DNA of 64,000 nucleotides from Escherichia phage vB_EcoS_FFH_1, in the sequence record KJ190157, one strand, 5' to 3'. The notes beneath the pieces were generated by a model. It was not told the DNA's origin, ran no database searches, and saw only the letters and a list, made by a program, of their open reading frames with translations. Both the position numbers and the translations under genes were made by a program. Positions 1 to 64,000 of the stretch are shown piece after piece. Position 1 is the stretch's first letter, and each line of letters opens with the position of its first letter.

Positions 1-322
1 TAACTGCTTTCTCGTAATCTTTCATGGCCATGCCATTACGAGGGAACAATTCTGCTCCAGCATTGAAACTCAGTGCTACTGGAACAGATTTGTGACCATA
101 ACCCTGTACATAGGTCACAAGGCGGGCTACAGAACGAGTGGCATTCTTAGCCTTCGGCTTTTGACGAATCGGAGCCGGATTATTCAGTGCTTGAGCAGCC
201 TGAGCATCAGTAGGGTGCTTGCGCAGGTGGCGTTCCAGACGAGCTTTGCGGTTAGCCTCAGTCTGCGGGAAAGTTTTAACTGTAGTAGCTGCTTGAGTTT
301 TTGCGTTTTTCTGCTTAGCCAT
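1..322 (-). CDS. hypothetical basic protein, N-terminal 107 codons only; CDS runs off the window start
   Basis: ATG at 322-320 (minus); frame stays open to position 1; translation begins MAKQKNAKTQAATTVKTF; codon usage strongly biased to ctg/cgt/gct/ccg, unlike the AT-rich neighbours. Confidence 0.45.
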   Translation of the reverse strand, partial: MAKQKNAKTQAATTVKTFPQTEANRKARLERHLRKHPTDAQAAQALNNPAPIRQKPKAKNATRSVARLVTYVQGYGHKSVPVALSFNAGAELFPRNGMAMKDYEKAV

Positions 323-405
323 TATTTGTTTTCCTTTTTGTTTATCAATTTATGAAGTATATTATACAAGAATTTGAAGCGTTTAGCAAATGAATTTTTT
401 AAAAA

Positions 406-684
406 TTATCTACCAACCATCTTGGCTTGTTCTGCATCGGAAACATATTGATACGCTCCTTTATTATACGCTGGAGCAGTACACATTTTCTTACGCTCAA
501 TCTCTTCTTGAGCTTTTCTTTCGCGTTCAGCTAATTCTTCATCCAGATAAACTAAACGTTGTTCTGGAGGAGGTGGAAGACGTGTTTCTGGCTCACCAAT
601 ATTAGCCTTTCTTATTTGACGAGGTGATTGTGCACGTTTTCTCAACGGTTTAAATCCTAATGAATTTGAGTTATAAATTCGCAT
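406..684 (-). CDS. hypothetical protein (92 aa), Arg/Pro-rich with charged helical C-terminal part
   Basis: ORF preceded on minus strand by TTGCTT-N17-TATAAT promoter and GAGGAG Shine-Dalgarno; overlapping plus-strand ORF 390..605 has no such signals. Confidence 0.45.
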   Translation of the reverse strand: MRIYNSNSLGFKPLRKRAQSPRQIRKANIGEPETRLPPPPEQRLVYLDEELAERERKAQEEIERKKMCTAPAYNKGAYQYVSDAEQAKMVGR

Positions 685-711
685 AAAGCCCTCCTCACTT
701 TCAATACGAAT

Positions 712-740
712 ATTATACTAAATTAGAGGGCTTTAAGCAA
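712..740 (-). promoter_or_regulatory. sigma70-type promoter (TTGCTT-N17-TATAAT) for the 406..684 gene
   Basis: minus-strand -35 at 740-735, -10 at 717-712, 17-nt spacer. Confidence 0.5.
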
Positions 741-760
741 GAAGATTTTTAATTTATTTA

Positions 761-1237
761 TCACATCTCGGCAAGTTCTTGCTCAGTAATAACTGTGTTA
801 CACAATGCATCTACAGCTTCATTACCACTAATACCAGAATGTCCTTTAACCTTAATAAAGGTAGGATTAGTATTATGAAAGTTGATATACTGCTGTGTTA
901 ATTTAAATGCTTCCTGCCAAAGTTCTAGATTAAGAGGAACTTCACCATCTGCTTTCTTCCAGCCTTTCCTTTGCCAAGAAAACATCCAACTTTCCATACC
1001 ATTTTTGCAATAAGCAGAGTCAGTATAGATAGCAATTGGTCTATTATCTTTTTTAACAGACCAACGTAGAGCTTCTACAATAGCTGTGAGTTCCATCTCA
1101 TTATTTGTAGTTTTAGGATTATAACCAGATTTAGAACCTAAACGATCGTCGTTATCATCATAGACAATAAAACCCCAAGCACCTGGACCTGGGTTAGACT
1201 TACAAGCACCATCTGTGTAAATGTGGAAAACCGACAT
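761..1237 (-). CDS. rnh: ribonuclease H (RNase HI family)
   Basis: MSVFHIYTDGACKSNPGPGAWG N-terminus typical of RNase HI; start ATG overlaps upstream stop as TAATG with GGAGG SD; the ORF-track start at 1249 lies inside the upstream gene. Confidence 0.85.
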   Translation of the reverse strand: MSVFHIYTDGACKSNPGPGAWGFIVYDDNDDRLGSKSGYNPKTTNNEMELTAIVEALRWSVKKDNRPIAIYTDSAYCKNGMESWMFSWQRKGWKKADGEVPLNLELWQEAFKLTQQYINFHNTNPTFIKVKGHSGISGNEAVDALCNTVITEQELAEM

Positions 1238-1518
1238 TATACCTCCCAACTAATTTTAAGACCCATGTCTACAAAGGCGGCTTCTCGGTAGTATTGTGAG
1301 AGATGATACCCCTTATCCGATAAGGTTTTTAGTACCGATTTAGCTGCTCCTGGCATTTCTCTAGGATTATATAGCCACCTAGCGTAAGGATTATCTCGAA
1401 TAATTACTTCTGTATTTCCAGACTTAGCAGCTTCTACAATCTTTTCTTCTATAAACTTTAGAAATGCGGGTACTTCTGTTAATCCTGCAAGTTCTTGGGC
1501 TTCTTTGGCTGAAATCAT
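1237..1518 (-). CDS. hypothetical protein (93 aa)
   Basis: ORF with own promoter (plus coords 1544..1572) and GGAGG SD; translationally coupled to rnh. Confidence 0.5.
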   Translation of the reverse strand: MISAKEAQELAGLTEVPAFLKFIEEKIVEAAKSGNTEVIIRDNPYARWLYNPREMPGAAKSVLKTLSDKGYHLSQYYREAAFVDMGLKISWEV

Positions 1519-1543
1519 TGTATACCTCCAATTTATAAAATAT

Positions 1544-1572
1544 ATTATATTTAAATTTCACTAAATAAGCAA
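1544..1572 (-). promoter_or_regulatory. early promoter TTGCTT-N17-TATAAT with downstream ATAAATTGGAGG box
   Basis: minus-strand -35 at 1572-1567, -10 at 1549-1544; just downstream of thyA terminator. Confidence 0.55.
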
Positions 1573-1580
1573 ATGAAATT

Positions 1581-1608
1581 TAAATATAATAGCCCCCGAA
1601 AGGGCTAT
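1581..1608 (-). terminator. intrinsic terminator after thyA
   Basis: hairpin TAGCCC-CCGAAA-GGGCTA (1590-1607) followed on minus strand by U-rich tract. Confidence 0.55.
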
Positions 1609-1613
1609 TTGAG

Positions 1614-2453
1614 TTAAGAAGACATCTTAGCTTTAAGAGCTGGGTGAGGATCGTACCCCTCTAAATGGAATGACCAAGCTGCCGTATTATTTTCTAGTAA
1701 GTCGTAAAGATCTACAAACTCTGGCATTACTAGAGTTGGTAAAGGACGAGGTTTACGTTTTACCTGTTCTTCTACCTGTTCCATGTGGTCATTATAGATA
1801 TGAGTATCACCGCCACTAAAGATAAGATAACGAGGTTTTAATCCTGTCAGTTTTGCTAATATATGCGTTAATAAAGCATAACTAGCAATATTGAAAGGTA
1901 AACCGAGGAAACAATCCACAGAGCGTTGTGTCCATTTAAGATCTAGGTATCCATCGTTACTTACATAGCACTGGAAGCCGTAGTGACAGGGTGGTAATGC
2001 CATTTTATCAAGTTCAGCTACGTTCCATGCAGAAACTAGATGTCTGCGGCCATGAGGATTATTCTTGAGTCCTTCAATAAGTTCTAGAATCTGATCTCGC
2101 CCACCAAAGTTGCGCCACTGTTTACCATATACTGGTCCTAGATTACCCTTATCATACCCCATACTTATAGCTTGGTCTTCATAATTTGGAGTCCAGATGG
2201 TCCACTGTCCTTCGTCACGACCAAATGTGAATACACGTAGATCATGGAGATTTGTGGAACCAGACAAGAACCATAAGAGTTCTCCTACTACGGATTTCCA
2301 AGCTAGACGTTTGGTAGTTACAGCCGGGAACCCTTCACGTAGGTCGAACTTAGCATAGGAATCAAAAATTGAAACTGTGCCTGTTCCTGTACGGTCATTA
2401 CGGGGTTCACCTAGTAAAATTACATCTGTCAAAATTTTTAAGTATTGTTGCAT
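1614..2453 (-). CDS. thyA: thymidylate synthase
   Basis: 279 aa; conserved LPPCHYGFQCYV active-site Cys-His motif and RNDRTGTGT N-terminal region. Confidence 0.9.
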   Translation of the reverse strand: MQQYLKILTDVILLGEPRNDRTGTGTVSIFDSYAKFDLREGFPAVTTKRLAWKSVVGELLWFLSGSTNLHDLRVFTFGRDEGQWTIWTPNYEDQAISMGYDKGNLGPVYGKQWRNFGGRDQILELIEGLKNNPHGRRHLVSAWNVAELDKMALPPCHYGFQCYVSNDGYLDLKWTQRSVDCFLGLPFNIASYALLTHILAKLTGLKPRYLIFSGGDTHIYNDHMEQVEEQVKRKPRPLPTLVMPEFVDLYDLLENNTAAWSFHLEGYDPHPALKAKMSS

Positions 2454-2986
2454 TAATAAGTAACCAATTCCTGTACAAATCGCAGGCTGTTATCACTGTT
2501 TGCGCCAACTGCATAGACTAATCGAGTGGATTCATAGTTATAATCCAGTATCATACTATCTAGGTGTATATCTGCCTCTAGCTTCTGTTCGCTAAAGATT
2601 GTAGATACAAAAGCACTTTCAATATGCCCATGTTGGTACATTTCTAGAAGAAGATTAGCTCCACCTAGAACTACTGTTTGCTGATCTTTTAGAAAAGTAG
2701 GTAATGTATCACCTATCATTGATATGGGAGTGTAAATATCATGTGTAATATCATCTGGCAGTGGACGATCAGCACGAATAAATAGGTCAGAAGCTCCAAT
2801 CATACGTTCCCTAACGGCGTATGGAAGAGCTAAATAAGTACCAGCACCAATGATGATGTTATCTGGATTCAACACGTCCAGTTGAGAATAGAAAGCATTC
2901 AGTTCTTCTTTGAAAGAGCCCCAAGGGAGCTTACCTCGGAGGCCGAACTCCCCATTCGGCCCAACTGCGTACATTGCTGTAATCAT
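2453..2986 (-). CDS. frd: dihydrofolate reductase
   Basis: 177 aa; MITAMYAVGPNGEFG N-terminus typical of DHFR; ATGA overlap with nrdB upstream and overlapping start/stop with thyA downstream (frd-td arrangement as in T4). Confidence 0.8.
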   Translation of the reverse strand: MITAMYAVGPNGEFGLRGKLPWGSFKEELNAFYSQLDVLNPDNIIIGAGTYLALPYAVRERMIGASDLFIRADRPLPDDITHDIYTPISMIGDTLPTFLKDQQTVVLGGANLLLEMYQHGHIESAFVSTIFSEQKLEADIHLDSMILDYNYESTRLVYAVGANSDNSLRFVQELVTY

Positions 2987-4128
2987 AAGAAATCTCCAAA
3001 TTCATTACCCAGATCTTTCAGAGTATCAGTAGAGGTCTCAGTTACCTGACCTACACGGTAGGCTGCACCAATCTGGATTTCTTGTGGAGCAGGCTGTAGA
3101 GAAGTAGTATCCAACCAGTTCATAATCCACGGAATAGGGTTTTTAGTGATTACTGGTAAGTGACTAGGCCATTCTACACCAATGTGCATAAATGCATTAC
3201 GCCCTACAAAGTACAAGTATTCTTCTAGAAGTTCTGCATTCAAACCAATCAGACTACGACCTTTGAAAATGAAATGACCCCATTCAATTTCAGTTTTCAG
3301 AGTTTTCAGGAGCTGTGCTGGTGCTTTAGCCACTGCTTCGTCTACCAGATCTTTGTCAAACTGCTGGAACATAATCTGGATGATTGCTTTGGACATCTGA
3401 GTGTGCAGAGCTTCATCTTTAGCGATTAATTGCAGATTTTTAGCAATACCTTGCAGAATATCGTTCTCTGCTAATGCAAAGGTACATGCAAAGGATGCGT
3501 AGAACTGCATTGCTTCCAGACCGTAGATTGCAAAATAAGCATCTAACAGTTTAGCCTGAGTTTCACGCTTAACTTCAGGGAACTCCGTTTCTGGGTATGT
3601 ATTGTCACCACGATGATCACGTACTGCGATGAAATACTGACCTAACTGGTACAGTTCATCGAATAGTTCAACAGAATCAGCGATGCGTGCGAATGCTTCT
3701 TGGTTTTTGGTTACAGAATCAATAAATTCTGCTGGATCAGTTAGCACATTACGAATAATATTGCTATAAGCACGACTGTGCAGATCTTCGAAGTAGCTCC
3801 ACTGCTTGAGCATACCTTCCAATTCTGGACGACTTACAAGCGGCATAATAGCTGCTTCAGGAGCACGACTGATGAAGGAATCTGTTTGAGTCTGCCATGC
3901 TAAGTTCAGGAGTGTAATTTCCTGAATTTCTCGTGGGAGATTAGGCCATTGTTTCTTATCTGCTTCCAGACTGATTTCAGTTTCAGTCCAAAATTGAGAG
4001 CGTTGCAGAAGTGCCAGACGTTCTAGTTCTGGATGTGCTACACGTACATAATCTGCGATACCTAGAGAATCTCCCAGGAAAAGGTCAGCGTTAGTATGAT
4101 CCCAATTCAGGTTTAGTAAAGTAGTCAT
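2983..4128 (-). CDS. nrdB: class I ribonucleotide reductase beta subunit (R2)
   Basis: 381 aa; ferritin-like R2 motifs (EAMQFYASFACTFALAEND); own TTGCTA-N17-TATAAT promoter and AGAGGA SD upstream. Confidence 0.9.
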   Translation of the reverse strand: MTTLLNLNWDHTNADLFLGDSLGIADYVRVAHPELERLALLQRSQFWTETEISLEADKKQWPNLPREIQEITLLNLAWQTQTDSFISRAPEAAIMPLVSRPELEGMLKQWSYFEDLHSRAYSNIIRNVLTDPAEFIDSVTKNQEAFARIADSVELFDELYQLGQYFIAVRDHRGDNTYPETEFPEVKRETQAKLLDAYFAIYGLEAMQFYASFACTFALAENDILQGIAKNLQLIAKDEALHTQMSKAIIQIMFQQFDKDLVDEAVAKAPAQLLKTLKTEIEWGHFIFKGRSLIGLNAELLEEYLYFVGRNAFMHIGVEWPSHLPVITKNPIPWIMNWLDTTSLQPAPQEIQIGAAYRVGQVTETSTDTLKDLGNEFGDFL

Positions 4129-4159
4129 TGATTTTCCTCTTTCTCACTATTTCAGGAAT

Positions 4160-4188
4160 ATTATAGCAAATCTGGTAGCGATTAGCAA
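4160..4188 (-). promoter_or_regulatory. sigma70-type promoter TTGCTA-N17-TATAAT for nrdB
   Basis: minus-strand -35 at 4188-4183, -10 at 4165-4160; lies at the 3' edge of the HNH gene. Confidence 0.55.
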
Positions 4189-4194
4189 ATAAAA

Positions 4195-4677
4195 TTATAA
4201 ACTATCAAGCTCCAATAGTTTAGCATCGCGCCATTCTATAGCATCCTCTAATTCTTTGAATGTTTTAGTATGTTTTACACCTTTTCTAGCAATCTGGACT
4301 TGGTAAGATCCGCTTGCTTTTTGGTGTATATTTTTAATACCTAACTTATTGTCTTTGTGCGCTCCGACATTCTTTCCATTGTTAAATCTATCAGATGCTA
4401 ATAAATTAATTGCTCTATTATCATGACGTATTCTGTTGTCATGGTCTACTTCTTTTGGAATGTATCCATGGGTGATATAGAATGCTAAGATATGTGCATA
4501 GTATTTTTTACCCCTTACTTGCATTACTATGTATCCTGAACATTTTTCTAGAGAACCTGCTTCTTTGTCAGCAAACTTAGTATTAAAGGATTTATCTTCT
4601 CTAGGTCTGTGGGTAAAGATTCCGGTTTCTGGATTATAGTCAAATAACTCAGCTATTTCTTTGTATTTTTCTTCCAT
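4195..4677 (-). CDS. free-standing HNH homing endonuclease with C-terminal AP2-like DNA-binding domain
   Basis: HNH_3-type motif VDHDNRIRHDNRAINL; C-terminal GSYQVQIARKGVKHTKTFKELEDAIEWRDAKL resembles AP2; sits between nrdA terminator and nrdB promoter. Confidence 0.75.
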   Translation of the reverse strand: MEEKYKEIAELFDYNPETGIFTHRPREDKSFNTKFADKEAGSLEKCSGYIVMQVRGKKYYAHILAFYITHGYIPKEVDHDNRIRHDNRAINLLASDRFNNGKNVGAHKDNKLGIKNIHQKASGSYQVQIARKGVKHTKTFKELEDAIEWRDAKLLELDSL

Positions 4678-4707
4678 AATCTAAAATTACAGCCGTTATA
4701 GGCCTAA

Positions 4708-4728
4708 TAAAAGGGGCTTTCGCCCCCT
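4708..4728 (-). terminator. intrinsic terminator after nrdA (hairpin usable on both strands)
   Basis: GGGGC-TTTC-GCCCC stem flanked by A4 and T-rich runs. Confidence 0.6.
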
Positions 4729-4734
4729 TATTTA

Positions 4735-7068
4735 TTATAATTGGCAACCACCTGATGCGCATCCAGCAGCAGCTTCCTCTCCTGCACCTCCACCGTTTGC
4801 GGTGTTGAAGTTAGCATAATAGAAAGTTTTCCACCCGTACTTAACAGCAGTCATGAAATCACGAACTACTACTGGGCCAGGAATAATTTCATTCTCAAAC
4901 TTGGTGTAGTCGTAGTACATATTAGTACTGATAGACTGGCTGAAGAATTTCTGCATAGTTGCTACCCATTTGATCCACTCGATACGATCTACATCATAAG
5001 CCAATTTATAGCTCATTAACGTTTCCCAATCGGTTGCACCTGGAGCAATTGCAATTACTTTATTTACTGCACTACCCTTGATAGATACAATCTTACGTGG
5101 TGGTTCGATAGAGTTAGTAACACCTAACAGAACAGAAGAACTTTCTCCCGGCATCTGAGCAGTCAGAACAGAGTTACGCATACCATATTTCAGAATATCT
5201 GCACGTAGAGACTCCCAATCCATTTCTAGACCTATGGATACCAGTTCATCAACAGTTTTCTTGTACGTGTCGATTACCAAAATTCCCTTAGATGGTTTAG
5301 TACGATCAAACCACTCACATGCACCCTGTTCTTTAGCTAGGCGTACAGAGGCTTTATGCAGGAAGTAAGACAGTTTTTCAGCCTCACGGTGAATCCAGTT
5401 ACGTGCTTCAATACCTTCATAAGCCAGACCTTCTGCGGCCATTGCACCTGCTGCGTTCATTAGGCCAATACCAACATTACGACGTTTCTTAGCCGTATAT
5501 TCCATAGTTGGGAACGGATAATCCTGAATTTCGATAATTGTATCAATGAATTTCAGAAGGATGTAGCAAGTTTTTTCCCACTCAGCCAGAGATTCCATGC
5601 GTCCAAGTACAACACCACCTAAGTTACACAGAGATACTTCACCAATATCCTCCGGCTTCATTTGATCAAGCTGCTCTTTTGTCTTATACAGCTCTGTGAT
5701 ATGATGGAACGGGCGTGTAGGCTGAGTAATCTCAACACAAAGGTTTGTCATACGGATCGGATCAAGGAAATTACCATGACGATTAGACTCCCCAATGTGA
5801 TGAGCATACATACGTCCTGTTTCCATTCGGATACGTAGCCAAGTATCTAGGATTTCTTTTGCAGAGACTTTAGGAGCTGCTGGAACTGTTTTTCCTTTGT
5901 GGTCGATCTTTGTAAGAGATGCCACACGTTTCTCCGCTGCCACATAGATTTCTTCAAATTTAGCCTCGTCATCACTATAAAACGCTTCATGAACTTCTGG
6001 AGCATAGAAGTATGACATTAGCGTAATATCTTCATTTTTCAGATAACGTTTTAACAAAAGATTGTTGAAGCTCAGAGAATAATCCATCTTATCGATTTTA
6101 TTCTCATCTGTAGCACGTTGTTGCTTAACCTGCATCAATTGAATGATTTCAGGGTCAAAGTATGGATAAGACACTGTAGCAGAACCACCACGAGTTTGCT
6201 GAGTATTGGCCTTTACTGAGCGGTCAATGTGTCGATAATATGGCAGTTTTCCGGAATGCGGGAATGCCCCATTTCGCACCGGATCAGCAATTGATCTGCT
6301 CTCAAGATGATACCCGATTCCCGCTCTGGCTGCGACCATTTTGAAGACGATGTGCTCGGCGGTGTCGATTGAATCCAACGTGTCAGTGGAATCCACGAGG
6401 CAGCAACTAGCAAATCCACGGTCACTAGAGCGCAGACCAACCAGTGGCGGCGTAGGAACGTTGATTTTGTGGAGCGACATTGCGTTGTAGAGGTCGATTG
6501 CATCTAGAATTGTCCAGTTAGGTTGAGATAACATCGCCATTGCCATACCCATGTAGGCAAACTGCGGGGTTTCATAAATTTCACCAGTGGCTATGTTACG
6601 ACGGGAATACTTATCAAAGAACTGCTTCAGCCCACCACTAGTAAAAAGACGGTCACGATCATGGTCGATAACCTGATTCAGAGCTTCAAATTGCTCATCG
6701 GTAATCCATGCACTCATGTCTTCCCATGCACCTACGCTAACCATGTGGTCATGGAAGAAACGTAGAGAAGGTGGTTCGAAGGAGTCATAAAGGCGCTTAC
6801 GCATTTGCGCAAGACGTAATTCCTTTGCTGGCACATCGTATGCTGGGTTATCTTTGATAAGACTTTCAGCAGCTTTAATTAATGCGTCCATCAGAGTGTC
6901 GGAATCTACAACCCCTTTAGGTAGAGTTTTTTGAGCAGCCATAGTAATGGCTGACCAACTTACATCAACTGTTTTGCAACCATACTCTGCCCAACCATTG
7001 AGTTTTTCAGGAGCAAAGTCTTCTACAGTACCGTCACGTTTAATTACTTTTTCAATGCGATGGCTCAT
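4735..7068 (-). CDS. nrdA: class I ribonucleotide reductase alpha subunit (R1)
   Basis: ATP-cone-like N-terminus (VIKRDGTVEDF), NLCVEIT active-site loop, C-terminal Cys pair CASGGCQL; start placed at internal ATG 7068 (AAGGAAA SD); the longest ORF extends to 7173. Confidence 0.88.
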   Translation of the reverse strand: MSHRIEKVIKRDGTVEDFAPEKLNGWAEYGCKTVDVSWSAITMAAQKTLPKGVVDSDTLMDALIKAAESLIKDNPAYDVPAKELRLAQMRKRLYDSFEPPSLRFFHDHMVSVGAWEDMSAWITDEQFEALNQVIDHDRDRLFTSGGLKQFFDKYSRRNIATGEIYETPQFAYMGMAMAMLSQPNWTILDAIDLYNAMSLHKINVPTPPLVGLRSSDRGFASCCLVDSTDTLDSIDTAEHIVFKMVAARAGIGYHLESRSIADPVRNGAFPHSGKLPYYRHIDRSVKANTQQTRGGSATVSYPYFDPEIIQLMQVKQQRATDENKIDKMDYSLSFNNLLLKRYLKNEDITLMSYFYAPEVHEAFYSDDEAKFEEIYVAAEKRVASLTKIDHKGKTVPAAPKVSAKEILDTWLRIRMETGRMYAHHIGESNRHGNFLDPIRMTNLCVEITQPTRPFHHITELYKTKEQLDQMKPEDIGEVSLCNLGGVVLGRMESLAEWEKTCYILLKFIDTIIEIQDYPFPTMEYTAKKRRNVGIGLMNAAGAMAAEGLAYEGIEARNWIHREAEKLSYFLHKASVRLAKEQGACEWFDRTKPSKGILVIDTYKKTVDELVSIGLEMDWESLRADILKYGMRNSVLTAQMPGESSSVLLGVTNSIEPPRKIVSIKGSAVNKVIAIAPGATDWETLMSYKLAYDVDRIEWIKWVATMQKFFSQSISTNMYYDYTKFENEIIPGPVVVRDFMTAVKYGWKTFYYANFNTANGGGAGEEAAAGCASGGCQL

Positions 7069-7106
7069 TTGGCTTTCCTTTTTATAGTTATCAGGATTTA
7101 AGGAAT

Positions 7107-7135
7107 ATTCTACTTTATTATCGGTCATTAGGCAA
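7107..7135 (-). promoter_or_regulatory. putative promoter TTGCCT-N17-TAGAAT for nrdA
   Basis: minus-strand hexamers with 17-nt spacer in the 7069..7209 intergenic region. Confidence 0.4.
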
Positions 7136-7209
7136 ATAAAATTTTCTGATAGAAAAGGCCCGAGTATTTTCATACCCAGGCCTGTATATTACCAGTCTAG
7201 CTTTTTAGC

Positions 7210-7431
7210 TTATTCAATTACTTTAGCTCTAGCTACTTCTTTTAATAGAATATCTATAGAGGTGCTCAGCTCATTATAATTGAATGGTTTATTTGGATTT
7301 GAGGTTACAATTTTCCACGCTAGGGTTGTCTTAGGACTTTCTTCCCCTTCCTTACGTGTAATCATATTAGCAGCACTCAGTGAAGTACGATGTATTTTAG
7401 TTTTACGGCTCAGATGAACGACGTTTCCCAT
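7210..7431 (-). CDS. hypothetical protein (~73 aa), translationally coupled to phoH
   Basis: ATG one nucleotide after phoH stop (TAATATG); longer ORF-track version (to 7500) would overlap phoH by 68 nt. Confidence 0.4.
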   Translation of the reverse strand: MGNVVHLSRKTKIHRTSLSAANMITRKEGEESPKTTLAWKIVTSNPNKPFNYNELSTSIDILLKEVARAKVIE

Positions 7432-7432
7432 A

Positions 7433-8194
7433 TTACACCTTCCCCATGTCTTTAAAAATGTCATAGAATGCTTTAGACTCAACAGAACGAACGTTATCAA
7501 TCAATTCGATCATTGAGAAGGGGGCATTTTCGTATTTCTCATAGACTTCCATAAGGAGTGCTAGACCTGAGTCACCTTTAATGTCTTTCTGAGCTATATC
7601 TCCGCAGATAATTAAACGGCAGTCTTGTCCTACACGGGTTAGGAGACAAATCATTGCCTCAACGGAAATATTCTGAGCTTCATCGACAATTACATAGGAG
7701 TTGTTGAAAGTTCTGCCACGAGCATGTTCGATAGCCAAAAATTTAATTTTCTGACGTTCGACATATCCTTTATATGCATGATCGCCGATGGCCCATTTCA
7801 TACCATCAGCTATTGGCTCCAACCAAGGCTCTAGCTTTTCCGCTAGATCACCAGGAAGCATACCAAGAGACTTACCTAGAGGTTCATTAGGACGTACGAG
7901 AATCACTTGCTCAATATCTGAGTGAATGTCTACTAGTTCCTGAGCTGCAAGAACGGACGGAATAAAGGTTTTACCAGTACCTGGCTCACCGATACCCACA
8001 GTCACTGTGTTGTTCTTGATCATATTGATATATGATTTTTGCTCGCGGTTTTTACCTACTAGGGATTTAGCAACTGGGTTAGCGTAATCATTAGAAAAAT
8101 CAGCCTGAATTACGTTATTCTCATATTTGTTGCCACGCTTTCTTGAACCATTGCGGTTCTCTCTTTTTTGACGTGCTTTTCCCATAAATAACAC
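7433..8194 (-). CDS. phoH: PhoH-like ATPase
   Basis: Walker A GEPGTGKTF and Walker B VIVDEAQN; 253 aa. Confidence 0.85.
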   Translation of the reverse strand: MLFMGKARQKRENRNGSRKRGNKYENNVIQADFSNDYANPVAKSLVGKNREQKSYINMIKNNTVTVGIGEPGTGKTFIPSVLAAQELVDIHSDIEQVILVRPNEPLGKSLGMLPGDLAEKLEPWLEPIADGMKWAIGDHAYKGYVERQKIKFLAIEHARGRTFNNSYVIVDEAQNISVEAMICLLTRVGQDCRLIICGDIAQKDIKGDSGLALLMEVYEKYENAPFSMIELIDNVRSVESKAFYDIFKDMGKV

Positions 8195-8261
8195 TCCTAT
8201 AGTGTACTTCGCTTCTAACAGAGGATCAACAAAGAGATCTTGTTTATCAACTTACAAATAT

Positions 8262-8290
8262 ATTATAACAAGGTTTACAGCAAAAAGCAA
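8262..8290 (-). promoter_or_regulatory. sigma70-type promoter TTGCTT-N17-TATAAT for phoH operon
   Basis: minus-strand -35 at 8290-8285, -10 at 8267-8262. Confidence 0.55.
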
Positions 8291-8482
8291 GTATAATTTT
8301 AAATAAACCTATGATATTGCTTTTAAGTAAAAAATTTACTTGCTTTTAACGTGAGATGTACGATACTAGATAATCATTTTATATCGCGTGCACGAGTGCG
8401 TGATTATACAATTTTTAATAGAGGTTGGCAAATAAAATTTTTTGACTCAGATCATGTTACAGAACTTTATAGTAAAATATTA

Positions 8483-8511
8483 TTGACATCCGCCCTCGAA
8501 TGAGTTATAAT
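8483..8511 (+). promoter_or_regulatory. consensus sigma70 promoter TTGACA-N17-TATAAT for nrdD
   Basis: perfect -35 (8483-8488) and -10 (8506-8511) hexamers, 17-nt spacer, ~30 nt upstream of SD. Confidence 0.65.
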
Positions 8512-8540
8512 AGTAGTCTTAGTTAGAGAAGGAGGGTGTA

Positions 8541-10415
8541 ATGAATCGTAATGAAGAACTAAAATATAAAGAAATGCAGGCGTTAATTAGAAACTGCAAA
8601 GAGATTATCGAAGGGTCAGCAGATGAAGAGCTGCTGTTTAATAATGCTAATAAACCCTCAGAACGTTTCCCTACACAAAGGGATATGCTTGCAGGTGAAT
8701 TGAGTAAGTATCTAATTCTAGAAGAAATGCCTATCCAGATTCGAAATGCTCATATGATTGGGGATATTCATTTCCACGATGCTGATTATGCTGCATTAGG
8801 CATGACTAACTGTTGTCTGGTAGCTTTGGAAGATATGTTGAAGAATGGTATGAAGGTTGGTAATGCTGAAATTAGCACTCCAAACTCTATCACTACTGCG
8901 GCGGCTATTACTGCTCAGATTATCACTCAGGTTAGCTCCCATCAGTATGGCGGTACTTCTGTAGATCGCCTTGATGAAGTATTAGCCCCTTATGTTCGTA
9001 AATCCTATGACAAAAATCATGCGTTTGCAAAACGTTGGACTAAGGATGAAGCCAAAGCATCAGTAATGGCTACGGAGATGACTGAAAAAGAAGTCTATGA
9101 CGCTTGTCAGGGTTTAGAATATGAAATCAATACCATGTTCAACTCTAATGGTCAGAGTCCATTTATTACCTTTGGTTTTGGTCTAGGAACTTCCTGGGAA
9201 GCACGTCTAGTACAGAAAGCAGTACTGAAAGTACGCATGGATGGTTTAGGTATCAATAAACGTACAGCTATCTTCCCGAAACTGGTATTTGTACTTCGCG
9301 ATGGCGTAAATATGAAACCAGGAGATGTTAATTATGACATCAAGAAGTTAGCTATGAAATGTACTGCTGAACGTATGTATCCAGATTATATCAGCTATGA
9401 CAAGGTTGTAGAAGTTACTGGAGACTATAAAGTTTCTATGGGCTGCCGTTCATTCCTAGCTGCTGCAGAAGATGGTGAAACTGCTGGCCGTAATAACTTA
9501 GGTGTTGTTTCTGTAAACTTGCCTAGAATTGCTATCGAAGCTGAAGGAAATATTGATCTATTCTTTGATTTGCTTGAGCTACGTGTGGATACAGCGTTAA
9601 AAGCATTGGAGTGGAGAGTTGATCGCTTAAAATACATCCAAGCTAAAGCTGCACCCATCCTCTATATGTCAGGAGCCTTTGGGTTACGCTTGGAGCCTGA
9701 TGAATATGTATTCGATCATTTCTATAACCGTGCTTCTGTATCTCTAGGGTATATTGGTTGCCATGAAATGCTACAGTTCATGTTCGGCAAAGATGTAGAC
9801 ACAATGTCAGAGACCTGCATCAAGTTTGTTCAGCGTGTATTGCAGTACATGCGAGATAGAGTCGATCAGAAGAAGGAAGAGACTAAGTTAGGTTATAGCC
9901 TGTATGCTACACCGTCAGAGTCCCTATGTGATAGGTTTTGCCGTTTAGACCGTGAATATTTCCCAGAGCATGAAGATATTCTGTCTAAAGGATACTACAC
10001 TAACTCGCACCACCTTGATGTAGAGCGTAAAGTTGCTCCTAACGTGAAATTTGATTATGAATCTAACTTTACGCCTATTGCTTCTGGTGGGTGCATTTCC
10101 TATGTAGAACTACCGGATATGAAACGATTCCCAGATGCACTGGAATGGGTTATTAATTATGCTGCTAGTAAGGTTCATTACTTCGGTATTAATACCCCAG
10201 TGGATTCTTGTGGTAAATGTGGATTCTTAGGTGAAACAATAGCATCCGAAGATGGATTCAAGTGCCCTATCTGTGGTAATCATGACCCCGAAACTCTTGA
10301 AGTAACTCGTCGAGTTTGTGGGTATCTTGGAAATCCAGGTGCTCGTCCGTTTAACCCAGGAAAACAACATGAGGTTATGGGCAGGGTGAAACATCAGGAT
10401 ATTCGAGCTAAGTAA
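8541..10415 (+). CDS. nrdD: anaerobic (class III) ribonucleotide reductase catalytic subunit
   Basis: C-terminal glycyl-radical motif RVCGYLG and Zn cluster CGKCGF...CPICG; consensus TTGACA-N17-TATAAT promoter and GGAGGG SD upstream. Confidence 0.9.
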   Translation: MNRNEELKYKEMQALIRNCKEIIEGSADEELLFNNANKPSERFPTQRDMLAGELSKYLILEEMPIQIRNAHMIGDIHFHDADYAALGMTNCCLVALEDMLKNGMKVGNAEISTPNSITTAAAITAQIITQVSSHQYGGTSVDRLDEVLAPYVRKSYDKNHAFAKRWTKDEAKASVMATEMTEKEVYDACQGLEYEINTMFNSNGQSPFITFGFGLGTSWEARLVQKAVLKVRMDGLGINKRTAIFPKLVFVLRDGVNMKPGDVNYDIKKLAMKCTAERMYPDYISYDKVVEVTGDYKVSMGCRSFLAAAEDGETAGRNNLGVVSVNLPRIAIEAEGNIDLFFDLLELRVDTALKALEWRVDRLKYIQAKAAPILYMSGAFGLRLEPDEYVFDHFYNRASVSLGYIGCHEMLQFMFGKDVDTMSETCIKFVQRVLQYMRDRVDQKKEETKLGYSLYATPSESLCDRFCRLDREYFPEHEDILSKGYYTNSHHLDVERKVAPNVKFDYESNFTPIASGGCISYVELPDMKRFPDALEWVINYAASKVHYFGINTPVDSCGKCGFLGETIASEDGFKCPICGNHDPETLEVTRRVCGYLGNPGARPFNPGKQHEVMGRVKHQDIRAK

Positions 10416-10422
10416 GCTAATC

Positions 10423-10456
10423 AGCCGGGTTGCTAGTCGACCTGGCTTTTATTTTA
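10423..10456 (+). terminator. putative intrinsic terminator after nrdD
   Basis: imperfect hairpin AGCCGGGTTGCTAGTCGACCTGGCT followed by TTTTATTTTATTT. Confidence 0.45.
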
Positions 10457-10457
10457 T

Positions 10458-10486
10458 TTGCTTTCAGCCAAAAATTTATATATAAT
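10458..10486 (+). promoter_or_regulatory. early promoter, PN25-like (TTGCTT-N17-TATAAT + ATAAATTTGAGGAGG)
   Basis: -35 10458-10463, -10 10481-10486; AT-rich upstream tract. Confidence 0.6.
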
Positions 10487-10515
10487 AGATTTATAAATTT
10501 GAGGAGGTAGGAATT

Positions 10516-10896
10516 ATGACTTTAAAACCGTATATAGTGGAGTCTACGTGTGGCAGTTTCCACCTGGGTGTGGATGATATTGCTGAGGCTGTCTTTGCTG
10601 CCACAGGTGATTACTCTCATATAGGGGGTGCTGGGTACCCCACCGTTATTGGCGATTGGGTGGAAACAAATCTAGATGTGTCGCCTTATAACCCGTATTG
10701 CTTGTTTGATGAAGACAGAGATGAGGTAAAGTGTAATCTTGAATTTGTGTATAATAGAGTATTAAAAGTATACCAACGTAGTCCCGAGGGGTACGGAGAT
10801 ATTACTTGTAGTATTAAACAGTATCTTAAAGATGTATACTCTAGTTTTTCTGACGAAGGCCTAGAAACAGTTGCAGTGGAGTTTAATAATGACTAA
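10516..10896 (+). CDS. hypothetical protein (126 aa)
   Basis: ORF preceded by PN25-like early promoter and GAGGAGG SD. Confidence 0.5.
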   Translation: MTLKPYIVESTCGSFHLGVDDIAEAVFAATGDYSHIGGAGYPTVIGDWVETNLDVSPYNPYCLFDEDRDEVKCNLEFVYNRVLKVYQRSPEGYGDITCSIKQYLKDVYSSFSDEGLETVAVEFNND

Positions 10897-11095
10897 GAAT
10901 GTGAAACACCTTAAATATCGCTTAATCTATAACGGACGTATGGAAACAGAAGATCTGGCCCAATTAGCTATTAATTCTAATGAGGTTATGGTGCGTGCGC
11001 TAGCAATTGAAAAGTTGCGTGCTTCTTATGAAAATCGTGTTATGGAACTAGAGGAGAAACTGTATGGACTTCTTGAATCAGAGTCTAAAAAGTAA
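10871..11095 (+). CDS. hypothetical protein (74 aa)
   Basis: ORF in operon context, overlaps neighbours by a few codons. Confidence 0.35.
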   Translation: MQWSLIMTKNVKHLKYRLIYNGRMETEDLAQLAINSNEVMVRALAIEKLRASYENRVMELEEKLYGLLESESKK

Positions 11096-11258
11096 TCCAG
11101 AAAACATGCTTATTGAGCAATGGAACTTTGGTTATAATGCCGGTATAGCTACTTGTATTGCTAGATTGGATATGCTTATTAAGCAAGAAAAGGTACGCCC
11201 GGAGGAAGCAATTTTACTCCGAAATATTATCGAAGGATTTAAGCAAGGAATCGTATAG
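11064..11258 (+). CDS. hypothetical protein (64 aa)
   Basis: ORF in operon context. Confidence 0.35.
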   Translation: MDFLNQSLKSNPENMLIEQWNFGYNAGIATCIARLDMLIKQEKVRPEEAILLRNIIEGFKQGIV

Positions 11259-12082
11259 TGCGTAGACTAATTATTATTAGCGGTGCGGGTTTGAGTGTTG
11301 AAAGTGGTGTACGAGCTTTTCGTACTGATACTGCTAGTGGTAAAGCATTGTGGGATGATTATAATCTAGAAGAAGTATGTAATATTCATGCCTTTCGTGG
11401 TAATTTTTATCATAAAACCCATATGTTTTACAACAAGCGACGTGAAGAGTTAGAAACTGTTGAACCTAACCTTGCGCATCTTCGTATTGGTGAGTGGTAT
11501 AAGAAATATCCGGGTCAAGTAGTAAATTTGACTACTAACATTGATGACCTTATTGAGCGTGCTGGTGTTCCACATAATGATATTCTCCACATTCATGGAT
11601 ACTTAAAGGAGGTTGTTGTAGCTGATAGCTACAATAGTAGTAATAAACGAATTATTGATGTTGGGTATAACTCTATTGACCCAGAGGATTATAAATGGGT
11701 TAAACCTAACGTTATCTTCTTTGGTGAGCATGCTCCAGCATATACAGAAATGTACAATGTTTTTGATGGTATTACCAGTCAAGATATGATCATTGTGGTT
11801 GGTTGCTCTAACCAAGTAATTAACTTCTACTGGGAATTATTTCCTGTTCTTAATTTGACTGCTGCCAAATTAATGGTAGTTAACTACTACGATAGTGCCC
11901 TAGCGGCAGAACCAGGCTATCAAGGTATGACTCGTAGTGAGATGTACCAGTTGGAAGATCGTGGTATTCCTTACTGGAGTAAAGGTGCGGTAGATGCTTT
12001 TAGTGACCCTGATTTTATTGCTCGTGTGGAAGCCCATTTAGAGGGTAGACCTTACGTGCCAGGGAAACAAATATGTCCATAA
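11258..12082 (+). CDS. Sir2-family (sirtuin-like) NAD-dependent enzyme, lacking the Zn-ribbon cysteines
   Basis: Sirtuin motifs in order: GAGLSVESGVRAFR, TTNIDDL, catalytic LHIHGYL, PNVIFFGEHAP, VVGCSNQV; no CxxC...CxxC; GTG start overlapping upstream stop. Confidence 0.75.
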   Translation: MRRLIIISGAGLSVESGVRAFRTDTASGKALWDDYNLEEVCNIHAFRGNFYHKTHMFYNKRREELETVEPNLAHLRIGEWYKKYPGQVVNLTTNIDDLIERAGVPHNDILHIHGYLKEVVVADSYNSSNKRIIDVGYNSIDPEDYKWVKPNVIFFGEHAPAYTEMYNVFDGITSQDMIIVVGCSNQVINFYWELFPVLNLTAAKLMVVNYYDSALAAEPGYQGMTRSEMYQLEDRGIPYWSKGAVDAFSDPDFIARVEAHLEGRPYVPGKQICP

Positions 12083-12255
12083 TTAAATCTGTGTATACAC
12101 ACCCTGATGATATATTTGTATGGGCGGACGGTAGTTGGTGCTATCGCTGTGAACTGTGGGAAATGGACTATAAATCCGATGACTATGGTGTCATATATGT
12201 TGATACGGCTGAGTATGATACGTTCTTAGAAAGGAACAAAAATGGAAATAAGTAA
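12073..12255 (+). CDS. hypothetical protein (60 aa)
   Basis: short ORF overlapping both neighbours; no motif. Confidence 0.3.
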   Translation: MSIIKSVYTHPDDIFVWADGSWCYRCELWEMDYKSDDYGVIYVDTAEYDTFLERNKNGNK

Positions 12256-12748
12256 TACTCCAATTATTTTTCTAGACATTGATGGGGTGCTCAATTCGAG
12301 CATCTCCCACCATCATGCACCTGATGATGAAAAGATTTTCTTTGGAAGTGACTGGGTTTTCAAACCGCTTCTCAAGGCTTTTCAGGACTTTATTCGTCCT
12401 TCTCCGATAATGATTGTTGGGGTATCCTCATGGTTCTCTGTCAGGAATGAGATGGAGAACGTTCAGATTATGACCGGATTAGGTCTTATCGATCGTTTTC
12501 TTGGTACAACGGATTTTACTGGTGGTGGGCTATCTAGGGGTAATTCTGTTCTTCGCTTCGTTGAAAAGCATAAGCTCAAACATTGGTGTGTACTGGATGA
12601 CGCTGGTGCTATGATGTATCAGTATCCAACGGTTATAGTCAATGGTAGAACTGGAATAAATCTTCAAGATTTAAAAGCTGTTAGCTATATGCTAGAATTT
12701 AGCCCAGATCTTGAAATGTGTAAATCCTTACAACAATTTAAGGTGTAA
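12242..12748 (+). CDS. HAD-superfamily hydrolase-like protein (putative phosphatase/nucleotidase)
   Basis: HAD motif I FLDIDGVLN near N-terminus and motif IV-like WCVLDD; 168 aa. Confidence 0.55.
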   Translation: MEISNTPIIFLDIDGVLNSSISHHHAPDDEKIFFGSDWVFKPLLKAFQDFIRPSPIMIVGVSSWFSVRNEMENVQIMTGLGLIDRFLGTTDFTGGGLSRGNSVLRFVEKHKLKHWCVLDDAGAMMYQYPTVIVNGRTGINLQDLKAVSYMLEFSPDLEMCKSLQQFKV

Positions 12749-12750
12749 AT

Positions 12751-13179
12751 ATGTTCAATAATGTATTCTCTAAAGAAGCTAACCCAATTTTGGTTAACTT
12801 TTGGCGTACTCTCCCAGCTAGCCTGTATAATGAGGCTATTAACTCTTTGAAAATATGGTGTGAGAATAACGAAATCTCCTTTGCTTTTAAAGATGATATT
12901 GATGAGGCTCCCTGTATTGTTTTAATTGTGCAGGTAGAGGAGGGTCTTGAAGAGATTGTGGGCTGGAAAGAGTTAGACGAAATGGGCTTAGTTTTTGCGT
13001 TAAATTATAAACTGTTTATGCCTGCTAAGCATCGCCTTGTTGTTAACTATAAAACTAGTGAATCTCCTGGTTTTCAGGTTAATGAACGTTATGGTTGGTC
13101 TTACTCACCGGAAGAAGTAAATGAGGGGATTCAGAAACTTCGACGTTTCGGGTATATGATCCCGGGTTTAACTGCTTAA
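12751..13179 (+). CDS. hypothetical protein, paralog A of tandem pair
   Basis: 142 aa; shares conserved blocks (SF.F...PCI, MGL..ALN..LF.P, L.R.G..PGL) with the next ORF. Confidence 0.5.
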   Translation: MFNNVFSKEANPILVNFWRTLPASLYNEAINSLKIWCENNEISFAFKDDIDEAPCIVLIVQVEEGLEEIVGWKELDEMGLVFALNYKLFMPAKHRLVVNYKTSESPGFQVNERYGWSYSPEEVNEGIQKLRRFGYMIPGLTA

Positions 13180-13188
13180 GGAGGCAGG

Positions 13189-13581
13189 ATGGAACAAGTA
13201 TATTGGCGTCAGATTGACCCTAGTTTGGTGAAACGTGCGGAGAAGCTGCTACAACGTTGGTTGGGGGTAAGGCAAGCCTCCTTCTCTTTTCCGGAGCAGC
13301 AAACGGATGATCCATGCATTGGCGTTTTCCTGTCTGGATATGCCGGGGAATGGGAGATGGATTGGAATGAATTGTCCGCTATGGGTTTAATTGTTGCCCT
13401 AAATTTCTCTTTGTTCCATCCACGTGGTTTGGCCATATGTCGTGTGCCTGATGACGGTTGTTCGCCCCATCTTTTACAGGTGGAAGATGATATTTGGGAG
13501 TACACTCCAGATATTCTCAAAGAAGCTAAAGAACAATTAAACCGTGTTGGGATTTATGTTCCAGGCCTAAATGATGAATGA
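13189..13581 (+). CDS. hypothetical protein, paralog B of tandem pair
   Basis: 130 aa; AGGAGG SD; homologous to 12751..13179; followed by intrinsic terminator. Confidence 0.5.
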   Translation: MEQVYWRQIDPSLVKRAEKLLQRWLGVRQASFSFPEQQTDDPCIGVFLSGYAGEWEMDWNELSAMGLIVALNFSLFHPRGLAICRVPDDGCSPHLLQVEDDIWEYTPDILKEAKEQLNRVGIYVPGLNDE

Positions 13582-13605
13582 TTTTTACTAGCTGAACTCT
13601 GATTA

Positions 13606-13628
13606 CCGAGTCAAAATGACTCGGTTTT
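13606..13628 (+). terminator. intrinsic terminator after paralog B
   Basis: CCGAGTCA-AAA-TGACTCGG 8-bp stem followed by TTTT. Confidence 0.65.
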
Positions 13629-13672
13629 ATCCGTACTCAAGACCAATGATAGCACCATCCGGAAAATTTTAC

Positions 13673-13701
13673 TTGCAGGATGCCCAAAATCTTGATATAA
13701 T
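13673..13701 (+). promoter_or_regulatory. strong sigma70-type promoter TTGCAG-N17-TATAAT with TGn extended -10, no ORF downstream
   Basis: -35 13673-13678, TGA 13693-13695, -10 13696-13701. Confidence 0.5.
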
Positions 13702-14193
13702 ATTTATATTGAGAGACATTAGTAAAAATTGATTTTGCTAATTTTTCTTGTTTACAATCCGCGATACGGAACAGTTAGGCTGCCCCATTAAGGGTTGTTT
13801 TAACTATTACTAGTGTTTATATTGCATTAGTTAATCTTCAATTAAGTGATCTGTGTACCCTGAATTCGGAAAGGTAAATCCAAACCGTGCATATTTAGCT
13901 CGTTATATAGGCAGAGCTTTATATGGGGGTGCGAACGAAAAGAGCAGCGAATGGCGGCACGTACAGTAGTCACCTACCAATAGGATAGTGAGGACAAATA
14001 GAATCGGCTTAGCGGCCAATGACCTAGGTTCTATTCTGTATATGAGCGAAGAGAGCACAGCACTGAGATATGATAACTTATTCATATTGTTTGATGATAA
14101 TTGATGTTTACGTAAATAGTAGTAATAGTTGTTCTATTCTTTCTGAATAGTCCTAAAGAAAAGATTTCTATTAATCAACACAGGAGTATTGTT

Positions 14194-16983
14194 GTGTTTT
14201 CTATCCTCCAAGGTCACGCCGGTTTTTCTCGTGATTTAGCAACAGGTATTTGGCGAGAAATCAAAGCGGAAGATTATACCTTTGCCAAACGATTCTCGAA
14301 AGAGCATCCAGAAGGTAAACCAGCTTCTATGCCCTTCAAATTTGATGTAATAGAAGAGCACGACCCACAAAGCCTTGCCGAAATGTTACCACTTATGAGA
14401 CGTTTAACGTCTGACCCTCATATCGTTGCGGTACGAGGTCGATGTCTTGCACCTAAAAATAATGTGCGACGTAAGAAAGGTAACTTTAATGTATCCAACC
14501 CTAGCAATATTATTGCTATGGACGTGGATGGTATCCTAGATACCGGTGGGTATGACAAGTTTAATCTTGTAGGTATGGCTCGCCACATTATTAAGATGTT
14601 GAATAGTATTAGTGAGGATATGTTTCCTCTTGATGCAGGGTTTATTGCTCATGCATCGTCTTCGGCTGGCCTAAAACCAGGTATCCGAATGCACTTAATG
14701 CTAGAATCTAACGTCAAGGTAACTCAAGGTCAGTTAAAGTTCTTATTTACGTCTATCAATGATAGTAGTAAGCAAAAATTCGGTTTTGATATTGCCGACT
14801 TAGCTTATTACTCATCTGTCCAGCTTCACTATTTTGCCGACCCTTTATTTAGCGATGGTATTGTTGATCCGTTTAAAGCGGAGAGTAAGCCACGTCTGGT
14901 ATATGTTAAAGGTTCGAAGGTAAATTTGCCCAATAATCTGGTTGACTATGAAACAACTAGAGGGGAATTTAAGGAAGAGTTTTATTCTTTACTTGATCAA
15001 ATTAAAGGCAAAAAGATTGCTTCTGATAAAGTAGAAGAAACCATCAGCGAATTGGAAGAAGCCGAGGATGGGGTGTACTTGCGTATTATCCCCAAACTCT
15101 ACCATAGAGCATTAGAGGATGGTGTTGATTTCGCATGGCTAGAACGCGAGATTAAACCCGCTTTATCTGAATATATTGCAACTAAAGATAACAGTCGTAA
15201 TATTCAAGATTACTTTAATAACGGTCGTAAGCAGGCTCTCAAAGCGTTTGTTAATAATTCTAAACGTGAGATCCCATTAAATCTGAAGGGTGTTCCACTC
15301 AAGAAATTAGAAGTGGATTCTCCACCAGAAGTTCCGTACCTGAAGATTAACATTGTGCCTCCAAAAGGCCATATAACATTTGTTAAGGCAAGTCTTGGTA
15401 CTGGTAAGACTACGGCAGTAACTAAATGGCTGGACGCAGGTGTTCTTCCTGGCAACTTTTTAGCAGTTACAAATACTAGAGCACTGGTATCTTCAAACGC
15501 TAAGAAATTTAGCGCAGGACAATATGATAAGTCTGTAGATATGCTCAACTTTAAACGTGGAGCTATTGATCGTATGTCTACAACTATCCACTCTTTGCAT
15601 AAGTTCAAAAGTTTTATTGGTCAAATAGATACCATTTTTATTGATGAATGTGATGCTGTAATGAATGATCTATTATTCGCACCTGTTGTTAAGCAACGTC
15701 GCGAATGTATTCAAGTTCTACGTGACATCCTCATGACAGCTAAAACTGTAATTCTATCAGATGGTGATATTAGTGCCGAAACTATTGAAGCATATGGTTC
15801 TCTAATTGATTTTGATAAACCAGTAGCATTTTATAATCATCACCGTAAGATGCTGTCAAAAGCTCATGCTTATGAGTTCCCGGATGAATCCAGTATTTGG
15901 GTTGCACTTCAGACCTCTCTAGAGATGGGTGAGAAATCTATCCTAGTATCTGATTGTGGGCCGGATGAACTGAATGAGAAGGGCATGGCATTGCGTCGTA
16001 ATACGGGTGCGCTAGTTAAGGAAATCCACTCAAACTCCACTTCAGATGTGGATATTAGACGTATTCTGGATTATACGACTAATGAGTTAATTGATCAACA
16101 AATTGACTGCTTATTATGTAGTCCATCCGTAACGAGTGGCGTTGATTTCAACTATTTTGATAACGTATTTGTTATTACTAGAACTAGTAATCAAGCGCCA
16201 AACATGCGTTTCCAAGCAATTAGGCGCGACCGTGGTGCTCAGAATATCTATTATTTTATTGATAAATCTACGAGTGGATTCTCCGCAGGTTCTGAACAAT
16301 ATAATATTGATGAGGGTTGGCTGGAGTTAGCACAGCAATTATACGCACGTCGCAGAGAGCTAGAATCTAGGAACTATACTAGTACTTTACGTTATTACTT
16401 GCTTGATCAGGGTGCAACTATTGATATTTTCAGTGAAAGTTGGGGAACTATTGAAGGTGCTGGTAAAGAGTACACAGAAGAGCGAATTAAAGCTATTCTA
16501 CATTCAACTCCTGATTATTGTGCTCCACGTCATGCGGATGCGTATGAAGCTAAACTACTTCTTGTCCGCTATTATCATCTTGAGTCTATTAAAGATGTAA
16601 CAGTTGAGCATGTTGAACAATATATCAAAGATAAACCGAATGATCGAGCTGCATTCTTCCATAAGATGCACGAGATGTTCTGGGAAGATATTAAGAAGTG
16701 TTCAAATGTGACCATTAAACCATTCATAGAGGCTCTGAAAGGTAAGAAGAAAGACTTCTTCCTTAAAACAGGTCAGAGTGCTAACCCAAAATATGCTAGA
16801 ATGTATCTTGGTATGATGGGTATTGGTAAGGATATGAACACTGAAAATATTGTAGACTGGTACAGAACCTATTGTAAAATCGAGTGTATGCCAATCCCAT
16901 ATAAGTTTATGACTGATGAGGAGAAACATATGCATGATGAAGCAATGGCAGAGCTAGGTGCTAGAAATGACAGTGAAGAATAA
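14194..16983 (+). CDS. large P-loop NTPase (929 aa), putative replication initiator / origin-binding helicase-like protein
   Basis: GTG start with AGGAG SD; central Walker A LGTGKTT and Walker B FIDECDAV; ~380-aa N-terminal domain of unknown fold. Confidence 0.55.
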   Translation: MFSILQGHAGFSRDLATGIWREIKAEDYTFAKRFSKEHPEGKPASMPFKFDVIEEHDPQSLAEMLPLMRRLTSDPHIVAVRGRCLAPKNNVRRKKGNFNVSNPSNIIAMDVDGILDTGGYDKFNLVGMARHIIKMLNSISEDMFPLDAGFIAHASSSAGLKPGIRMHLMLESNVKVTQGQLKFLFTSINDSSKQKFGFDIADLAYYSSVQLHYFADPLFSDGIVDPFKAESKPRLVYVKGSKVNLPNNLVDYETTRGEFKEEFYSLLDQIKGKKIASDKVEETISELEEAEDGVYLRIIPKLYHRALEDGVDFAWLEREIKPALSEYIATKDNSRNIQDYFNNGRKQALKAFVNNSKREIPLNLKGVPLKKLEVDSPPEVPYLKINIVPPKGHITFVKASLGTGKTTAVTKWLDAGVLPGNFLAVTNTRALVSSNAKKFSAGQYDKSVDMLNFKRGAIDRMSTTIHSLHKFKSFIGQIDTIFIDECDAVMNDLLFAPVVKQRRECIQVLRDILMTAKTVILSDGDISAETIEAYGSLIDFDKPVAFYNHHRKMLSKAHAYEFPDESSIWVALQTSLEMGEKSILVSDCGPDELNEKGMALRRNTGALVKEIHSNSTSDVDIRRILDYTTNELIDQQIDCLLCSPSVTSGVDFNYFDNVFVITRTSNQAPNMRFQAIRRDRGAQNIYYFIDKSTSGFSAGSEQYNIDEGWLELAQQLYARRRELESRNYTSTLRYYLLDQGATIDIFSESWGTIEGAGKEYTEERIKAILHSTPDYCAPRHADAYEAKLLLVRYYHLESIKDVTVEHVEQYIKDKPNDRAAFFHKMHEMFWEDIKKCSNVTIKPFIEALKGKKKDFFLKTGQSANPKYARMYLGMMGIGKDMNTENIVDWYRTYCKIECMPIPYKFMTDEEKHMHDEAMAELGARNDSEE

Positions 16984-17200
16984 AAAATGGGAAACAAGGA
17001 AGTTCCCAGTAAAAGAACGTAAAGTTCCTGTTTATGATACTTCGGAAAAGCTATGTAGGGTGGTACCGCATAGATTAGCTGGTATCCCTAACATATCCGA
17101 ATGGTTACTTAAACAACGGAAAACAAACGTGTCTCTTCGCATCGGCTTTGAGTTAGATAAAGTCTATGCTGAACTTGCTTCTTTGCTCAAGGAATCGTAA
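16958..17200 (+). CDS. hypothetical protein (80 aa)
   Basis: ORF overlapping the end of the 929-aa gene; no motif. Confidence 0.3.
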   Translation: MLEMTVKNKKWETRKFPVKERKVPVYDTSEKLCRVVPHRLAGIPNISEWLLKQRKTNVSLRIGFELDKVYAELASLLKES

Positions 17201-17208
17201 AAATTTAT

Positions 17209-17237
17209 TTGCATAGTTCAAAAAATTTCTGTATAAT
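17209..17237 (+). promoter_or_regulatory. early promoter nearly identical to T5 PN25 as remembered
   Basis: AAAATTTATTTGCAT...TTCTGTATAATAGATTCATAAATTTGAGAGAGGAGTT; -10 17232-17237. Confidence 0.7.
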
Positions 17238-17268
17238 AGATTCATAAATTTGAGAGAGGAGTTTAAAT

Positions 17269-17973
17269 ATGGCTGGTTCTCGCAGAAAGAAACATATCCA
17301 TGAAATCCCGGATGAAGTCTTTAAAAAAGTTATAGAGCATCTGGAGAACGGTGGTACTAAGAAAGCAGCATGTGAAATGCTTGGCGTATCATCCAACCCA
17401 ACTATGGAAAGGATGATAGAAGAGTGGCAAGATCGCCAAATTCAAGTTGCCGAGATGAAGAAAAAGAAACGTGGCACACTCATTGAAGGCATTGAGTTGG
17501 CCAACGTTATTGAACAGTATCTATCTGGCGATTCTTTTGAAGAGATTGCCGATCGTAATTACCGCTCTGTAGCAATGGTTAAATCTGTTCTGGAACGCTA
17601 TGGTGCTCTGCTTCGTTTGAACGATATTGTAGATCCATTGAATCCACCAATTATTCCTGATGATGCTGTAGCAGAAGAATTTGAGGTAGGTGAGCTTGTT
17701 TGGGTTCCTGGATACCAGTGTATCGGTGAAATCAAAAAAGCAATGGATACCCCTGTTGGTTGTTACCGTGTATGGCTTCTATCAGAAGGCAAACAACAGA
17801 ACGTTCATTATATGAATTATGAGTTGGCTTCTGTTAAACATCTGGAAAAGCTAGGGGTTGATGTAAAATCTCTAGGGTATAAGTGGACTCGTGAAGAAGT
17901 TATTACGTTGATTAACGAAGCTGTTAAGGCTGCCTTGAAACTTGATAAAGAAAAAGGAAAACGCCGTGAGTAG
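17269..17973 (+). CDS. helix-turn-helix protein, putative early regulator
   Basis: Downstream of near-PN25 promoter and GAGAGGAG SD; HTH-like segment TKKAACEMLGVS near N-terminus. Confidence 0.55.
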   Translation: MAGSRRKKHIHEIPDEVFKKVIEHLENGGTKKAACEMLGVSSNPTMERMIEEWQDRQIQVAEMKKKKRGTLIEGIELANVIEQYLSGDSFEEIADRNYRSVAMVKSVLERYGALLRLNDIVDPLNPPIIPDDAVAEEFEVGELVWVPGYQCIGEIKKAMDTPVGCYRVWLLSEGKQQNVHYMNYELASVKHLEKLGVDVKSLGYKWTREEVITLINEAVKAALKLDKEKGKRRE

Positions 17974-18217
17974 ACTAACTGATTTACTTAAAGATGGGGA
18001 AATAAAAACACTATATCGTAGAAGCTGGGATAACGATAATAACGGCTTAGTGTTACTAACTTTAGATGCTGACTCGGATGTAGCTACTCAGCATACCTGG
18101 GTAGCCGGTAACTATCCATATAGCGAGGTTGTTTCATTAACAGTATGCGAAGCTATTGCAGATGATTGGGAGGTTGCCAGCATCGAGGATATGCTCGCTG
18201 TTGGCCTGGTGGAGTAA
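17942..18217 (+). CDS. hypothetical protein (~83-91 aa)
   Basis: ORF; alternative GTG start at 17966 overlapping upstream stop. Confidence 0.35.
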   Translation: MIKKKENAVSRLTDLLKDGEIKTLYRRSWDNDNNGLVLLTLDADSDVATQHTWVAGNYPYSEVVSLTVCEAIADDWEVASIEDMLAVGLVE

Positions 18218-18234
18218 CTACTTAAAAATTTCAG

Positions 18235-18263
18235 TTGCTTAATCCTACAATTCTTGATATAAT
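18235..18263 (+). promoter_or_regulatory. early promoter TTGCTT-N17-TATAAT with TG extended -10
   Basis: -35 18235-18240, -10 18258-18263. Confidence 0.6.
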
Positions 18264-18320
18264 ATTCTCATAGTTTGAAAGAACTATTCTGTTTAATTCT
18301 TAATTAAGGAAATATAAAAT

Positions 18321-18731
18321 ATGACTACTCCAACTCAGTGGACTGATGAACTGTTCGAAAAAATGTCTTCCGAATACGTTGCTCGTATGGAGCAATTCCC
18401 AGAGGATGAACGTCCGGGTGTTAGCATGGAAATTGTTAGCGAAATTGCCCAGGAAAACGGTGTAACTCCGAACGGTTTTCGTATGAAGCTGACTAAAGCA
18501 GGTTTGTATATTAAGAAAGCTGCTGGTTCTACTTCTAAATCTAGCGCATCTACTGGAGAAAAAGCTTCTGGTGGTTCTCGTACCTCCAAAGCTCAAGCCC
18601 ATGCCGACCTTCGCGCAGCATTCTCTGACGCTGGCTTAGCACCAGATTTTCTGGATGATGCAATTATCGACAAACTGACCGGTAAAGCGGCTGCTCATCT
18701 GGCAGAAGCAATCCGAGCTATCACTAAGTAA
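18321..18731 (+). CDS. hypothetical protein (136 aa), probably highly expressed
   Basis: TTGCTT-N17-TATAAT promoter with TG extension upstream; E. coli-optimal codon bias; Ser/Ala/Gly-rich linker. Confidence 0.55.
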   Translation: MTTPTQWTDELFEKMSSEYVARMEQFPEDERPGVSMEIVSEIAQENGVTPNGFRMKLTKAGLYIKKAAGSTSKSSASTGEKASGGSRTSKAQAHADLRAAFSDAGLAPDFLDDAIIDKLTGKAAAHLAEAIRAITK

Positions 18732-18767
18732 TTTTTAGATAAATCCACCAACAAAAGGAACACAGTT

Positions 18768-19064
18768 ATGACCAAAGCTGAAATTATCGCACAATGTGAA
18801 AAATTTGGTGAGTTTTATCTTCATTACGAGAAACTTCGTCAGAAAGGAACCACGTACCTTCAGGGTACGATGGAATTTGATCCAGCCCAAGATAAATATC
18901 TGGCTGAGCGTATTAAACGTGAACGTATTCGTAAAGCGAAAGATGATGAGATCCTTGTCTTCTCTCGTACTAATGATAGCTTCCGTTTTATTCCTGTTGA
19001 GAAAGTCCGTCGTGTGACTAGCCTCCAATCAGAGTTAGATCGTGCTTCTCCAGTAGGCCGATAA
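18768..19064 (+). CDS. hypothetical protein (98 aa)
   Basis: ORF with AAAGGAA SD followed by intrinsic terminator; overlapping alternative-frame ORFs judged spurious. Confidence 0.5.
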   Translation: MTKAEIIAQCEKFGEFYLHYEKLRQKGTTYLQGTMEFDPAQDKYLAERIKRERIRKAKDDEILVFSRTNDSFRFIPVEKVRRVTSLQSELDRASPVGR

Positions 19065-19074
19065 GAAACCAATT

Positions 19075-19096
19075 AGCCCCTATATGGGGCTTTTTG
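19075..19096 (+). terminator. intrinsic terminator
   Basis: AGCCCC-TATAT-GGGGCT hairpin followed by TTTTTGTG. Confidence 0.6.
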
Positions 19097-19114
19097 TGTA
19101 TTTGGGATATGTAA

Positions 19115-19423
19115 ATGAGCGAACAGGTAAATCAAAACTATGAAGGACACGTTGATGACCAGTCCATCATACTTTGGGAGAAGGAGGGGGAACAAGTAAG
19201 ATTAACAGTATCGGAATTTCGTGGGAATCTATACATGGGTATTCGTTACTGGCTTCTTGATATTAATGATGAATGGTTTCCAACGAAATCTGGCTTCTCT
19301 TTTCCTTACACCCTAGAAACAACATCACAGCTTTTCTACGCGTTTACACAGATTCTTAGTGAATCTGAGGTTTTACATGAGGTACAGAAACGAGCTGAAG
19401 AACTCAAAGCCAAGAATGCCTAG
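19115..19423 (+). CDS. hypothetical protein (102 aa)
   Basis: ORF whose stop lies within an intrinsic terminator hairpin. Confidence 0.5.
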   Translation: MSEQVNQNYEGHVDDQSIILWEKEGEQVRLTVSEFRGNLYMGIRYWLLDINDEWFPTKSGFSFPYTLETTSQLFYAFTQILSESEVLHEVQKRAEELKAKNA

Positions 19424-19440
19424 TTCTTGGCTTTTTCTTT
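19408..19440 (+). terminator. intrinsic terminator overlapping stop codon of 19115..19423
   Basis: AGCCAAGAA / TTCTTGGCT 9-bp stem followed by TTTTCTTT. Confidence 0.6.
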
Positions 19441-19450
19441 ATAAATGTAT

Positions 19451-19479
19451 TTGCTTTCAACTCAGTTTTGTTATATAAT
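19451..19479 (+). promoter_or_regulatory. early promoter TTGCTT-N17-TATAAT + ATTTATATAAATTGATGAGAG box (ligase A)
   Basis: -35 19451-19456, -10 19474-19479. Confidence 0.6.
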
Positions 19480-19510
19480 ATTTATATAAATTGATGAGAG
19501 ATACAAATAA

Positions 19511-20482
19511 ATGACTAATGTAAAAAACTTTATTAAACGTTGCCAAGAAGCGTACTACCAGGGAATGTCTTTAATCTCTGACGAAGAATATGATCGTCTG
19601 ATTAAAAGATTTCCGTTAGAAGAAGAGATCGGTCCTAAGGGCGATATTCCACATCTGTATCGTATGTATTCTTTACAGAAAGTTTATTATAATCGTGGAG
19701 ATAAACCTCCGTTTAACCCATTAGGTCAGGTAGAAACTGATAAGTTAGATGGTTGTGCGATTTCTCTGCTATATATTAATGGCGAATTTGTTCAAGCACT
19801 AACTCGTGGTAATGGTATTCTAGGGAATGATGTCACAAGCAACGTAAGATTGCTGAACATTCCTAAAAAGATTTCCCAAAAAGTACCTACTCAAATCACT
19901 GGTGAAGTTCTAATTACAAAAGAAGTAGAAAATAAACGTAACTTTGCCTCTGGTGCTATTAACCTCAAAGATAGTGATGATTTCGTACAACGTATCGGGG
20001 AAGGTGGTTTAATCTTTGTTGCATATGGTATCCAGTGTTCTGCTGAATCTGTAGGTATTACAGAAGCATATTTAAAAGATATGCTTTGGCTAGAGAATGA
20101 GAACTTCTTAACAGTTGTTAATGTACGTTCCTTCTTTAAATGGATTCCGACGGACGGTAAAGTTGTTCGTATTAATGACAACAACAAATTCTTCCGCGAA
20201 GGCTGGACTAATAAATTCCCTCGCGGGGCGTTCGCTATTAAAGAGGATGAAGAAGGCGAGATTACAACTCTTACTAAAGTTGAATGGCAGGTAGGGGCTT
20301 CTGGTAAAGTAACTCCAGTTGGTTATTTCGAACCGGTAATTATTGATGATGCTACAATTGTTAAAGCGACTCTTAATAACGTTGATTATATTAACTCTCT
20401 CTATCTAGAGATCGGTTGCCAGATTCGAGTGATTCGTGCTGGTGGTGTAATCCCGTGTATAGTAGAGCGAGTATACGATTAA
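19511..20482 (+). CDS. lig: NAD-dependent DNA ligase, adenylation-domain subunit (N-terminal half of a split LigA)
   Basis: KxDG adenylation motif TDKLDGCA; 323 aa ending before Zn-finger/HhH/BRCT region; PN25-like promoter upstream. Confidence 0.8.
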   Translation: MTNVKNFIKRCQEAYYQGMSLISDEEYDRLIKRFPLEEEIGPKGDIPHLYRMYSLQKVYYNRGDKPPFNPLGQVETDKLDGCAISLLYINGEFVQALTRGNGILGNDVTSNVRLLNIPKKISQKVPTQITGEVLITKEVENKRNFASGAINLKDSDDFVQRIGEGGLIFVAYGIQCSAESVGITEAYLKDMLWLENENFLTVVNVRSFFKWIPTDGKVVRINDNNKFFREGWTNKFPRGAFAIKEDEEGEITTLTKVEWQVGASGKVTPVGYFEPVIIDDATIVKATLNNVDYINSLYLEIGCQIRVIRAGGVIPCIVERVYD

Positions 20483-20532
20483 TACATAACCCTTTGCTAC
20501 CCATCTACCATATCGGAATTATAAAGTGGTTA

Positions 20533-20561
20533 TTGACATTTTCGCCGCTTAGGTATATACT
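20533..20561 (+). promoter_or_regulatory. sigma70-type promoter TTGACA-N17-TATATA in inter-ligase spacer
   Basis: -35 20533-20538, -10 20556-20561. Confidence 0.45.
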
Positions 20562-20625
20562 ATTATCATTCAGTTGAGGGATAGAAAGTTATGGCGAGGG
20601 TAAGCAAAGTTAGTTAAAATTGTAG

Positions 20626-20654
20626 TTGCTAAATGCTTAAATACTTGCTATAAT
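20626..20654 (+). promoter_or_regulatory. early promoter TTGCTA-N17-TATAAT + ATTTATATAAATTGATAAGGAAG box (ligase B)
   Basis: -35 20626-20631, -10 20649-20654. Confidence 0.6.
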
Positions 20655-20684
20655 ATTTATATAAATTGATAAGGAAGAAATTTG

Positions 20685-21464
20685 ATGAAAATCGAAATTC
20701 CAACACAATGTCCCTCTTGTGGTTCTAAGCTAGATCTTGTCAACGGACAATTATTCTGTCGTAATAAGTCCAACTGTCCAGCGCAATCAAGCAAGTTAAT
20801 TGAGAACTTCTGTTCAAAAATGAAGTTAAAGGGCTTTGGCCCAAAAACTATTGAGAAGCTGGAGCTGACGAAGATTTCAGAACTATTTTACCTAACCGAA
20901 GAAGATTTGGTTAGAGTCGTGGGTAGCAAGGTTGCCGCTAAGTTAATTAGCGAATTAAATACTAAAGTTCGCGGAGACATTGACTTTGGTTCAGTTCTCG
21001 GTTCTTTAGGAATCCCTCTAATTGGAGAGGTTGCAGCAAAGAAATTATCCCAAAATTGCACTAGCTTCCACGATGTGAAGGCTGACGGCAAGGCTGGAGA
21101 AAATTACAAAGCCTGGCTAAATTCCCCACAAGGCAAGGATGTTATTGAACTACCGTGGAAATTTTCAACTGGTATTAAGGGCACTAAAGCTGACGTCATC
21201 ATTACAGATGAATTAGTTGCCCAGCCAAATGGAATCGCGGTATGTATTACCGGATCTTTGCAAGATTTTGCAAATCGAACGGATGCAACAAACTATTTAG
21301 AAGGTCTAGGGTATACGGTTAAGAAATCCGTTACTAAAGACGTCAAATACCTAATCTGTGAGGATGAATCAAAACGTTCTTCCTCATCTTATAAGAAAGC
21401 CGAAACGAATGGGATAGAAATCCTGTCGATTAAAGAACTATTGGAGAAAAATAATAATGTCTAA
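20685..21464 (+). CDS. lig: NAD-dependent DNA ligase, C-terminal subunit (Zn finger, HhH, BRCT-like)
   Basis: Four-Cys finger CPSCGSKL...CRNKSNCP, helix-hairpin-helix-like GFGPKTIEKL, BRCT-like C-terminus; own promoters in the 200-bp spacer. Confidence 0.75.
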   Translation: MKIEIPTQCPSCGSKLDLVNGQLFCRNKSNCPAQSSKLIENFCSKMKLKGFGPKTIEKLELTKISELFYLTEEDLVRVVGSKVAAKLISELNTKVRGDIDFGSVLGSLGIPLIGEVAAKKLSQNCTSFHDVKADGKAGENYKAWLNSPQGKDVIELPWKFSTGIKGTKADVIITDELVAQPNGIAVCITGSLQDFANRTDATNYLEGLGYTVKKSVTKDVKYLICEDESKRSSSSYKKAETNGIEILSIKELLEKNNNV

Positions 21465-22224
21465 ACTGAACTGGAACGTAGAAGGTGTAACCGAGTCTCT
21501 GAAAGCAAAAGCCACTGCTCTGGGTGTTGCTGTAATCTCTCAAGAACAAGTAGCTGCTATCGCTGCTGAACTGGCTGCTGAAACTGGTAAAGACGTTACA
21601 GCTCGCTCTGTTGGCTCTAAACTGCGTAAAGAAGGTTTTGAAGTACAGAAAGCTAACGAAGTACAGAAATCCCCGTGGACTCCTGAGCAGGAAGCTGAAC
21701 TGGTTGATTTCCTGAACGCTCATGCTGGTCAGTATACCTATGCTGAAATCGCTGCTGCTGTAGCTGGTGGTCAGTTCGGTGCTAAACAGGTACAGGGTAA
21801 GATCCTGAGTCTGGAAATGACCGCTTCTGTTAAACCAACTGAAAAAGCTGCTGCTGTTCGTTCCTTCACTCCTGATGAAGAAACTGATTTTGTTAATCAG
21901 GTTGTTGCTGGTGCTACTATTGAAGCTATCGCTGCTCACTTCGGTCGTAATATCAAGCAGATCCGTGGTAAAGCTCTGAGCCTGCTTCGTGAAGGTCGTA
22001 TCGCTGCTATGCCGGTACAGGAAACCTCAAGTGCTAAAACTCGTGAAGATCTGTTAGAAGGTCTGGATCTGGCTAACATGACTGTTGCTGAGATCGCTGA
22101 GAAAACTGGTAAATCTGAGCGCGGTGTTAAATCTATGCTGTCTCGTCGTGGTCTGGTTGCTAAGGACTATGATGGTGCTGCTAAGCGTGCTAAACTGGAT
22201 GCAAAAGCTGCGGCTGCTGAATAA
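21457..22224 (+). CDS. abundant repeat-containing HTH-like protein, putative DNA-binding protein
   Basis: Four ~60-aa internal repeats each ending in an HTH-like segment (e.g. TVAEIAEKTGKSERGVKSMLSRRGL); extreme codon bias; followed by strong terminator. Confidence 0.55.
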   Translation: MSKLNWNVEGVTESLKAKATALGVAVISQEQVAAIAAELAAETGKDVTARSVGSKLRKEGFEVQKANEVQKSPWTPEQEAELVDFLNAHAGQYTYAEIAAAVAGGQFGAKQVQGKILSLEMTASVKPTEKAAAVRSFTPDEETDFVNQVVAGATIEAIAAHFGRNIKQIRGKALSLLREGRIAAMPVQETSSAKTREDLLEGLDLANMTVAEIAEKTGKSERGVKSMLSRRGLVAKDYDGAAKRAKLDAKAAAAE

Positions 22225-22241
22225 TCTGGTAAATTAAACCT

Positions 22242-22276
22242 AAGGGGAGGGGGCTATGCTCCTTCCCCTTTTTGCA
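22242..22276 (+). terminator. intrinsic terminator after the HTH-repeat protein gene
   Basis: AAGGGGAGG ... CCTTCCCCTT hairpin followed by TTTTGC. Confidence 0.65.
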
Positions 22277-22306
22277 TTTAGAAGGCACGAAAGCGTGCAA
22301 AGGAGA

Positions 22307-23779
22307 ATGACCTTGTTTAACGTGCAAGCTGTAGTGTTGAAGATGCTTCTAGCTTCCGAACAGAAGCAGATAGCATTGGAAACATTCTCAAAACTGCATA
22401 AAGATCATTTTAATGACGCTTTCTCCTCAATTTACCAAGCCGTCCAGAATTATTATAAAAAATATAACACAATGCCGTCCATTGACGCACTGATGCTTGA
22501 GGCTAATAGGAACGCCCGCCTTTCTCAAGCTCTAGTCGTTTTAGCTAACACTCAAATTCCAGAAGTTAGCATGGAACAGGCACTTGAAGTCCTAGAGGCC
22601 GAGTATACACAGGATTTATTCCTGAAGCTTCTAGAAACAGACGTGCTTCAAGATTTAACAATGCTGGATCAGGGAGAAATTCTTAACCGAGTTGCCTCCC
22701 TTCACTTAAAATTAGAAGAGAAAGTAACGAATACTGGAAAAGTATTCAACGCAGATAACATGCGTATTTTCCAGAGAGAAGAAGATACCAAACTGAACTT
22801 AATCGCTCTTGGTATTTGTAATGAGTTCGACGCTCAAATTGGTTTAGCTCGCACAGAAACGTTACTGCTTGGTGGTTGGCGTGGTACTGGTAAATCCATT
22901 ATCTGTTCAAACATACAGGTTCAGCAATATTTGAATGGAGATATTGCTCCATACTTCTCAATTGAGATGAAAGAACATGAAGTATTTAGACGTAATCTAG
23001 CCATGTTAGCTGGTGTATCCGCACTAGCAATGCGTAATAATACTCTAGAAGGTGCAGCTCTGTTGAGATTAGCCAGAACTAGAGCTAGGATGTTTAACGG
23101 TGGTGAAGAGCTTTTCGATAACTTCGTTAAACAGTACACAATGGCTAAGATGAGTGATTTCTACGATATGGAGAGTAAGCTAATAGAAGGATATGAGCTA
23201 CATACTCCTATGATTATTGTTTATGATCCTGAGCTGTCTATTACAACAGTTGACGTAGAATTAAATAAATTAGTTGCTAGATATGGAGATAAAGTTACAG
23301 TAGCTTTACTGGACTATATTAACCAAACCCGACTTCCAGACTCTAAAACCATTGATATGTATGACTGGAAAGAACAGATGGTTGTTAGCTCGTCTTTCAA
23401 ATCTATCTGCCAGAAACATAACGTGGCTGGTGTAGCTCCTTACCAGATCGATCAAGATGGTAGAACACGTATGTCAAAGGGGATTCTTGATTCCGCAGAC
23501 ATGGCTGCTAATCTTAATGCTGCAAAAGCTGATAATGGTCAAGGTGCTATTATGTTTGACTTCGTTAAGACTCGTTCTTCTGATAGCGTGAAGTTTATGC
23601 CTAAGATGAACTGGGAAACTCTGCGAATGGATAATACAACTAACCTAGCAATGGAAGATATATCTCAAATGGAAGCTGAGTTCGTTATCCCTATTGAGAA
23701 GGATAAGCCGGCTCAACCTAAACGTGCTAAGAAAGACAAAACTGAAAATTCAACAGGTGAACAGGCCAGCGATATATGA
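22307..23779 (+). CDS. DnaB-like replicative DNA helicase
   Basis: Walker A GGWRGTGKS, LLDYINQ (H2-like) and downstream H3/H4-like blocks; start at ATG 22307 with AAAGGAG SD (the upstream ATG at 22256 sits in a terminator loop). Confidence 0.7.
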   Translation: MTLFNVQAVVLKMLLASEQKQIALETFSKLHKDHFNDAFSSIYQAVQNYYKKYNTMPSIDALMLEANRNARLSQALVVLANTQIPEVSMEQALEVLEAEYTQDLFLKLLETDVLQDLTMLDQGEILNRVASLHLKLEEKVTNTGKVFNADNMRIFQREEDTKLNLIALGICNEFDAQIGLARTETLLLGGWRGTGKSIICSNIQVQQYLNGDIAPYFSIEMKEHEVFRRNLAMLAGVSALAMRNNTLEGAALLRLARTRARMFNGGEELFDNFVKQYTMAKMSDFYDMESKLIEGYELHTPMIIVYDPELSITTVDVELNKLVARYGDKVTVALLDYINQTRLPDSKTIDMYDWKEQMVVSSSFKSICQKHNVAGVAPYQIDQDGRTRMSKGILDSADMAANLNAAKADNGQGAIMFDFVKTRSSDSVKFMPKMNWETLRMDNTTNLAMEDISQMEAEFVIPIEKDKPAQPKRAKKDKTENSTGEQASDI

Positions 23780-24666
23780 GTAGAATAACAGAACTACTTG
23801 ATCTGAAAGGCATTGAATATAAAGACACAGGTGGGGACATCCTCATCTGTTGTCTCAATCCAGATCATGACGATAAACACCCAAGTTTGCGTATTGATCC
23901 TGAAACAGGTATTATGCACTGCTTGAGTTGTGGCTTCGGTAAAGGTATACCGAGCATTTACCATTATTTTAATGAGACTCAGTACCGACAGTCTCCAAGA
24001 CTATCACAGGTACGTAAAAAGATTTCAGAGATTAGGAATGGATCAACGAATCTTGCAATTCCTGAATCTGCTTACCTTTTCGAAGGTGATTTCCGAGGTA
24101 TAAGTTCTAAGACCTTGAAGAAATATTTTGCTTTCCAACACCAAGCAGACTGGGAAGGCAGAATTGTATTCCCAATCACAGATGCTGTTGGACGCAATAT
24201 CCTATTTTTGGGTCGTTCTATAAACAGTTCTGCCCCTCCTAAATACTTAGTAAAACCAAAACAAGTTTCACCGCCAATTTTTCCTGTACGATATAATACT
24301 CCAGTTCTTATTCTAGTTGAAGGCATCTTTGATATGCTGAACCTAGAGGATAATGGTATAGACTATGCTTCTTGCTGCTTTGGTACACATCAGTTTACTT
24401 CGGATAACATTGCAGATAAGTTCAGTCCTTATATTATTGCTGGGGTAAAAGTTGTTGTTATCTTACTAGATAATGATGCTTCTGGTAATAAAGCTGCACA
24501 AGCATTGGCTAAGCTAATTCGTACAAAAACGCGTTTAACACCTGTAGTTGCTAACTTCCTCCTGCCTGAAGGCAAAGATCCAGGTGATTTAAACAAAGAT
24601 GAAATTGATATGTTAGCAAAACGTATTGAAATTTTAGTTGCTGAATCGCTTAAAGATTTGGTATAA
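23776..24666 (+). CDS. DNA primase (DnaG-like, zinc-binding + Toprim)
   Basis: Zn motif CCLNPDHDDKHP...HCLSCG and Toprim motifs EGIFDMLNL / LLDNDASGNKAA; ATGA overlap with helicase. Confidence 0.8.
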   Translation: MSRITELLDLKGIEYKDTGGDILICCLNPDHDDKHPSLRIDPETGIMHCLSCGFGKGIPSIYHYFNETQYRQSPRLSQVRKKISEIRNGSTNLAIPESAYLFEGDFRGISSKTLKKYFAFQHQADWEGRIVFPITDAVGRNILFLGRSINSSAPPKYLVKPKQVSPPIFPVRYNTPVLILVEGIFDMLNLEDNGIDYASCCFGTHQFTSDNIADKFSPYIIAGVKVVVILLDNDASGNKAAQALAKLIRTKTRLTPVVANFLLPEGKDPGDLNKDEIDMLAKRIEILVAESLKDLV

Positions 24667-24728
24667 TATATTGGTAAGTTAGAGAAGAAACACTGAAGTT
24701 ATACTTACTTACCAAGAGGAGATTAAAT

Positions 24729-27296
24729 TTGAAAATCGCAGTAGTTGATAAAGCTCTAAATAACACTCGTTACGATAAACATTTCCAGCTATACGGCGAG
24801 GAAGTTGATGTATTCCATATGTGTAACGAGAAGTTATCTGGTCGTTTGCTTAAAAAGCACATTACTATTGGAACACCAGAAAACCCATTTGATCCGAATG
24901 ATTATGATTTTGTTATACTAGTAGGTGCTGAACCTTTCCTGTATTTCGCAGGTAAGAAAGGCATTGGTGACTATACTGGTAAACGTGTAGAGTATAATGG
25001 ATATGCTAACTGGATTGCGAGTATCAGCCCAGCCCAGTTACACTTTAAGCCTGAAATGAAACCAGTTTTCGATGCAACAGTAGAGAATATCCACGATATT
25101 ATCAATGGTCGTGAGAAGATTGCAAAAGCTGGTGATTACCGTCCTATTACTGACCCTGACGAGGCGGAAGAATATATCAAGATGGTGTATAATATGGTTA
25201 TCGGACCTGTCGCATTCGACTCCGAAACCTCAGCACTATACTGTCGAGATGGTTATCTGCTTGGTGTTTCTATATCTCACCAAGAGTATCAGGGTGTATA
25301 TATCGATTCTGATTGTCTCACAGAGGTTGCAGTATATTATCTCCAGAAAATTCTGGATAGTGAAAACCACACTATTGTTTTTCACAACTTGAAGTTTGAT
25401 ATGCACTTTTATAAGTACCATCTGGGACTTACTTTTGATAAGGCACATAAAGAACGTAGGCTCCACGATACCATGTTGCAGCACTACGTTCTAGATGAAC
25501 GTCGTGGTACTCATGGCTTGAAATCTCTAGCAATGAAGTATACCGATATGGGTGACTATGACTTTGAACTAGATAAGTTCAAGGAGGATTACTGCAAAGC
25601 ACATAAAATCAAGAAAGAAGATTTCACATATGATTTAATTCCGTTTGATATTATGTGGCCTTACGCTGCAAAAGATACCGATGCCACCATACGTTTGCAC
25701 AATTTCTTCTTACCAAAAATTGAGAAGAATGAAAAACTTTGCAGTCTGTATTATGATGTTCTAATGCCTGGTTGTGTATTTCTCCAGCGTGTTGAGGATC
25801 GTGGTGTACCTATTTCTATTGATCGTTTAAAAGAAGCTCAGTACCAGTTAACCCATAATCTGAATAAAGCTCGTGAAAAGCTGTATACTTATCCAGAAGT
25901 CGTTCAGCTAGAGAAAGATCAGAACGAAGCGTTTAACCCAAACTCTGTTAAGCAGCTACGTGTTCTTCTGTTTGATTATGTTGGCTTAACTCCAACAGGT
26001 AAATTGACGGATACTGGAGCAGACTCTACAGATGCAGAAGCTCTGAACGAACTGTCTACGCAGCATCCAATTGCTAAAACTCTGCTAGAGATTCGTAAGC
26101 TAACTAAGCTGATCTCTACTTACGTTGAGAAGATTCTTCTGAGCATTGATGCTGATGGTTGCATTCGTACTGGCTTCCATGAACACATGACTACTTCTGG
26201 TCGTCTGAGTTCTTCTGGTAAACTGAACCTGCAACAGTTACCTCGTGATGAATCTATTATCAAGGGTTGTGTAGTAGCTCCTCCAGGGTATCGTGTAATC
26301 GCATGGGACTTAACAACTGCGGAAGTTTATTATGCTGCTGTTCTATCTGGTGATAGAAATATGCAACAAGTATTTATCAACATGAGAAATGAACCTGATA
26401 AATACCCTGACTTCCACTCTAACATCGCCCACATGGTATTTAAACTGCAATGTGAACCTCGTGATGTTAAGAAGCTGTTCCCAGCTCTACGTCAAGCAGC
26501 TAAGGCAATTACCTTTGGTATTTTGTATGGTTCTGGCCCGGCTAAAGTAGCACATTCTGTTAACGAAGCATTGCTAGAACAAGCAGCCAAAACTGGTGAA
26601 CCGTTTGTTGAATGTACTGTTGCAGATGCTAAAGAGTACATTGAAACTTACTTCGGTCAGTTCCCGCAGCTTAAGCGTTGGATTGATAAGTGCCACGATC
26701 AGATCAAGAATCATGGATTTATCTATAGTCACTTTGGTCGTAAGCGTCGTCTGCACAATATCCACTCCGAAGACCGTGGTGTTCAGGGTGAAGAAATTCG
26801 TTCTGGATTTAACGCAATCATTCAGTCTGCTTCCTCTGATAGCCTTCTTTTAGGTGCTGTAGATGCAGATAATGAGATCATTTCTCTTGGCCTGGAACAA
26901 GAGATGAAGATTGTTATGCTAGTTCACGACTCCGTAGTTGCTATTGTTCGTGAAGACTTGATTGATCAATACAATGAAATCCTGATTCGTAATATTCAGA
27001 AAGACCGTGGTATCAGTATTCCTGGCTGTCCGATTGGTATTGATTCAGATTCTGAAGCTGGAGGTTCTCGTGACTACTCTTGTGGTAAGATGAAGAAACA
27101 GCACCCATCAATCGCTTGTATTGATGATGATGAATATACTCATTATGTCAAGGGTGTATTACTTGATGCAGAATTCGAGTATAAGAAACTAGCTGCAATG
27201 GATAAAGAGCATCCAGATCATAGCAAATACAAGGATGATAAGTTTATTGCTGTATGTAAAGATTTGGATAACGTGAGAAGGATTCTCGGTGCTTGA
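24729..27296 (+). CDS. DNA polymerase, family A, with 3'-5' exonuclease domain
   Basis: 855 aa; Exo I FDSETSAL; pol motifs A (DLTTAEVYYAA), B (RQAAKAITFGILYGSG), C (LVHDSVV); TTG start with AAGAGGAG SD. Confidence 0.95.
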   Translation: MKIAVVDKALNNTRYDKHFQLYGEEVDVFHMCNEKLSGRLLKKHITIGTPENPFDPNDYDFVILVGAEPFLYFAGKKGIGDYTGKRVEYNGYANWIASISPAQLHFKPEMKPVFDATVENIHDIINGREKIAKAGDYRPITDPDEAEEYIKMVYNMVIGPVAFDSETSALYCRDGYLLGVSISHQEYQGVYIDSDCLTEVAVYYLQKILDSENHTIVFHNLKFDMHFYKYHLGLTFDKAHKERRLHDTMLQHYVLDERRGTHGLKSLAMKYTDMGDYDFELDKFKEDYCKAHKIKKEDFTYDLIPFDIMWPYAAKDTDATIRLHNFFLPKIEKNEKLCSLYYDVLMPGCVFLQRVEDRGVPISIDRLKEAQYQLTHNLNKAREKLYTYPEVVQLEKDQNEAFNPNSVKQLRVLLFDYVGLTPTGKLTDTGADSTDAEALNELSTQHPIAKTLLEIRKLTKLISTYVEKILLSIDADGCIRTGFHEHMTTSGRLSSSGKLNLQQLPRDESIIKGCVVAPPGYRVIAWDLTTAEVYYAAVLSGDRNMQQVFINMRNEPDKYPDFHSNIAHMVFKLQCEPRDVKKLFPALRQAAKAITFGILYGSGPAKVAHSVNEALLEQAAKTGEPFVECTVADAKEYIETYFGQFPQLKRWIDKCHDQIKNHGFIYSHFGRKRRLHNIHSEDRGVQGEEIRSGFNAIIQSASSDSLLLGAVDADNEIISLGLEQEMKIVMLVHDSVVAIVREDLIDQYNEILIRNIQKDRGISIPGCPIGIDSDSEAGGSRDYSCGKMKKQHPSIACIDDDEYTHYVKGVLLDAEFEYKKLAAMDKEHPDHSKYKDDKFIAVCKDLDNVRRILGA

Positions 27297-27786
27297 TTTC
27301 AAATTGCCCGTATATGCTTTACGGGCTTTTGTATCAATTGAGCAAGAAGGTGATTATTCCGTAATTACAACAAGATATAATAAATATGTGCTAGATAACA
27401 GGAAGTTGCCTGGCACGTTTTCTCAACGTAGGCTTATTCTATTTGAGAAACGGAAAGAATTACCATACAAGCTCTATCCTATTAGGGGTAGAATATCAAT
27501 GTTGTCTCAATTAGTTGGGTCAAAGCGTAACCAATTTATAGATTCTGATGGAAATCTTATTAATTGGAAGAAAACTACGTTCTATGATGTTGTCACCTCT
27601 AAAGTTTTGCATTCAGCTAGAATTTATAATGGAAAGTACCAATGCTATGTGGCTAAAGTTCCTTATCCATTTGTACTATCCTATGTTCCAGCTTATATAA
27701 GCTATATTCTGGTAAATAATAGCCCTGTTATTTATCAAGTCCATCAAGAGGAGCCTGAAATTCCTAGACTTAGAATAAAATTATGA
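27289..27786 (+). CDS. hypothetical protein (165 aa)
   Basis: ORF between polymerase and helicase, overlapping both ends. Confidence 0.4.
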   Translation: MLDFKLPVYALRAFVSIEQEGDYSVITTRYNKYVLDNRKLPGTFSQRRLILFEKRKELPYKLYPIRGRISMLSQLVGSKRNQFIDSDGNLINWKKTTFYDVVTSKVLHSARIYNGKYQCYVAKVPYPFVLSYVPAYISYILVNNSPVIYQVHQEEPEIPRLRIKL

Positions 27787-29135
27787 AGGTTGTTATATCT
27801 AATAAAGCCTATTTCAAGCCCGATGATGAACTTTGGGATTATTGTAGTAAGCAAACCACTTATCATATAGAGACAATGACTAGTAAATACCCTATTATGT
27901 ATAAGAATAGTGGTGTTGTTGCCAAAGAGATTAAGTGGATTCCTATTACGCGTCTGGACTTACTGGATGCTAAAGGAGTAAAATACGAATTAGTCGATAA
28001 ACGCACATTAGCTCCGGTAGGTATACCAAAACCTAAGTTCAAGCTGCGTGAAGAAGATCAGCTTCCAATATACGAAGAATGCGATGATACCTGTATTATT
28101 AATGGTAAGCCTGGATTTGGTAAAACTATCCTAGCCCTTGCACTTGCGTATAAATTTGGCCAGAAAACTTTGGTAATTTGTACCAACACATCTATTCGTG
28201 AAATGTGGGCGGCAGAAGTTCGTAAATGGTTTGGGTTTGAACCAGGTATCATAGGTTCTGGGAAATACAATATTGATCCACCAATTGTGGTCAGTAATAT
28301 TCAAACAGTGAATAAACATGCGAATAATCTTTCTAAAGTATTCGGTACTGTTATAGTTGATGAAGTTCACCATTGTGTGGCTACAACTTTCACTAACTTC
28401 CTAGAAATATCATGTGCTCGCTATAAGATTGGGCTATCTGGAACATTAAAACGTAAAGATGGTCTACAAGTTATGTTCAAAGATTTCTTTGGATATAAGA
28501 TATTTAGCCCACCGGTTAATAATACTGTTGCACCTACAATCCATAGATACTCCGTACCTGTTGAGTTATCAGGGAACCAAAACGTACCATGGGCATTACG
28601 TGCTAACGATGTATATAATCATCCTGAATATCGAGAGAATATTATAAATCTAGCACATTTATATGTGAATATGGGGCATAAAGTACTCATTGTAAGTGAC
28701 AGAACAGAGTTAATCCAAACAGTACTAGAAGCTCTTGCGCAGCGTGGTGTTACAACATATGAAATTATAGGGGCAACTCACTTAGATGACCGATTAAAAA
28801 TTCAGGAAGATATAGCAAAAGGTGGACCTTGTGTACTTGCAGCAGCTCAAAGTATCTTCTCTGAAGGTATTTCCCTTAATGAGCTATCTTGTTTAATAAT
28901 GGGAAGCCTCATTAATAATGAATCTCTCATTGAACAGCTTGCAGGCCGTGTTCAACGTATTGTCGATGGTAAACTCGACCCTATTGTTGTGGATCTGATT
29001 ATGAAAGGTGGCACTGGACTAAGACAGGCTTCTGGACGTATGGCAGTATATCGTAACAACGGGTGGAAAACTATTACTATGACTCCAGAGAAAGCAGTTC
29101 AATTAGCTAAAATTGCATTTGGCAACAGCTTATAA
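27783..29135 (+). CDS. SF2 DNA helicase (DExH-box)
   Basis: Walker A GKPGFGKT, DEVHH box, C-terminal helicase motifs; 450 aa. Confidence 0.8.
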   Translation: MKVVISNKAYFKPDDELWDYCSKQTTYHIETMTSKYPIMYKNSGVVAKEIKWIPITRLDLLDAKGVKYELVDKRTLAPVGIPKPKFKLREEDQLPIYEECDDTCIINGKPGFGKTILALALAYKFGQKTLVICTNTSIREMWAAEVRKWFGFEPGIIGSGKYNIDPPIVVSNIQTVNKHANNLSKVFGTVIVDEVHHCVATTFTNFLEISCARYKIGLSGTLKRKDGLQVMFKDFFGYKIFSPPVNNTVAPTIHRYSVPVELSGNQNVPWALRANDVYNHPEYRENIINLAHLYVNMGHKVLIVSDRTELIQTVLEALAQRGVTTYEIIGATHLDDRLKIQEDIAKGGPCVLAAAQSIFSEGISLNELSCLIMGSLINNESLIEQLAGRVQRIVDGKLDPIVVDLIMKGGTGLRQASGRMAVYRNNGWKTITMTPEKAVQLAKIAFGNSL

Positions 29136-29147
29136 ATGATGTATAAT
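29119..29147 (+). promoter_or_regulatory. early promoter (TTGGCA-N17-TATAAT + ACATAAATTTGAGAGAG box), first of tandem pair
   Basis: -10 29142-29147; conserved downstream box. Confidence 0.55.
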
Positions 29148-29218
29148 ATATACATAAATTTGAGAGAGAAAGTTTCGGATTGATAAGAAAGTCCAAAGCA
29201 GAAAAATAAAAATTTTAG

Positions 29219-29248
29219 TTGCTAAATTCTCTCGAAATATAGTATAAT
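29219..29248 (+). promoter_or_regulatory. early promoter (TTGCTA-N18-TATAAT + ACATAAATTCGAGGAG box), second of tandem pair
   Basis: -10 29243-29248; ~100 bp after the first copy. Confidence 0.55.
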
Positions 29249-29631
29249 ATATACATAAATTCGAGGAGAAAACAAAATTAAATTCTTCAATTATGAAAAG
29301 CTATACTTATTAGCTAGAGGAAATTCCGACCTAATTATTAAGCTATTCAAAAGAATGCTTACAGAGCCTGATGCTCACCAATTATTGGTAGGTTCCTCAT
29401 TCATTTTGAATGAATCAACAATAGTTGATAATCCAAATAAATTGTCTAATAGACAACTGGCAGAATATCTAGGAATTTTAAGTCTACGAAATTATGCCGA
29501 ATACAAGTTTACAAACGATCCTAGTTTGGACATACAATATGTTCCAGTATGGATACCACGTTTAGTAATCGACACTAACCCACTAATCGCAATTAACAAA
29601 TCGAAATTAATCTTTAAAGAGGAAATAAAAT

Positions 29632-30405
29632 ATGGCTAAGTCTTGGGGCGAAACTACTGGCGGTTCTAACGATAAAATCGAATTCCTGAAGTTCAACAAC
29701 GGTATCACTCGTGTTCGTATCGTTTCTGGTGTTCTTCCACGTTATGTCTATTGGCTGACTAATAAAGAGGGTAGCGTAGCTCCTTTCGAATGTCTTCGTT
29801 TCAACCGTGACAAAGAGAGCTTTGTTCGTGGTAAAGCTGATCCGGTTCATGAGATGGGCTTCTTTGAGAAGGAGCTGGATAAAGATGGTAATCGGGTTCC
29901 GCTGAAACCGAAGAAAAACTATATCGCTTTTGTTATTGACCGTTCTGATAACAAACTGAAAGTAATGGAAGTCAAGGCTACTATTCTGAAAGGCATCCAG
30001 TCTATCATGAAGCAGTTGAACCTGGCAACTCCGTTTGATATTGATATTTCTATCGAGAAAAAAGGTAAAGGTTTCGATACTGAGTATGATGTACAGCAGA
30101 TTGCTGCTATGCAGTTCCAGATTAAGCTGCAAGATCCTAACAGTGCGGAATCTAAGCAATATGCTGCGGATGTAGATCTGATCGGTGAAGCTATGTGTGA
30201 TGAAGATGGCGACATCATTAAGTTCGAAAAAGTTCCTTCTCTGGAACAAACCTATCCGGTTCCTACCTATGAAGAGCAGAAAGAAGCAATTCTAGCCTTC
30301 ATGGAAGGTCGTGAGAATAAAGATGATGATGCCAAATCTGGTAATAGCAATGCAGGTTCCCAGAAAGGTATTGACTCAGAAGCTGCAAGCGATCTGGACG
30401 ACTAA
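29632..30405 (+). CDS. abundant early protein with acidic C-terminal tail, candidate ssDNA-binding protein
   Basis: Strong codon bias, AGAGGA SD, tandem upstream promoters, terminator downstream; acidic tail ...EAASDLDD. Confidence 0.45.
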   Translation: MAKSWGETTGGSNDKIEFLKFNNGITRVRIVSGVLPRYVYWLTNKEGSVAPFECLRFNRDKESFVRGKADPVHEMGFFEKELDKDGNRVPLKPKKNYIAFVIDRSDNKLKVMEVKATILKGIQSIMKQLNLATPFDIDISIEKKGKGFDTEYDVQQIAAMQFQIKLQDPNSAESKQYAADVDLIGEAMCDEDGDIIKFEKVPSLEQTYPVPTYEEQKEAILAFMEGRENKDDDAKSGNSNAGSQKGIDSEAASDLDD

Positions 30406-30412
30406 TAAATAG

Positions 30413-30436
30413 AGGGGCTTCGGCCCCTTTCTTTTT
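30413..30436 (+). terminator. intrinsic terminator after SSB-like gene
   Basis: AGGGGC-TTCG-GCCCCT hairpin followed by TTCTTTTT. Confidence 0.7.
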
Positions 30437-30441
30437 AACCA

Positions 30442-31419
30442 ATGAGAATATTATTTAGTGCTGATCATCATATCAAACTAGGACAAGATAAAGTTCCAAA
30501 GGAATGGCAGAAGCGTCGTTTCCTGATGCTAGGAGAACGGTTAAATGATATATTCCATAATCATAACTGTGATCTTCATATTGCTGGTGGTGATATACTT
30601 GATGTTGCCGACCCGTCGTCAGAAGAAATAGAACTGCTTGAACAGTTCATGTCAAGACTCGACCATCCAGGAAAAATCTTTACTGGAAATCATGAAATGC
30701 TAACTAAAACCATTTCATGTCTATATCATTATGCAGGAGTTATTAATAAAGTAACTAGTGGGAAGTGGGAAGTAATTACCAAACCATATCGTTCCCCTGA
30801 ATTTGATATTGTTCCGTATGATGAGATTCATAAACCTAAGTGGAAACCATCTGAATCAAAACTATGTTTCACGCATGTTCGTGGTGAAATCCCTCCGCAT
30901 GTAAAACCAGAAATTGATCTAACTAAGTATAACTGTTATGATACTGTAATTGCTGGCGATTTACATTCTTATACTAATAGTCAGACTATCGGATCTACTA
31001 GACTTCTCTACCCAGGGTCTCCATTAACTACATCGTTCCATAGAGAACGCACAAAAGGTACAAATGGTTGCTTTATCGTTGATACCGACACATTAAAAGT
31101 AGAATGGATTGAACTAGGTGATTTACCACAACTGATTCGTAGAACAATCGGAGCCGGTGAAGAGATGGAACCTAGTGATTATGATCGTGTAGTCTATGAA
31201 GTTACTGGTGACGTTGTTCAATTAAAGTCTATCAAAGACTCTGATTTATTAGATAAGAAGATTAACCATCGAGTTACTAAAGACGCTAAGTTAAATCTTG
31301 TTGATCTTGATATGTTAGGTGAACTTGAACTTTACTTCCGTGAAGTCGAGAAGCTATCTCAAGGCGACATTGATAGAATCTTGGCTAGAGCTGCGAAATA
31401 TGTCAAAGATTACAATTAA
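30442..31419 (+). CDS. SbcD/Mre11-like nuclease (calcineurin-like phosphoesterase)
   Basis: Phosphoesterase motifs SADHH, GGDILDV, GNHE in order; 325 aa. Confidence 0.8.
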   Translation: MRILFSADHHIKLGQDKVPKEWQKRRFLMLGERLNDIFHNHNCDLHIAGGDILDVADPSSEEIELLEQFMSRLDHPGKIFTGNHEMLTKTISCLYHYAGVINKVTSGKWEVITKPYRSPEFDIVPYDEIHKPKWKPSESKLCFTHVRGEIPPHVKPEIDLTKYNCYDTVIAGDLHSYTNSQTIGSTRLLYPGSPLTTSFHRERTKGTNGCFIVDTDTLKVEWIELGDLPQLIRRTIGAGEEMEPSDYDRVVYEVTGDVVQLKSIKDSDLLDKKINHRVTKDAKLNLVDLDMLGELELYFREVEKLSQGDIDRILARAAKYVKDYN

Positions 31420-33238
31420 GACACTAAAATTTAGTAACGTTATGTCTTACGGTAAAGACATCGTAATTCATTTCGATAAGAATCCAGTTACTCAACTAAT
31501 TGGTGGCAATGGGCTAGGGAAATCTACTATCGCCACGGTTATAGAAGAGCTATTCTATAATAAAAATTCTCGCGGTATTAAAAAGGATGCATTGTTCTCT
31601 TGGAATGCCCCTAAGAAAGAATATGATATGCACGCTTATTTCTCGAAAGATGATGATGAGTATGAGCTGCATAAAGTAGTTAAGTCAACTGCTAAAGTAA
31701 CGTTGATTAAGAATGGGGAAGATATTAGTGGACACACTGCAACCCAAACATACAAGATGATTGAAGAGATTATGGGTGGTGACTTTCAAACATTCACCAA
31801 ACTGATTTATCAATCAGTGGGTTCCAACCTAGATTTTCTAAAAGCAACGGATGCAACACGTAAGGCTTTTCTTGTTAACTTGTTCAATCAAGAGCAATAC
31901 AAAGAAATGTCGGAAACTGTTAAGGCTGACCGTAAAGAAATAGCAAATACCTTAAATAATTTGCAGGGCCAGATGGCTGTAATTACGAAAATCCTTAATG
32001 GGAAAAATAATCTAGGAACTTTGCAGGAACCTGTAGAAGTACCGGAGTTTGATGAAGAACCATTAGCACAAGAACTTACTGAATCGAAAATTAAGGCGGC
32101 ATTAGCCAAGTCTCAAGAGGCTAATATTACTAAATTGCGTAATTTGGACAAAGCTGTACAAGTTGCCGAACAATCTTTCGAGCCTTTCAAAAATTTGCCT
32201 GCGCCCACTGACCAAAATGAAGAGATCTCGAGTGTTACGCGTGACCTAACGATTGTGACCTCACGTGCGAGCGAAGTTAAGAAACGTTATCAGAAGTTCA
32301 AGCAAGAGGCTTCAAATACTGAATGCCCTACTTGCGGTACTCACCTGGATACAACTGCTGCTAAAAAAGCAATGGATATGGCTAGAGTAGAATATGATCC
32401 TCTGTTCAAAGAGAAGCAATCTCTTGAAGCTAAGCTAGAACAGTTGAAGAAAGAACAACTTGAGTACGTTGCGTATACTAGAGCAAAGGATGCTTTGGAT
32501 AAAGCAGTGGTAGCTAGAGACGAGTTCAAAAATTCAATGAGTGATGCTTCTTTTGAAGAACTCAATGTGCAAATCCTACAGGTGCAAATCCGACAATTAG
32601 AACAGGAAATCGCTGATGGCCGCTCTAAAGTTGCAATTGCCAAAGAGCATAATGCAAATGTTGAATTAGCCAATGCAAAATATAAAGCGAAACTAGAACA
32701 GATTGAGAAAGCTGAGGCAGAAATGTCTGAGATTACTTCCAAACTGGATGGAGTATCAGAGGCTGTTGCTGATCTGGATATTCTGATCGCCGCATTGAAA
32801 AATCTGGTAGGGTATAAACTAGAACATAGTGTGAAAGTATTTGAAGAGCTTATCAATAAATACCTTTCCATTATGACTGGCGGTAAGTTCGCACTTGGAT
32901 TTGAGCTTGATGAAACAAAATTACAAGTAGTAATCTTCAATGATGGAAACCGTACCAGTATGGAGAACTGCTCTACTGGCCAGCAAAGTCGAATCAACCT
33001 AGCAACTCTGTTAGCTATTCGAATGCTACTAACATCTATTAGTAAAGTTAATATTAATCTTCTATTCCTTGATGAAGTAATTAGCTTTATTGATACTAAA
33101 GGACTTGACACTCTTGTTGAACTATTAAATGAGGAAGAAAGTCTAAACTCTATCATTGTTTCTCATGGGCATACGCATCCATTAGCTCATAAGATTACTG
33201 TCAAAAAAGATGCAGAAGGATTTTCCTACTTAGAATAA
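31400..33238 (+). CDS. SbcC/Rad50-like ATPase with zinc hook
   Basis: N-terminal Walker A GGNGLGKST, central coiled coil with CPTCG zinc hook, C-terminal Walker B LLFLDEV; start at ATG 31400 (MSKITIKTLKF), not the upstream in-frame ATG at 31319. Confidence 0.8.
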   Translation: MSKITIKTLKFSNVMSYGKDIVIHFDKNPVTQLIGGNGLGKSTIATVIEELFYNKNSRGIKKDALFSWNAPKKEYDMHAYFSKDDDEYELHKVVKSTAKVTLIKNGEDISGHTATQTYKMIEEIMGGDFQTFTKLIYQSVGSNLDFLKATDATRKAFLVNLFNQEQYKEMSETVKADRKEIANTLNNLQGQMAVITKILNGKNNLGTLQEPVEVPEFDEEPLAQELTESKIKAALAKSQEANITKLRNLDKAVQVAEQSFEPFKNLPAPTDQNEEISSVTRDLTIVTSRASEVKKRYQKFKQEASNTECPTCGTHLDTTAAKKAMDMARVEYDPLFKEKQSLEAKLEQLKKEQLEYVAYTRAKDALDKAVVARDEFKNSMSDASFEELNVQILQVQIRQLEQEIADGRSKVAIAKEHNANVELANAKYKAKLEQIEKAEAEMSEITSKLDGVSEAVADLDILIAALKNLVGYKLEHSVKVFEELINKYLSIMTGGKFALGFELDETKLQVVIFNDGNRTSMENCSTGQQSRINLATLLAIRMLLTSISKVNINLLFLDEVISFIDTKGLDTLVELLNEEESLNSIIVSHGHTHPLAHKITVKKDAEGFSYLE

Positions 33239-33241
33239 AAC

Positions 33242-33724
33242 ATGGCTGTAGATAGTAGAGAGAAAGGTAAACGTGGTGAATATCAGGTAAGAGATATTTT
33301 ACGTGAACGTACGGGTCTTGAGTGGGAACGTGTTCCTGGTTCTGGTGCTTTTGGCCAGAGCCACGGATTGAAGGGTGACATCTACCTTCCACCACAAAGC
33401 GGACACATTAGTAAATACTGCTTCGAAGTTAAGTGGTATAAAGATGATAATATATCAAGTAATTTATTTAATGTTGGTGAATCCACTCTAGAGAAATGGT
33501 GGCAGCAGTGCTCACGTGAAGGTGAGCAGATGAACTCTAAACCTGCATTAATATTCAAAAAAGACAGAGGACAGTGGTTAATAGCTTTGGATAGCTCAGA
33601 CCCGATGGTTGACAACTTAATGAGTCGTACCCATATGGTGTTAAATAAGAAAGACATGGAAATCGTAATTGGTTTATTTGAGCCGTGGCTACATCATGCA
33701 TCTGTTGAGGACTTAGTTAAATAA
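33242..33724 (+). CDS. putative junction-resolving nuclease-like protein (160 aa)
   Basis: Position between SbcC-like and flap endonuclease genes; N-terminal REKGKRGEY...GSGAFGQSHGLKGD reminiscent of small resolvases; weak. Confidence 0.4.
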   Translation: MAVDSREKGKRGEYQVRDILRERTGLEWERVPGSGAFGQSHGLKGDIYLPPQSGHISKYCFEVKWYKDDNISSNLFNVGESTLEKWWQQCSREGEQMNSKPALIFKKDRGQWLIALDSSDPMVDNLMSRTHMVLNKKDMEIVIGLFEPWLHHASVEDLVK

Positions 33725-34599
33725 TGAGTAAATCCTGGGGAAAATTTATTGAAGAAGAGGAAGCTGAAATGGCTTCCCGTCGTAACCTAATGATTGTCGA
33801 TGGAACTAACTTAGGCTTTCGCTTCAAACATAACAATAGTAAAAAACCATTTGCCTCAAGTTATGTTTCCACTATTCAGTCTCTAGCAAAATCTTATTCT
33901 GCTAGAACTACAATAGTTTTAGGGGATAAAGGGAAGTCTGCATTTCGCCTAGAACATCTTCCAGAGTATAAGGGGAATCGAGATGAGAAATACTCTCAGC
34001 GTACGGAAGAGGAGAAAGCGTTAGATGAGCAGTTCTTCGAGTATTTGAAAGATGCTTTCGAACTATGTGAAACTACATTCCCAACCTTCACTATTCGTGG
34101 CGTAGAAGCAGATGATATGGCAGCTTATATTGTTAAGCTGATTGGGCATCTATATGATCATGTTTGGCTAATTTCTACCGATGGTGACTGGGATACTTTA
34201 TTAACTGATAAAGTTTCTCGCTTCTCTTTCACAACACGTCGTGAATATCATCTTCGTGATATGTATGAGCATCATAATGTTGACGATGTAGAGCAGTTCA
34301 TCTCCCTGAAAGCAATTATGGGTGATCTAGGGGATAATATCCGAGGTGTTGAAGGTATTGGGGCAAAACGCGGATATAATATTATTCGTGAATTTGGTAA
34401 CGTTCTGGATATTATTGATCAGCTTCCACTGCCTGGAAAACAGAAATATATACAGAATTTAAATGCTTCGGAAGAATTGCTTTATCGAAACCTAATTCTG
34501 GTTGATTTACCTACCTACTGTGTGGATGCTATTGCTGCTGTAGGTCAAGATGTATTAGATAAGTTTACAAAAGATATTTTGGAGATTGCAGAACAATGA
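33724..34599 (+). CDS. D15: 5'-3' exonuclease / flap endonuclease
   Basis: 291 aa; FEN-family acidic clusters (VDGTNL, EADD, DGDWD) and H3TH-like GIGAKRG; size matches T5 exonuclease from memory. Confidence 0.85.
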   Translation: MSKSWGKFIEEEEAEMASRRNLMIVDGTNLGFRFKHNNSKKPFASSYVSTIQSLAKSYSARTTIVLGDKGKSAFRLEHLPEYKGNRDEKYSQRTEEEKALDEQFFEYLKDAFELCETTFPTFTIRGVEADDMAAYIVKLIGHLYDHVWLISTDGDWDTLLTDKVSRFSFTTRREYHLRDMYEHHNVDDVEQFISLKAIMGDLGDNIRGVEGIGAKRGYNIIREFGNVLDIIDQLPLPGKQKYIQNLNASEELLYRNLILVDLPTYCVDAIAAVGQDVLDKFTKDILEIAEQ

Positions 34600-35042
34600 T
34601 TAAAATTAAACTAACCCATCCAGATTGTATGCCTAAGATTGGTTCCGAAAATGCTGCAGGTATGGATCTGCGAGCATTCTTTGGTACTAACCCTGCTGCA
34701 GATTTACGTGCTATTGCACCAGGCAAATCCTTAATGATTGACACCGGTGTCGCGGTGGAAATTCCGCGAGGTTGGTTCGGTTTGGTAGTTCCACGTAGTT
34801 CTTTAGGTAAACGCCATCTGATGATTGCAAATACCGCAGGTGTGATCGACTCAGATTATCGTGGGACTATTAAGATGAACCTGTTTAACTACGGTTCTGA
34901 AATTCAAACTCTGGAAAATTTTGAAAGACTTTGTCAGTTGGTAGTAGTACCACACTACTCAACACATAATTTTGAAATTGTTGATGAACTAGGGGAAACT
35001 GATCGTGGTGAAGGCGGGTTTGGAAGCTCCGGAAGCAGATAA
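34596..35042 (+). CDS. dut: dUTPase
   Basis: 148 aa; dUTPase motifs AAGMDLRA, PRSSLG, GVIDSDYRG, C-terminal GGFGSSG. Confidence 0.9.
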   Translation: MIKIKLTHPDCMPKIGSENAAGMDLRAFFGTNPAADLRAIAPGKSLMIDTGVAVEIPRGWFGLVVPRSSLGKRHLMIANTAGVIDSDYRGTIKMNLFNYGSEIQTLENFERLCQLVVVPHYSTHNFEIVDELGETDRGEGGFGSSGSR

Positions 35043-35268
35043 TTTTAGTGATCCTAATATGGTAGGTATTGATACTAGTATGTCAGCTTATCAGATTAAA
35101 ACTACTAAACCAGAAACGTTTGTGCTAAAAACAGATAAAGAAGGTAATGTTACTTTCTGGGATCCTGAAGGTTTTGTAGAGTTTTGTACTAATACTAATA
35201 ATGAGCATTTAAAAATACTATTAACTATCTATAATCTTGGTATTATAGAAGGTTGTAGAAGCAAGTAA
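35005..35268 (+). CDS. hypothetical protein (87 aa or shorter)
   Basis: last plus-strand ORF before bidirectional terminator; start uncertain. Confidence 0.3.
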   Translation: MVKAGLEAPEADNFSDPNMVGIDTSMSAYQIKTTKPETFVLKTDKEGNVTFWDPEGFVEFCTNTNNEHLKILLTIYNLGIIEGCRSK

Positions 35269-35272
35269 TATA

Positions 35273-35310
35273 AAAACCCCAGCGGACAAAATCCGCTGGG
35301 GTTTCTTTTT
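35273..35310. terminator. bidirectional intrinsic terminator at the early/late convergence point
   Basis: AAAAA-CCCCAGCGGA-CAAAA-TCCGCTGGGG-TTTCTTTTT; U-tracts available on both strands. Confidence 0.75.
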
Positions 35311-35391
35311 ACTATGCGTATATAATTATCTATCTGGATTATTGAGCTGGTTCACAAGTTTTTCAGTTCGATTAATTCTTGCTCAAATTTG

Positions 35392-37134
35392 TTAGGAACC
35401 ATTCGCTTCTTTTAATGCAGCTAATTCTGCTTCTAGGTTTTCCACCTTTTCCATCAAAGCAAGTATCGCCTCGTGGTGCAGTGCAGCTGCTACACCTGGC
35501 GTATTAACAGATTTTATGTTATCCAACGTCGAACCGTCGCGCAGAGTAACAGGTGATGACTGAGTTTCAGATACTGCTTCAGGAAAGTCTTTCTCTACAT
35601 CCTGAGCAATAAATCCATACCCAACTGAGCCGTTTGTTTCTAGCACCCATTTAACCCCTTTAATGTTTCGCATCTTAGATAGTGGATCGTTTATACGCTC
35701 AATATTACTTTTAATGCGTTTGTCGGATAAGTTTCTCCATTCTTGACCTTTTGCTATACCATCCGTCCCAAAAAGATAAGATGCAGCTCCTCCGATTCCG
35801 TTATAGACATTAAGCTGTACTCTATCTAACAACGTATTACCGGAGCGAATACCACCAAACATCCAGTTTCCATCGTACCAATCGCCGCTTATAGTGTTTA
35901 CATAATACCCTTCTGACACATTCGCGTAGTTAATCATTCTGATGGCGTTTCTTTCTATAGCGGCAACTCCAACAGAGTTTAATGGCTGTGCAACGAAGTC
36001 TTTTGCTCGTATGTATGCGTTAACCTGTAGCTCGCCATCAGACCTTAGCGTGCCAATTTGAGTTTCTGCGCTTGGGAAGTACAAAGTCCCAGCTTGATTA
36101 AATGACCACTCTTGAACCCCGTTTGATATAACTGCACCTTGTTCAGACGTCAATCCATCAATCTTTCCGTAAGATTGCAGATATGCTTGATGCGTAGTAG
36201 TTGTGCCAATCTTGTATTCTGACTTCACACTACCACCCCTTACAACTGTCCCAGTAGGAGGTTTGACAGCATCAGCGTTTATTACACTCCATGATGTATT
36301 TGCCGCAACGAAACCACCGGACGCCCGTATTACCCACACCCCGACAAAGTTTCGTGTAAGAATCTCGTCGGTTGATGCTCCGTAAATCGGACTTGACATT
36401 GAGGCATTGAAGTCGCAGGTATTATAACGCCCGGCGAGCGCCGCTGTGCCTGGGGGTATACCGTCTCCTTTTCCTTCCGGAAATACATTATTACTTGCGG
36501 TAAAAGAACCGCCTGTCATACCTAATACCTGGCCGTAAGTTTGAGCGGAATATGTGGTGAAAAAGCCTGTAATATTAGGCGCAGCAGATTCGAACAGTTG
36601 CCCATTTGCACCACTATTCCCGCCATCTCCACGGCCATAAAGAGCACGTATTGATCCCTCCTGCACCCCATTCTTATCTGGAACACGAAAAGTTGTTGCT
36701 CCGTCACCATTAGAGTATTTGCCACGCTGGAATTTATCCGCTAACCATACGGAATCCTCTATAACACCAACCATTTGAGCGTATGCCCAAAGCTCCGGCC
36801 AGTCAGCCCTGTTAAGAAGCTGCCCATCAGAAACTACTTCATAAGGTTGAATATACGCACGGCTATCGCGAAGGTGGAAATCACCAACACCGTAATTCAT
36901 AACACCATTCATAGTGGGACCGACTGTACCGGTGTTAATCTTATTCTCTACCCAACGTTTAGTTGCGGCATCATAGTCCCCAACAGGATCTCCCGCAAGA
37001 GGGGTGGACCCAATAGGACGCACATTTAACCATGCTGCTGCACGGTCTGCAAGATCGGATAAATTGTTGTTTTTATCCATCTTTTCGTCTTTAAGTTTTG
37101 TAATATCCTGGGGGATATTAGTATAAGTAGTCAT
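35392..37134 (-). CDS. tail fibre protein with tail-collar-like domain and C-terminal S74-type intramolecular chaperone
   Basis: Collar-like segment (WPELWAYA...GDGATTFRVPD); C-terminal SDKRIKS...GYGFIAQDVEKDFPE...LEAELAALK typical of auto-cleaving chaperone domains. Confidence 0.75.
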   Translation of the reverse strand: MTTYTNIPQDITKLKDEKMDKNNNLSDLADRAAAWLNVRPIGSTPLAGDPVGDYDAATKRWVENKINTGTVGPTMNGVMNYGVGDFHLRDSRAYIQPYEVVSDGQLLNRADWPELWAYAQMVGVIEDSVWLADKFQRGKYSNGDGATTFRVPDKNGVQEGSIRALYGRGDGGNSGANGQLFESAAPNITGFFTTYSAQTYGQVLGMTGGSFTASNNVFPEGKGDGIPPGTAALAGRYNTCDFNASMSSPIYGASTDEILTRNFVGVWVIRASGGFVAANTSWSVINADAVKPPTGTVVRGGSVKSEYKIGTTTTHQAYLQSYGKIDGLTSEQGAVISNGVQEWSFNQAGTLYFPSAETQIGTLRSDGELQVNAYIRAKDFVAQPLNSVGVAAIERNAIRMINYANVSEGYYVNTISGDWYDGNWMFGGIRSGNTLLDRVQLNVYNGIGGAASYLFGTDGIAKGQEWRNLSDKRIKSNIERINDPLSKMRNIKGVKWVLETNGSVGYGFIAQDVEKDFPEAVSETQSSPVTLRDGSTLDNIKSVNTPGVAAALHHEAILALMEKVENLEAELAALKEANGS

Positions 37135-37144
37135 TAATCACCTC

Positions 37145-37411
37145 TTATGCCCATTTGCGTACACCGGGATTCTCAATAATGAATTGTTCGATGTCTGACA
37201 AGTCTATATTATCTCCTACTATCCTTATATTTATGTAATAACCTTCTTTACCAATAATAGCAGGGGTTTTACTTTTAGGGTCGTCTACCACAGGGATAAA
37301 ACCAATTTCATCTATAAACACGTTACCGTAGTTTGTCTTAAGCCACCCACTATCAACGACAACATCCAGATAATGTTTTTCATCCTTGAATTGTAAATTA
37401 ATATCTTTCAC
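37145..37411 (-). CDS. small hypothetical protein between the two fibre genes (88 aa)
   Basis: ORF filling the gap between fibre genes; stop/start adjacency with both. Confidence 0.45.
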   Translation of the reverse strand: MKDINLQFKDEKHYLDVVVDSGWLKTNYGNVFIDEIGFIPVVDDPKSKTPAIIGKEGYYINIRIVGDNIDLSDIEQFIIENPGVRKWA

Positions 37412-39862
37412 TTAAACTTTCTCCCGCATTTGACTATCTGTTAATACTCTATTCCATATTCTAAGGTTTCGCACATGACCATATAATTTAGTTGAATCGG
37501 AGGGTCTTCCTCCTATCTCCAGCAAGGAATCCGGAGGTAGCCCTTCCCACGTTGAACCGGAGGATGTTATATTCTTAAGACCATTCAAAAACGATGTTAC
37601 ATCTCCATCTTTTGTATGAATGAACCCCCATATAGACGGGACACCTACCCCACTAAATGAAGATCCGTTCGATCCTATGGAGGTTCCAGTTTCTTTATTT
37701 AAAAAGTAAACGCTGGGAACCCTTGTACCTATGACAACTTCGGATACAAAAGATTCACCAGCAGTATTGTAACGGTTGTTATCAATTATCATCGGGTATG
37801 TATTATCCAATTGAAAGCTATCCCAGTTAGTGCTTACCTCAACAAGGAATGAAATGTTCAACCCTGAGAAATTATTTCTTGCGGGTATAGTAACATAATC
37901 TAGAGCCCTTGTTGCAGGAGTGCTTCCCGTAATAATGAAGGAGGATGCACAAAAACCCTTTTCAAATTGTGGAGTACAAAATGATATCGTGTCCCCAACT
38001 TGCACAGGTTGATCATTATTCCGACAATAATTTACAGATCCAATAGAACTACCTCCACGTTCTACAAATTTACACATAGCTTCAACTTTCAACCATCCGT
38101 TGTCTTCTCTATATATTCTATGTGCTATAGTCCCTCTCCCTTCTACTATAGAAGAAACTTCGCCGGTTTCGCAATTTATGAAAGATCTAGCGCCGAGAAT
38201 AAGACCCCCATCCTCACCTACTAAATAAAATTGTGGGGTGATATAGATATCCAAGTTTGCCTTTACTCGTATAGATAAAGAAACGTATTCATTTTGCTGA
38301 CAGTTGATTGCATTTACTGTTTCACAATAAAATAATGGGGGATACTCACCTTGTGACTTTTCGTTTGCTGTCGCCGTTGCATATGCAAAACCATACTTAT
38401 CGACATTATAAGTAACATCACTACGGTATTTATCTGTATTTAATGAAGCGGGGTCATTACTGAAAGTAATGTGATTTGTCCTCTGGCCCTCAATCAAGAG
38501 TCCTTGCTTTTCAAATCTAGGTTCATCGATATTAGCAATGCAAAATTCACCATGCTTATTTATGTATGTTGCATTTGACGCACGTGAGAAACTAACAACC
38601 TTATCAGAAGGCATTGTAATAACATCTGCACCAACTGTTATTTTCTTATAGCCGGGTGAGTAACCTGCTAGCATATCAAGCGAGTCATTAAATGGAATCC
38701 ATACGTCAGGGAATGGTTGAAGATCCGGAGCCCTGTTAGCTGCAATTTCCGCACGGTCTGCTTCTGCTTTTGCACGGTCTGCTTCTGCTTTAGAGCTGTT
38801 TGCACTACCAGCAGCATTGCTAGCTTGTTGCCCGGCCTCAATAGCACTATTACCAGCTTGTGTAGCAGAAGCAGCAGCTTGGTTTTTTAAAGCTGTTGTA
38901 TCAGATACCGCGCTATCCTTAATACCTTGTGTATCCGTTTTTAATTGCTCAACATCTGCTTTTAAAGTTGTTATCTCGGATACCGCGCTATTTTTAATGG
39001 CCTGGGTATCAGATTTTAACTGTTCTACATCCGCTTTTAAAGCTGTTGTCTCTGTTACAGCACTATTTTTAATGGCCTGGGTATCAGATTTTAACTGTTC
39101 GACATCTGATTTAAGTCCTTGAATAGCAGCTACAGATTGGCTGGCAGAAGTTGCAGATCCCGCAGCATTAGTTTCACTAGCCTTAGCTTTTGTTTCCGAG
39201 GTTTTTGCATTGGTTTCAGAGATTTTTGCCGCAGATGCCGATGCAGCAGCTTGCCCAGAAAATATTTCCGCCTCATTCCTAAAACCGCTAGAATCATCCG
39301 CTGATTGAGCTGCATTAGTCTCACTGACCTTTGCGTTACCCTCGCTAAGTTTTGCATCAGCCGCTGATTGAGCTGCATTAGTCTCACTTGCCTTTGCATT
39401 AGTCTCACTAATTTTTGCAGCAGCAGCTGATGCGTCAGCGTTAGTTTCACTAGTCTTTGCATTAGTTTCACTAGTCTTCGCATTAGCTTCACTAGTCTTC
39501 GAGTTAGTCTCGGATGTTTTAGCTGCGGCAGCGGATTCTGCAGACTTATTGGCTGATGCTGCAGACTGAGTAGCAGAAGTAGCTGATTGAGTAGCAGAAG
39601 CTTCTGAAGCTCCAGCGGAAATAGCAGCATCATTTTCAGATTCTTTAGCATTAAGTTCTGAGGTTTTAGCAGCTACTTCAGAATCTTTTGCAGCCGCAGC
39701 AGATTTAGCGGCGGCCTCTATAGAAGATACTAACTCATTAGCAGTAATAGAGCTAATAGAATTTCCAAGAGTTACTGTGTATCTAGGAAATTTACTAGCA
39801 GTAGTTTTAGTATCATCAATATTTAATATTTGTTGTACAATAATCTTAGTAGTTATTGCCAT
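37412..39862 (-). CDS. ltf: L-shaped tail fibre-like protein (proximal part) with fibre repeats and C-terminal LamG-like domain
   Basis: 816 aa; N-terminal repetitive SETNAK(T/A)SETN units, three 25-aa tandem repeats, C-terminal jelly-roll-like segment ending HVRNLRIWNRVLTDSQM. Confidence 0.7.
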   Translation of the reverse strand: MAITTKIIVQQILNIDDTKTTASKFPRYTVTLGNSISSITANELVSSIEAAAKSAAAAKDSEVAAKTSELNAKESENDAAISAGASEASATQSATSATQSAASANKSAESAAAAKTSETNSKTSEANAKTSETNAKTSETNADASAAAAKISETNAKASETNAAQSAADAKLSEGNAKVSETNAAQSADDSSGFRNEAEIFSGQAAASASAAKISETNAKTSETKAKASETNAAGSATSASQSVAAIQGLKSDVEQLKSDTQAIKNSAVTETTALKADVEQLKSDTQAIKNSAVSEITTLKADVEQLKTDTQGIKDSAVSDTTALKNQAAASATQAGNSAIEAGQQASNAAGSANSSKAEADRAKAEADRAEIAANRAPDLQPFPDVWIPFNDSLDMLAGYSPGYKKITVGADVITMPSDKVVSFSRASNATYINKHGEFCIANIDEPRFEKQGLLIEGQRTNHITFSNDPASLNTDKYRSDVTYNVDKYGFAYATATANEKSQGEYPPLFYCETVNAINCQQNEYVSLSIRVKANLDIYITPQFYLVGEDGGLILGARSFINCETGEVSSIVEGRGTIAHRIYREDNGWLKVEAMCKFVERGGSSIGSVNYCRNNDQPVQVGDTISFCTPQFEKGFCASSFIITGSTPATRALDYVTIPARNNFSGLNISFLVEVSTNWDSFQLDNTYPMIIDNNRYNTAGESFVSEVVIGTRVPSVYFLNKETGTSIGSNGSSFSGVGVPSIWGFIHTKDGDVTSFLNGLKNITSSGSTWEGLPPDSLLEIGGRPSDSTKLYGHVRNLRIWNRVLTDSQMREKV
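38885..39109 (-). repeat. three tandem 75-bp direct repeats inside the tail fibre gene
   Basis: units start at 38885, 38960, 39035; each encodes a 25-aa repeat (..DVEQLKSDTQAIKNSAV..TALKA). Confidence 0.8.
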
Positions 39863-40284
39863 TATCTAGTTACCCCATCACTGATAAATACTTTACCCTC
39901 CATTATACGAAAAGAGCTAATAGCTGATCCTATGACATCTCGTGTCATAATTATATCATAGTATCCTGCAAAACGTTGGCGAGGGTTATACTTATCTCTC
40001 TCTTTGGTAGCTTTTTCGCCGATATTATCTACCGCCTCTACAGGTAAACTTATAGCTATAGCACCTTGAGCAGCATCAATAATTTTAGTAGTAAAAGATG
40101 CCAAAGTTTCCGCGTCCTCATCAAGCCCGGCCTTTATAGTACCCCTTAGGGAATACCCTGTTAAGTTAACAGGGGTATTTGTAGGTGGATAAGTACTATC
40201 ATCAACATCTAAGAATTGCATCATTAGACCATAAGGTACTTTCTCATCTATCACTAAGTCTATAACTCTATTTTCAGTACTCAT
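39862..40284 (-). CDS. small tail (collar-like) protein (140 aa)
   Basis: Position between fibre and baseplate genes; size matches T5 p132 from memory. Confidence 0.45.
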
Positions 40285-40290
40285 TATTTA

Positions 40291-42348
40291 TTACCTTATA
40301 TGGATATACCCACTATTTAGGTCTATCTTCATCTTGTAGTATGCCTCAGGGTTTCCGGATAATGCAGCGTTCCTATCATAAATGATGTTAACACCGATCT
40401 GGGATAAAAAAGCATTTCCTGCTACAATTTTATCTGCCGTCACCGTTCCGTTAACAATCATGTTTCCGTGGAGAACCATTGCAGGGTTAACCCACCCAGA
40501 TCCATTCCATTGTCTGGTAAATGCTGATTGGGGGGCATTACTATTAAATTCAGTTAATACATCGTATTTAACTGGTGGAGAACCGAAGTTACTTTGAAAG
40601 AAGGAATTAGCTTGTCCATCATCCCAACCACCTAAACCTGCTATACCTACAGAATACATCCCAGGACCACGTTGTCCATCATGCCCTATAGTACCTTCAG
40701 TACCACTCCACTGAACTACATCCGACCAGCTAGTACCCTCTAATAACCTATTAGTAACTGGATCAAGCGTACCTGTAGTGGCATAGATATTTTGTGCCAT
40801 ATCTGTACGGTTAGGCGGAGTTTTTGACCAACCAGGAGGCGGATAATCTTGTTCTAGTGGTTTAGCAGGTAGAGATGTTGCTAACTTATAAACAAATACT
40901 GTTTGCTTACCTTGCATACCAGTACCCAGATCTACATCGCCATTAGGAGTTCCAATTACTACACCACTAGAGATACGCAAAGTAGTACCATCATAACGTA
41001 TCCATTGTGTAGCGTTACCAATGTCTAGTTTAGCTTTGGCAGAAGTATTATCCATACCCATCCAAATACCGGAGTTATTATCACCCCAAGATTTACCTTG
41101 AGTGTAAATTGCTGGATTATCCTTACCAGATAAGTTAGTCATGATAAAGCTCGCAGCATTAATATCTCTAGTAATTACTTTACCATCAACGTTAACAACA
41201 CGGTTTATAGGGTCAAAAGAAATAGGTGCTTTTCCTTCTTCATCTAGCAGACCAATGTTAATAGCACCAGTAGCTGCGTCGATTAAGAATGTCTGTCTCC
41301 AGATTTCTCCATCTTTCATGCTGCCCTTAATAAAGGCATAGTTAACATCAATACCAGTCTCATTGACAAAGCTGTTGTCTAGAGGAGTATCTTCATTTAA
41401 TATAAATGTTACAGGAGCTGATTCTGTTATATCTTGCTTATTTGGTCCCCAGGCAATTGATGATACCTTAAAAGTATGCTCAACTTTCCACGGGAATGAT
41501 ATAATCGTTGCAGCTCTAGCAGCCCCAACGTTTATCTTTTGAGCTTTAGCCCAGCCAGTCTTAGCGTATTCTTCAGAGTTTATATAAGTAACCAGAAATT
41601 CACGGACATTAGCACCCGCACCACGTTCCCAGTCCCACTCTATTCTGACATCATATCGTTCCTTACCATCTGCAATTCGTGCAGCTTTAAAGGCAATGTT
41701 AGTAGGTGCAGTAGGTGGTACAAAATTATAAGCTACAGTGAAAATGCTAGGATATTCATAATAACCAGATGAGTCAACTGTAACACCATCTGGCATCGTA
41801 ATTTGACCAGATATTCTGATCTTATAGTCGCCAACAGGAACACCACCAAATTTGATAGTAGGTCCCAGTGCGCCTATATAATATTTAACCCATTCACTAT
41901 CTTCTGATGCAGTACTTTTTAATTCAATAGTGCAGTAACTAGCTTCACCAGCAGTCTCTACAACAACTATTGGAGCACCAACACCAACGTCAACGGGTTC
42001 TGATTCAGATCTTGCTGCAGTAATTATTGGCTTTTCCTTTGTTCTAAAGTTAGTTTCATTAGAGAGGTTGATACCAATCTTAGCTTCCAGTAACTCTGAG
42101 TCAATAATTGAGTCATAGAAAGCCCCCTGAATCTCATAGGAGGTAGAGGGGGTTAGATTATTAATCATTACGAAGAAAGTATCTATACCGGTGTAATCAC
42201 GTCTATCTATACTTTCTCCTATTTTTAACCAAAAAGATCTACCAATAACATCATAATCAGTATAAATGGAGTGCTGGACATAAGCCAAAGTATATCCAGT
42301 CATTATACTATTTAAGACCATTTTGGCTGGTGCATTATTTGAAATCAT
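40291..42348 (-). CDS. tail tip / baseplate protein (pb4-like)
   Basis: ~685 aa in tail module; ATG overlaps upstream stop (TAATG); ORF-track GTG start at 42363 is the alternative. Confidence 0.55.
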   Translation of the reverse strand: MISNNAPAKMVLNSIMTGYTLAYVQHSIYTDYDVIGRSFWLKIGESIDRRDYTGIDTFFVMINNLTPSTSYEIQGAFYDSIIDSELLEAKIGINLSNETNFRTKEKPIITAARSESEPVDVGVGAPIVVVETAGEASYCTIELKSTASEDSEWVKYYIGALGPTIKFGGVPVGDYKIRISGQITMPDGVTVDSSGYYEYPSIFTVAYNFVPPTAPTNIAFKAARIADGKERYDVRIEWDWERGAGANVREFLVTYINSEEYAKTGWAKAQKINVGAARAATIISFPWKVEHTFKVSSIAWGPNKQDITESAPVTFILNEDTPLDNSFVNETGIDVNYAFIKGSMKDGEIWRQTFLIDAATGAINIGLLDEEGKAPISFDPINRVVNVDGKVITRDINAASFIMTNLSGKDNPAIYTQGKSWGDNNSGIWMGMDNTSAKAKLDIGNATQWIRYDGTTLRISSGVVIGTPNGDVDLGTGMQGKQTVFVYKLATSLPAKPLEQDYPPPGWSKTPPNRTDMAQNIYATTGTLDPVTNRLLEGTSWSDVVQWSGTEGTIGHDGQRGPGMYSVGIAGLGGWDDGQANSFFQSNFGSPPVKYDVLTEFNSNAPQSAFTRQWNGSGWVNPAMVLHGNMIVNGTVTADKIVAGNAFLSQIGVNIIYDRNAALSGNPEAYYKMKIDLNSGYIHIR

Positions 42349-45197
42349 TAAATGGATGCCCACTCCACAGACTGTTCTCCATCATCCCCTTCAGCCCTAA
42401 TACGAAAATACAATTTTCTATTTATACCTAGAGCACCACTGTTCTGGAGAGCAAAGTCTGCCTTATTATACGTTAATAAATAGTCATAAGTATACTGATT
42501 TTCAATACGTACACTTCTTAACATCCTATTTTGTGAATCGTGTATTTCAAGGGTATAAAATATACTCTCTATTATATCTTCTTCAGGTATTCTATCCCAG
42601 GCTAGTTTCACATCTGGGCCAACAAACTCAGTTACATCTCCGGAAGCAGTATTAGTTACCCTAAAATTAGATACTACACTAAGGTTTTTAGCAGAGTTAA
42701 GTTCTATAGACAGAGTCACCGGGGAACTTCTTCTACCATTAATATCTACTGCCCTTATCTCAAATATAGCCAGACCTGCTGGTTCTCCAATTATTTCTTG
42801 GATCATACGTTCGTTAGGGTTGGTCTCTAACTGTTGTACTATGTAAGGTTCGGCATGGCCTGAGTGCACGATAGAGTAATAAACTACATTATTGGTTAGA
42901 CTCGGAAGCCAGGATAACTCACCATTTTTACCTATAGAACCAACTAAGCCACCGGGTGTAGGAGTATACTTAAAATCTCTAGGAGGAAGAACATTGTTAC
43001 TAATATCTGGTATATCATTACCGCTATTATCAACCTGCTCAGAGTTAATGAATACATCTTCTCCATACTCCTGTAGAGTAACATTTATCTTACCCTCTCT
43101 AGAGTTTTCAACCTCATCAACTAGGAAATACTTTTTGTCCCATCCATAACGATCATATGTGAATGCAATAGCATCATTAGGCTCAATACCAATGAATTGA
43201 TATGGCAATGAGAAAGAAAGTGTTCTTGAGTATCTGGATTTCTTAAGTTCTCTATCCGCAAAACTTCTTGCAGTATAGTAATTAGTAATATTAGCAAAAG
43301 ATAGTTGTAATTTTTTATCCAGGTTCTTGTCCTGTTCCTTATACTTGGAGTTATAGAATGTAATGGAATTAGTTTTCCAGCTAAGGGCTGGGTCTACGAT
43401 AGATGCTTGAACTGAGTTGAATTTATTTCTACCAGTAGTATCTGATAGCTCCAAATCACCATAAGTATCTAGAAAATTAATCTCTAATGGAGTATTAGAG
43501 TATTTTTCTACAGTAACCCTGTACTGGCCAGATAAGTTGTTAATAGCCCCACCGTAGGACTCTAATAAACCTTGCACATTTTTAAATACTGATTCAGATG
43601 TATCCAGAATAGTATTCATTTGTACTATTTGTCTATTTTCTGCTAGTGGATCAGTCCACCCAACGTATCTCCAATATGGCTGCCAAGATACCTGATAGGA
43701 TTCATCTATAATATCTAAAATAGCTGCTTCCTGTATTAATTGCTGAAGGGGGAACTGATCAATGGTAATATTAGCGCCATATCTATCAGAGGTTAAGTAA
43801 TCAAGTGTTTGCCAAATACCATTTAAACTAGTACTATTAGCAGTTACTCTACCATCAGAATGATAGACTTTTACTTTTTTACCTTGAATTTCAGCACTAA
43901 CTTCAGGAATCTCAGTCCTATTTTCATTAATAGTGAAGCGCACCACTGCGTATGCAGTATCTAATAGTTTATACCTAGCATCCCAGTACTCCGGTCCATT
44001 GCCATTCATATTCTGAAGGTAGAACCCACGTTCTTTAGCTATATCTACTAGTACTTCAGAAGCCGTTTGATCAGATTTTCCATGATACGTCCAAATTCTT
44101 ATGTCACCATTACCATCATTATACTTATATTCCTGCCCATGCACGGAAGGACTACTAGAAGGTGTTCCTGACGCTATTCTTTGCATGGTGTCCCCAGCCA
44201 CTTTTTTAGTACCAAAGCAGGTTCTAGCGGAGCTATCATTAGCATCTACGCAGATCATAGGGTTATCACCAAAGGAGAAATCAAGAAAACCATCAATCTC
44301 CCCCTCAGCAAAGGCATATACGACATAAACTATGTTGGGATTGTGTAGTTCTGTATCAGCAAAAATGGGTATTCCAGGAATTTTTTGAACTCCATAAACC
44401 ACCGGTATGTATTTAGCAGCAAGGTTAAAATCTATATCCACTTCCTTAGTGACAGTTTCATAGTATTTTTTAAGGCTGTAGCTTCTAGATAAACCAAATA
44501 GCTTTTTCTTAGACTTTAGCTTGTATCTTTCTTCCTGTACCTGATATTTTGCTAGAATAGAGATACTTTTATTGGCATGAAAGAACCCATAATCTTCTTG
44601 GTATTCAAGTCTTTTAGCCCCGTTAGATGGAACTAACTGCCCTGCTACAACCTCAAGCCCTCTATGAGAAGCATCATCAGTAAATCTACCATTAACCCTA
44701 TCAAAATCATAGAACTGGTTAGAACAATTCCAAGTAATTGTGGATGTTCCAACCCCAGAAGTACTAATGTTGTCCTTAATACCACCACCGGTAATTCTTC
44801 CTCTAAAGTATAATAAAGGGCCATTTGTGTCTGGGTCTACCGGTAAAATAGAACCATCTTCTGTAATAATTGCTTGGTGGATTGATACTATTCTATCTAA
44901 AAAGGACACACCATTCTGCACTAATTTAAGTACTTCATCCTGCGCTGTACCTGTAATAGTAAAAGATAGACTGCCAATAGATAAATCTCTATTTTGTTTA
45001 TGTGTGCTAATGGACTTAACCTTACCGGCCTGGTACAAAATACCATTATATAGTACATCTCTAAAATAATCAGTTAAATAAATAAAAGCAGTACTAGTAC
45101 CAGTAGAGCCAGGTAATTCTAGGGAAATTAGACTAGCAGTTTTTATTCTGCTATTATTTTTTAAGTAGTTTCTAGCACTATCTAGTATTTTCTTCAT
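42348..45197 (-). CDS. baseplate hub protein (pb3-like)
   Basis: 949 aa, downstream of Dit-like gene with ATGA overlap; size equals T5 pb3 from memory. Confidence 0.6.
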   Translation of the reverse strand: MKKILDSARNYLKNNSRIKTASLISLELPGSTGTSTAFIYLTDYFRDVLYNGILYQAGKVKSISTHKQNRDLSIGSLSFTITGTAQDEVLKLVQNGVSFLDRIVSIHQAIITEDGSILPVDPDTNGPLLYFRGRITGGGIKDNISTSGVGTSTITWNCSNQFYDFDRVNGRFTDDASHRGLEVVAGQLVPSNGAKRLEYQEDYGFFHANKSISILAKYQVQEERYKLKSKKKLFGLSRSYSLKKYYETVTKEVDIDFNLAAKYIPVVYGVQKIPGIPIFADTELHNPNIVYVVYAFAEGEIDGFLDFSFGDNPMICVDANDSSARTCFGTKKVAGDTMQRIASGTPSSSPSVHGQEYKYNDGNGDIRIWTYHGKSDQTASEVLVDIAKERGFYLQNMNGNGPEYWDARYKLLDTAYAVVRFTINENRTEIPEVSAEIQGKKVKVYHSDGRVTANSTSLNGIWQTLDYLTSDRYGANITIDQFPLQQLIQEAAILDIIDESYQVSWQPYWRYVGWTDPLAENRQIVQMNTILDTSESVFKNVQGLLESYGGAINNLSGQYRVTVEKYSNTPLEINFLDTYGDLELSDTTGRNKFNSVQASIVDPALSWKTNSITFYNSKYKEQDKNLDKKLQLSFANITNYYTARSFADRELKKSRYSRTLSFSLPYQFIGIEPNDAIAFTYDRYGWDKKYFLVDEVENSREGKINVTLQEYGEDVFINSEQVDNSGNDIPDISNNVLPPRDFKYTPTPGGLVGSIGKNGELSWLPSLTNNVVYYSIVHSGHAEPYIVQQLETNPNERMIQEIIGEPAGLAIFEIRAVDINGRRSSPVTLSIELNSAKNLSVVSNFRVTNTASGDVTEFVGPDVKLAWDRIPEEDIIESIFYTLEIHDSQNRMLRSVRIENQYTYDYLLTYNKADFALQNSGALGINRKLYFRIRAEGDDGEQSVEWASI

Positions 45198-45808
45198 AAA
45201 CTTTCCCGTAAATTTAATGAGATGCCGGAATATGTTCCGTTATTATTTAATGTAGATCCGAAAGCATCACCATTCATGAGTTTTGTTCTAAATAGTATTC
45301 CGTTAAATACGGGTTTCTCAGCCCCAGTAGTAGTTATAAATAAATCAGGATATAAGTTTATAGACCACGTATTACCTGATTTATTGAATGATGTTATTTT
45401 ATATACTTTTGGATGGTTAGATAGCTTAAATAGATCCCCTGGTTTTGGAGTACCGATAAGAAGTCCTTTTGTATCCATAGTTATATTAGAACCCTTCTGT
45501 CCAGCAGGTATATTTACTAGACTAGTATTACCTCTAACTCTAAAAGCTTCGTATTGTGGTAATATAACATCTATATAACTACCAGTCCTTTTGTATTCTA
45601 GAATAAAAGCATCTAGAACATTATATTCATCTGGAAATAATTCTGGATAAGAAATATTTATACCCCAGTATTGAGCAGATACCTTAACTTCGTTAACTTT
45701 ACCATTTGGTAACTCATCACGAATTACTGGGTCATTATCAATCAGGTTAACACTTTCGAATCCTAATCCTGAAAGTTCTGGATTCGTGTATGGGTCTGGT
45801 AATCTCAT
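45194..45808 (-). CDS. distal tail protein (Dit, pb9-like)
   Basis: 204 aa immediately after tape measure gene; TTGATA-N17-TATAAT promoter upstream. Confidence 0.55.
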   Translation of the reverse strand: MRLPDPYTNPELSGLGFESVNLIDNDPVIRDELPNGKVNEVKVSAQYWGINISYPELFPDEYNVLDAFILEYKRTGSYIDVILPQYEAFRVRGNTSLVNIPAGQKGSNITMDTKGLLIGTPKPGDLFKLSNHPKVYKITSFNKSGNTWSINLYPDLFITTTGAEKPVFNGILFRTKLMNGDAFGSTLNNNGTYSGISLNLRESL

Positions 45809-45835
45809 AGTTAATTTCTCCTCTTTAATAACAAT

Positions 45836-45864
45836 ATTATAATAGTATTAGAAAATTTTATCAA
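45836..45864 (-). promoter_or_regulatory. sigma70-type promoter TTGATA-N17-TATAAT upstream of Dit/baseplate genes
   Basis: minus-strand -35 at 45864-45859, -10 at 45841-45836; just after tape-measure terminator. Confidence 0.45.
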
Positions 45865-45883
45865 GAAATTTTTATTTTTCCAT

Positions 45884-45911
45884 AAAGAAAAGGAGGACTC
45901 AAAGTCCTCCT
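45884..45911 (-). terminator. intrinsic terminator after tape measure gene
   Basis: GGAGGAC-TTTGA-GTCCTCC on minus strand followed by TTTTCTTT. Confidence 0.65.
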
Positions 45912-45917
45912 CCAGTT

Positions 45918-48900
45918 TTAAGAATTTCCTAATGTTTTCAGACTAGCACCGTTCTCATTCAGAGCTAATTCTACTGCGTCTCTTAGAGCACCACTATTAC
46001 TAGAAGCAAACTCTCTAAAACTTGCAGCATCCATAGCACTAATATTCAGGATGATAGGTCTTCCTGAAGTTGAGTTAGACGAGGTTTTTAGCTCATCATT
46101 AGGTGTAGCTTTCATAGGAACCATAGGGGTAACTACTTCTGTACCATGCTCACCCATTTGATAGCTAACCCCTGGATACATATTACCACCCTCAGCACGA
46201 GGAACGAAAGAGTTGGCACTACCTATACCTTGATCGCCACGAATATAAGATAGTTCACCTGCATTAGCAGACATGGACACATCTATATTCTTCTGACGCT
46301 CTCCTAAGGTTAAGTAACTAGTTGTATCCGCCCCAGAATCAGCAATACTTGACATACCAGATGCAGAAGATGCTTGTGCTAATGCCAATGCACCCGCTAA
46401 ACCTGCCGCAACCATTAAAGGAATAGAGAACGGGTATGGTACAGCTGTTGCCGCTTGCATTACAGCTACTGCAGTTTGGATGATAATCTGCTTCTTAGCT
46501 GCGTCTTGTTGAATCTTCAGCTTTTCAGCTTCCAACTTCTTCAACTTAGCTTTAGATGCTTCTGATTTACCATCACGTTTCTGTTCTGCTGCGATAGCTG
46601 CATCAATAGCACTAACCTGTTGACTAGTACTATACTGAATCATAGAAGATACAGTTTGCATGCCAGAAGCAATCAAGGAGGTAGTATCTAGGGATCCCTG
46701 AGAGAACTGGATCATAGCGTTAGTTAAGTTACCCATACTTTGAGCCACAGCGGTTGCTTCAGAATTTAATTCAGATAGCTTAGAGATTGCCTGATCATAA
46801 GAAGCCATTCTATTTTGCATATCTGCAAAATCTTTGTCTTCCCCCGATAGTCCAGTTGTAGGAGTGTACACAGCACCCACAGAAGATCCTACCTGTTGCT
46901 GCATTTGGCCTTCTCTTTGCTTTCTAAGTTGCTCTAGAGCAGCAGCAGTTTTATAGATCTCATTACGATACTTGATCTCTTCTTCGGTATTGCCCTTAGA
47001 TAGTTCTAGCTGTTCTTGCAAAACAGATAATCTTTCCGTAAGAATCTGAGCTTGGCCAGTAACATTTCTTTGTGTTTGGCTGACTTCTAGTGCATCCATG
47101 AGAGCTGATACATGTGAGGCAGTTGCCTGCTTCTCCGTTTCCCATAGTTCCCTACTTATTTGTGCTTGAGCACGTCTAGACTGTTCCGCCTCTTTCTGTT
47201 TGTCCGCTTGTTTTGTATACCATTCGTACTTCTCTTTCTCTACAGTTAGTTCTAGTTTTAGCTGAGCTAATCTATATTGAGTAGTAGTCATAGTACGGTC
47301 ATTCAGAAGAGCTATCTCACGATCTACACCAAGAATTTTATCTGTGTAATCCTTGACCTTCTTCTGAGCTTCCATACCCTGATTGGTAAGTTTAAGTTTC
47401 TCCAGCTGAATTTTTTCAATTTCTTTCTCAACAGCTTTATTCCCCTGGTTTGTTTGAAGAACACGGCGTAAAGCAGCTTCTTGCTCTTCTAACTGTTGCA
47501 ACTCTAAACGTCTACCAGCTTCCTGAGCCTTTTCCTTATCCTTAGTTTGAGTGTATACATCAGCTATCTTCTGTTGAACTGCTAACTGATTTTTAGTTTC
47601 ATTACCAGTTAGTTTAACATACTCAGATAGAGCCTGAGATGCAGTTTTCATTTCAGACAGGGTGTTATAACCCAGGTTAAGGTTTTTAACATACTCATCG
47701 GCACTCTTACCGGTACCTAAGGATAGAGATTCTATATTTTTTATAGCATCAGCTAAAGTGGCACTAGTTTTAGCCGCAGTATCTGTATTCTGAGCAACGT
47801 TCTGTATATCATTAGCTAAGTCACTAGCAGTTTTCTTAGTTTGATTATACGCTTTCTGTTGTTCAGTTAGTCCTTTTAATACTGTGGAGTTAAAGTCATA
47901 TACAGCACCAGGATCAGTAGTATCCCTCTGTAGATTAATTTGCTTCTGAAACTCTGGACTAGCCTTTGCAGCAGCGGCCCCAGCAGCTTGATACGCTGAT
48001 TTCCAAGCATTGAGATTCTCTGTAGAATCCTCTACTTCCTTACCAAGTCTAGTTACTTGTAGACCCATAGCTGCAGTTTCTGCTACAAATTGCTTATTGG
48101 CCTCCGAAGCACCTGCTGCTGCAAGACCAACAGGAATACCTTCACCAACTTGACGTATAGCTAGTTTTGTATAGAAATCTGCTTGTTCCATTCGTTTATC
48201 GAACTCAGATTTTAGCTTATTACGCTTATCAAGAGATTCCTTATACATATCTAGAGCTTTATTATACCCTTCTTCAGAAGCGGCTAAACTTAAAGCAACA
48301 GCACCAACGTTGGTAGGATCTATCTGTCTATTAGTTTTTTCTTGAGCTCTAGCTGCTTCAGCAGATACAGAAGCCTGAGAAGTATAAAATACTGTGTTGA
48401 TAGCATCAATTACGGGCCCTAAGTATTTAGCAGCAGCCTGCTGAATCTTTCTCAGTGCGGCATCAGCATTAGCGGCAAATTGCTCCCACGGAGTAGCACG
48501 TAAAACTTCATCTAAGTAGCCAAAACGTTTAGTAGACTCTGCTATAACAGCATTAGCATACGCCTGCTGTTTCTGGAAAGTAGTAAGGCTGTTAATATTA
48601 TATGTTATACCTGTGTTTGCAGCATTTAACTGCTTAACGTAATCAGCATAAGCATCATTAAGACGAATAGTAACACCAAGTTCATCCAGAAGTTCGATTT
48701 CTTGTTTAGATACACCCTTAATTACACGGTTAAGTGCATCAGTCATATCAACGCCAAGAACAGCAGCAGCACGACGAGCTACTAAACCAAATTTATTAAG
48801 TTGTTCGGCGTCAAATCCATAAGCGGACGCTGAGGATGCTTGCCTCATAGCTTCTTCAAAAGAGATTGCATAGCCAGCTGCCTCTTGTAGTGATCTAGCA

Positions 48901-49598
48901 AGGGACTGAACAGGAGTACCTGTCTGAGTACCTACTATAACACCAAATTTTTCTAGACGATTTAGCTGATCACCTAGTTTAAGTTGCTCGAATGCAGATT
49001 GCAAAACGAAGATGTTGGAAGCAAGAGCTGCGTACATAATAGGTAAACTACCACCGATCTTAGCCATTGCTGCAAAATCACGAGTTGCACCGCGTGCCGA
49101 ACCAGAAGTATTACCGATAGCTCTGGAAGCTCTTCCAGCAGCACCAGTAGTATCATTAAAGCCCTTAGCTGTACCACCTAAAGCTCTATTAGTATCGTAT
49201 AACCTATCTTGAACTTTCTCTGTTGCAGCTGCAACATCATTGCCCATTGTTTTAACAGATCTAGAAACTCCATCGAATCCAACTTCTAGTTTATCTGCTA
49301 CTTCAATCATTGTAATAGCTAGGTCATCCAGCTTAGTCCCTATATCATTAATAGATTTAGTAATACTAAGCATGCCCCTACTAGCCTGCATTTTAGTAAG
49401 ACTTTTCGCTGCTCTATCTGCTGCCCTCTCAATGGAATAAAGAGTTCTGGGCATTTTACCTAACTGCTCATTTGTCAGTTCGGAAGCAGCAGCAGCATTT
49501 TCCAACGCATCAGATACGTTTTCAATAGACTTTGCAGTACGAGTTGCCCCCTTCTGTTTAACGTCTATTAGTAATTCTCGTATTAGCTTATCAGTCAT
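45918..49598 (-). CDS. tail tape measure protein (pb2-like)
   Basis: 1226 aa, long helical/coiled-coil stretches, Ala/Gln-rich, hydrophobic segment near C-terminal third; between chaperone-sized ORFs and Dit. Confidence 0.85.
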   Translation of the reverse strand: MTDKLIRELLIDVKQKGATRTAKSIENVSDALENAAAASELTNEQLGKMPRTLYSIERAADRAAKSLTKMQASRGMLSITKSINDIGTKLDDLAITMIEVADKLEVGFDGVSRSVKTMGNDVAAATEKVQDRLYDTNRALGGTAKGFNDTTGAAGRASRAIGNTSGSARGATRDFAAMAKIGGSLPIMYAALASNIFVLQSAFEQLKLGDQLNRLEKFGVIVGTQTGTPVQSLARSLQEAAGYAISFEEAMRQASSASAYGFDAEQLNKFGLVARRAAAVLGVDMTDALNRVIKGVSKQEIELLDELGVTIRLNDAYADYVKQLNAANTGITYNINSLTTFQKQQAYANAVIAESTKRFGYLDEVLRATPWEQFAANADAALRKIQQAAAKYLGPVIDAINTVFYTSQASVSAEAARAQEKTNRQIDPTNVGAVALSLAASEEGYNKALDMYKESLDKRNKLKSEFDKRMEQADFYTKLAIRQVGEGIPVGLAAAGASEANKQFVAETAAMGLQVTRLGKEVEDSTENLNAWKSAYQAAGAAAAKASPEFQKQINLQRDTTDPGAVYDFNSTVLKGLTEQQKAYNQTKKTASDLANDIQNVAQNTDTAAKTSATLADAIKNIESLSLGTGKSADEYVKNLNLGYNTLSEMKTASQALSEYVKLTGNETKNQLAVQQKIADVYTQTKDKEKAQEAGRRLELQQLEEQEAALRRVLQTNQGNKAVEKEIEKIQLEKLKLTNQGMEAQKKVKDYTDKILGVDREIALLNDRTMTTTQYRLAQLKLELTVEKEKYEWYTKQADKQKEAEQSRRAQAQISRELWETEKQATASHVSALMDALEVSQTQRNVTGQAQILTERLSVLQEQLELSKGNTEEEIKYRNEIYKTAAALEQLRKQREGQMQQQVGSSVGAVYTPTTGLSGEDKDFADMQNRMASYDQAISKLSELNSEATAVAQSMGNLTNAMIQFSQGSLDTTSLIASGMQTVSSMIQYSTSQQVSAIDAAIAAEQKRDGKSEASKAKLKKLEAEKLKIQQDAAKKQIIIQTAVAVMQAATAVPYPFSIPLMVAAGLAGALALAQASSASGMSSIADSGADTTSYLTLGERQKNIDVSMSANAGELSYIRGDQGIGSANSFVPRAEGGNMYPGVSYQMGEHGTEVVTPMVPMKATPNDELKTSSNSTSGRPIILNISAMDAASFREFASSNSGALRDAVELALNENGASLKTLGNS

Positions 49599-49612
49599 GT
49601 TTTATTTTTCCC

Positions 49613-49646
49613 AATAAAAAAGGCTCTGGGCAAATCACCCAGAGCC
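49613..49646 (-). terminator. intrinsic terminator immediately upstream of tape measure start
   Basis: GGCTCTGGG-TGATTTG-CCCAGAGCC on minus strand followed by TTTTTTATT. Confidence 0.65.
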
Positions 49647-49681
49647 AAGCCTCATCGTGGAACGCCCATTGGAGGAAACTT

Positions 49682-50050
49682 TTACCGTGCACGAGATCTA
49701 GCATGTGGCTTAACGTTAGGAATCCTTCCGTTTTGCGGTTTATGCTTCTCAGCACGTTTACGTGCAGCATCTACAGCTTTAGCATCAAATATATTGATAA
49801 TGTGTAGAACAAATTCTTTCTCTATAGGATCAGTAATCCCATAAATATCAAATAAAACACCTAGAGCAGCCTTATCTTTACCTATAAAGATAGGAAAGTC
49901 ACCTGGTATGAAGCAGTCAATTAGACTGTTATAAATATTCATACTAGTAGCTACAATAGGTGGAAAGTCTTCAAGTTCAACAGGCATGGCCTTAGGATCA
50001 GGCTCTATACCCATTGATTCACAAAGTATTAAATATTGTTGTTTAGTCAT
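49682..50050 (-). CDS. hypothetical tail-module protein (122 aa), possible tail assembly chaperone
   Basis: Position directly upstream of tape measure gene; basic C-terminus. Confidence 0.4.
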   Translation of the reverse strand: MTKQQYLILCESMGIEPDPKAMPVELEDFPPIVATSMNIYNSLIDCFIPGDFPIFIGKDKAALGVLFDIYGITDPIEKEFVLHIINIFDAKAVDAARKRAEKHKPQNGRIPNVKPHARSRAR

Positions 50051-50111
50051 TTTAGATGCTGAGCTTTTAATACACTTATCTGCAAAATCAGCAACAGCAT
50101 CTAGGAGTTCT

Positions 50112-50531
50112 TTACGCTTTTGGGCTACGAAAAGTGTCTAAGTGGAACACTGTCTGGTTGATCCAAGAATCAAACGCAGCAGAGTTCTGCATGAGCATTA
50201 TAGCATTATCGCGGCTAAAAGGAACTTCAGTAGCAGGATCAGCATCTGTTTCAATCAGCATCAGTTTTTCAACGTCACCTACAGTCAAACCGGTCCAACC
50301 TTTAATAGCTGCGTCAACGAAGGCTTCAATGAACTTATCATCATCCTGTACCTGAATCAAAGTACCATTAACCCATTCATCGCGTTTAGCAGAAGAAATA
50401 ACACGTTTAGAGGTAGCACGAGACATATAGTTAAGTTCTAATTTAAAGTTCGGCATACCTGGGTAGGAAAGAGTAATAGTACGAGTATCAAGAGTAATAT
50501 CTTTTAAATTAATCATTTTTAATTTCTCCAA
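50112..50531 (-). CDS. hypothetical tail-module protein (139 aa)
   Basis: ORF between tail tube and tape measure genes. Confidence 0.4.
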   Translation of the reverse strand: MEKLKMINLKDITLDTRTITLSYPGMPNFKLELNYMSRATSKRVISSAKRDEWVNGTLIQVQDDDKFIEAFVDAAIKGWTGLTVGDVEKLMLIETDADPATEVPFSRDNAIMLMQNSAAFDSWINQTVFHLDTFRSPKA

Positions 50532-51411
50532 AGAAATCTATTCTCACTGGGTCTGAAGAAGCAGTAGGTATAATATCCCACTCAACTCTATACACATCTG
50601 AGAAATCTAGGCGTTTTGTAATACGTGCTGAAGGAAAATCTATAGAAATATTATTATTTCTTATATTTAAAGGTACATCTGTCTCCGGTTCGATATTGTA
50701 AACCATACCTCCTGCAAAACGTTTTAAGTAATATAGAGAAATGGTTGCCGAAGCATTCATTTCATTTACATAAGCTCTTTTATTATTATAAATTTTATTT
50801 ATATCAAAAACACTCTTATCCTCTCTCCAGGAGCACTGCTGTTGGAAAGATAAAGAGGCAGAAATAAGACCGGGTAAGATGCTGCCATTAGTAGAAGCTA
50901 TTACTGGGCTGTAAGACATTACTTCACCCTGTATAATAGAAGCTGCTTCTCTATAGGTAGATACTTCTGAGAATTTCCCAGACTCAATACCAACATTAAG
51001 AATTGGTATGTTCTTATCTAAAGAAAAATCTACCGTAGATACATAACAGTTTTCAAAATATACACAGTTATTATCTTTATTTACTATATAGATATTGAAC
51101 ATAATAGGTTCAATATTACTACTATATAGTGGGAGTAAGAAAGTATTACCTTTTCTATCAAAACCTAACCATTCAAAGAAGTTAGCCTCTGTAAGAGTAT
51201 TACTGAAATTTATTGCTAGAGAGATAGAAGAGGGGGTTTGAGCATTTATAATAGAGTCTGCATAGTTAGTTCTACGATGAACAGTCCTACGAAGAGTCTT
51301 GAATTCCTCGTAGGAAGTCTGTATATCATAGTTTGATAGGGCATCAAAATGAAATGCCCTACCATCATACTCAACTATAACTTTTGACTCTCGCATTAGA
51401 GAGTAGTACAT
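50509..51411 (-). CDS. hypothetical tail protein (300 aa)
   Basis: ORF immediately after tail tube gene. Confidence 0.4.
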   Translation of the reverse strand: MYYSLMRESKVIVEYDGRAFHFDALSNYDIQTSYEEFKTLRRTVHRRTNYADSIINAQTPSSISLAINFSNTLTEANFFEWLGFDRKGNTFLLPLYSSNIEPIMFNIYIVNKDNNCVYFENCYVSTVDFSLDKNIPILNVGIESGKFSEVSTYREAASIIQGEVMSYSPVIASTNGSILPGLISASLSFQQQCSWREDKSVFDINKIYNNKRAYVNEMNASATISLYYLKRFAGGMVYNIEPETDVPLNIRNNNISIDFPSARITKRLDFSDVYRVEWDIIPTASSDPVRIDFFGEIKND

Positions 51412-51415
51412 TTAT

Positions 51416-52822
51416 TTAACCACCAGCACTAACTGTGATAGTTTTAGTACCTTCTACACCAGAACCGTCTTTAGCTACAGCCTTCACAGTAACTGCACCA
51501 GTTTTAGAAACATCAGCAGTTAATAGTCCAGATTCTGCGTCAATCGTAGCTGCGTTACCACTAGAAATAGACCAAGTTACAGCCTTATTAGTAGCTTCTG
51601 GAGGTGTTACCTCAACAGACATCTGTAAAGTATTACTATTTGTTACAGAAACAGCTTCACCTGCTGATTTAACTGTAATGGATTTAACGGGAACTGGAGG
51701 AGTTTTAGCACCATCCCCCGTAGCAATCAGATTAGCTACAGTAGTTTTTGTATACTTATTAGAAAATCCAAGATAACCTTCGTCACCAGTATCCAAATCA
51801 GTAGGAATAGCTTTAAACTCTACTGAAGTACCAAGTACATCATCAGTCTCAATAGTAGGGATATTAACGTGCGCCTGTTTAGCAACTAACACAGCTGCCG
51901 GACGTTCCTCGTCATATTCTCCACCCAAAATAAGTGCGATTTCAAAACGGTTAACTACCTTAAGGGTTTTAATCAGATCTTTGTACAGTTCCATAGAACC
52001 AAGAGACTTATCATTAAGGTATGCTGTCAAAGAACCCGTTAACTCAAACGCACCCGTAAATGAGCCGATTGGAATATTTACACGTGACATAATATTCGGG
52101 GTTAGGTACGTGATGTTGTTATTAATGGTAAAAGTACCACCAGTAATAGGAATATCATATGCCTTATCAGAATCCATATCCTTAATTTTTAGGATAGTTA
52201 ACTTGTTCTTAATGTAAGAACTCTGAATAGTCATATAAGTTTCATCATCAATACCTAATGCATCAGGGTCAAATGGTTGGCTATCTAACGGAATGAGCTG
52301 ATTACCGTTACCAGACCAAGTTACACGACCAATATCTTCAATATCAACGTTAACTTCTGCCTGGTTGATCTGGCAAGAGTCAATGTAACTCCACGCATTG
52401 TCAGTTAGAATGTAAATATGCAGCATAGCCAGTTCGTGATATGCGTTATCTTTGAAGTTAACCATGAAGTTAGTAGCATTATTATGTGCTCCAGTATTTC
52501 CCTCAAGATTAATAGCTTTACCACTAGAAAGTGCATGCCATAACATATAGTCAGGAACAATTTGTTTGCTAGTAGTTTTATCCTTGTAGGGCAGGATATA
52601 GGTGGAGAAGCTCCACTCAGCCGCATTCAAGGAATCGTTAAAACGTTTAGAACCACGAGTAGGACGCGGACCAGCTTCATTAACAGTAATATCTGTTGAG
52701 TTACTGTCCTGACCCCAAGAAATATCATCCTGAACTAGAATCTCTTGCGTGTTGGTCTTATTATGACCAGTCTTAACCGTAGACACGAAGATTCGAGTAT
52801 TACGTAATAGTTGTAAAGACAT
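51416..52822 (-). CDS. major tail tube protein with C-terminal Ig-like (Big_2-type) domain (pb6-like)
   Basis: 468 aa; AGGAG SD; C-terminal ~90 aa VKSITVKSAGEAVSV...KAVTWSISSGNAATIDAESGLLTA...TVKAVAKDGSG typical of Big_2 Ig-like domains. Confidence 0.7.
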   Translation of the reverse strand: MSLQLLRNTRIFVSTVKTGHNKTNTQEILVQDDISWGQDSNSTDITVNEAGPRPTRGSKRFNDSLNAAEWSFSTYILPYKDKTTSKQIVPDYMLWHALSSGKAINLEGNTGAHNNATNFMVNFKDNAYHELAMLHIYILTDNAWSYIDSCQINQAEVNVDIEDIGRVTWSGNGNQLIPLDSQPFDPDALGIDDETYMTIQSSYIKNKLTILKIKDMDSDKAYDIPITGGTFTINNNITYLTPNIMSRVNIPIGSFTGAFELTGSLTAYLNDKSLGSMELYKDLIKTLKVVNRFEIALILGGEYDEERPAAVLVAKQAHVNIPTIETDDVLGTSVEFKAIPTDLDTGDEGYLGFSNKYTKTTVANLIATGDGAKTPPVPVKSITVKSAGEAVSVTNSNTLQMSVEVTPPEATNKAVTWSISSGNAATIDAESGLLTADVSKTGAVTVKAVAKDGSGVEGTKTITVSAGG

Positions 52823-52848
52823 TTAATTATTTTCTCCTAATCTGTAAC

Positions 52849-53334
52849 TTATCTGCGAAGTGACCTACGTGGAGGCTGATACCTCACTGTTACATTTATT
52901 TCTGCTAAACCATATGGGGCCAGTAGACCCTCATCTGTACTAACTGATGTAATGCTCATATCAGTCGCCTCACATGGGAAGGTCGATCCATTAGGTTTAC
53001 TAACAGTATATTCTAAATTTCCACCTGTGTCAATAACGGTTTTTATATCCGCTACGAGTTTTTCAAGTTGCTCTTGAATGTCTGTTTTCTCTTTATCGTA
53101 TACCAGGATAGGAAGTTCTAAAAACATCCACTGTTGACCTGAGGGAAGATACTGCCCAGTTTCAGTTCCGATATGAACTGCAACATAAGGAAACTCTCGT
53201 ATCTCCTCAAACTTATAAGTTTGACGTGAGACGTTTCCATACAAGTTATTAAAATATTCATCTGGTTGGGAGCCATCCATTTGTTTGGCTATTCGATCAA
53301 CCAGAGCTTGTGCTATACTTGTTCTGTGATCCAT
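52849..53334 (-). CDS. head-tail joining / tail completion protein (161 aa)
   Basis: Position between capsid and tail tube genes. Confidence 0.4.
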   Translation of the reverse strand: MDHRTSIAQALVDRIAKQMDGSQPDEYFNNLYGNVSRQTYKFEEIREFPYVAVHIGTETGQYLPSGQQWMFLELPILVYDKEKTDIQEQLEKLVADIKTVIDTGGNLEYTVSKPNGSTFPCEATDMSITSVSTDEGLLAPYGLAEINVTVRYQPPRRSLRR

Positions 53335-53337
53335 TTA

Positions 53338-54105
53338 TTAGGTTCCTTGATTAACCTTAATTTTGTATCTGGAGTGAATTAAGTCTCTTGCAGCTTTAGC
53401 TATCGCCTCTCCAATTAGTCTTTGAGGGTTTCTAGCACCTGGGTAGGGTCGTAATGACAATCTTCGATATGTGGATACTGCAGGATTAAATACTGAATAT
53501 GGACGTACCATATAATTATATGTAACATTTAATTCAGGAGCACCTTTGCTAGTTCCAGCATCTCTAAGCATAACATCTTTAACTTTTAGAGAATTTGCAA
53601 AACGACCTGTTCTAAATTTAAGTGGAGCTCCTGCTTTTTTCATATCCTTTATTAAGTATTCTTTAGCAACCAATTCCAGAATAACCTTCATATTACTATT
53701 TGATACAAAACGACCAGAAGCACCTGTTACTGCACCAGAATATCCGTCTTCTACGTCTCTAGGATCCCCAAAGTTTACTTGAACCCTACCAGTAGAACGT
53801 TTTTTACCTACAGAGGATTTTTTACCAGCGGTTGCTTGAATAAGACTTTCTAAAGCACCTAAATCTCCAGAAAGATCTAAACTAGAGGATACAGCTTTTA
53901 ATATAGAAGCTGTTCTAATGTTAAGTAGATCTTGTGATACAGGTTTTGAGAATTTAAAAGATACCTGAGCAACAGTACCATCTCTAGTAGGATCTTTCAG
54001 TCCTGTTTCAACAAAGTATACAACAGTATTCTTATTGTTCTCGGAACGCCCAACATTATCTAGCTGCTCCTTAATAATTTGTGTAGCTAAATCAGAAAGA
54101 GACAT
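53338..54105 (-). CDS. head-tail joining protein (255 aa)
   Basis: Position in neck-gene block. Confidence 0.4.
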   Translation of the reverse strand: MSLSDLATQIIKEQLDNVGRSENNKNTVVYFVETGLKDPTRDGTVAQVSFKFSKPVSQDLLNIRTASILKAVSSSLDLSGDLGALESLIQATAGKKSSVGKKRSTGRVQVNFGDPRDVEDGYSGAVTGASGRFVSNSNMKVILELVAKEYLIKDMKKAGAPLKFRTGRFANSLKVKDVMLRDAGTSKGAPELNVTYNYMVRPYSVFNPAVSTYRRLSLRPYPGARNPQRLIGEAIAKAARDLIHSRYKIKVNQGT

Positions 54106-54617
54106 TATACTCTCCTGTAAACTTCAATAATAGTACGAATATGCTCTGGAATACCAGACTTAGTATTATTAAAAGTAACTGTTTCTCCGCCAATTGTTTT
54201 AGCTTGACGGTAATCCTGTTTGTGCCAATGATCTACTAGCATACATGCTGCAAGTTTGAGATCCTCAGGTATTGGATTAAATCCACCTTGTGTGTATTCT
54301 ATATCCATATAACCTTCTGGAGGGTTAAATTTAAGAAGTATAACCCCATCAGAATACAACCTATACTGTTCGGGATCTATCTCCTTGTCGTTAATAGTCA
54401 TTTTGGTTACTGAAGTAGCCGAGGGAGAACTTAAGAAGTATTTTTTACGAGTAGGTTTTGTATTGATTAACTGGTCTACCGCATCAGCATCATCCATACC
54501 TAAAAGGCTAGTAATCAGCGCATTGGCAGCAGTAATCATCATCTCTACTCCCGATTCTAGTTCAGGTCGTTTTAACCCGCCATATAATCTATAGTCTTCA
54601 GCTGTGATTATTTGCAT
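54105..54617 (-). CDS. head completion / connector protein (170 aa)
   Basis: First gene after capsid-gene terminator; ATGA-type overlap with next gene. Confidence 0.45.
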   Translation of the reverse strand: MQIITAEDYRLYGGLKRPELESGVEMMITAANALITSLLGMDDADAVDQLINTKPTRKKYFLSSPSATSVTKMTINDKEIDPEQYRLYSDGVILLKFNPPEGYMDIEYTQGGFNPIPEDLKLAACMLVDHWHKQDYRQAKTIGGETVTFNNTKSGIPEHIRTIIEVYRRV

Positions 54618-54628
54618 TTATTTTTCCC

Positions 54629-54657
54629 AATAAAAAAGGAGAGCCGAAGCTCTCCTT
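54629..54657 (-). terminator. intrinsic terminator after major capsid gene
   Basis: AGGAGAGC-TTCG-GCTCTCCT on minus strand followed by TTTTTTATT. Confidence 0.7.
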
Positions 54658-54676
54658 ATCGGCTGAAAAGCCTGTA

Positions 54677-56053
54677 TTAAGATGCAGCGTAAGCACCAGA
54701 TACAACACCATTACTAAAGTAACGTTGCAGGTTAACACGCTGAGTAACATAGTATGCATCACGCTGTTTACCAGCTTGACGCTCACGTTCAACAGTAACA
54801 GCACGCTGACGTGGCATTACGAAGTTATCTTTATAAACGATAACTGCGAACTCTTTATCAGCAGCTTTAGCTGGGAAGTACTCAGAAACTACAACCGGCA
54901 GACCGTAAATACGACCAACCTGACCCTGTAGTTTAACAGCATCATTACCAACCTGGGCAACATCCTGCCATTCTTCATCTTCCAGCAGATCGTAGTAAGC
55001 ATCCATAGATACGATCAGTACTAGTTTGCTCAATTTCAGACCATGACGGCCCAGTTTACGACGCAGTTTAGAGATAGTTTTAGCAGTTACCAGTACGGAA
55101 CCATCAGCTTTAGCTTCAGTAGTAACTTTAGCACTATCTTCACTAGCCAGAGTCAACAGACCTTTCGGCTGACCCGTACCATTACCAGTCATAAACGCTT
55201 CTTCGATAGAAACAGCATGTGCTTCGATCAGACGCTTACGCAGCAGAGGCAGCAGGGAGAAGATTGCATCTTCTTCAGTTTCGTCAGTGATGAAGGACTT
55301 AGCAGCCAGCTTGTAAGTTTTGAAGCTGATTTCAGTCAGGGCACCTTTAACTTCGTCACCAACAGTTTCGTCAGTACCAAATTTGGAAGCATCTACCCAA
55401 GTAGCTTTTCCAGCTTCTGGTTCAACGAGCATAGTAAGAATTTTGCTGGACATTGGCAGTTCATCGAACAGTGCACCAACTACTAATTCTTTCTGCAGAT
55501 CACGGATAATACGGGTGGAGAAGATAGTTTCGTATGCTTCGCTAGACATAGAAACGGAAGAAGAACCATTGACAGCCTTAACGTGGGCTTTACCATGTTC
55601 AGTTTCGAATACGTCCTTCTCCATCATATAAGACAGAAGAACTAGTTTTTCAACTTCATCTTCAAAAGCTTCCTGAGTACCGTATAGTGCTTTAGCTACG
55701 CTATCACCGACGAAGGAACGTCCTTCACGAGCTGCCAGCAGAGATTTGATTTCGTCCTGAAGACCAACAATAGTTTCCTGCTGCTTTTCTACAGTCTGTG
55801 CGAACAGTTCTGCACTCTTTTTAGATTTTTCATCCAGGGACTTAACCAGTTCCAGAGCTTCTTCTAGCTTCTGACGATCTTCGCCAACTGCTTTAGAAAC
55901 CAGATCATTCATACGAGCCAGTTCTTTTTCTTCCTGCTCTTTGCGCATACGTTCAGCTTCAGCAGCTTTCTGAGCAGCGGTCAGACCTTCCAGAGATTTA
56001 GCCAGATCACCCAGACCAAGTTCTTCTTTCAGCTTATTAATATCAATAGTCAT
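54677..56053 (-). CDS. major capsid protein with N-terminal scaffolding (delta) domain (pb8-like)
   Basis: 458 aa; first ~150 aa is a charged coiled coil (KLKEELGLGDLAKSLEGLTAAQKAAEAERMRKEQEEKE...), then globular domain; follows prohead protease gene; strong terminator downstream. Confidence 0.85.
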   Translation of the reverse strand: MTIDINKLKEELGLGDLAKSLEGLTAAQKAAEAERMRKEQEEKELARMNDLVSKAVGEDRQKLEEALELVKSLDEKSKKSAELFAQTVEKQQETIVGLQDEIKSLLAAREGRSFVGDSVAKALYGTQEAFEDEVEKLVLLSYMMEKDVFETEHGKAHVKAVNGSSSVSMSSEAYETIFSTRIIRDLQKELVVGALFDELPMSSKILTMLVEPEAGKATWVDASKFGTDETVGDEVKGALTEISFKTYKLAAKSFITDETEEDAIFSLLPLLRKRLIEAHAVSIEEAFMTGNGTGQPKGLLTLASEDSAKVTTEAKADGSVLVTAKTISKLRRKLGRHGLKLSKLVLIVSMDAYYDLLEDEEWQDVAQVGNDAVKLQGQVGRIYGLPVVVSEYFPAKAADKEFAVIVYKDNFVMPRQRAVTVERERQAGKQRDAYYVTQRVNLQRYFSNGVVSGAYAAS

Positions 56054-56070
56054 TTTTAAATAATTCTCCG

Positions 56071-56703
56071 TTATTCTTTAACGTAGCCTAAAGCTATCGC
56101 AAGTTTTTCTAGTTCAGAAAGATTACGTTCTTGAGCTGGGACAGCTTTAGAACTTATTGCAGTAAAAGATTTACGCCATTCAGTATAATCATGACCATTC
56201 ATGCTCTTAGCGAGATTGAACGTTGAGTCCTGATTACAAGGTACAGAAACTACCGAAACTTCGTATAGCTCTAAATCTTTAATAATAAATATATCAGTAG
56301 CTTCATCCCACTCTGCATCCAGGCAGCGGAATCCGATACTAAAAGTTTTCAGTACACCGTTTTTAATTAGTGAAAAGATAGCCGGGTCAGAACTTTCATA
56401 GATCTCGCATTCGATTTCGAGACCCATTTCAGTAGGGTTAAGATCAATACACTTACCGATTGGACGACGATGATCGTGTCCGAAAAGAATAATCGGGTTT
56501 TTCATATAGTTAGTAAGTGCATTAGATGTTTTCCATGCGGAAGCAGGGATTACATCGCCAGCGCGATCTTTACTAATTGTATTAGCGAATCCACGTATTT
56601 TTACAACGCCCTCTTTGGATTCACTATCAATAGATTTAATATAAGCATCTAAATGAACGGGTGCTGATTTTAACTTGTTATAGTCAATAGCAGCTTGTGT
56701 CAT
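56071..56703 (-). CDS. prohead maturation protease (pb11-like)
   Basis: 210 aa between portal/decoration genes and capsid gene. Confidence 0.65.
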   Translation of the reverse strand: MTQAAIDYNKLKSAPVHLDAYIKSIDSESKEGVVKIRGFANTISKDRAGDVIPASAWKTSNALTNYMKNPIILFGHDHRRPIGKCIDLNPTEMGLEIECEIYESSDPAIFSLIKNGVLKTFSIGFRCLDAEWDEATDIFIIKDLELYEVSVVSVPCNQDSTFNLAKSMNGHDYTEWRKSFTAISSKAVPAQERNLSELEKLAIALGYVKE

Positions 56704-56706
56704 TTA

Positions 56707-57201
56707 TTAGCCTCCAGGAACAGTAGGATTAACTGTCACAGCACATGCAGTAGAATCCTTACTTACTTGCTTACTATCTGTTACAGTTACTTTATAGGCT
56801 CCAGAATCCTCCGTAGCTGCTGCAGGCTTAGTATAGGTAGCTCCTGAAGCTTCCGGAATAGGAGAACCATCTTTAGTCCATGCATAAGTATATGGACTAG
56901 TACCACCAGTTGCAGTAACAGAAAGTGTTAATGCTGCTCCCTCTTCAACTGACATGCTAGTAGTTAAATCTTTAGAAAGAGTTAACGGTGGGGCCGGTGG
57001 AGCAGGAGGAACTGCTTTACCATAAGCCTCTACAAATTTCTTCCATACTTTACGGTTAGTATGCGCAGATGAAAGTCCTAGTTCTCTACGCAGAAAAGCA
57101 TAGCTAGGAACATATTTATGCGCAGCGACCGTAGCAAAGAAGATATGAGATTCTGGCAGTTTTTCACCAAAAATGGTCTTTAGACCATTATAATCAATCA
57201 T
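56707..57201 (-). CDS. capsid decoration protein with Ig-like domain (pb10-like)
   Basis: 164 aa; C-terminal Ig-like segment TLSVTATGGTSPYTYAWTKDGSPIPEASGATYTK...YKVTVTD. Confidence 0.6.
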   Translation of the reverse strand: MIDYNGLKTIFGEKLPESHIFFATVAAHKYVPSYAFLRRELGLSSAHTNRKVWKKFVEAYGKAVPPAPPAPPLTLSKDLTTSMSVEEGAALTLSVTATGGTSPYTYAWTKDGSPIPEASGATYTKPAAATEDSGAYKVTVTDSKQVSKDSTACAVTVNPTVPGG

Positions 57202-58415
57202 TCTTTATCTCCCTCGGTGGAACCTTGAGGTCTACCACCTTCTTGACCAGATACACCTGTTGCAGAACCAGCAACGTTAGCAGGAATACGAATCCTATCC
57301 ATCTGCTCATCATCTAAAGGTTCAAGGTTCAGCTCTAAACGAGCTTCGTTACCAGTCATAATACCATTATTAACCAATGAGGTTAAATGTTTAGCCTCAG
57401 CTTCTTTATCTGGTGTTAATGCAGCTACCTCCTTAGTATTAGGAGTAATCTTATAACCAAAAAAGAAAGTAAGAGAACTAGTCAGTTTGTTCAGCATAGG
57501 AATGATAGTCATATAATAGAACAATTCGATGTTTGGTCGAATATTCGCATTATTACCACCATCAAGCAGTACTTGCGGAACTCCAAAGGCTAGACAAATA
57601 GATTTATTAAATCCTTCGATGTCTTCCTTAAAGTCTAGATCTTTAAAAGAGGATATTTGGGAGTACGGTTTAGCTTTCATACCACCATCTAGAATCAGGA
57701 CAGAAGACTGACCAGTACTAGGATTATAATCGAGTTGTAATTCTTCTTGTTTACGCTCACGCAATTTCTTGTTCAGGATTTCATCCGTTTCAAGAATAAG
57801 ACCAATCACGGTTCCATTATCTAGGAATTTCTCTTTAAAGTTAAGCATCTTAGAACGCTTCTCAAGAGAATCAATAACAGTAGCAACACGAGATTGTCCA
57901 GAAATTTGAGAGTTTGTGCCGCACACGTAACTGTTATCCTTTATAAAGATAATCTCATCTACGCGATAGTCTATCTGATTATTAAATATAAATTTTTTGA
58001 TAAACTTATTGGCATCTGCCTCGACCTGCATAAGAGCAGCCGGGACATGGTAAAGCGATGTGCCATCCCAATAGATGTATGCACAACCTTCAAAAAGTAG
58101 GTCAGTGACTACAAGTCTACGGAATGTGCTTATATCCATGAATGGATTAGGTCGTACATTTAAGAGAGTGTCTAGAGTCTTTGTTTTGACGCCATTAGCG
58201 TACGTAACAATATTATATTTATCTCCGACAGTATAAGAACACTCCGCCGCACTATCTATAACCATATTGGCAGTTCGATTGAGAATCTCAATCTTGCTAT
58301 AGGCTTGTCCAGTGGTAAAAGGCTTACGGTTAGTGCGATGACTAACTGGTTCCATGTCTCTTATAATACGTTGACCCGGATTTAACTTTTCAGTAATCCA
58401 GCTTTTTAAACCCAT
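57198..58415 (-). CDS. portal protein (pb7-like)
   Basis: 405 aa downstream of terminase/HNH; overlaps neighbours (TAATG, ATGA). Confidence 0.75.
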   Translation of the reverse strand: MGLKSWITEKLNPGQRIIRDMEPVSHRTNRKPFTTGQAYSKIEILNRTANMVIDSAAECSYTVGDKYNIVTYANGVKTKTLDTLLNVRPNPFMDISTFRRLVVTDLLFEGCAYIYWDGTSLYHVPAALMQVEADANKFIKKFIFNNQIDYRVDEIIFIKDNSYVCGTNSQISGQSRVATVIDSLEKRSKMLNFKEKFLDNGTVIGLILETDEILNKKLRERKQEELQLDYNPSTGQSSVLILDGGMKAKPYSQISSFKDLDFKEDIEGFNKSICLAFGVPQVLLDGGNNANIRPNIELFYYMTIIPMLNKLTSSLTFFFGYKITPNTKEVAALTPDKEAEAKHLTSLVNNGIMTGNEARLELNLEPLDDEQMDRIRIPANVAGSATGVSGQEGGRPQGSTEGDKE

Positions 58416-58852
58416 TATAAGAACCTTGCGAATCCTGATTTTATTTCAGTCTTGACTTGTGTCTTTTCTTGAGGATTCTGTAATTTGTCTTTCTGCTTTT
58501 GAACCCACACTTTTTGCTTATTAGCAGAAAATAAAGGAGGTTCTTTTGTGTAAACCTTATGTAATAATTGGTGATGGTGTACACAAAGGGTAACAGTGTC
58601 TTCTACTAGCTCATGCCTATATCGATCATAGAATGCCGTCCTATTTGAAAGGACTATTTCTTCGTCAGTGAAATCCAATTGGAGTTCTTTAGCAAATTTT
58701 TTAACTAGTAGAGACACCGTATGGTAATGATGAAGCTCTAATTCTTCAGCACAACCGCAGATAGCACATTGAGAGTCTTTTTTATATTGACTTTTTATTC
58801 CGTCTCTCATAAGGGATATAGCATCGCGTTTATATTTTATATTGCTTGCCAT
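58415..58852 (-). CDS. HNH endonuclease (terminase-associated type)
   Basis: Cys/His-rich HNH-like motifs CAICGCAEELELHHYH ... LCVHHHQLLH; start at ATG 58852 with GAGGAG SD (ORF track extends to 58939). Confidence 0.7.
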   Translation of the reverse strand: MASNIKYKRDAISLMRDGIKSQYKKDSQCAICGCAEELELHHYHTVSLLVKKFAKELQLDFTDEEIVLSNRTAFYDRYRHELVEDTVTLCVHHHQLLHKVYTKEPPLFSANKQKVWVQKQKDKLQNPQEKTQVKTEIKSGFARFL

Positions 58853-58966
58853 AGTGTTCTCCTCAACTGTATGAATATAGTATACATAATCGTATCGAAT
58901 TTGTAAAGGGGATTTTAAAATACAGGAATGGGATACCAACTGAGTAGTATCCCATCCTATACTTAT

Positions 58967-60283
58967 TTATTTACCACGGGAAATAGAATAAATTCCATAG
59001 CGGAGCGCATCACAAAGGTGAGAGTTAGCATCATGACGTGGTTTTTCACGTGATAATTTCTCTTCACCTTCTTGGAAATCCCACTTATAGTTCTGCAGTG
59101 CATGGATTAAGGAGGAACATGAGGCATCCACAATAATCTTACCCTGCTGGAATAGCGCTTGTAGGCATGCTAGACCATCCAGGACAGATTTTTTAGCTGG
59201 AGCTGATGCAATTTCATGCTCATAAGCTAAATCCTGGCGGAACTGAGCAGCGGCAGAGTCAACAAAAATACGATCAACTTTATAACGATCTATACAGTGC
59301 TGAATATAAGCAGCATGCTGAGCTGTGGTTTTCTCCGCCTGCTGGTACTCTTCTAATACATAGTAAGTATCCGTATCATAGTGATATTTAATAGTAAGAA
59401 CTGCTGTAGGATCACGATAACCAACGTCAATACCAAGCAATGTTTCGAATGCTTCATCATCTTTAAAGAAGTGACGCATACCTTTGAGGTCTTTAACATG
59501 ATCAATAGCATTAAAGGTATCAAAGATCTGGCCTTCGAATACAGAGAAGTCAGCCTCGTATTCCTGGCGGAAATAGTTTTTACTAACCGTACGACGTGCT
59601 TCCTCAATGTCATTCAAATCAGCACGCGGGTTATCACGATATGTACCATGAATAGACACCCAATTAGGCAACGTATCATCAAATCCGTAGGCGTAAAACT
59701 CTTTAAACCAGTTACCTCCACGAGGGGTGGAAATAAATAGAGCCTTAGAATTAGGTTTATCTAGGGTAGGACGCAGCTGAACCCTGAAGGCATCACCACC
59801 CACATCGGAAATTGCCGCCTCGTCAAAGATGATAAAATCATATGAACGTCCAACCGCGGAGTCAGCCTGAGCCGCGGAAGCTAGTTTAAATAGAGAACCA
59901 TTAGCTAACTCAATCTCTTTATCTTTAGCGTTTTCACGTTCGGTTTGTAGGCCGTACTTCTTAATAAGACCACGAATCTGAGACCATCCGATATTAGCTA
60001 GTGAATAGTTAGGGGCAACTACTAGCACCTTCACATTAGGTTCCAGCAATTTTAGGAACCCAAGTGTATACGCTATAAAAGATTTACCTACACGGCGTGA
60101 TACACACGCCGTTACAAAACGATGTCTAGGGTCTTCTAGGGCATTGATAATTGCTATTTGAGGGCCATTAGGCGTGATACCTTCTTGCGCTAGTATTCCG
60201 GAAACTGGTAAACGAAAGAAACGCTTATCTATTCCGAAATCAATAACATCTACTGTGTTAACATAGGGTCTTGATACTTCCAT
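58967..60283 (-). CDS. terminase large subunit
   Basis: 438 aa; Walker A SRRVGKSF, Walker B FIIFDEAA, C-terminal nuclease-like acidic residues. Confidence 0.9.
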   Translation of the reverse strand: MEVSRPYVNTVDVIDFGIDKRFFRLPVSGILAQEGITPNGPQIAIINALEDPRHRFVTACVSRRVGKSFIAYTLGFLKLLEPNVKVLVVAPNYSLANIGWSQIRGLIKKYGLQTERENAKDKEIELANGSLFKLASAAQADSAVGRSYDFIIFDEAAISDVGGDAFRVQLRPTLDKPNSKALFISTPRGGNWFKEFYAYGFDDTLPNWVSIHGTYRDNPRADLNDIEEARRTVSKNYFRQEYEADFSVFEGQIFDTFNAIDHVKDLKGMRHFFKDDEAFETLLGIDVGYRDPTAVLTIKYHYDTDTYYVLEEYQQAEKTTAQHAAYIQHCIDRYKVDRIFVDSAAAQFRQDLAYEHEIASAPAKKSVLDGLACLQALFQQGKIIVDASCSSLIHALQNYKWDFQEGEEKLSREKPRHDANSHLCDALRYGIYSISRGK

Positions 60284-60765
60284 TACTTCTTACCTCCAGT
60301 AGCTAGGGAAGTAATTAAATCCATGTAGTTTTGATCCCCAGCTCCAGCAATAATGTTATTCTGGATATTAGTCTGATTAGCAGGAGCTCGAACGGCAGCT
60401 TTAGCTTTTTCTAACTCTACCATCATCTTCATTTCTTCCATCTTCATTTTGTGTGCTTTCCAGAGAATATCCATAATATCTTGGTCAGAACCCATGCCGG
60501 TTTCTTCCAGTTCCTCTAGTTTACGCTTGATAACTTCATCCAGAACACCAAATAAACGATCCCTATTACGGAAACCACTCTCCATAAAAATATCATTTAA
60601 GTAGTTCTTAACTTCACTACGATTCATAATATCTCGGAAAGCAATTTCGGACATTCCAAGACTACGTGCGGCAGAAGGCACATCGCTGCCGCACTGTAAA
60701 TAAGCTTCAATTACATCCATCCCTTCAGGGGACATAAGATCTGGTACTAATACATCATTTGCCAT
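60283..60765 (-). CDS. terminase small subunit (putative)
   Basis: 160 aa directly upstream of and overlapping the large subunit gene; N-terminal HTH-like [17 protein letters not shown]. Confidence 0.55.
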
Positions 60766-60775
60766 ATTTCCTCCT

Positions 60776-62698
60776 TTAGGTAAGGCGTTGAATTATAAGT
60801 TTAATATTTGGTAAGCATGCTTTCATGCCAATTATATTGCTCATAGAGGATTCTAACCAAATAGAGATATTATTATTTCCATCATTTCTCATATAGTATG
60901 TTAGAGTATAGTAACCCGTTTGACCTACGGATCCTGGCAACCCAGATACCCAGTACGGAGTTGGAGTATACCCAGCAGCCTGTAATTTACAAGCATTTAC
61001 TACAGTACCTTTAATAGTAAAAAATGGTACATATTCTCCTGCAGGTAGGGACAATATTTGGTGAAGTTTTTTATCAATAGTATTGCCACCCATTCTAAAC
61101 CTACTATCGCCATATTCAGCGCCTTTAGATAGCATTTCCGTAGGATTAAAGCAGCCAATACCTCCTGCAGACAACCATGTGTCATCTAGGAACTCCATAG
61201 TACATACAATTGCACCATTTCTGCTACTATTAAGATCTAGTCCCACGGTACCAACATGCACGGAACCATTACCCTGAAATACTATGTTACCAGATAGTAC
61301 AGTACTTCCGCTACCACCTAGAAGTCTTAAAGGTAGAAGATTTTCACTCCAAACGTCCCCATAATTACTCCCTATTTTTGGAGGATTACTAGAAACATAC
61401 CAAGATGCTGAAGGTAAAAAGTTATAAATACTAACTACATTAGTATTTAAACCACCAACGTTACCACCCTTAATACTTGGTGCGTTATTGCTTTCTGTGG
61501 TTGGTAGTCCAAATGTTGCTATGCCAGAGATCCCAGTAGAGGGGCCACCCATACTCAAGTTACACCCAACATCACGAAAATCAGCTCTGCTCCCTACATT
61601 AAAGTTTTTCTCAACAAAGTTGATAAACTTCCAAGATGTATTATTAACGTTAATACCTTTAATAATAAATTCAGTGGGGCTTAATTTTATATCATTACCT
61701 GTAAATAATCCAGCATCAATACTATAACCTGAACCATTATACACTAAGTTAGTAACATACCAGGTAATTTTAGATGGATAAATACCGAGGTGCTCACTAT
61801 ATATACCTATGGGCCCATTAGCAGCATCATTCGGATCACCCATACTTTCCCAATACGCATAGTTAGTGGGATCAGCACGTGCGAAACCTACAGAGTACTT
61901 AGGAGCCGAGGGATTGCTAGGATTAGACATAAAGTTAAGAGCCCCTGAACTCGACGCCCCATGTACAGCTCCAGCAGTGGTGTAGTTGGGCCCTTCCATA
62001 CCATAAAGAACTCTATTACAAGACCTACCACGAACATATATGGCGTTAAATCCAAAGTTTCTAGCTCCTGGATGCCTAACGTAGTCGCTAGGGATAGTTA
62101 GAGTTCCTGAATCCGGCACTACATATCCTGAACCATCCCAGGCAGATTTGTAAAGAGCGGCACCGCCTAAGTACATTGCACTAGATGCAAATCCTCTACG
62201 CCCACTAAAGGCTCCAAACATATGCTGACATCCAGTACCATCTCTAAGCTTCTGGGGGATCGTACCGCTAGTACCACTATTAAAATAGCCTACATCAAGA
62301 GATAGATCAGCACTAGCTGTTATTTGTGTTTTTAAACCACCTTGAGACATGACCTGCGGATTTATAATTCCATACGCTTTAGCTCCTACCCCCATAGACA
62401 TGCCAGATAGCATATGTCTAGAGCCATCTGAGAACTCAATTTCTGTTAGCACAACTCTATTGGGGTCATTATTATGTAGCTGTGTAATTCTACTAGGCAT
62501 CTCAGACCAGTAATAGTCACCAGCACCCTGATCCAACCTTAACCCAGTAGAATGAGTTTCCGTTATAATTACGTGCGGCATATCTGAGTGAAAGATGGTT
62601 TGGGAATCAGGGTTGATATGTTGGTTAGTATCCCCACCACTACCCCTTCGCAGTGAGAGTATAGATTTGTTATTTAGCTTACCAGCGAAAAAACTCAT
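60776..62698 (-). CDS. oad: receptor-binding tail protein (pb5-like)
   Basis: 640 aa, Gly/Ser/Asn-rich; first gene of the minus-strand late block, divergent from lipoprotein gene; size equals T5 pb5 from memory. Confidence 0.65.
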
Positions 62699-62717
62699 AA
62701 GTTCTCCAAAAATTTAG

Positions 62718-62746
62718 TTGCTTATACTGCCATAATTCTGTATAAT
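62718..62746 (+). promoter_or_regulatory. early promoter TTGCTT-N17-TATAAT for llp
   Basis: -35 62718-62723, -10 62741-62746, downstream TATTATAAATT box. Confidence 0.6.
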
Positions 62747-62777
62747 AGTATTATAAATTAAATAGAGGAGAATGTAA

Positions 62778-63011
62778 ATGAAAAAATTATTTTTAGCTCT
62801 GGCAGTGGTAATTCTTTCGGCTTGCTCTACTTTTGGGCCTAAAGATATTAAATGTGAGGCCTACTATATGCAGGATCATGTGAAATATAAGGCCAATGTT
62901 TTTGATAGGAAAGGGGATATGTTTCTGGTGTCACCAATCATGGCCTATGGATCTTTCTGGGCTCCAGTAAGCTACTTTACCGAGGGGAATACATGTGAAG
63001 GAGTTTTCTGA
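62778..63011 (+). CDS. llp: lytic-conversion lipoprotein (Llp-like), predicted receptor-blocking
   Basis: 77 aa; signal peptide with lipobox MKKLFLALAVVILSAC; TTGCTT-N17-TATAAT promoter and AGGAG SD; adjacent and divergent to receptor-binding protein gene. Confidence 0.75.
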   Translation: MKKLFLALAVVILSACSTFGPKDIKCEAYYMQDHVKYKANVFDRKGDMFLVSPIMAYGSFWAPVSYFTEGNTCEGVF

Positions 63012-63165
63012 GGAGAATCCCTCCCATAAACCCATACCACTTAGGGTGGATCCTAGGTCAAAACTAGTTCACAATGCAATTGAGGTCATTCAGAACACCA
63101 TATAAGATAAAATGTTATGACTCGTGCAATTGCTAGAATATTTCAAAAATCACAATTATAGGAGC

Positions 63166-63303
63166 ATGAAAGATATGTCAAACAAAAGAAAGAGCAGACG
63201 CGGAGAAGTGTACGAAGAGTGGATTAATATTTACGGATTTGGTTTTGTATTATTCCTAATCTTCGTAGGTTTTTGGTTAGCAGCTATGGCGGGGTGGATT
63301 TAA
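63166..63303 (+). CDS. small membrane protein (45 aa)
   Basis: Not in ORF track (too short); AGGAG SD; basic N-terminus then hydrophobic helix FGFVLFLIFVGFWLAAMAGW. Confidence 0.35.
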   Translation: MKDMSNKRKSRRGEVYEEWINIYGFGFVLFLIFVGFWLAAMAGWI

Positions 63304-63410
63304 TGGAATGGGTAATTATTGCATTACTAGGGATTGTGATTGTTGGGCAATGTATCTTAGATAATCACTTAGCTAGAATCGAAACCTTACTATCGGAGAA
63401 ATGTAAATGA
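63303..63410 (+). CDS. small membrane protein (35 aa)
   Basis: Not in ORF track; ATG overlaps upstream stop (TAATG); hydrophobic helix WVIIALLGIVIVGQCIL. Confidence 0.35.
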   Translation: MEWVIIALLGIVIVGQCILDNHLARIETLLSEKCK

Positions 63411-63598
63411 TGGAAGTAGTAGCTACACTAATAGTAATACTAGTCTGGGCAACTTTCATTGTTTCTTATAACGCGTATGTTCGCCTAAAAACTCTAGAGG
63501 CTCAGGTAAAACAACAATTTGCTCTAGAAAAATTAGTAGAACTCCAACGTTGTGATAGTACCCGTATTCTGCAAATTGAGAGGGAATTAGATGTTTAG
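63407..63598 (+). CDS. small membrane protein (63 aa)
   Basis: ATGA overlap with upstream gene; N-terminal TM helix VVATLIVILVWATFIVSY then amphipathic helix. Confidence 0.4.
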   Translation: MMEVVATLIVILVWATFIVSYNAYVRLKTLEAQVKQQFALEKLVELQRCDSTRILQIERELDV

Positions 63599-63836
63599 TA
63601 TTATAATTGCTTTTATTATCGGGGTACTTGCGGGAATTTTCGGAATGACCGCGGCAATCAACAAGCATCGTAAATATATTGTGGAAGTATCGCGGGAGAT
63701 TGCGGAAAGGGAGCGGAAGTTTGACGAGAAACGTGAGAAGTTTGAGCGGGAGTGGTCAGATGGATCTCGGGCGTCGCGGAAGAGATTTCGTGAGTTTAGA
63801 CCCGAACACCGGTTTGATGACCCTTCTATGCGCTAA
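63591..63836 (+). CDS. small membrane protein with charged C-terminal domain (81 aa)
   Basis: Overlaps upstream gene by 8 nt; N-terminal TM helix FSIIIAFIIGVLAGIFGMTAAI, Arg/Glu-rich tail. Confidence 0.4.
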   Translation: MFSIIIAFIIGVLAGIFGMTAAINKHRKYIVEVSREIAERERKFDEKREKFEREWSDGSRASRKRFREFRPEHRFDDPSMR

Positions 63837-64000
63837 TTAACTTTTTGCCAAATTTCATAAGATTACACATGAGGATGTGCTCACTGCCTCCGGCGAAAAT
63901 ACTTAGTCTGCTAACCGCCACCCCTGTTACTATTACCATGCTAACTGTTTCACCCTGCAACCATTTTAATTGCAAGGTGAAACAATTTCAACTTTAATTA

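Follow-up and report, generated by a model that had tools for sequence, protein, structure and literature searches.

The Gene Block and Its Features

The window, i.e., the whole stretch of DNA analysed here, consists of 64,000 nucleotides from Escherichia phage vB_EcoS_FFH_1 (KJ190157), which is a T5-like phage. Near the right end of the window, following the lytic-conversion gene llp, there are four consecutive, small, same-strand open reading frames, here designated orf1 to orf4 (Table 1). An earlier note on this DNA had pointed to these four, claiming one transmembrane (TM) helix for each, and indeed all are present, with one hydrophobic stretch apiece. They are, almost certainly, the orthologues of phage T5 genes T5.159, T5.160, T5.161, and T5.162. 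That is, positions 62700-64000 are 88% identical to T5 at the nucleotide level, with annotated coding sequences matching, and the four proteins are 81-89% identical in amino acids to their T5 counterparts. Each protein also matches a family of its own over the whole of the profile, these being PHROG 8596 (E 6e-31), 6369 (4e-24), 5851 (2e-33), and 6447 (5e-46).

Order, strand, overlaps, and placement between llp and the right terminal repeat all are as seen in T5. Differences from T5 are allelic only, with the window's orf3 being one Gln shorter (63 versus 64 aa), and the window's alleles are mosaic relative to those of T5. The synteny, which is llp and the receptor-binding protein (RBP) gene, then the block, and then the right terminal repeat and dmp, is kept as well across the annotations of NC_005859, X75922, and AY587007 and across 23 IMG/VR loci.

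The block is already known, that is, as annotated hypothetical T5 genes, and represents no new feature. The four ORFs made their first appearance in 1994, as orf1 to orf4 of the llp record (X75922; Decker et al. 1994), they are ORF148 to ORF151 in AY587007, and the RefSeq entries for T5.159-T5.162 each carry the remark 'contains single transmembrane domain'. The first reading of the window missed this identity with annotated genes. Among the papers searched, none has a main text that names T5.159 to T5.162, with a final topical search also empty, the papers on phages DT57C and phiR2-01 do not discuss these ORFs, and no T5-like phage is among those covered by HIDEN-SEQ. The useful products of the analysis are a corrected start for orf1, evidence that the block does not go with the receptor cassette, and a listing of the ways in which its members have been gained, lost, or disrupted in nature.

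Table 1. Features of the llp-to-terminal-repeat region, in window coordinates.
Feature	Position	Strand	Description
llp early promoter	62719..62747	+	TTGCTT-17 nt-TATAAT; 'promoter llp' of X75922 (82-110); putative early promoter T5P41 of AY587007
llp	62778..63011	+	lytic-conversion (FhuA-blocking) lipoprotein precursor, 77 aa; 97% aa identity to T5 Llp
llp-orf1 spacer	63012..63174	+	~164 nt; holds the orf1 Shine-Dalgarno (SD) motif AGGAG (63160-63164)
orf1	63175..63303	+	T5.159 orthologue; 42 aa; PHROG 8596; dN/dS 0.125
orf2	63303..63410	+	T5.160 orthologue; 35 aa; PHROG 6369; dN/dS 0.108
orf3	63407..63598	+	T5.161 orthologue; 63 aa; PHROG 5851; dN/dS 0.338
orf4	63591..63836	+	T5.162 orthologue; 81 aa; PHROG 6447 'membrane protein'; dN/dS 0.239 (codons 1-66)
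right terminal direct repeat, start	63881..64000	.	approximate; transferred from T5 position 111532 (NC_005859, AY587007; megablast)
hairpin	63946..63984	+	9 bp + 5 bp stems; RNA fold of 63837-64000, z-score -2.8

Reading Frames, Coding Status, and Selection

The orf1 product has a basic N-tail (MSNKRKSRRGEVYEEW), with its TM helix lying at the C-terminus and including an invariant WLAAMAGW segment. The other three instead begin with the TM helix. With orf2 this is followed by a short, conserved juxtamembrane segment (GQCILD.HLAR.E), while with orf3 the TM helix runs on into a coiled-coil-like helix, the single-sequence AF2 model being one helix from residues 2 to 62 (pLDDT 91). The orf4 product has its TM helix at residues 1-24, then a highly charged helix (+19/-14), and then a variable, disordered tail, with AF2 modeling a helix over residues 2-69 and the tail at low confidence. 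Within the orf4 TM helix, glycines G11, G15, and G18 are invariant and spaced as in small-xxx-small packing motifs. A view of orf2 and orf3 as paralogues is unsupported (hhalign 6.5%).

The lengths that had been put forward for these ORFs, 45, 35, 63, and 81 aa, hold for the last three, but orf1, judging from its relatives, is a 42-aa reading frame which starts at 63175 rather than at 63166. This is because the ATG at 63175 (MSNKRK...) and the GGAG found ~10 nt upstream of it are both conserved, because the PHROG 8596 profile begins there, i.e., with profile positions 1-42 aligning to residues 4-45 of the 45-aa form (63166-63303), and because RefSeq T5.159 uses the same start. The ATG at 63166 lies only 1 nt past the AGGAG motif and in relatives is found as ACG, ATT, or AAG. 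Neither the 45-aa form nor a 57-59-aa upstream GTG extension, which is ORF148 of AY587007, is conserved, and both were rejected.

The ORFs were said also to be linked by TAATG and ATGA overlaps. This is the case for orf1/orf2 (TAATG) and for orf2/orf3 (ATGA), but the orf3/orf4 junction is instead an 8-nt overlap (ATGTTTAG). With orf2, the TAATG coupling and the SD (GGGGTGGA) are conserved and, more generally, SD motifs, start codons, and overlaps are conserved over the 24 sequences compared. These stop/start overlaps would appear to couple translation across orf1-orf4.

Going by their substitution patterns, the four ORFs truly encode proteins, and purifying selection acts on them. The dN/dS values of Table 1, as obtained from 23 related loci, may be set against values of 0.5-5.6 for the same DNA in shifted frames, and synonymous divergence (pS) is 0.23-0.40, indicating that the DNA itself is not frozen. 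To the idea that these are instead chance ORFs in AT-rich DNA, or are conserved for non-coding reasons such as closeness to the terminal-repeat boundary, next to no credence can be given. The ORFs are very short, it is true, and homologues of two of them reach just ~1 TPM in RNA-seq of phage Bas33, but the selection signal is frame-specific, and it is the dN/dS values and their frame-shift controls, in particular, which refute this view. Synonymous sites vary and SD motifs and starts are conserved, as noted, while an Rfam search for known RNA families gave none above threshold, and the antisense 70-aa ORF (63456-63668) was rejected as stops break it in 16 of 27 sequences, T5 included. Conservation in relatives, which had been proposed as one check on these genes, is found both in the proteins and in their translation signals.

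Transcription of the Block

It would appear that a single transcription unit, starting from the early llp promoter, runs through the block and finishes at the hairpin found inside the terminal repeat. The llp early promoter thus probably serves the whole of the llp-to-orf4 unit. A consensus scan of the llp-orf1 interval returned no terminator-like site and no good plus-strand promoter. The best candidate for a promoter belonging to orf1-orf4 themselves, TTGCTA-18-AATTAT at 63131-63160, was rejected as it has 8 of 12 matches, its transcript would begin downstream of the SD, and the scan did not rise above chance. The spacer carries decayed remnants of a ~104-aa acidic ORF, with tblastn using the ORF of one locus (L025) finding two pieces, in different frames and with stops. 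At the other end, the hairpin has orf4 on one side and the convergent dmp gene on the other and coincides with a 'putative rho-independent terminator' of AY587007, one that a simple consensus scan missed; it likely is the terminator of the llp-to-orf4 unit.

In Bas33 RNA-seq, which is not strand-specific, the block gives TPM values of 13-462 at 20 min, and it shows no transcription when only pre-early genes can be transcribed. The ~1 TPM of the orf1 and orf2 homologues in these same data is probably a counting artefact of features of 108-129 nt, but may be real low expression. Co-transcription of the block with llp is what we infer.

Distribution and Variation among T5-like Phages

Matches to orf1 are found in 427 phage records and matches to orf4 in 440, these being T5-like phages, and 440 is also the number of records with a TerL at least 90% identical. 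An exhaustive HMM search with orf4 gave five clusters only, all T5-like, with no relatives elsewhere. Among the 23 IMG/VR loci, orf1, orf2, and orf4 are present in every one, at 75-95% amino-acid identity, and this identity is kept where pb5 is only ~30% identical and llp has been swapped for an unrelated lipoprotein. The boundary of the cassette lies ~40 nt upstream of orf1, with homology to BF23-type phages starting at ~63130. By these sequence comparisons, the block is part of the conserved backbone of T5-like phages (Markadamsvirinae), outside of the swappable receptor cassette of RBP plus llp, since it stays constant while the RBP and llp are swapped.

Within the block there nevertheless is variation. 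The variable member is orf3, which has no match in 7 of 23 loci, is truncated in another (L011), and is 44% identical in L025. Elsewhere orf4 is truncated (L019) or has a deletion inside its TM helix (L026), and orf2 occurs twice in each of L011, L015, and Bas33, i.e., an extra 51-aa ORF there is an orf2 duplicate (hhalign 95%). The block is mosaic, and recombination is seen within it. In a CRISPRi-ART screen of T5, all four genes were scored 'Not Fit', meaning knock-down without fitness cost, though the sensitivity of that screen is limited, as lys and nrdA were scored 'Not Fit' too. The block thus appears to be accessory, that is, unneeded on laboratory E. coli and with members which in nature are gained, lost, or broken.

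Membrane Insertion and a Possible Complex

Each protein has a single uncharged run of 17-27 residues, with the best 19-residue Kyte-Doolittle mean being 2.3-2.6 per protein, and the products appear to insert into the inner membrane. From the positive-inside rule, orf1 is predicted to be a tail-anchored protein whose basic N-tail is cytoplasmic, while orf3, orf4, and probably orf2 are predicted to be N-out/C-in. The most conserved charged segments of the proteins would face the cytoplasm. The four proteins, furthermore, probably pack into a small hetero-oligomer via small-xxx-small helix faces. The picture of orf1-orf4 as a membrane complex seems somewhat more probable than its absence, with the hetero-oligomer being the inferred part.

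What the Block Might Do

The complex may be viewed as a second, receptor-independent layer of protection of the phage-infected cell, one that would be co-expressed with Llp. What it would act upon, at the inner membrane, is the DNA-entry or channel step of later T5-like phages or, alternatively, resealing following the phage's own DNA transfer. With identity, membrane complex, and specific role blended, this is the best explanation overall, to which we would assign a probability of roughly 0.45. Taken separately, receptor-independent protection at the inner membrane is our best guess at a role for the block, if on balance an unlikely one. The same may be said, with greater doubt, of its most specific version, according to which a micro-protein complex unique to T5-like phages excludes later T5-like phages whatever their receptor, doing so by obstructing, at the cytoplasmic membrane, the tape-measure/DNA channel.

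In favor of protection are the small early transcription island that the block has in common with a known exclusion gene, llp, along with the mosaicism and varying copy number of the block. The restriction of orf4 to one lineage fits with a function tied to T5-type infection, and Klebsiella phage IME260 also has TM plus coiled-coil genes adjoining its RBP gene. Against protection, selection is purifying rather than diversifying and, if the predicted topology is right, then almost nothing would be exposed to the periplasm. The exclusion proteins HK97 gp15 and T4 Sp, by comparison, face the periplasm. In addition, IME260 has its similar genes but no llp-type lipoprotein, which goes against an obligatory link with llp, and searches of Pfam, NCBIfam, PADLOC, and PDB sequences with orf1-orf4 gave nothing significant. 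The argument from location of the earlier note, i.e., that a block beside llp could be a membrane-targeted module, is right as to adjacency but is weakened by the constancy of the block across llp/pb5 swaps and by the sufficiency of llp alone for exclusion.

The proteins could instead be effectors of host takeover or anti-defence, that is, micro-proteins that bind a host inner-membrane protein from its cytoplasmic face and then inhibit or redirect it. Candidates would include division proteins, transporters, proteases or LPS regulators (FtsH/LapB, for example), and abortive-infection effectors that act at the membrane. Conserved residues do fall within segments predicted to face the cytoplasm (RRGEVY of orf1, GQCILD.HLAR of orf2, and the charged helix of orf4), expression is early, PHROG 6447 is filed as 'moron, auxiliary metabolic gene and host takeover', and dispensability on a defence-poor laboratory strain is typical of genes that are conditionally needed. 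There is a match of orf4 to LapA_dom as well (PF06305, the LapA/YciS domain family), but at 21.5 bits (E 2.3e-4) it falls below the Pfam gathering threshold of 28 bits and spans no more than the TM helix plus the basic segment next to it, so that membership of orf4 in that family was rejected. PADLOC and NCBIfam are without matches. Other T5 host-takeover genes, moreover, are grouped within the pre-early and main early regions rather than next to the RBP gene. Overall, host takeover is perhaps best described as a rather improbable role for the block.

Regulation of lysis timing, as by an antiholin, a holin modulator, or an auxiliary pinholin-like protein, had been suggested too, and is quite improbable. 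In gross features orf4 is holin-like, being small, with conserved glycines in its TM helix and a highly charged C-terminus, and non-essentiality would fit with a modulatory role. What disfavors this suggestion is that the holin, L-Ala-D-Glu peptidase (endolysin), and i-/o-spanin pair of T5-like phages are found in a separate cassette, with T5 lys (T5.040) at 19.9 kb. The proteins also lack similarity to holin, antiholin, or spanin families in Pfam and PHROGs, and the soluble part of orf3, at ~40 residues and predicted to be cytoplasmic, cannot span the periplasm. A role for the block in helping Llp, i.e., in its maturation, its sorting, or its blocking of FhuA, would be consistent with adjacency and probable co-transcription. 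That view, however, is largely refuted, and can be considered very improbable indeed: llp cloned alone, with the reverse primer on the orf1 start, cuts plating >100-fold, Llp alone was found in a structural study to bind and block FhuA, and the block is unchanged where an unrelated lipoprotein replaces llp.

As to wider relevance, T5 is among the classic models of phage biology, therapeutic and biocontrol collections commonly contain T5-like phages, and ~440 deposited genomes carry the block. Should the block prove to be a receptor-independent module of exclusion or competition, then this would bear on the combining of T5-like phages of different receptors in cocktails, and it would also represent, for the field, a new kind of micro-protein membrane complex.

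Comparison with Known Systems

Closest by location are the receptor-blocking lipoproteins Llp and Cor. The llp gene is the neighbor of the block, it encodes a small envelope protein, and it presumably belongs to the same early unit. It matches PHROG 1119, Cor superinfection exclusion, at E 2.5e-19. The orf1-orf4 products, by contrast, are without lipobox and without sequence similarity to these proteins, only llp matching PHROG 1119, and are predicted to be found in the inner membrane; nor do orf1, orf2, and orf4 co-vary with RBP or receptor type.

T4 Imm, P22 SieA, and HK97 gp15 are small, early, non-essential inner-membrane exclusion proteins which act after adsorption, and the block, by analogy, might work alike. 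It differs from these in consisting of four micro-proteins, not one, and in a predicted exposure that is cytoplasmic, not periplasmic. As to homology with inner-membrane superinfection exclusion proteins, searches of PHROGs, Pfam, PADLOC, and NCBIfam with orf1-orf4 gave no hits outside of the block's own families.

Among the four, it is orf4 alone that combines the small size, at least one TM domain, and charged C-terminus of holins, but orf4 does not sit beside an endolysin gene in a lysis cassette and has no holin family match in Pfam or PHROGs. With spanins, what is shared is the TM helix plus coiled coil of orf3, with a lipoprotein gene nearby. As an i-spanin, however, orf3 has too short a coil (~40 aa soluble), one that its flanking charges predict to be cytoplasmic, and as an o-spanin the sole lipoprotein gene on hand, llp, is upstream, across the ~164-nt spacer, and encodes the FhuA blocker.

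The remaining comparison is with Klebsiella phage vB_Kpn_IME260 (Sugarlandvirus), which has 74-aa and 151-aa single-TM ORFs beside its RBP gene. There are just two genes there and, again, no llp-type lipoprotein. The 74-aa ORF is marginally orf3-like (hhalign 62%), while the 151-aa ORF was rejected as an orf4 homologue, being unrelated to it. These two ORFs nonetheless are like the block in architecture, in that a coiled or charged helix comes after a TM helix at the N-terminus, and they are like it also in place, that is, divergent from the RBP gene and before the terminal repeat, with an HNH gene then following.

Identity and layout of the block

The four small genes that follow llp, orf1 to orf4, are already known, i.e., as annotated hypothetical membrane-protein genes of phage T5, T5.159 to T5.162. 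With window positions 62700-64000 as megablast query against deposited phages, 255 records were matched, the top one being phage T5, 88% identical along the whole query. NC_005859 carries the four genes under those T5 names and notes for each that it 'contains single transmembrane domain', and the same ORFs are designated orf1 to orf4 in the llp/oad/dmp record of 1994 (X75922) and ORF148 to ORF151 in AY587007. Full-length PHROG matches are seen as well (8596, 6369, 5851, and 6447, respectively; E 6e-31 to 5e-46), all of them filed without an assigned function. Pfam, NCBIfam, PADLOC, and PDB sequences provided no match past threshold; orf4 scored 21.5 bits against LapA_dom, i.e., under the 28-bit cut-off, in an alignment spanning only its transmembrane (TM) helix and the basic stretch which follows.

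GenBank labels for the orthologues are inconsistent, ranging from 'hypothetical' and 'membrane protein' to 'tail fiber protein', 'tail assembly protein', 'receptor-blocking protein', and 'lysozyme' (e.g., among ON185584, MK972715, NC_048794, OR621298, and KY677846), with orf1 left unannotated in some records. The latter four labels look like annotation-transfer errors.

That four consecutive ORFs follow llp, as the earlier note had it, is borne out, with all found on the same strand. The note had these linked by TAATG/ATGA overlaps, which is what is seen at the orf1/orf2 (TAATG) and orf2/orf3 (ATGA) junctions, but orf3 and orf4 instead share an 8-nt overlap (ATGTTTAG). As in T5, the gene for the receptor-binding protein (RBP) as well as both terminase subunits are found upstream of the block, and dmp comes next after the start of the terminal repeat, on the opposite strand.

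Coordinates of features in the window and of endonuclease-like genes in compared loci (llp through orf4 from a listing of ORFs of at least 20 aa, region 62000-64000)
Feature	Sequence	Position	Strand	Remark
pb5/oad, receptor-binding protein	window	60776-62698	-	upstream of block, as in T5
llp early promoter	window	62719-62747	+	TTGCTT-17-TATAAT; corresponds to annotated llp promoter (X75922, AY587007)
llp	window	62778-63011	+	77-aa lipoprotein
orf1	window	63166 (or 63175) to 63303	+	
orf2	window	63303-63410	+	
orf3	window	63407-63598	+	
orf4	window	63591-63836	+	
right terminal repeat, start	window	~63881		~45 nt past orf4; matches T5
HNH/AP2-type genes	L012	4289-4828		
	L018 and L020	4243-4716		
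	L019 and L024	4206-4703		
	L023	4176-4715		
	L026	4200-4697		
	L020	3200-3781		
	L027	2777-3256		
	Bas33			bas33_0186

Coding capacity and the start of orf1

Conservation was considered across 23 T5-like loci, taken from IMG/VR with orf4 as query and with all genes mapped in them. For orf1 to orf4, read in their annotated frames, dN/dS (Nei-Gojobori, pooled) is 0.125, 0.108, 0.338, and 0.239, respectively (orf4 limited to codons 1-66), with variation falling mostly at third codon positions; shifting the frame of these alignments, in both possible ways, gives ratios of 0.5-5.6. Synonymous divergence (pS) is 0.23-0.40, so the DNA itself is free to change. Shine-Dalgarno-like motifs with the right spacing, ATG starts, and stop/start overlaps all are kept in the 24 sequences compared. 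The conservation in relatives that the earlier note had proposed checking is thus found, and as a frame-specific purifying signal. Rfam provided no family match, and a 70-aa antisense ORF is broken in 16 of 27 sequences, T5 among them.

The 45-aa version of orf1, beginning at 63166, does not hold up. The ATG there is ACG, ATT, or AAG in relatives, whereas the ATG at 63175 is conserved, as is a GGAG ~10 nt upstream of it, and the PHROG profile begins with MSNKRK, i.e., at 63175. It follows that orf1 is 42 aa, as in RefSeq. What the earlier note observed is correct, that is, given two small coordinate corrections.

Transcription

The simplest reading of the sequence is of a single early unit that would run from llp through orf4. 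Between llp and orf1 no terminator-like site and no convincing promoter were found, and the AY587007 annotation places a terminator where the sequence folds into a stable hairpin (63946-63984). The pb5/oad promoter (minus strand, TTTACA-17-TATAAT, 11/12 matches) is back-to-back and overlapping with that of llp, both lying in a 79-nt divergent intergenic region (window 62719-62778).

Partial support for a single early unit comes from the Tequintavirus Bas33, in which the block is bas33_0187 to bas33_0191. In its RNA-seq data, which are not strand-specific (20 min; PMC13250531, Dataset S01), TPM in replicates 1 and 2 are 219 and 127 for the llp analogue (bas33_0192), 162 and 137 for an orf2 paralogue (bas33_0190), 462 and 408 for orf3 (bas33_0188), and 22 and 13 for orf4 (bas33_0187). 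Under daunorubicin, with transcription confined to pre-early genes, TPM is zero for all of these genes (PMC13250531). The two shortest genes, bas33_0189 and bas33_0191 (108 and 129 nt), are at ~1 TPM with flanking genes at 130-460 (PMC13250531), which probably is read-assignment loss, the features being shorter than the 150-nt reads.

Predicted topology

Each product possesses one strongly hydrophobic stretch (best 19-residue Kyte-Doolittle mean 2.3-2.6; uncharged runs of 17-27 residues), agreeing with the single TM helix per protein that was claimed earlier. Together with the coding signals, this is the part of the earlier structural reading that stands, i.e., its description of membrane micro-proteins.

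The N-terminal tail of orf1 is basic (+5/-3 over 15 residues) and its TM helix is C-terminal, with an invariant WLAAMAGW at the end; the protein looks to be tail-anchored with its N-terminus inside the cell. With orf3 and orf4 the N-terminal flank is acidic or absent and basic residues come right after the TM helix (RLK and KHRK, respectively), which favors a predicted N-out/C-in orientation; the flanking charges of orf2 are ambiguous. AF2 models are of single long helices, residues 2-62 for orf3 (pLDDT 91) and 2-69 for orf4 (pLDDT 72), the latter followed by a disordered tail.

Invariant positions cluster in juxtamembrane or charged segments (RRGEVY in orf1, GQCILD.HLAR.E in orf2, HR.Y...RE..ERER.F.EK...FEREW.DGSR in orf4) as well as in the WLAAMAGW of orf1 and the conserved TM glycines of orf4 (G11, G15, G18). 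The small residues of these last two have the spacing of small-xxx-small motifs, by which helices typically pack tightly. That spacing, in combination with translational coupling, suggests that the products may form a small inner-membrane hetero-oligomer, one whose functional surface would be toward the cytoplasm.

Relation to llp

The block's position next to llp is as earlier described, but the link is positional rather than evolutionary. In most of the 23 loci pb5 is only ~30% identical to that of the window and llp has no homologue, with an unrelated 88-aa lipoprotein, of BF23/BtuB type, standing in for it. Orf1, orf2, and orf4 nonetheless are still 75-95% identical in those loci. Megablast matches to BF23-type phages start at query 429-438, i.e., window ~63130, and upstream alignment has homology resuming ~40 nt before orf1. 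RBP plus llp is described in the literature as a swappable functional module, and as judged from these alignments orf1 to orf4 lie just outside of it, within the conserved backbone.

A role for the four as Llp helpers is essentially excluded, both as the block is kept where llp is swapped and as llp alone is sufficient. That is, the DT57C study used a reverse primer placed on the orf1 start to amplify llp, and plating still was down >100-fold, and in a structural study Llp by itself binds and blocks FhuA, so Llp does not need orf1 to orf4.

The llp-orf1 spacer (63012-63174) is a decayed copy of a ~104-aa acidic ORF (MQDEEKSFQEPVNFELDPRTKAVHDAINEII...RAIARIYQIPHL), present in the window as two pieces in different frames, with stops. 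It is intact as a single frame only in one compared locus, L025 (2699-3013); in T5 there are stops along with a deletion of 18 aa, and L020 (3002-3312) and L021 (3508-3821) are frameshifted at residue 21. It may represent a fifth gene of the unit, one in the process of dying.

Natural variation

Seven of the 23 loci (L009, L013, L014, L020, L021, L022, L023) lack an orf3 match, possessing instead an orf2 allele which ends ...IERKLREYK/GDK and abuts orf4. In L011 (3817-3984) orf3 is a truncated form of 55 aa, and in L025 (3190-3384) it is only 44% identical, with its C-terminal ERELDV, overlapping the start of orf4, kept there. Between orf1 and orf2 there may also be an additional single-TM ORF of 51 aa (L011 and L015, 3555-3710; Bas33, L029, 1055-1210, bas33_0190), which is a tandem orf2 paralogue into which 14 residues are inserted (hhalign 95%). 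Orf4 stops after 35 aa in L019 (4001-4108) and in L026 (4046-4213) loses half of its TM helix to a 17-aa internal deletion, breaks which are consistent with a dispensable gene.

Insertions of HNH/AP2-type homing-endonuclease-like genes (157-193 aa) recur directly behind orf4, and in one case such a gene lies between llp and orf1. Where such genes sit behind orf4, its last ~15 residues are replaced (REFRPEHRFDDPSMR versus MSESGDKPVDRRSS versus short forms). The terminal-repeat edge looks like an insertion hot spot. Alleles also are mosaic: Orf1 of the window is 95-97.5% identical (nt) to L018, L015, L022, and L014 and only ~80% to L004-L007, but for orf3 and orf4 the nearest loci (93-98%) are L024, L010, L004, and L007. 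Recombination breakpoints therefore occur inside of the four-gene block.

Possible functions

What four conserved micro-proteins do is a real question, if not a surprising one, and the window sequence does not make it more tractable. No function has been assigned to them in the searchable literature, and what the earlier note made of them is only partly supported. My tentative reading, at a probability of roughly 0.30, is of receptor-independent protection or exclusion at the inner membrane. Slightly favoring this are an early transcription island in common with llp, placement adjoining the RBP locus in two lineages, restriction of the block to the T5-type lineage, and dispensability in single infections along with gain, loss, and mosaic dynamics. 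Regarding dispensability, in CRISPRi-ART on T5 the score was 'Not Fit' for T5.159, T5.160, T5.161, T5.162, and llp alike, with mean guide fitness of -3.6 to -4.1; a caveat is that lys and nrdA had this score, too, in that screen.

Alternatively, and in my view only slightly less likely, the block could encode an effector of host takeover or anti-defence whose target would be an inner-membrane protein of the host, a reading favored by conserved residues predicted to face the cytoplasm. Modulation of lysis is unlikely, as T5-like phages encode holin, L-Ala-D-Glu peptidase, and paired i-/o-spanins in another cassette, with T5 lys at 19.9 kb. The rest of the probability I leave unassigned.

Distribution and comparison with other phages

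By tblastn, 427 deposited phage records have orf1 and 440 have orf4 (residues 1-66), all of them T5-like phages (Salmonella, Escherichia, Shigella, and similar); records with a large terminase at least 90% identical to that of the window also number 440. Among 5.8 billion proteins searched, relatives all are at least 70% identical, and the sequences which carry them are fragments or contigs of phage size. With an exhaustive HMM search, 1.84 billion cluster representatives yielded five clusters, all of this T5-like group.

Demerecviridae that are more distantly related do not share this arrangement. In Vibrio phage X1 the terminase directly abuts dmp, with no RBP, llp, or block there. Klebsiella phage vB_Kpn_IME260 (KX845404.2), unlike the window, has no llp-type lipoprotein beside its RBP gene. 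It has at the equivalent position a 74-aa ORF, with TM plus coiled coil, which is marginally orf3-like (hhalign 62%). In the 1-kb unannotated stretch between this 'hypothetical protein' and the terminal repeat there is, in addition, an unannotated 151-aa ORF (L027 3244-3699, minus strand of the locus), unrelated to orf4, with an N-terminal TM, a charged helix, and a Pro/Ser-rich tail; an HNH gene follows it. Beside the RBP gene, then, it is the architecture that recurs, with the sequences themselves turning over.
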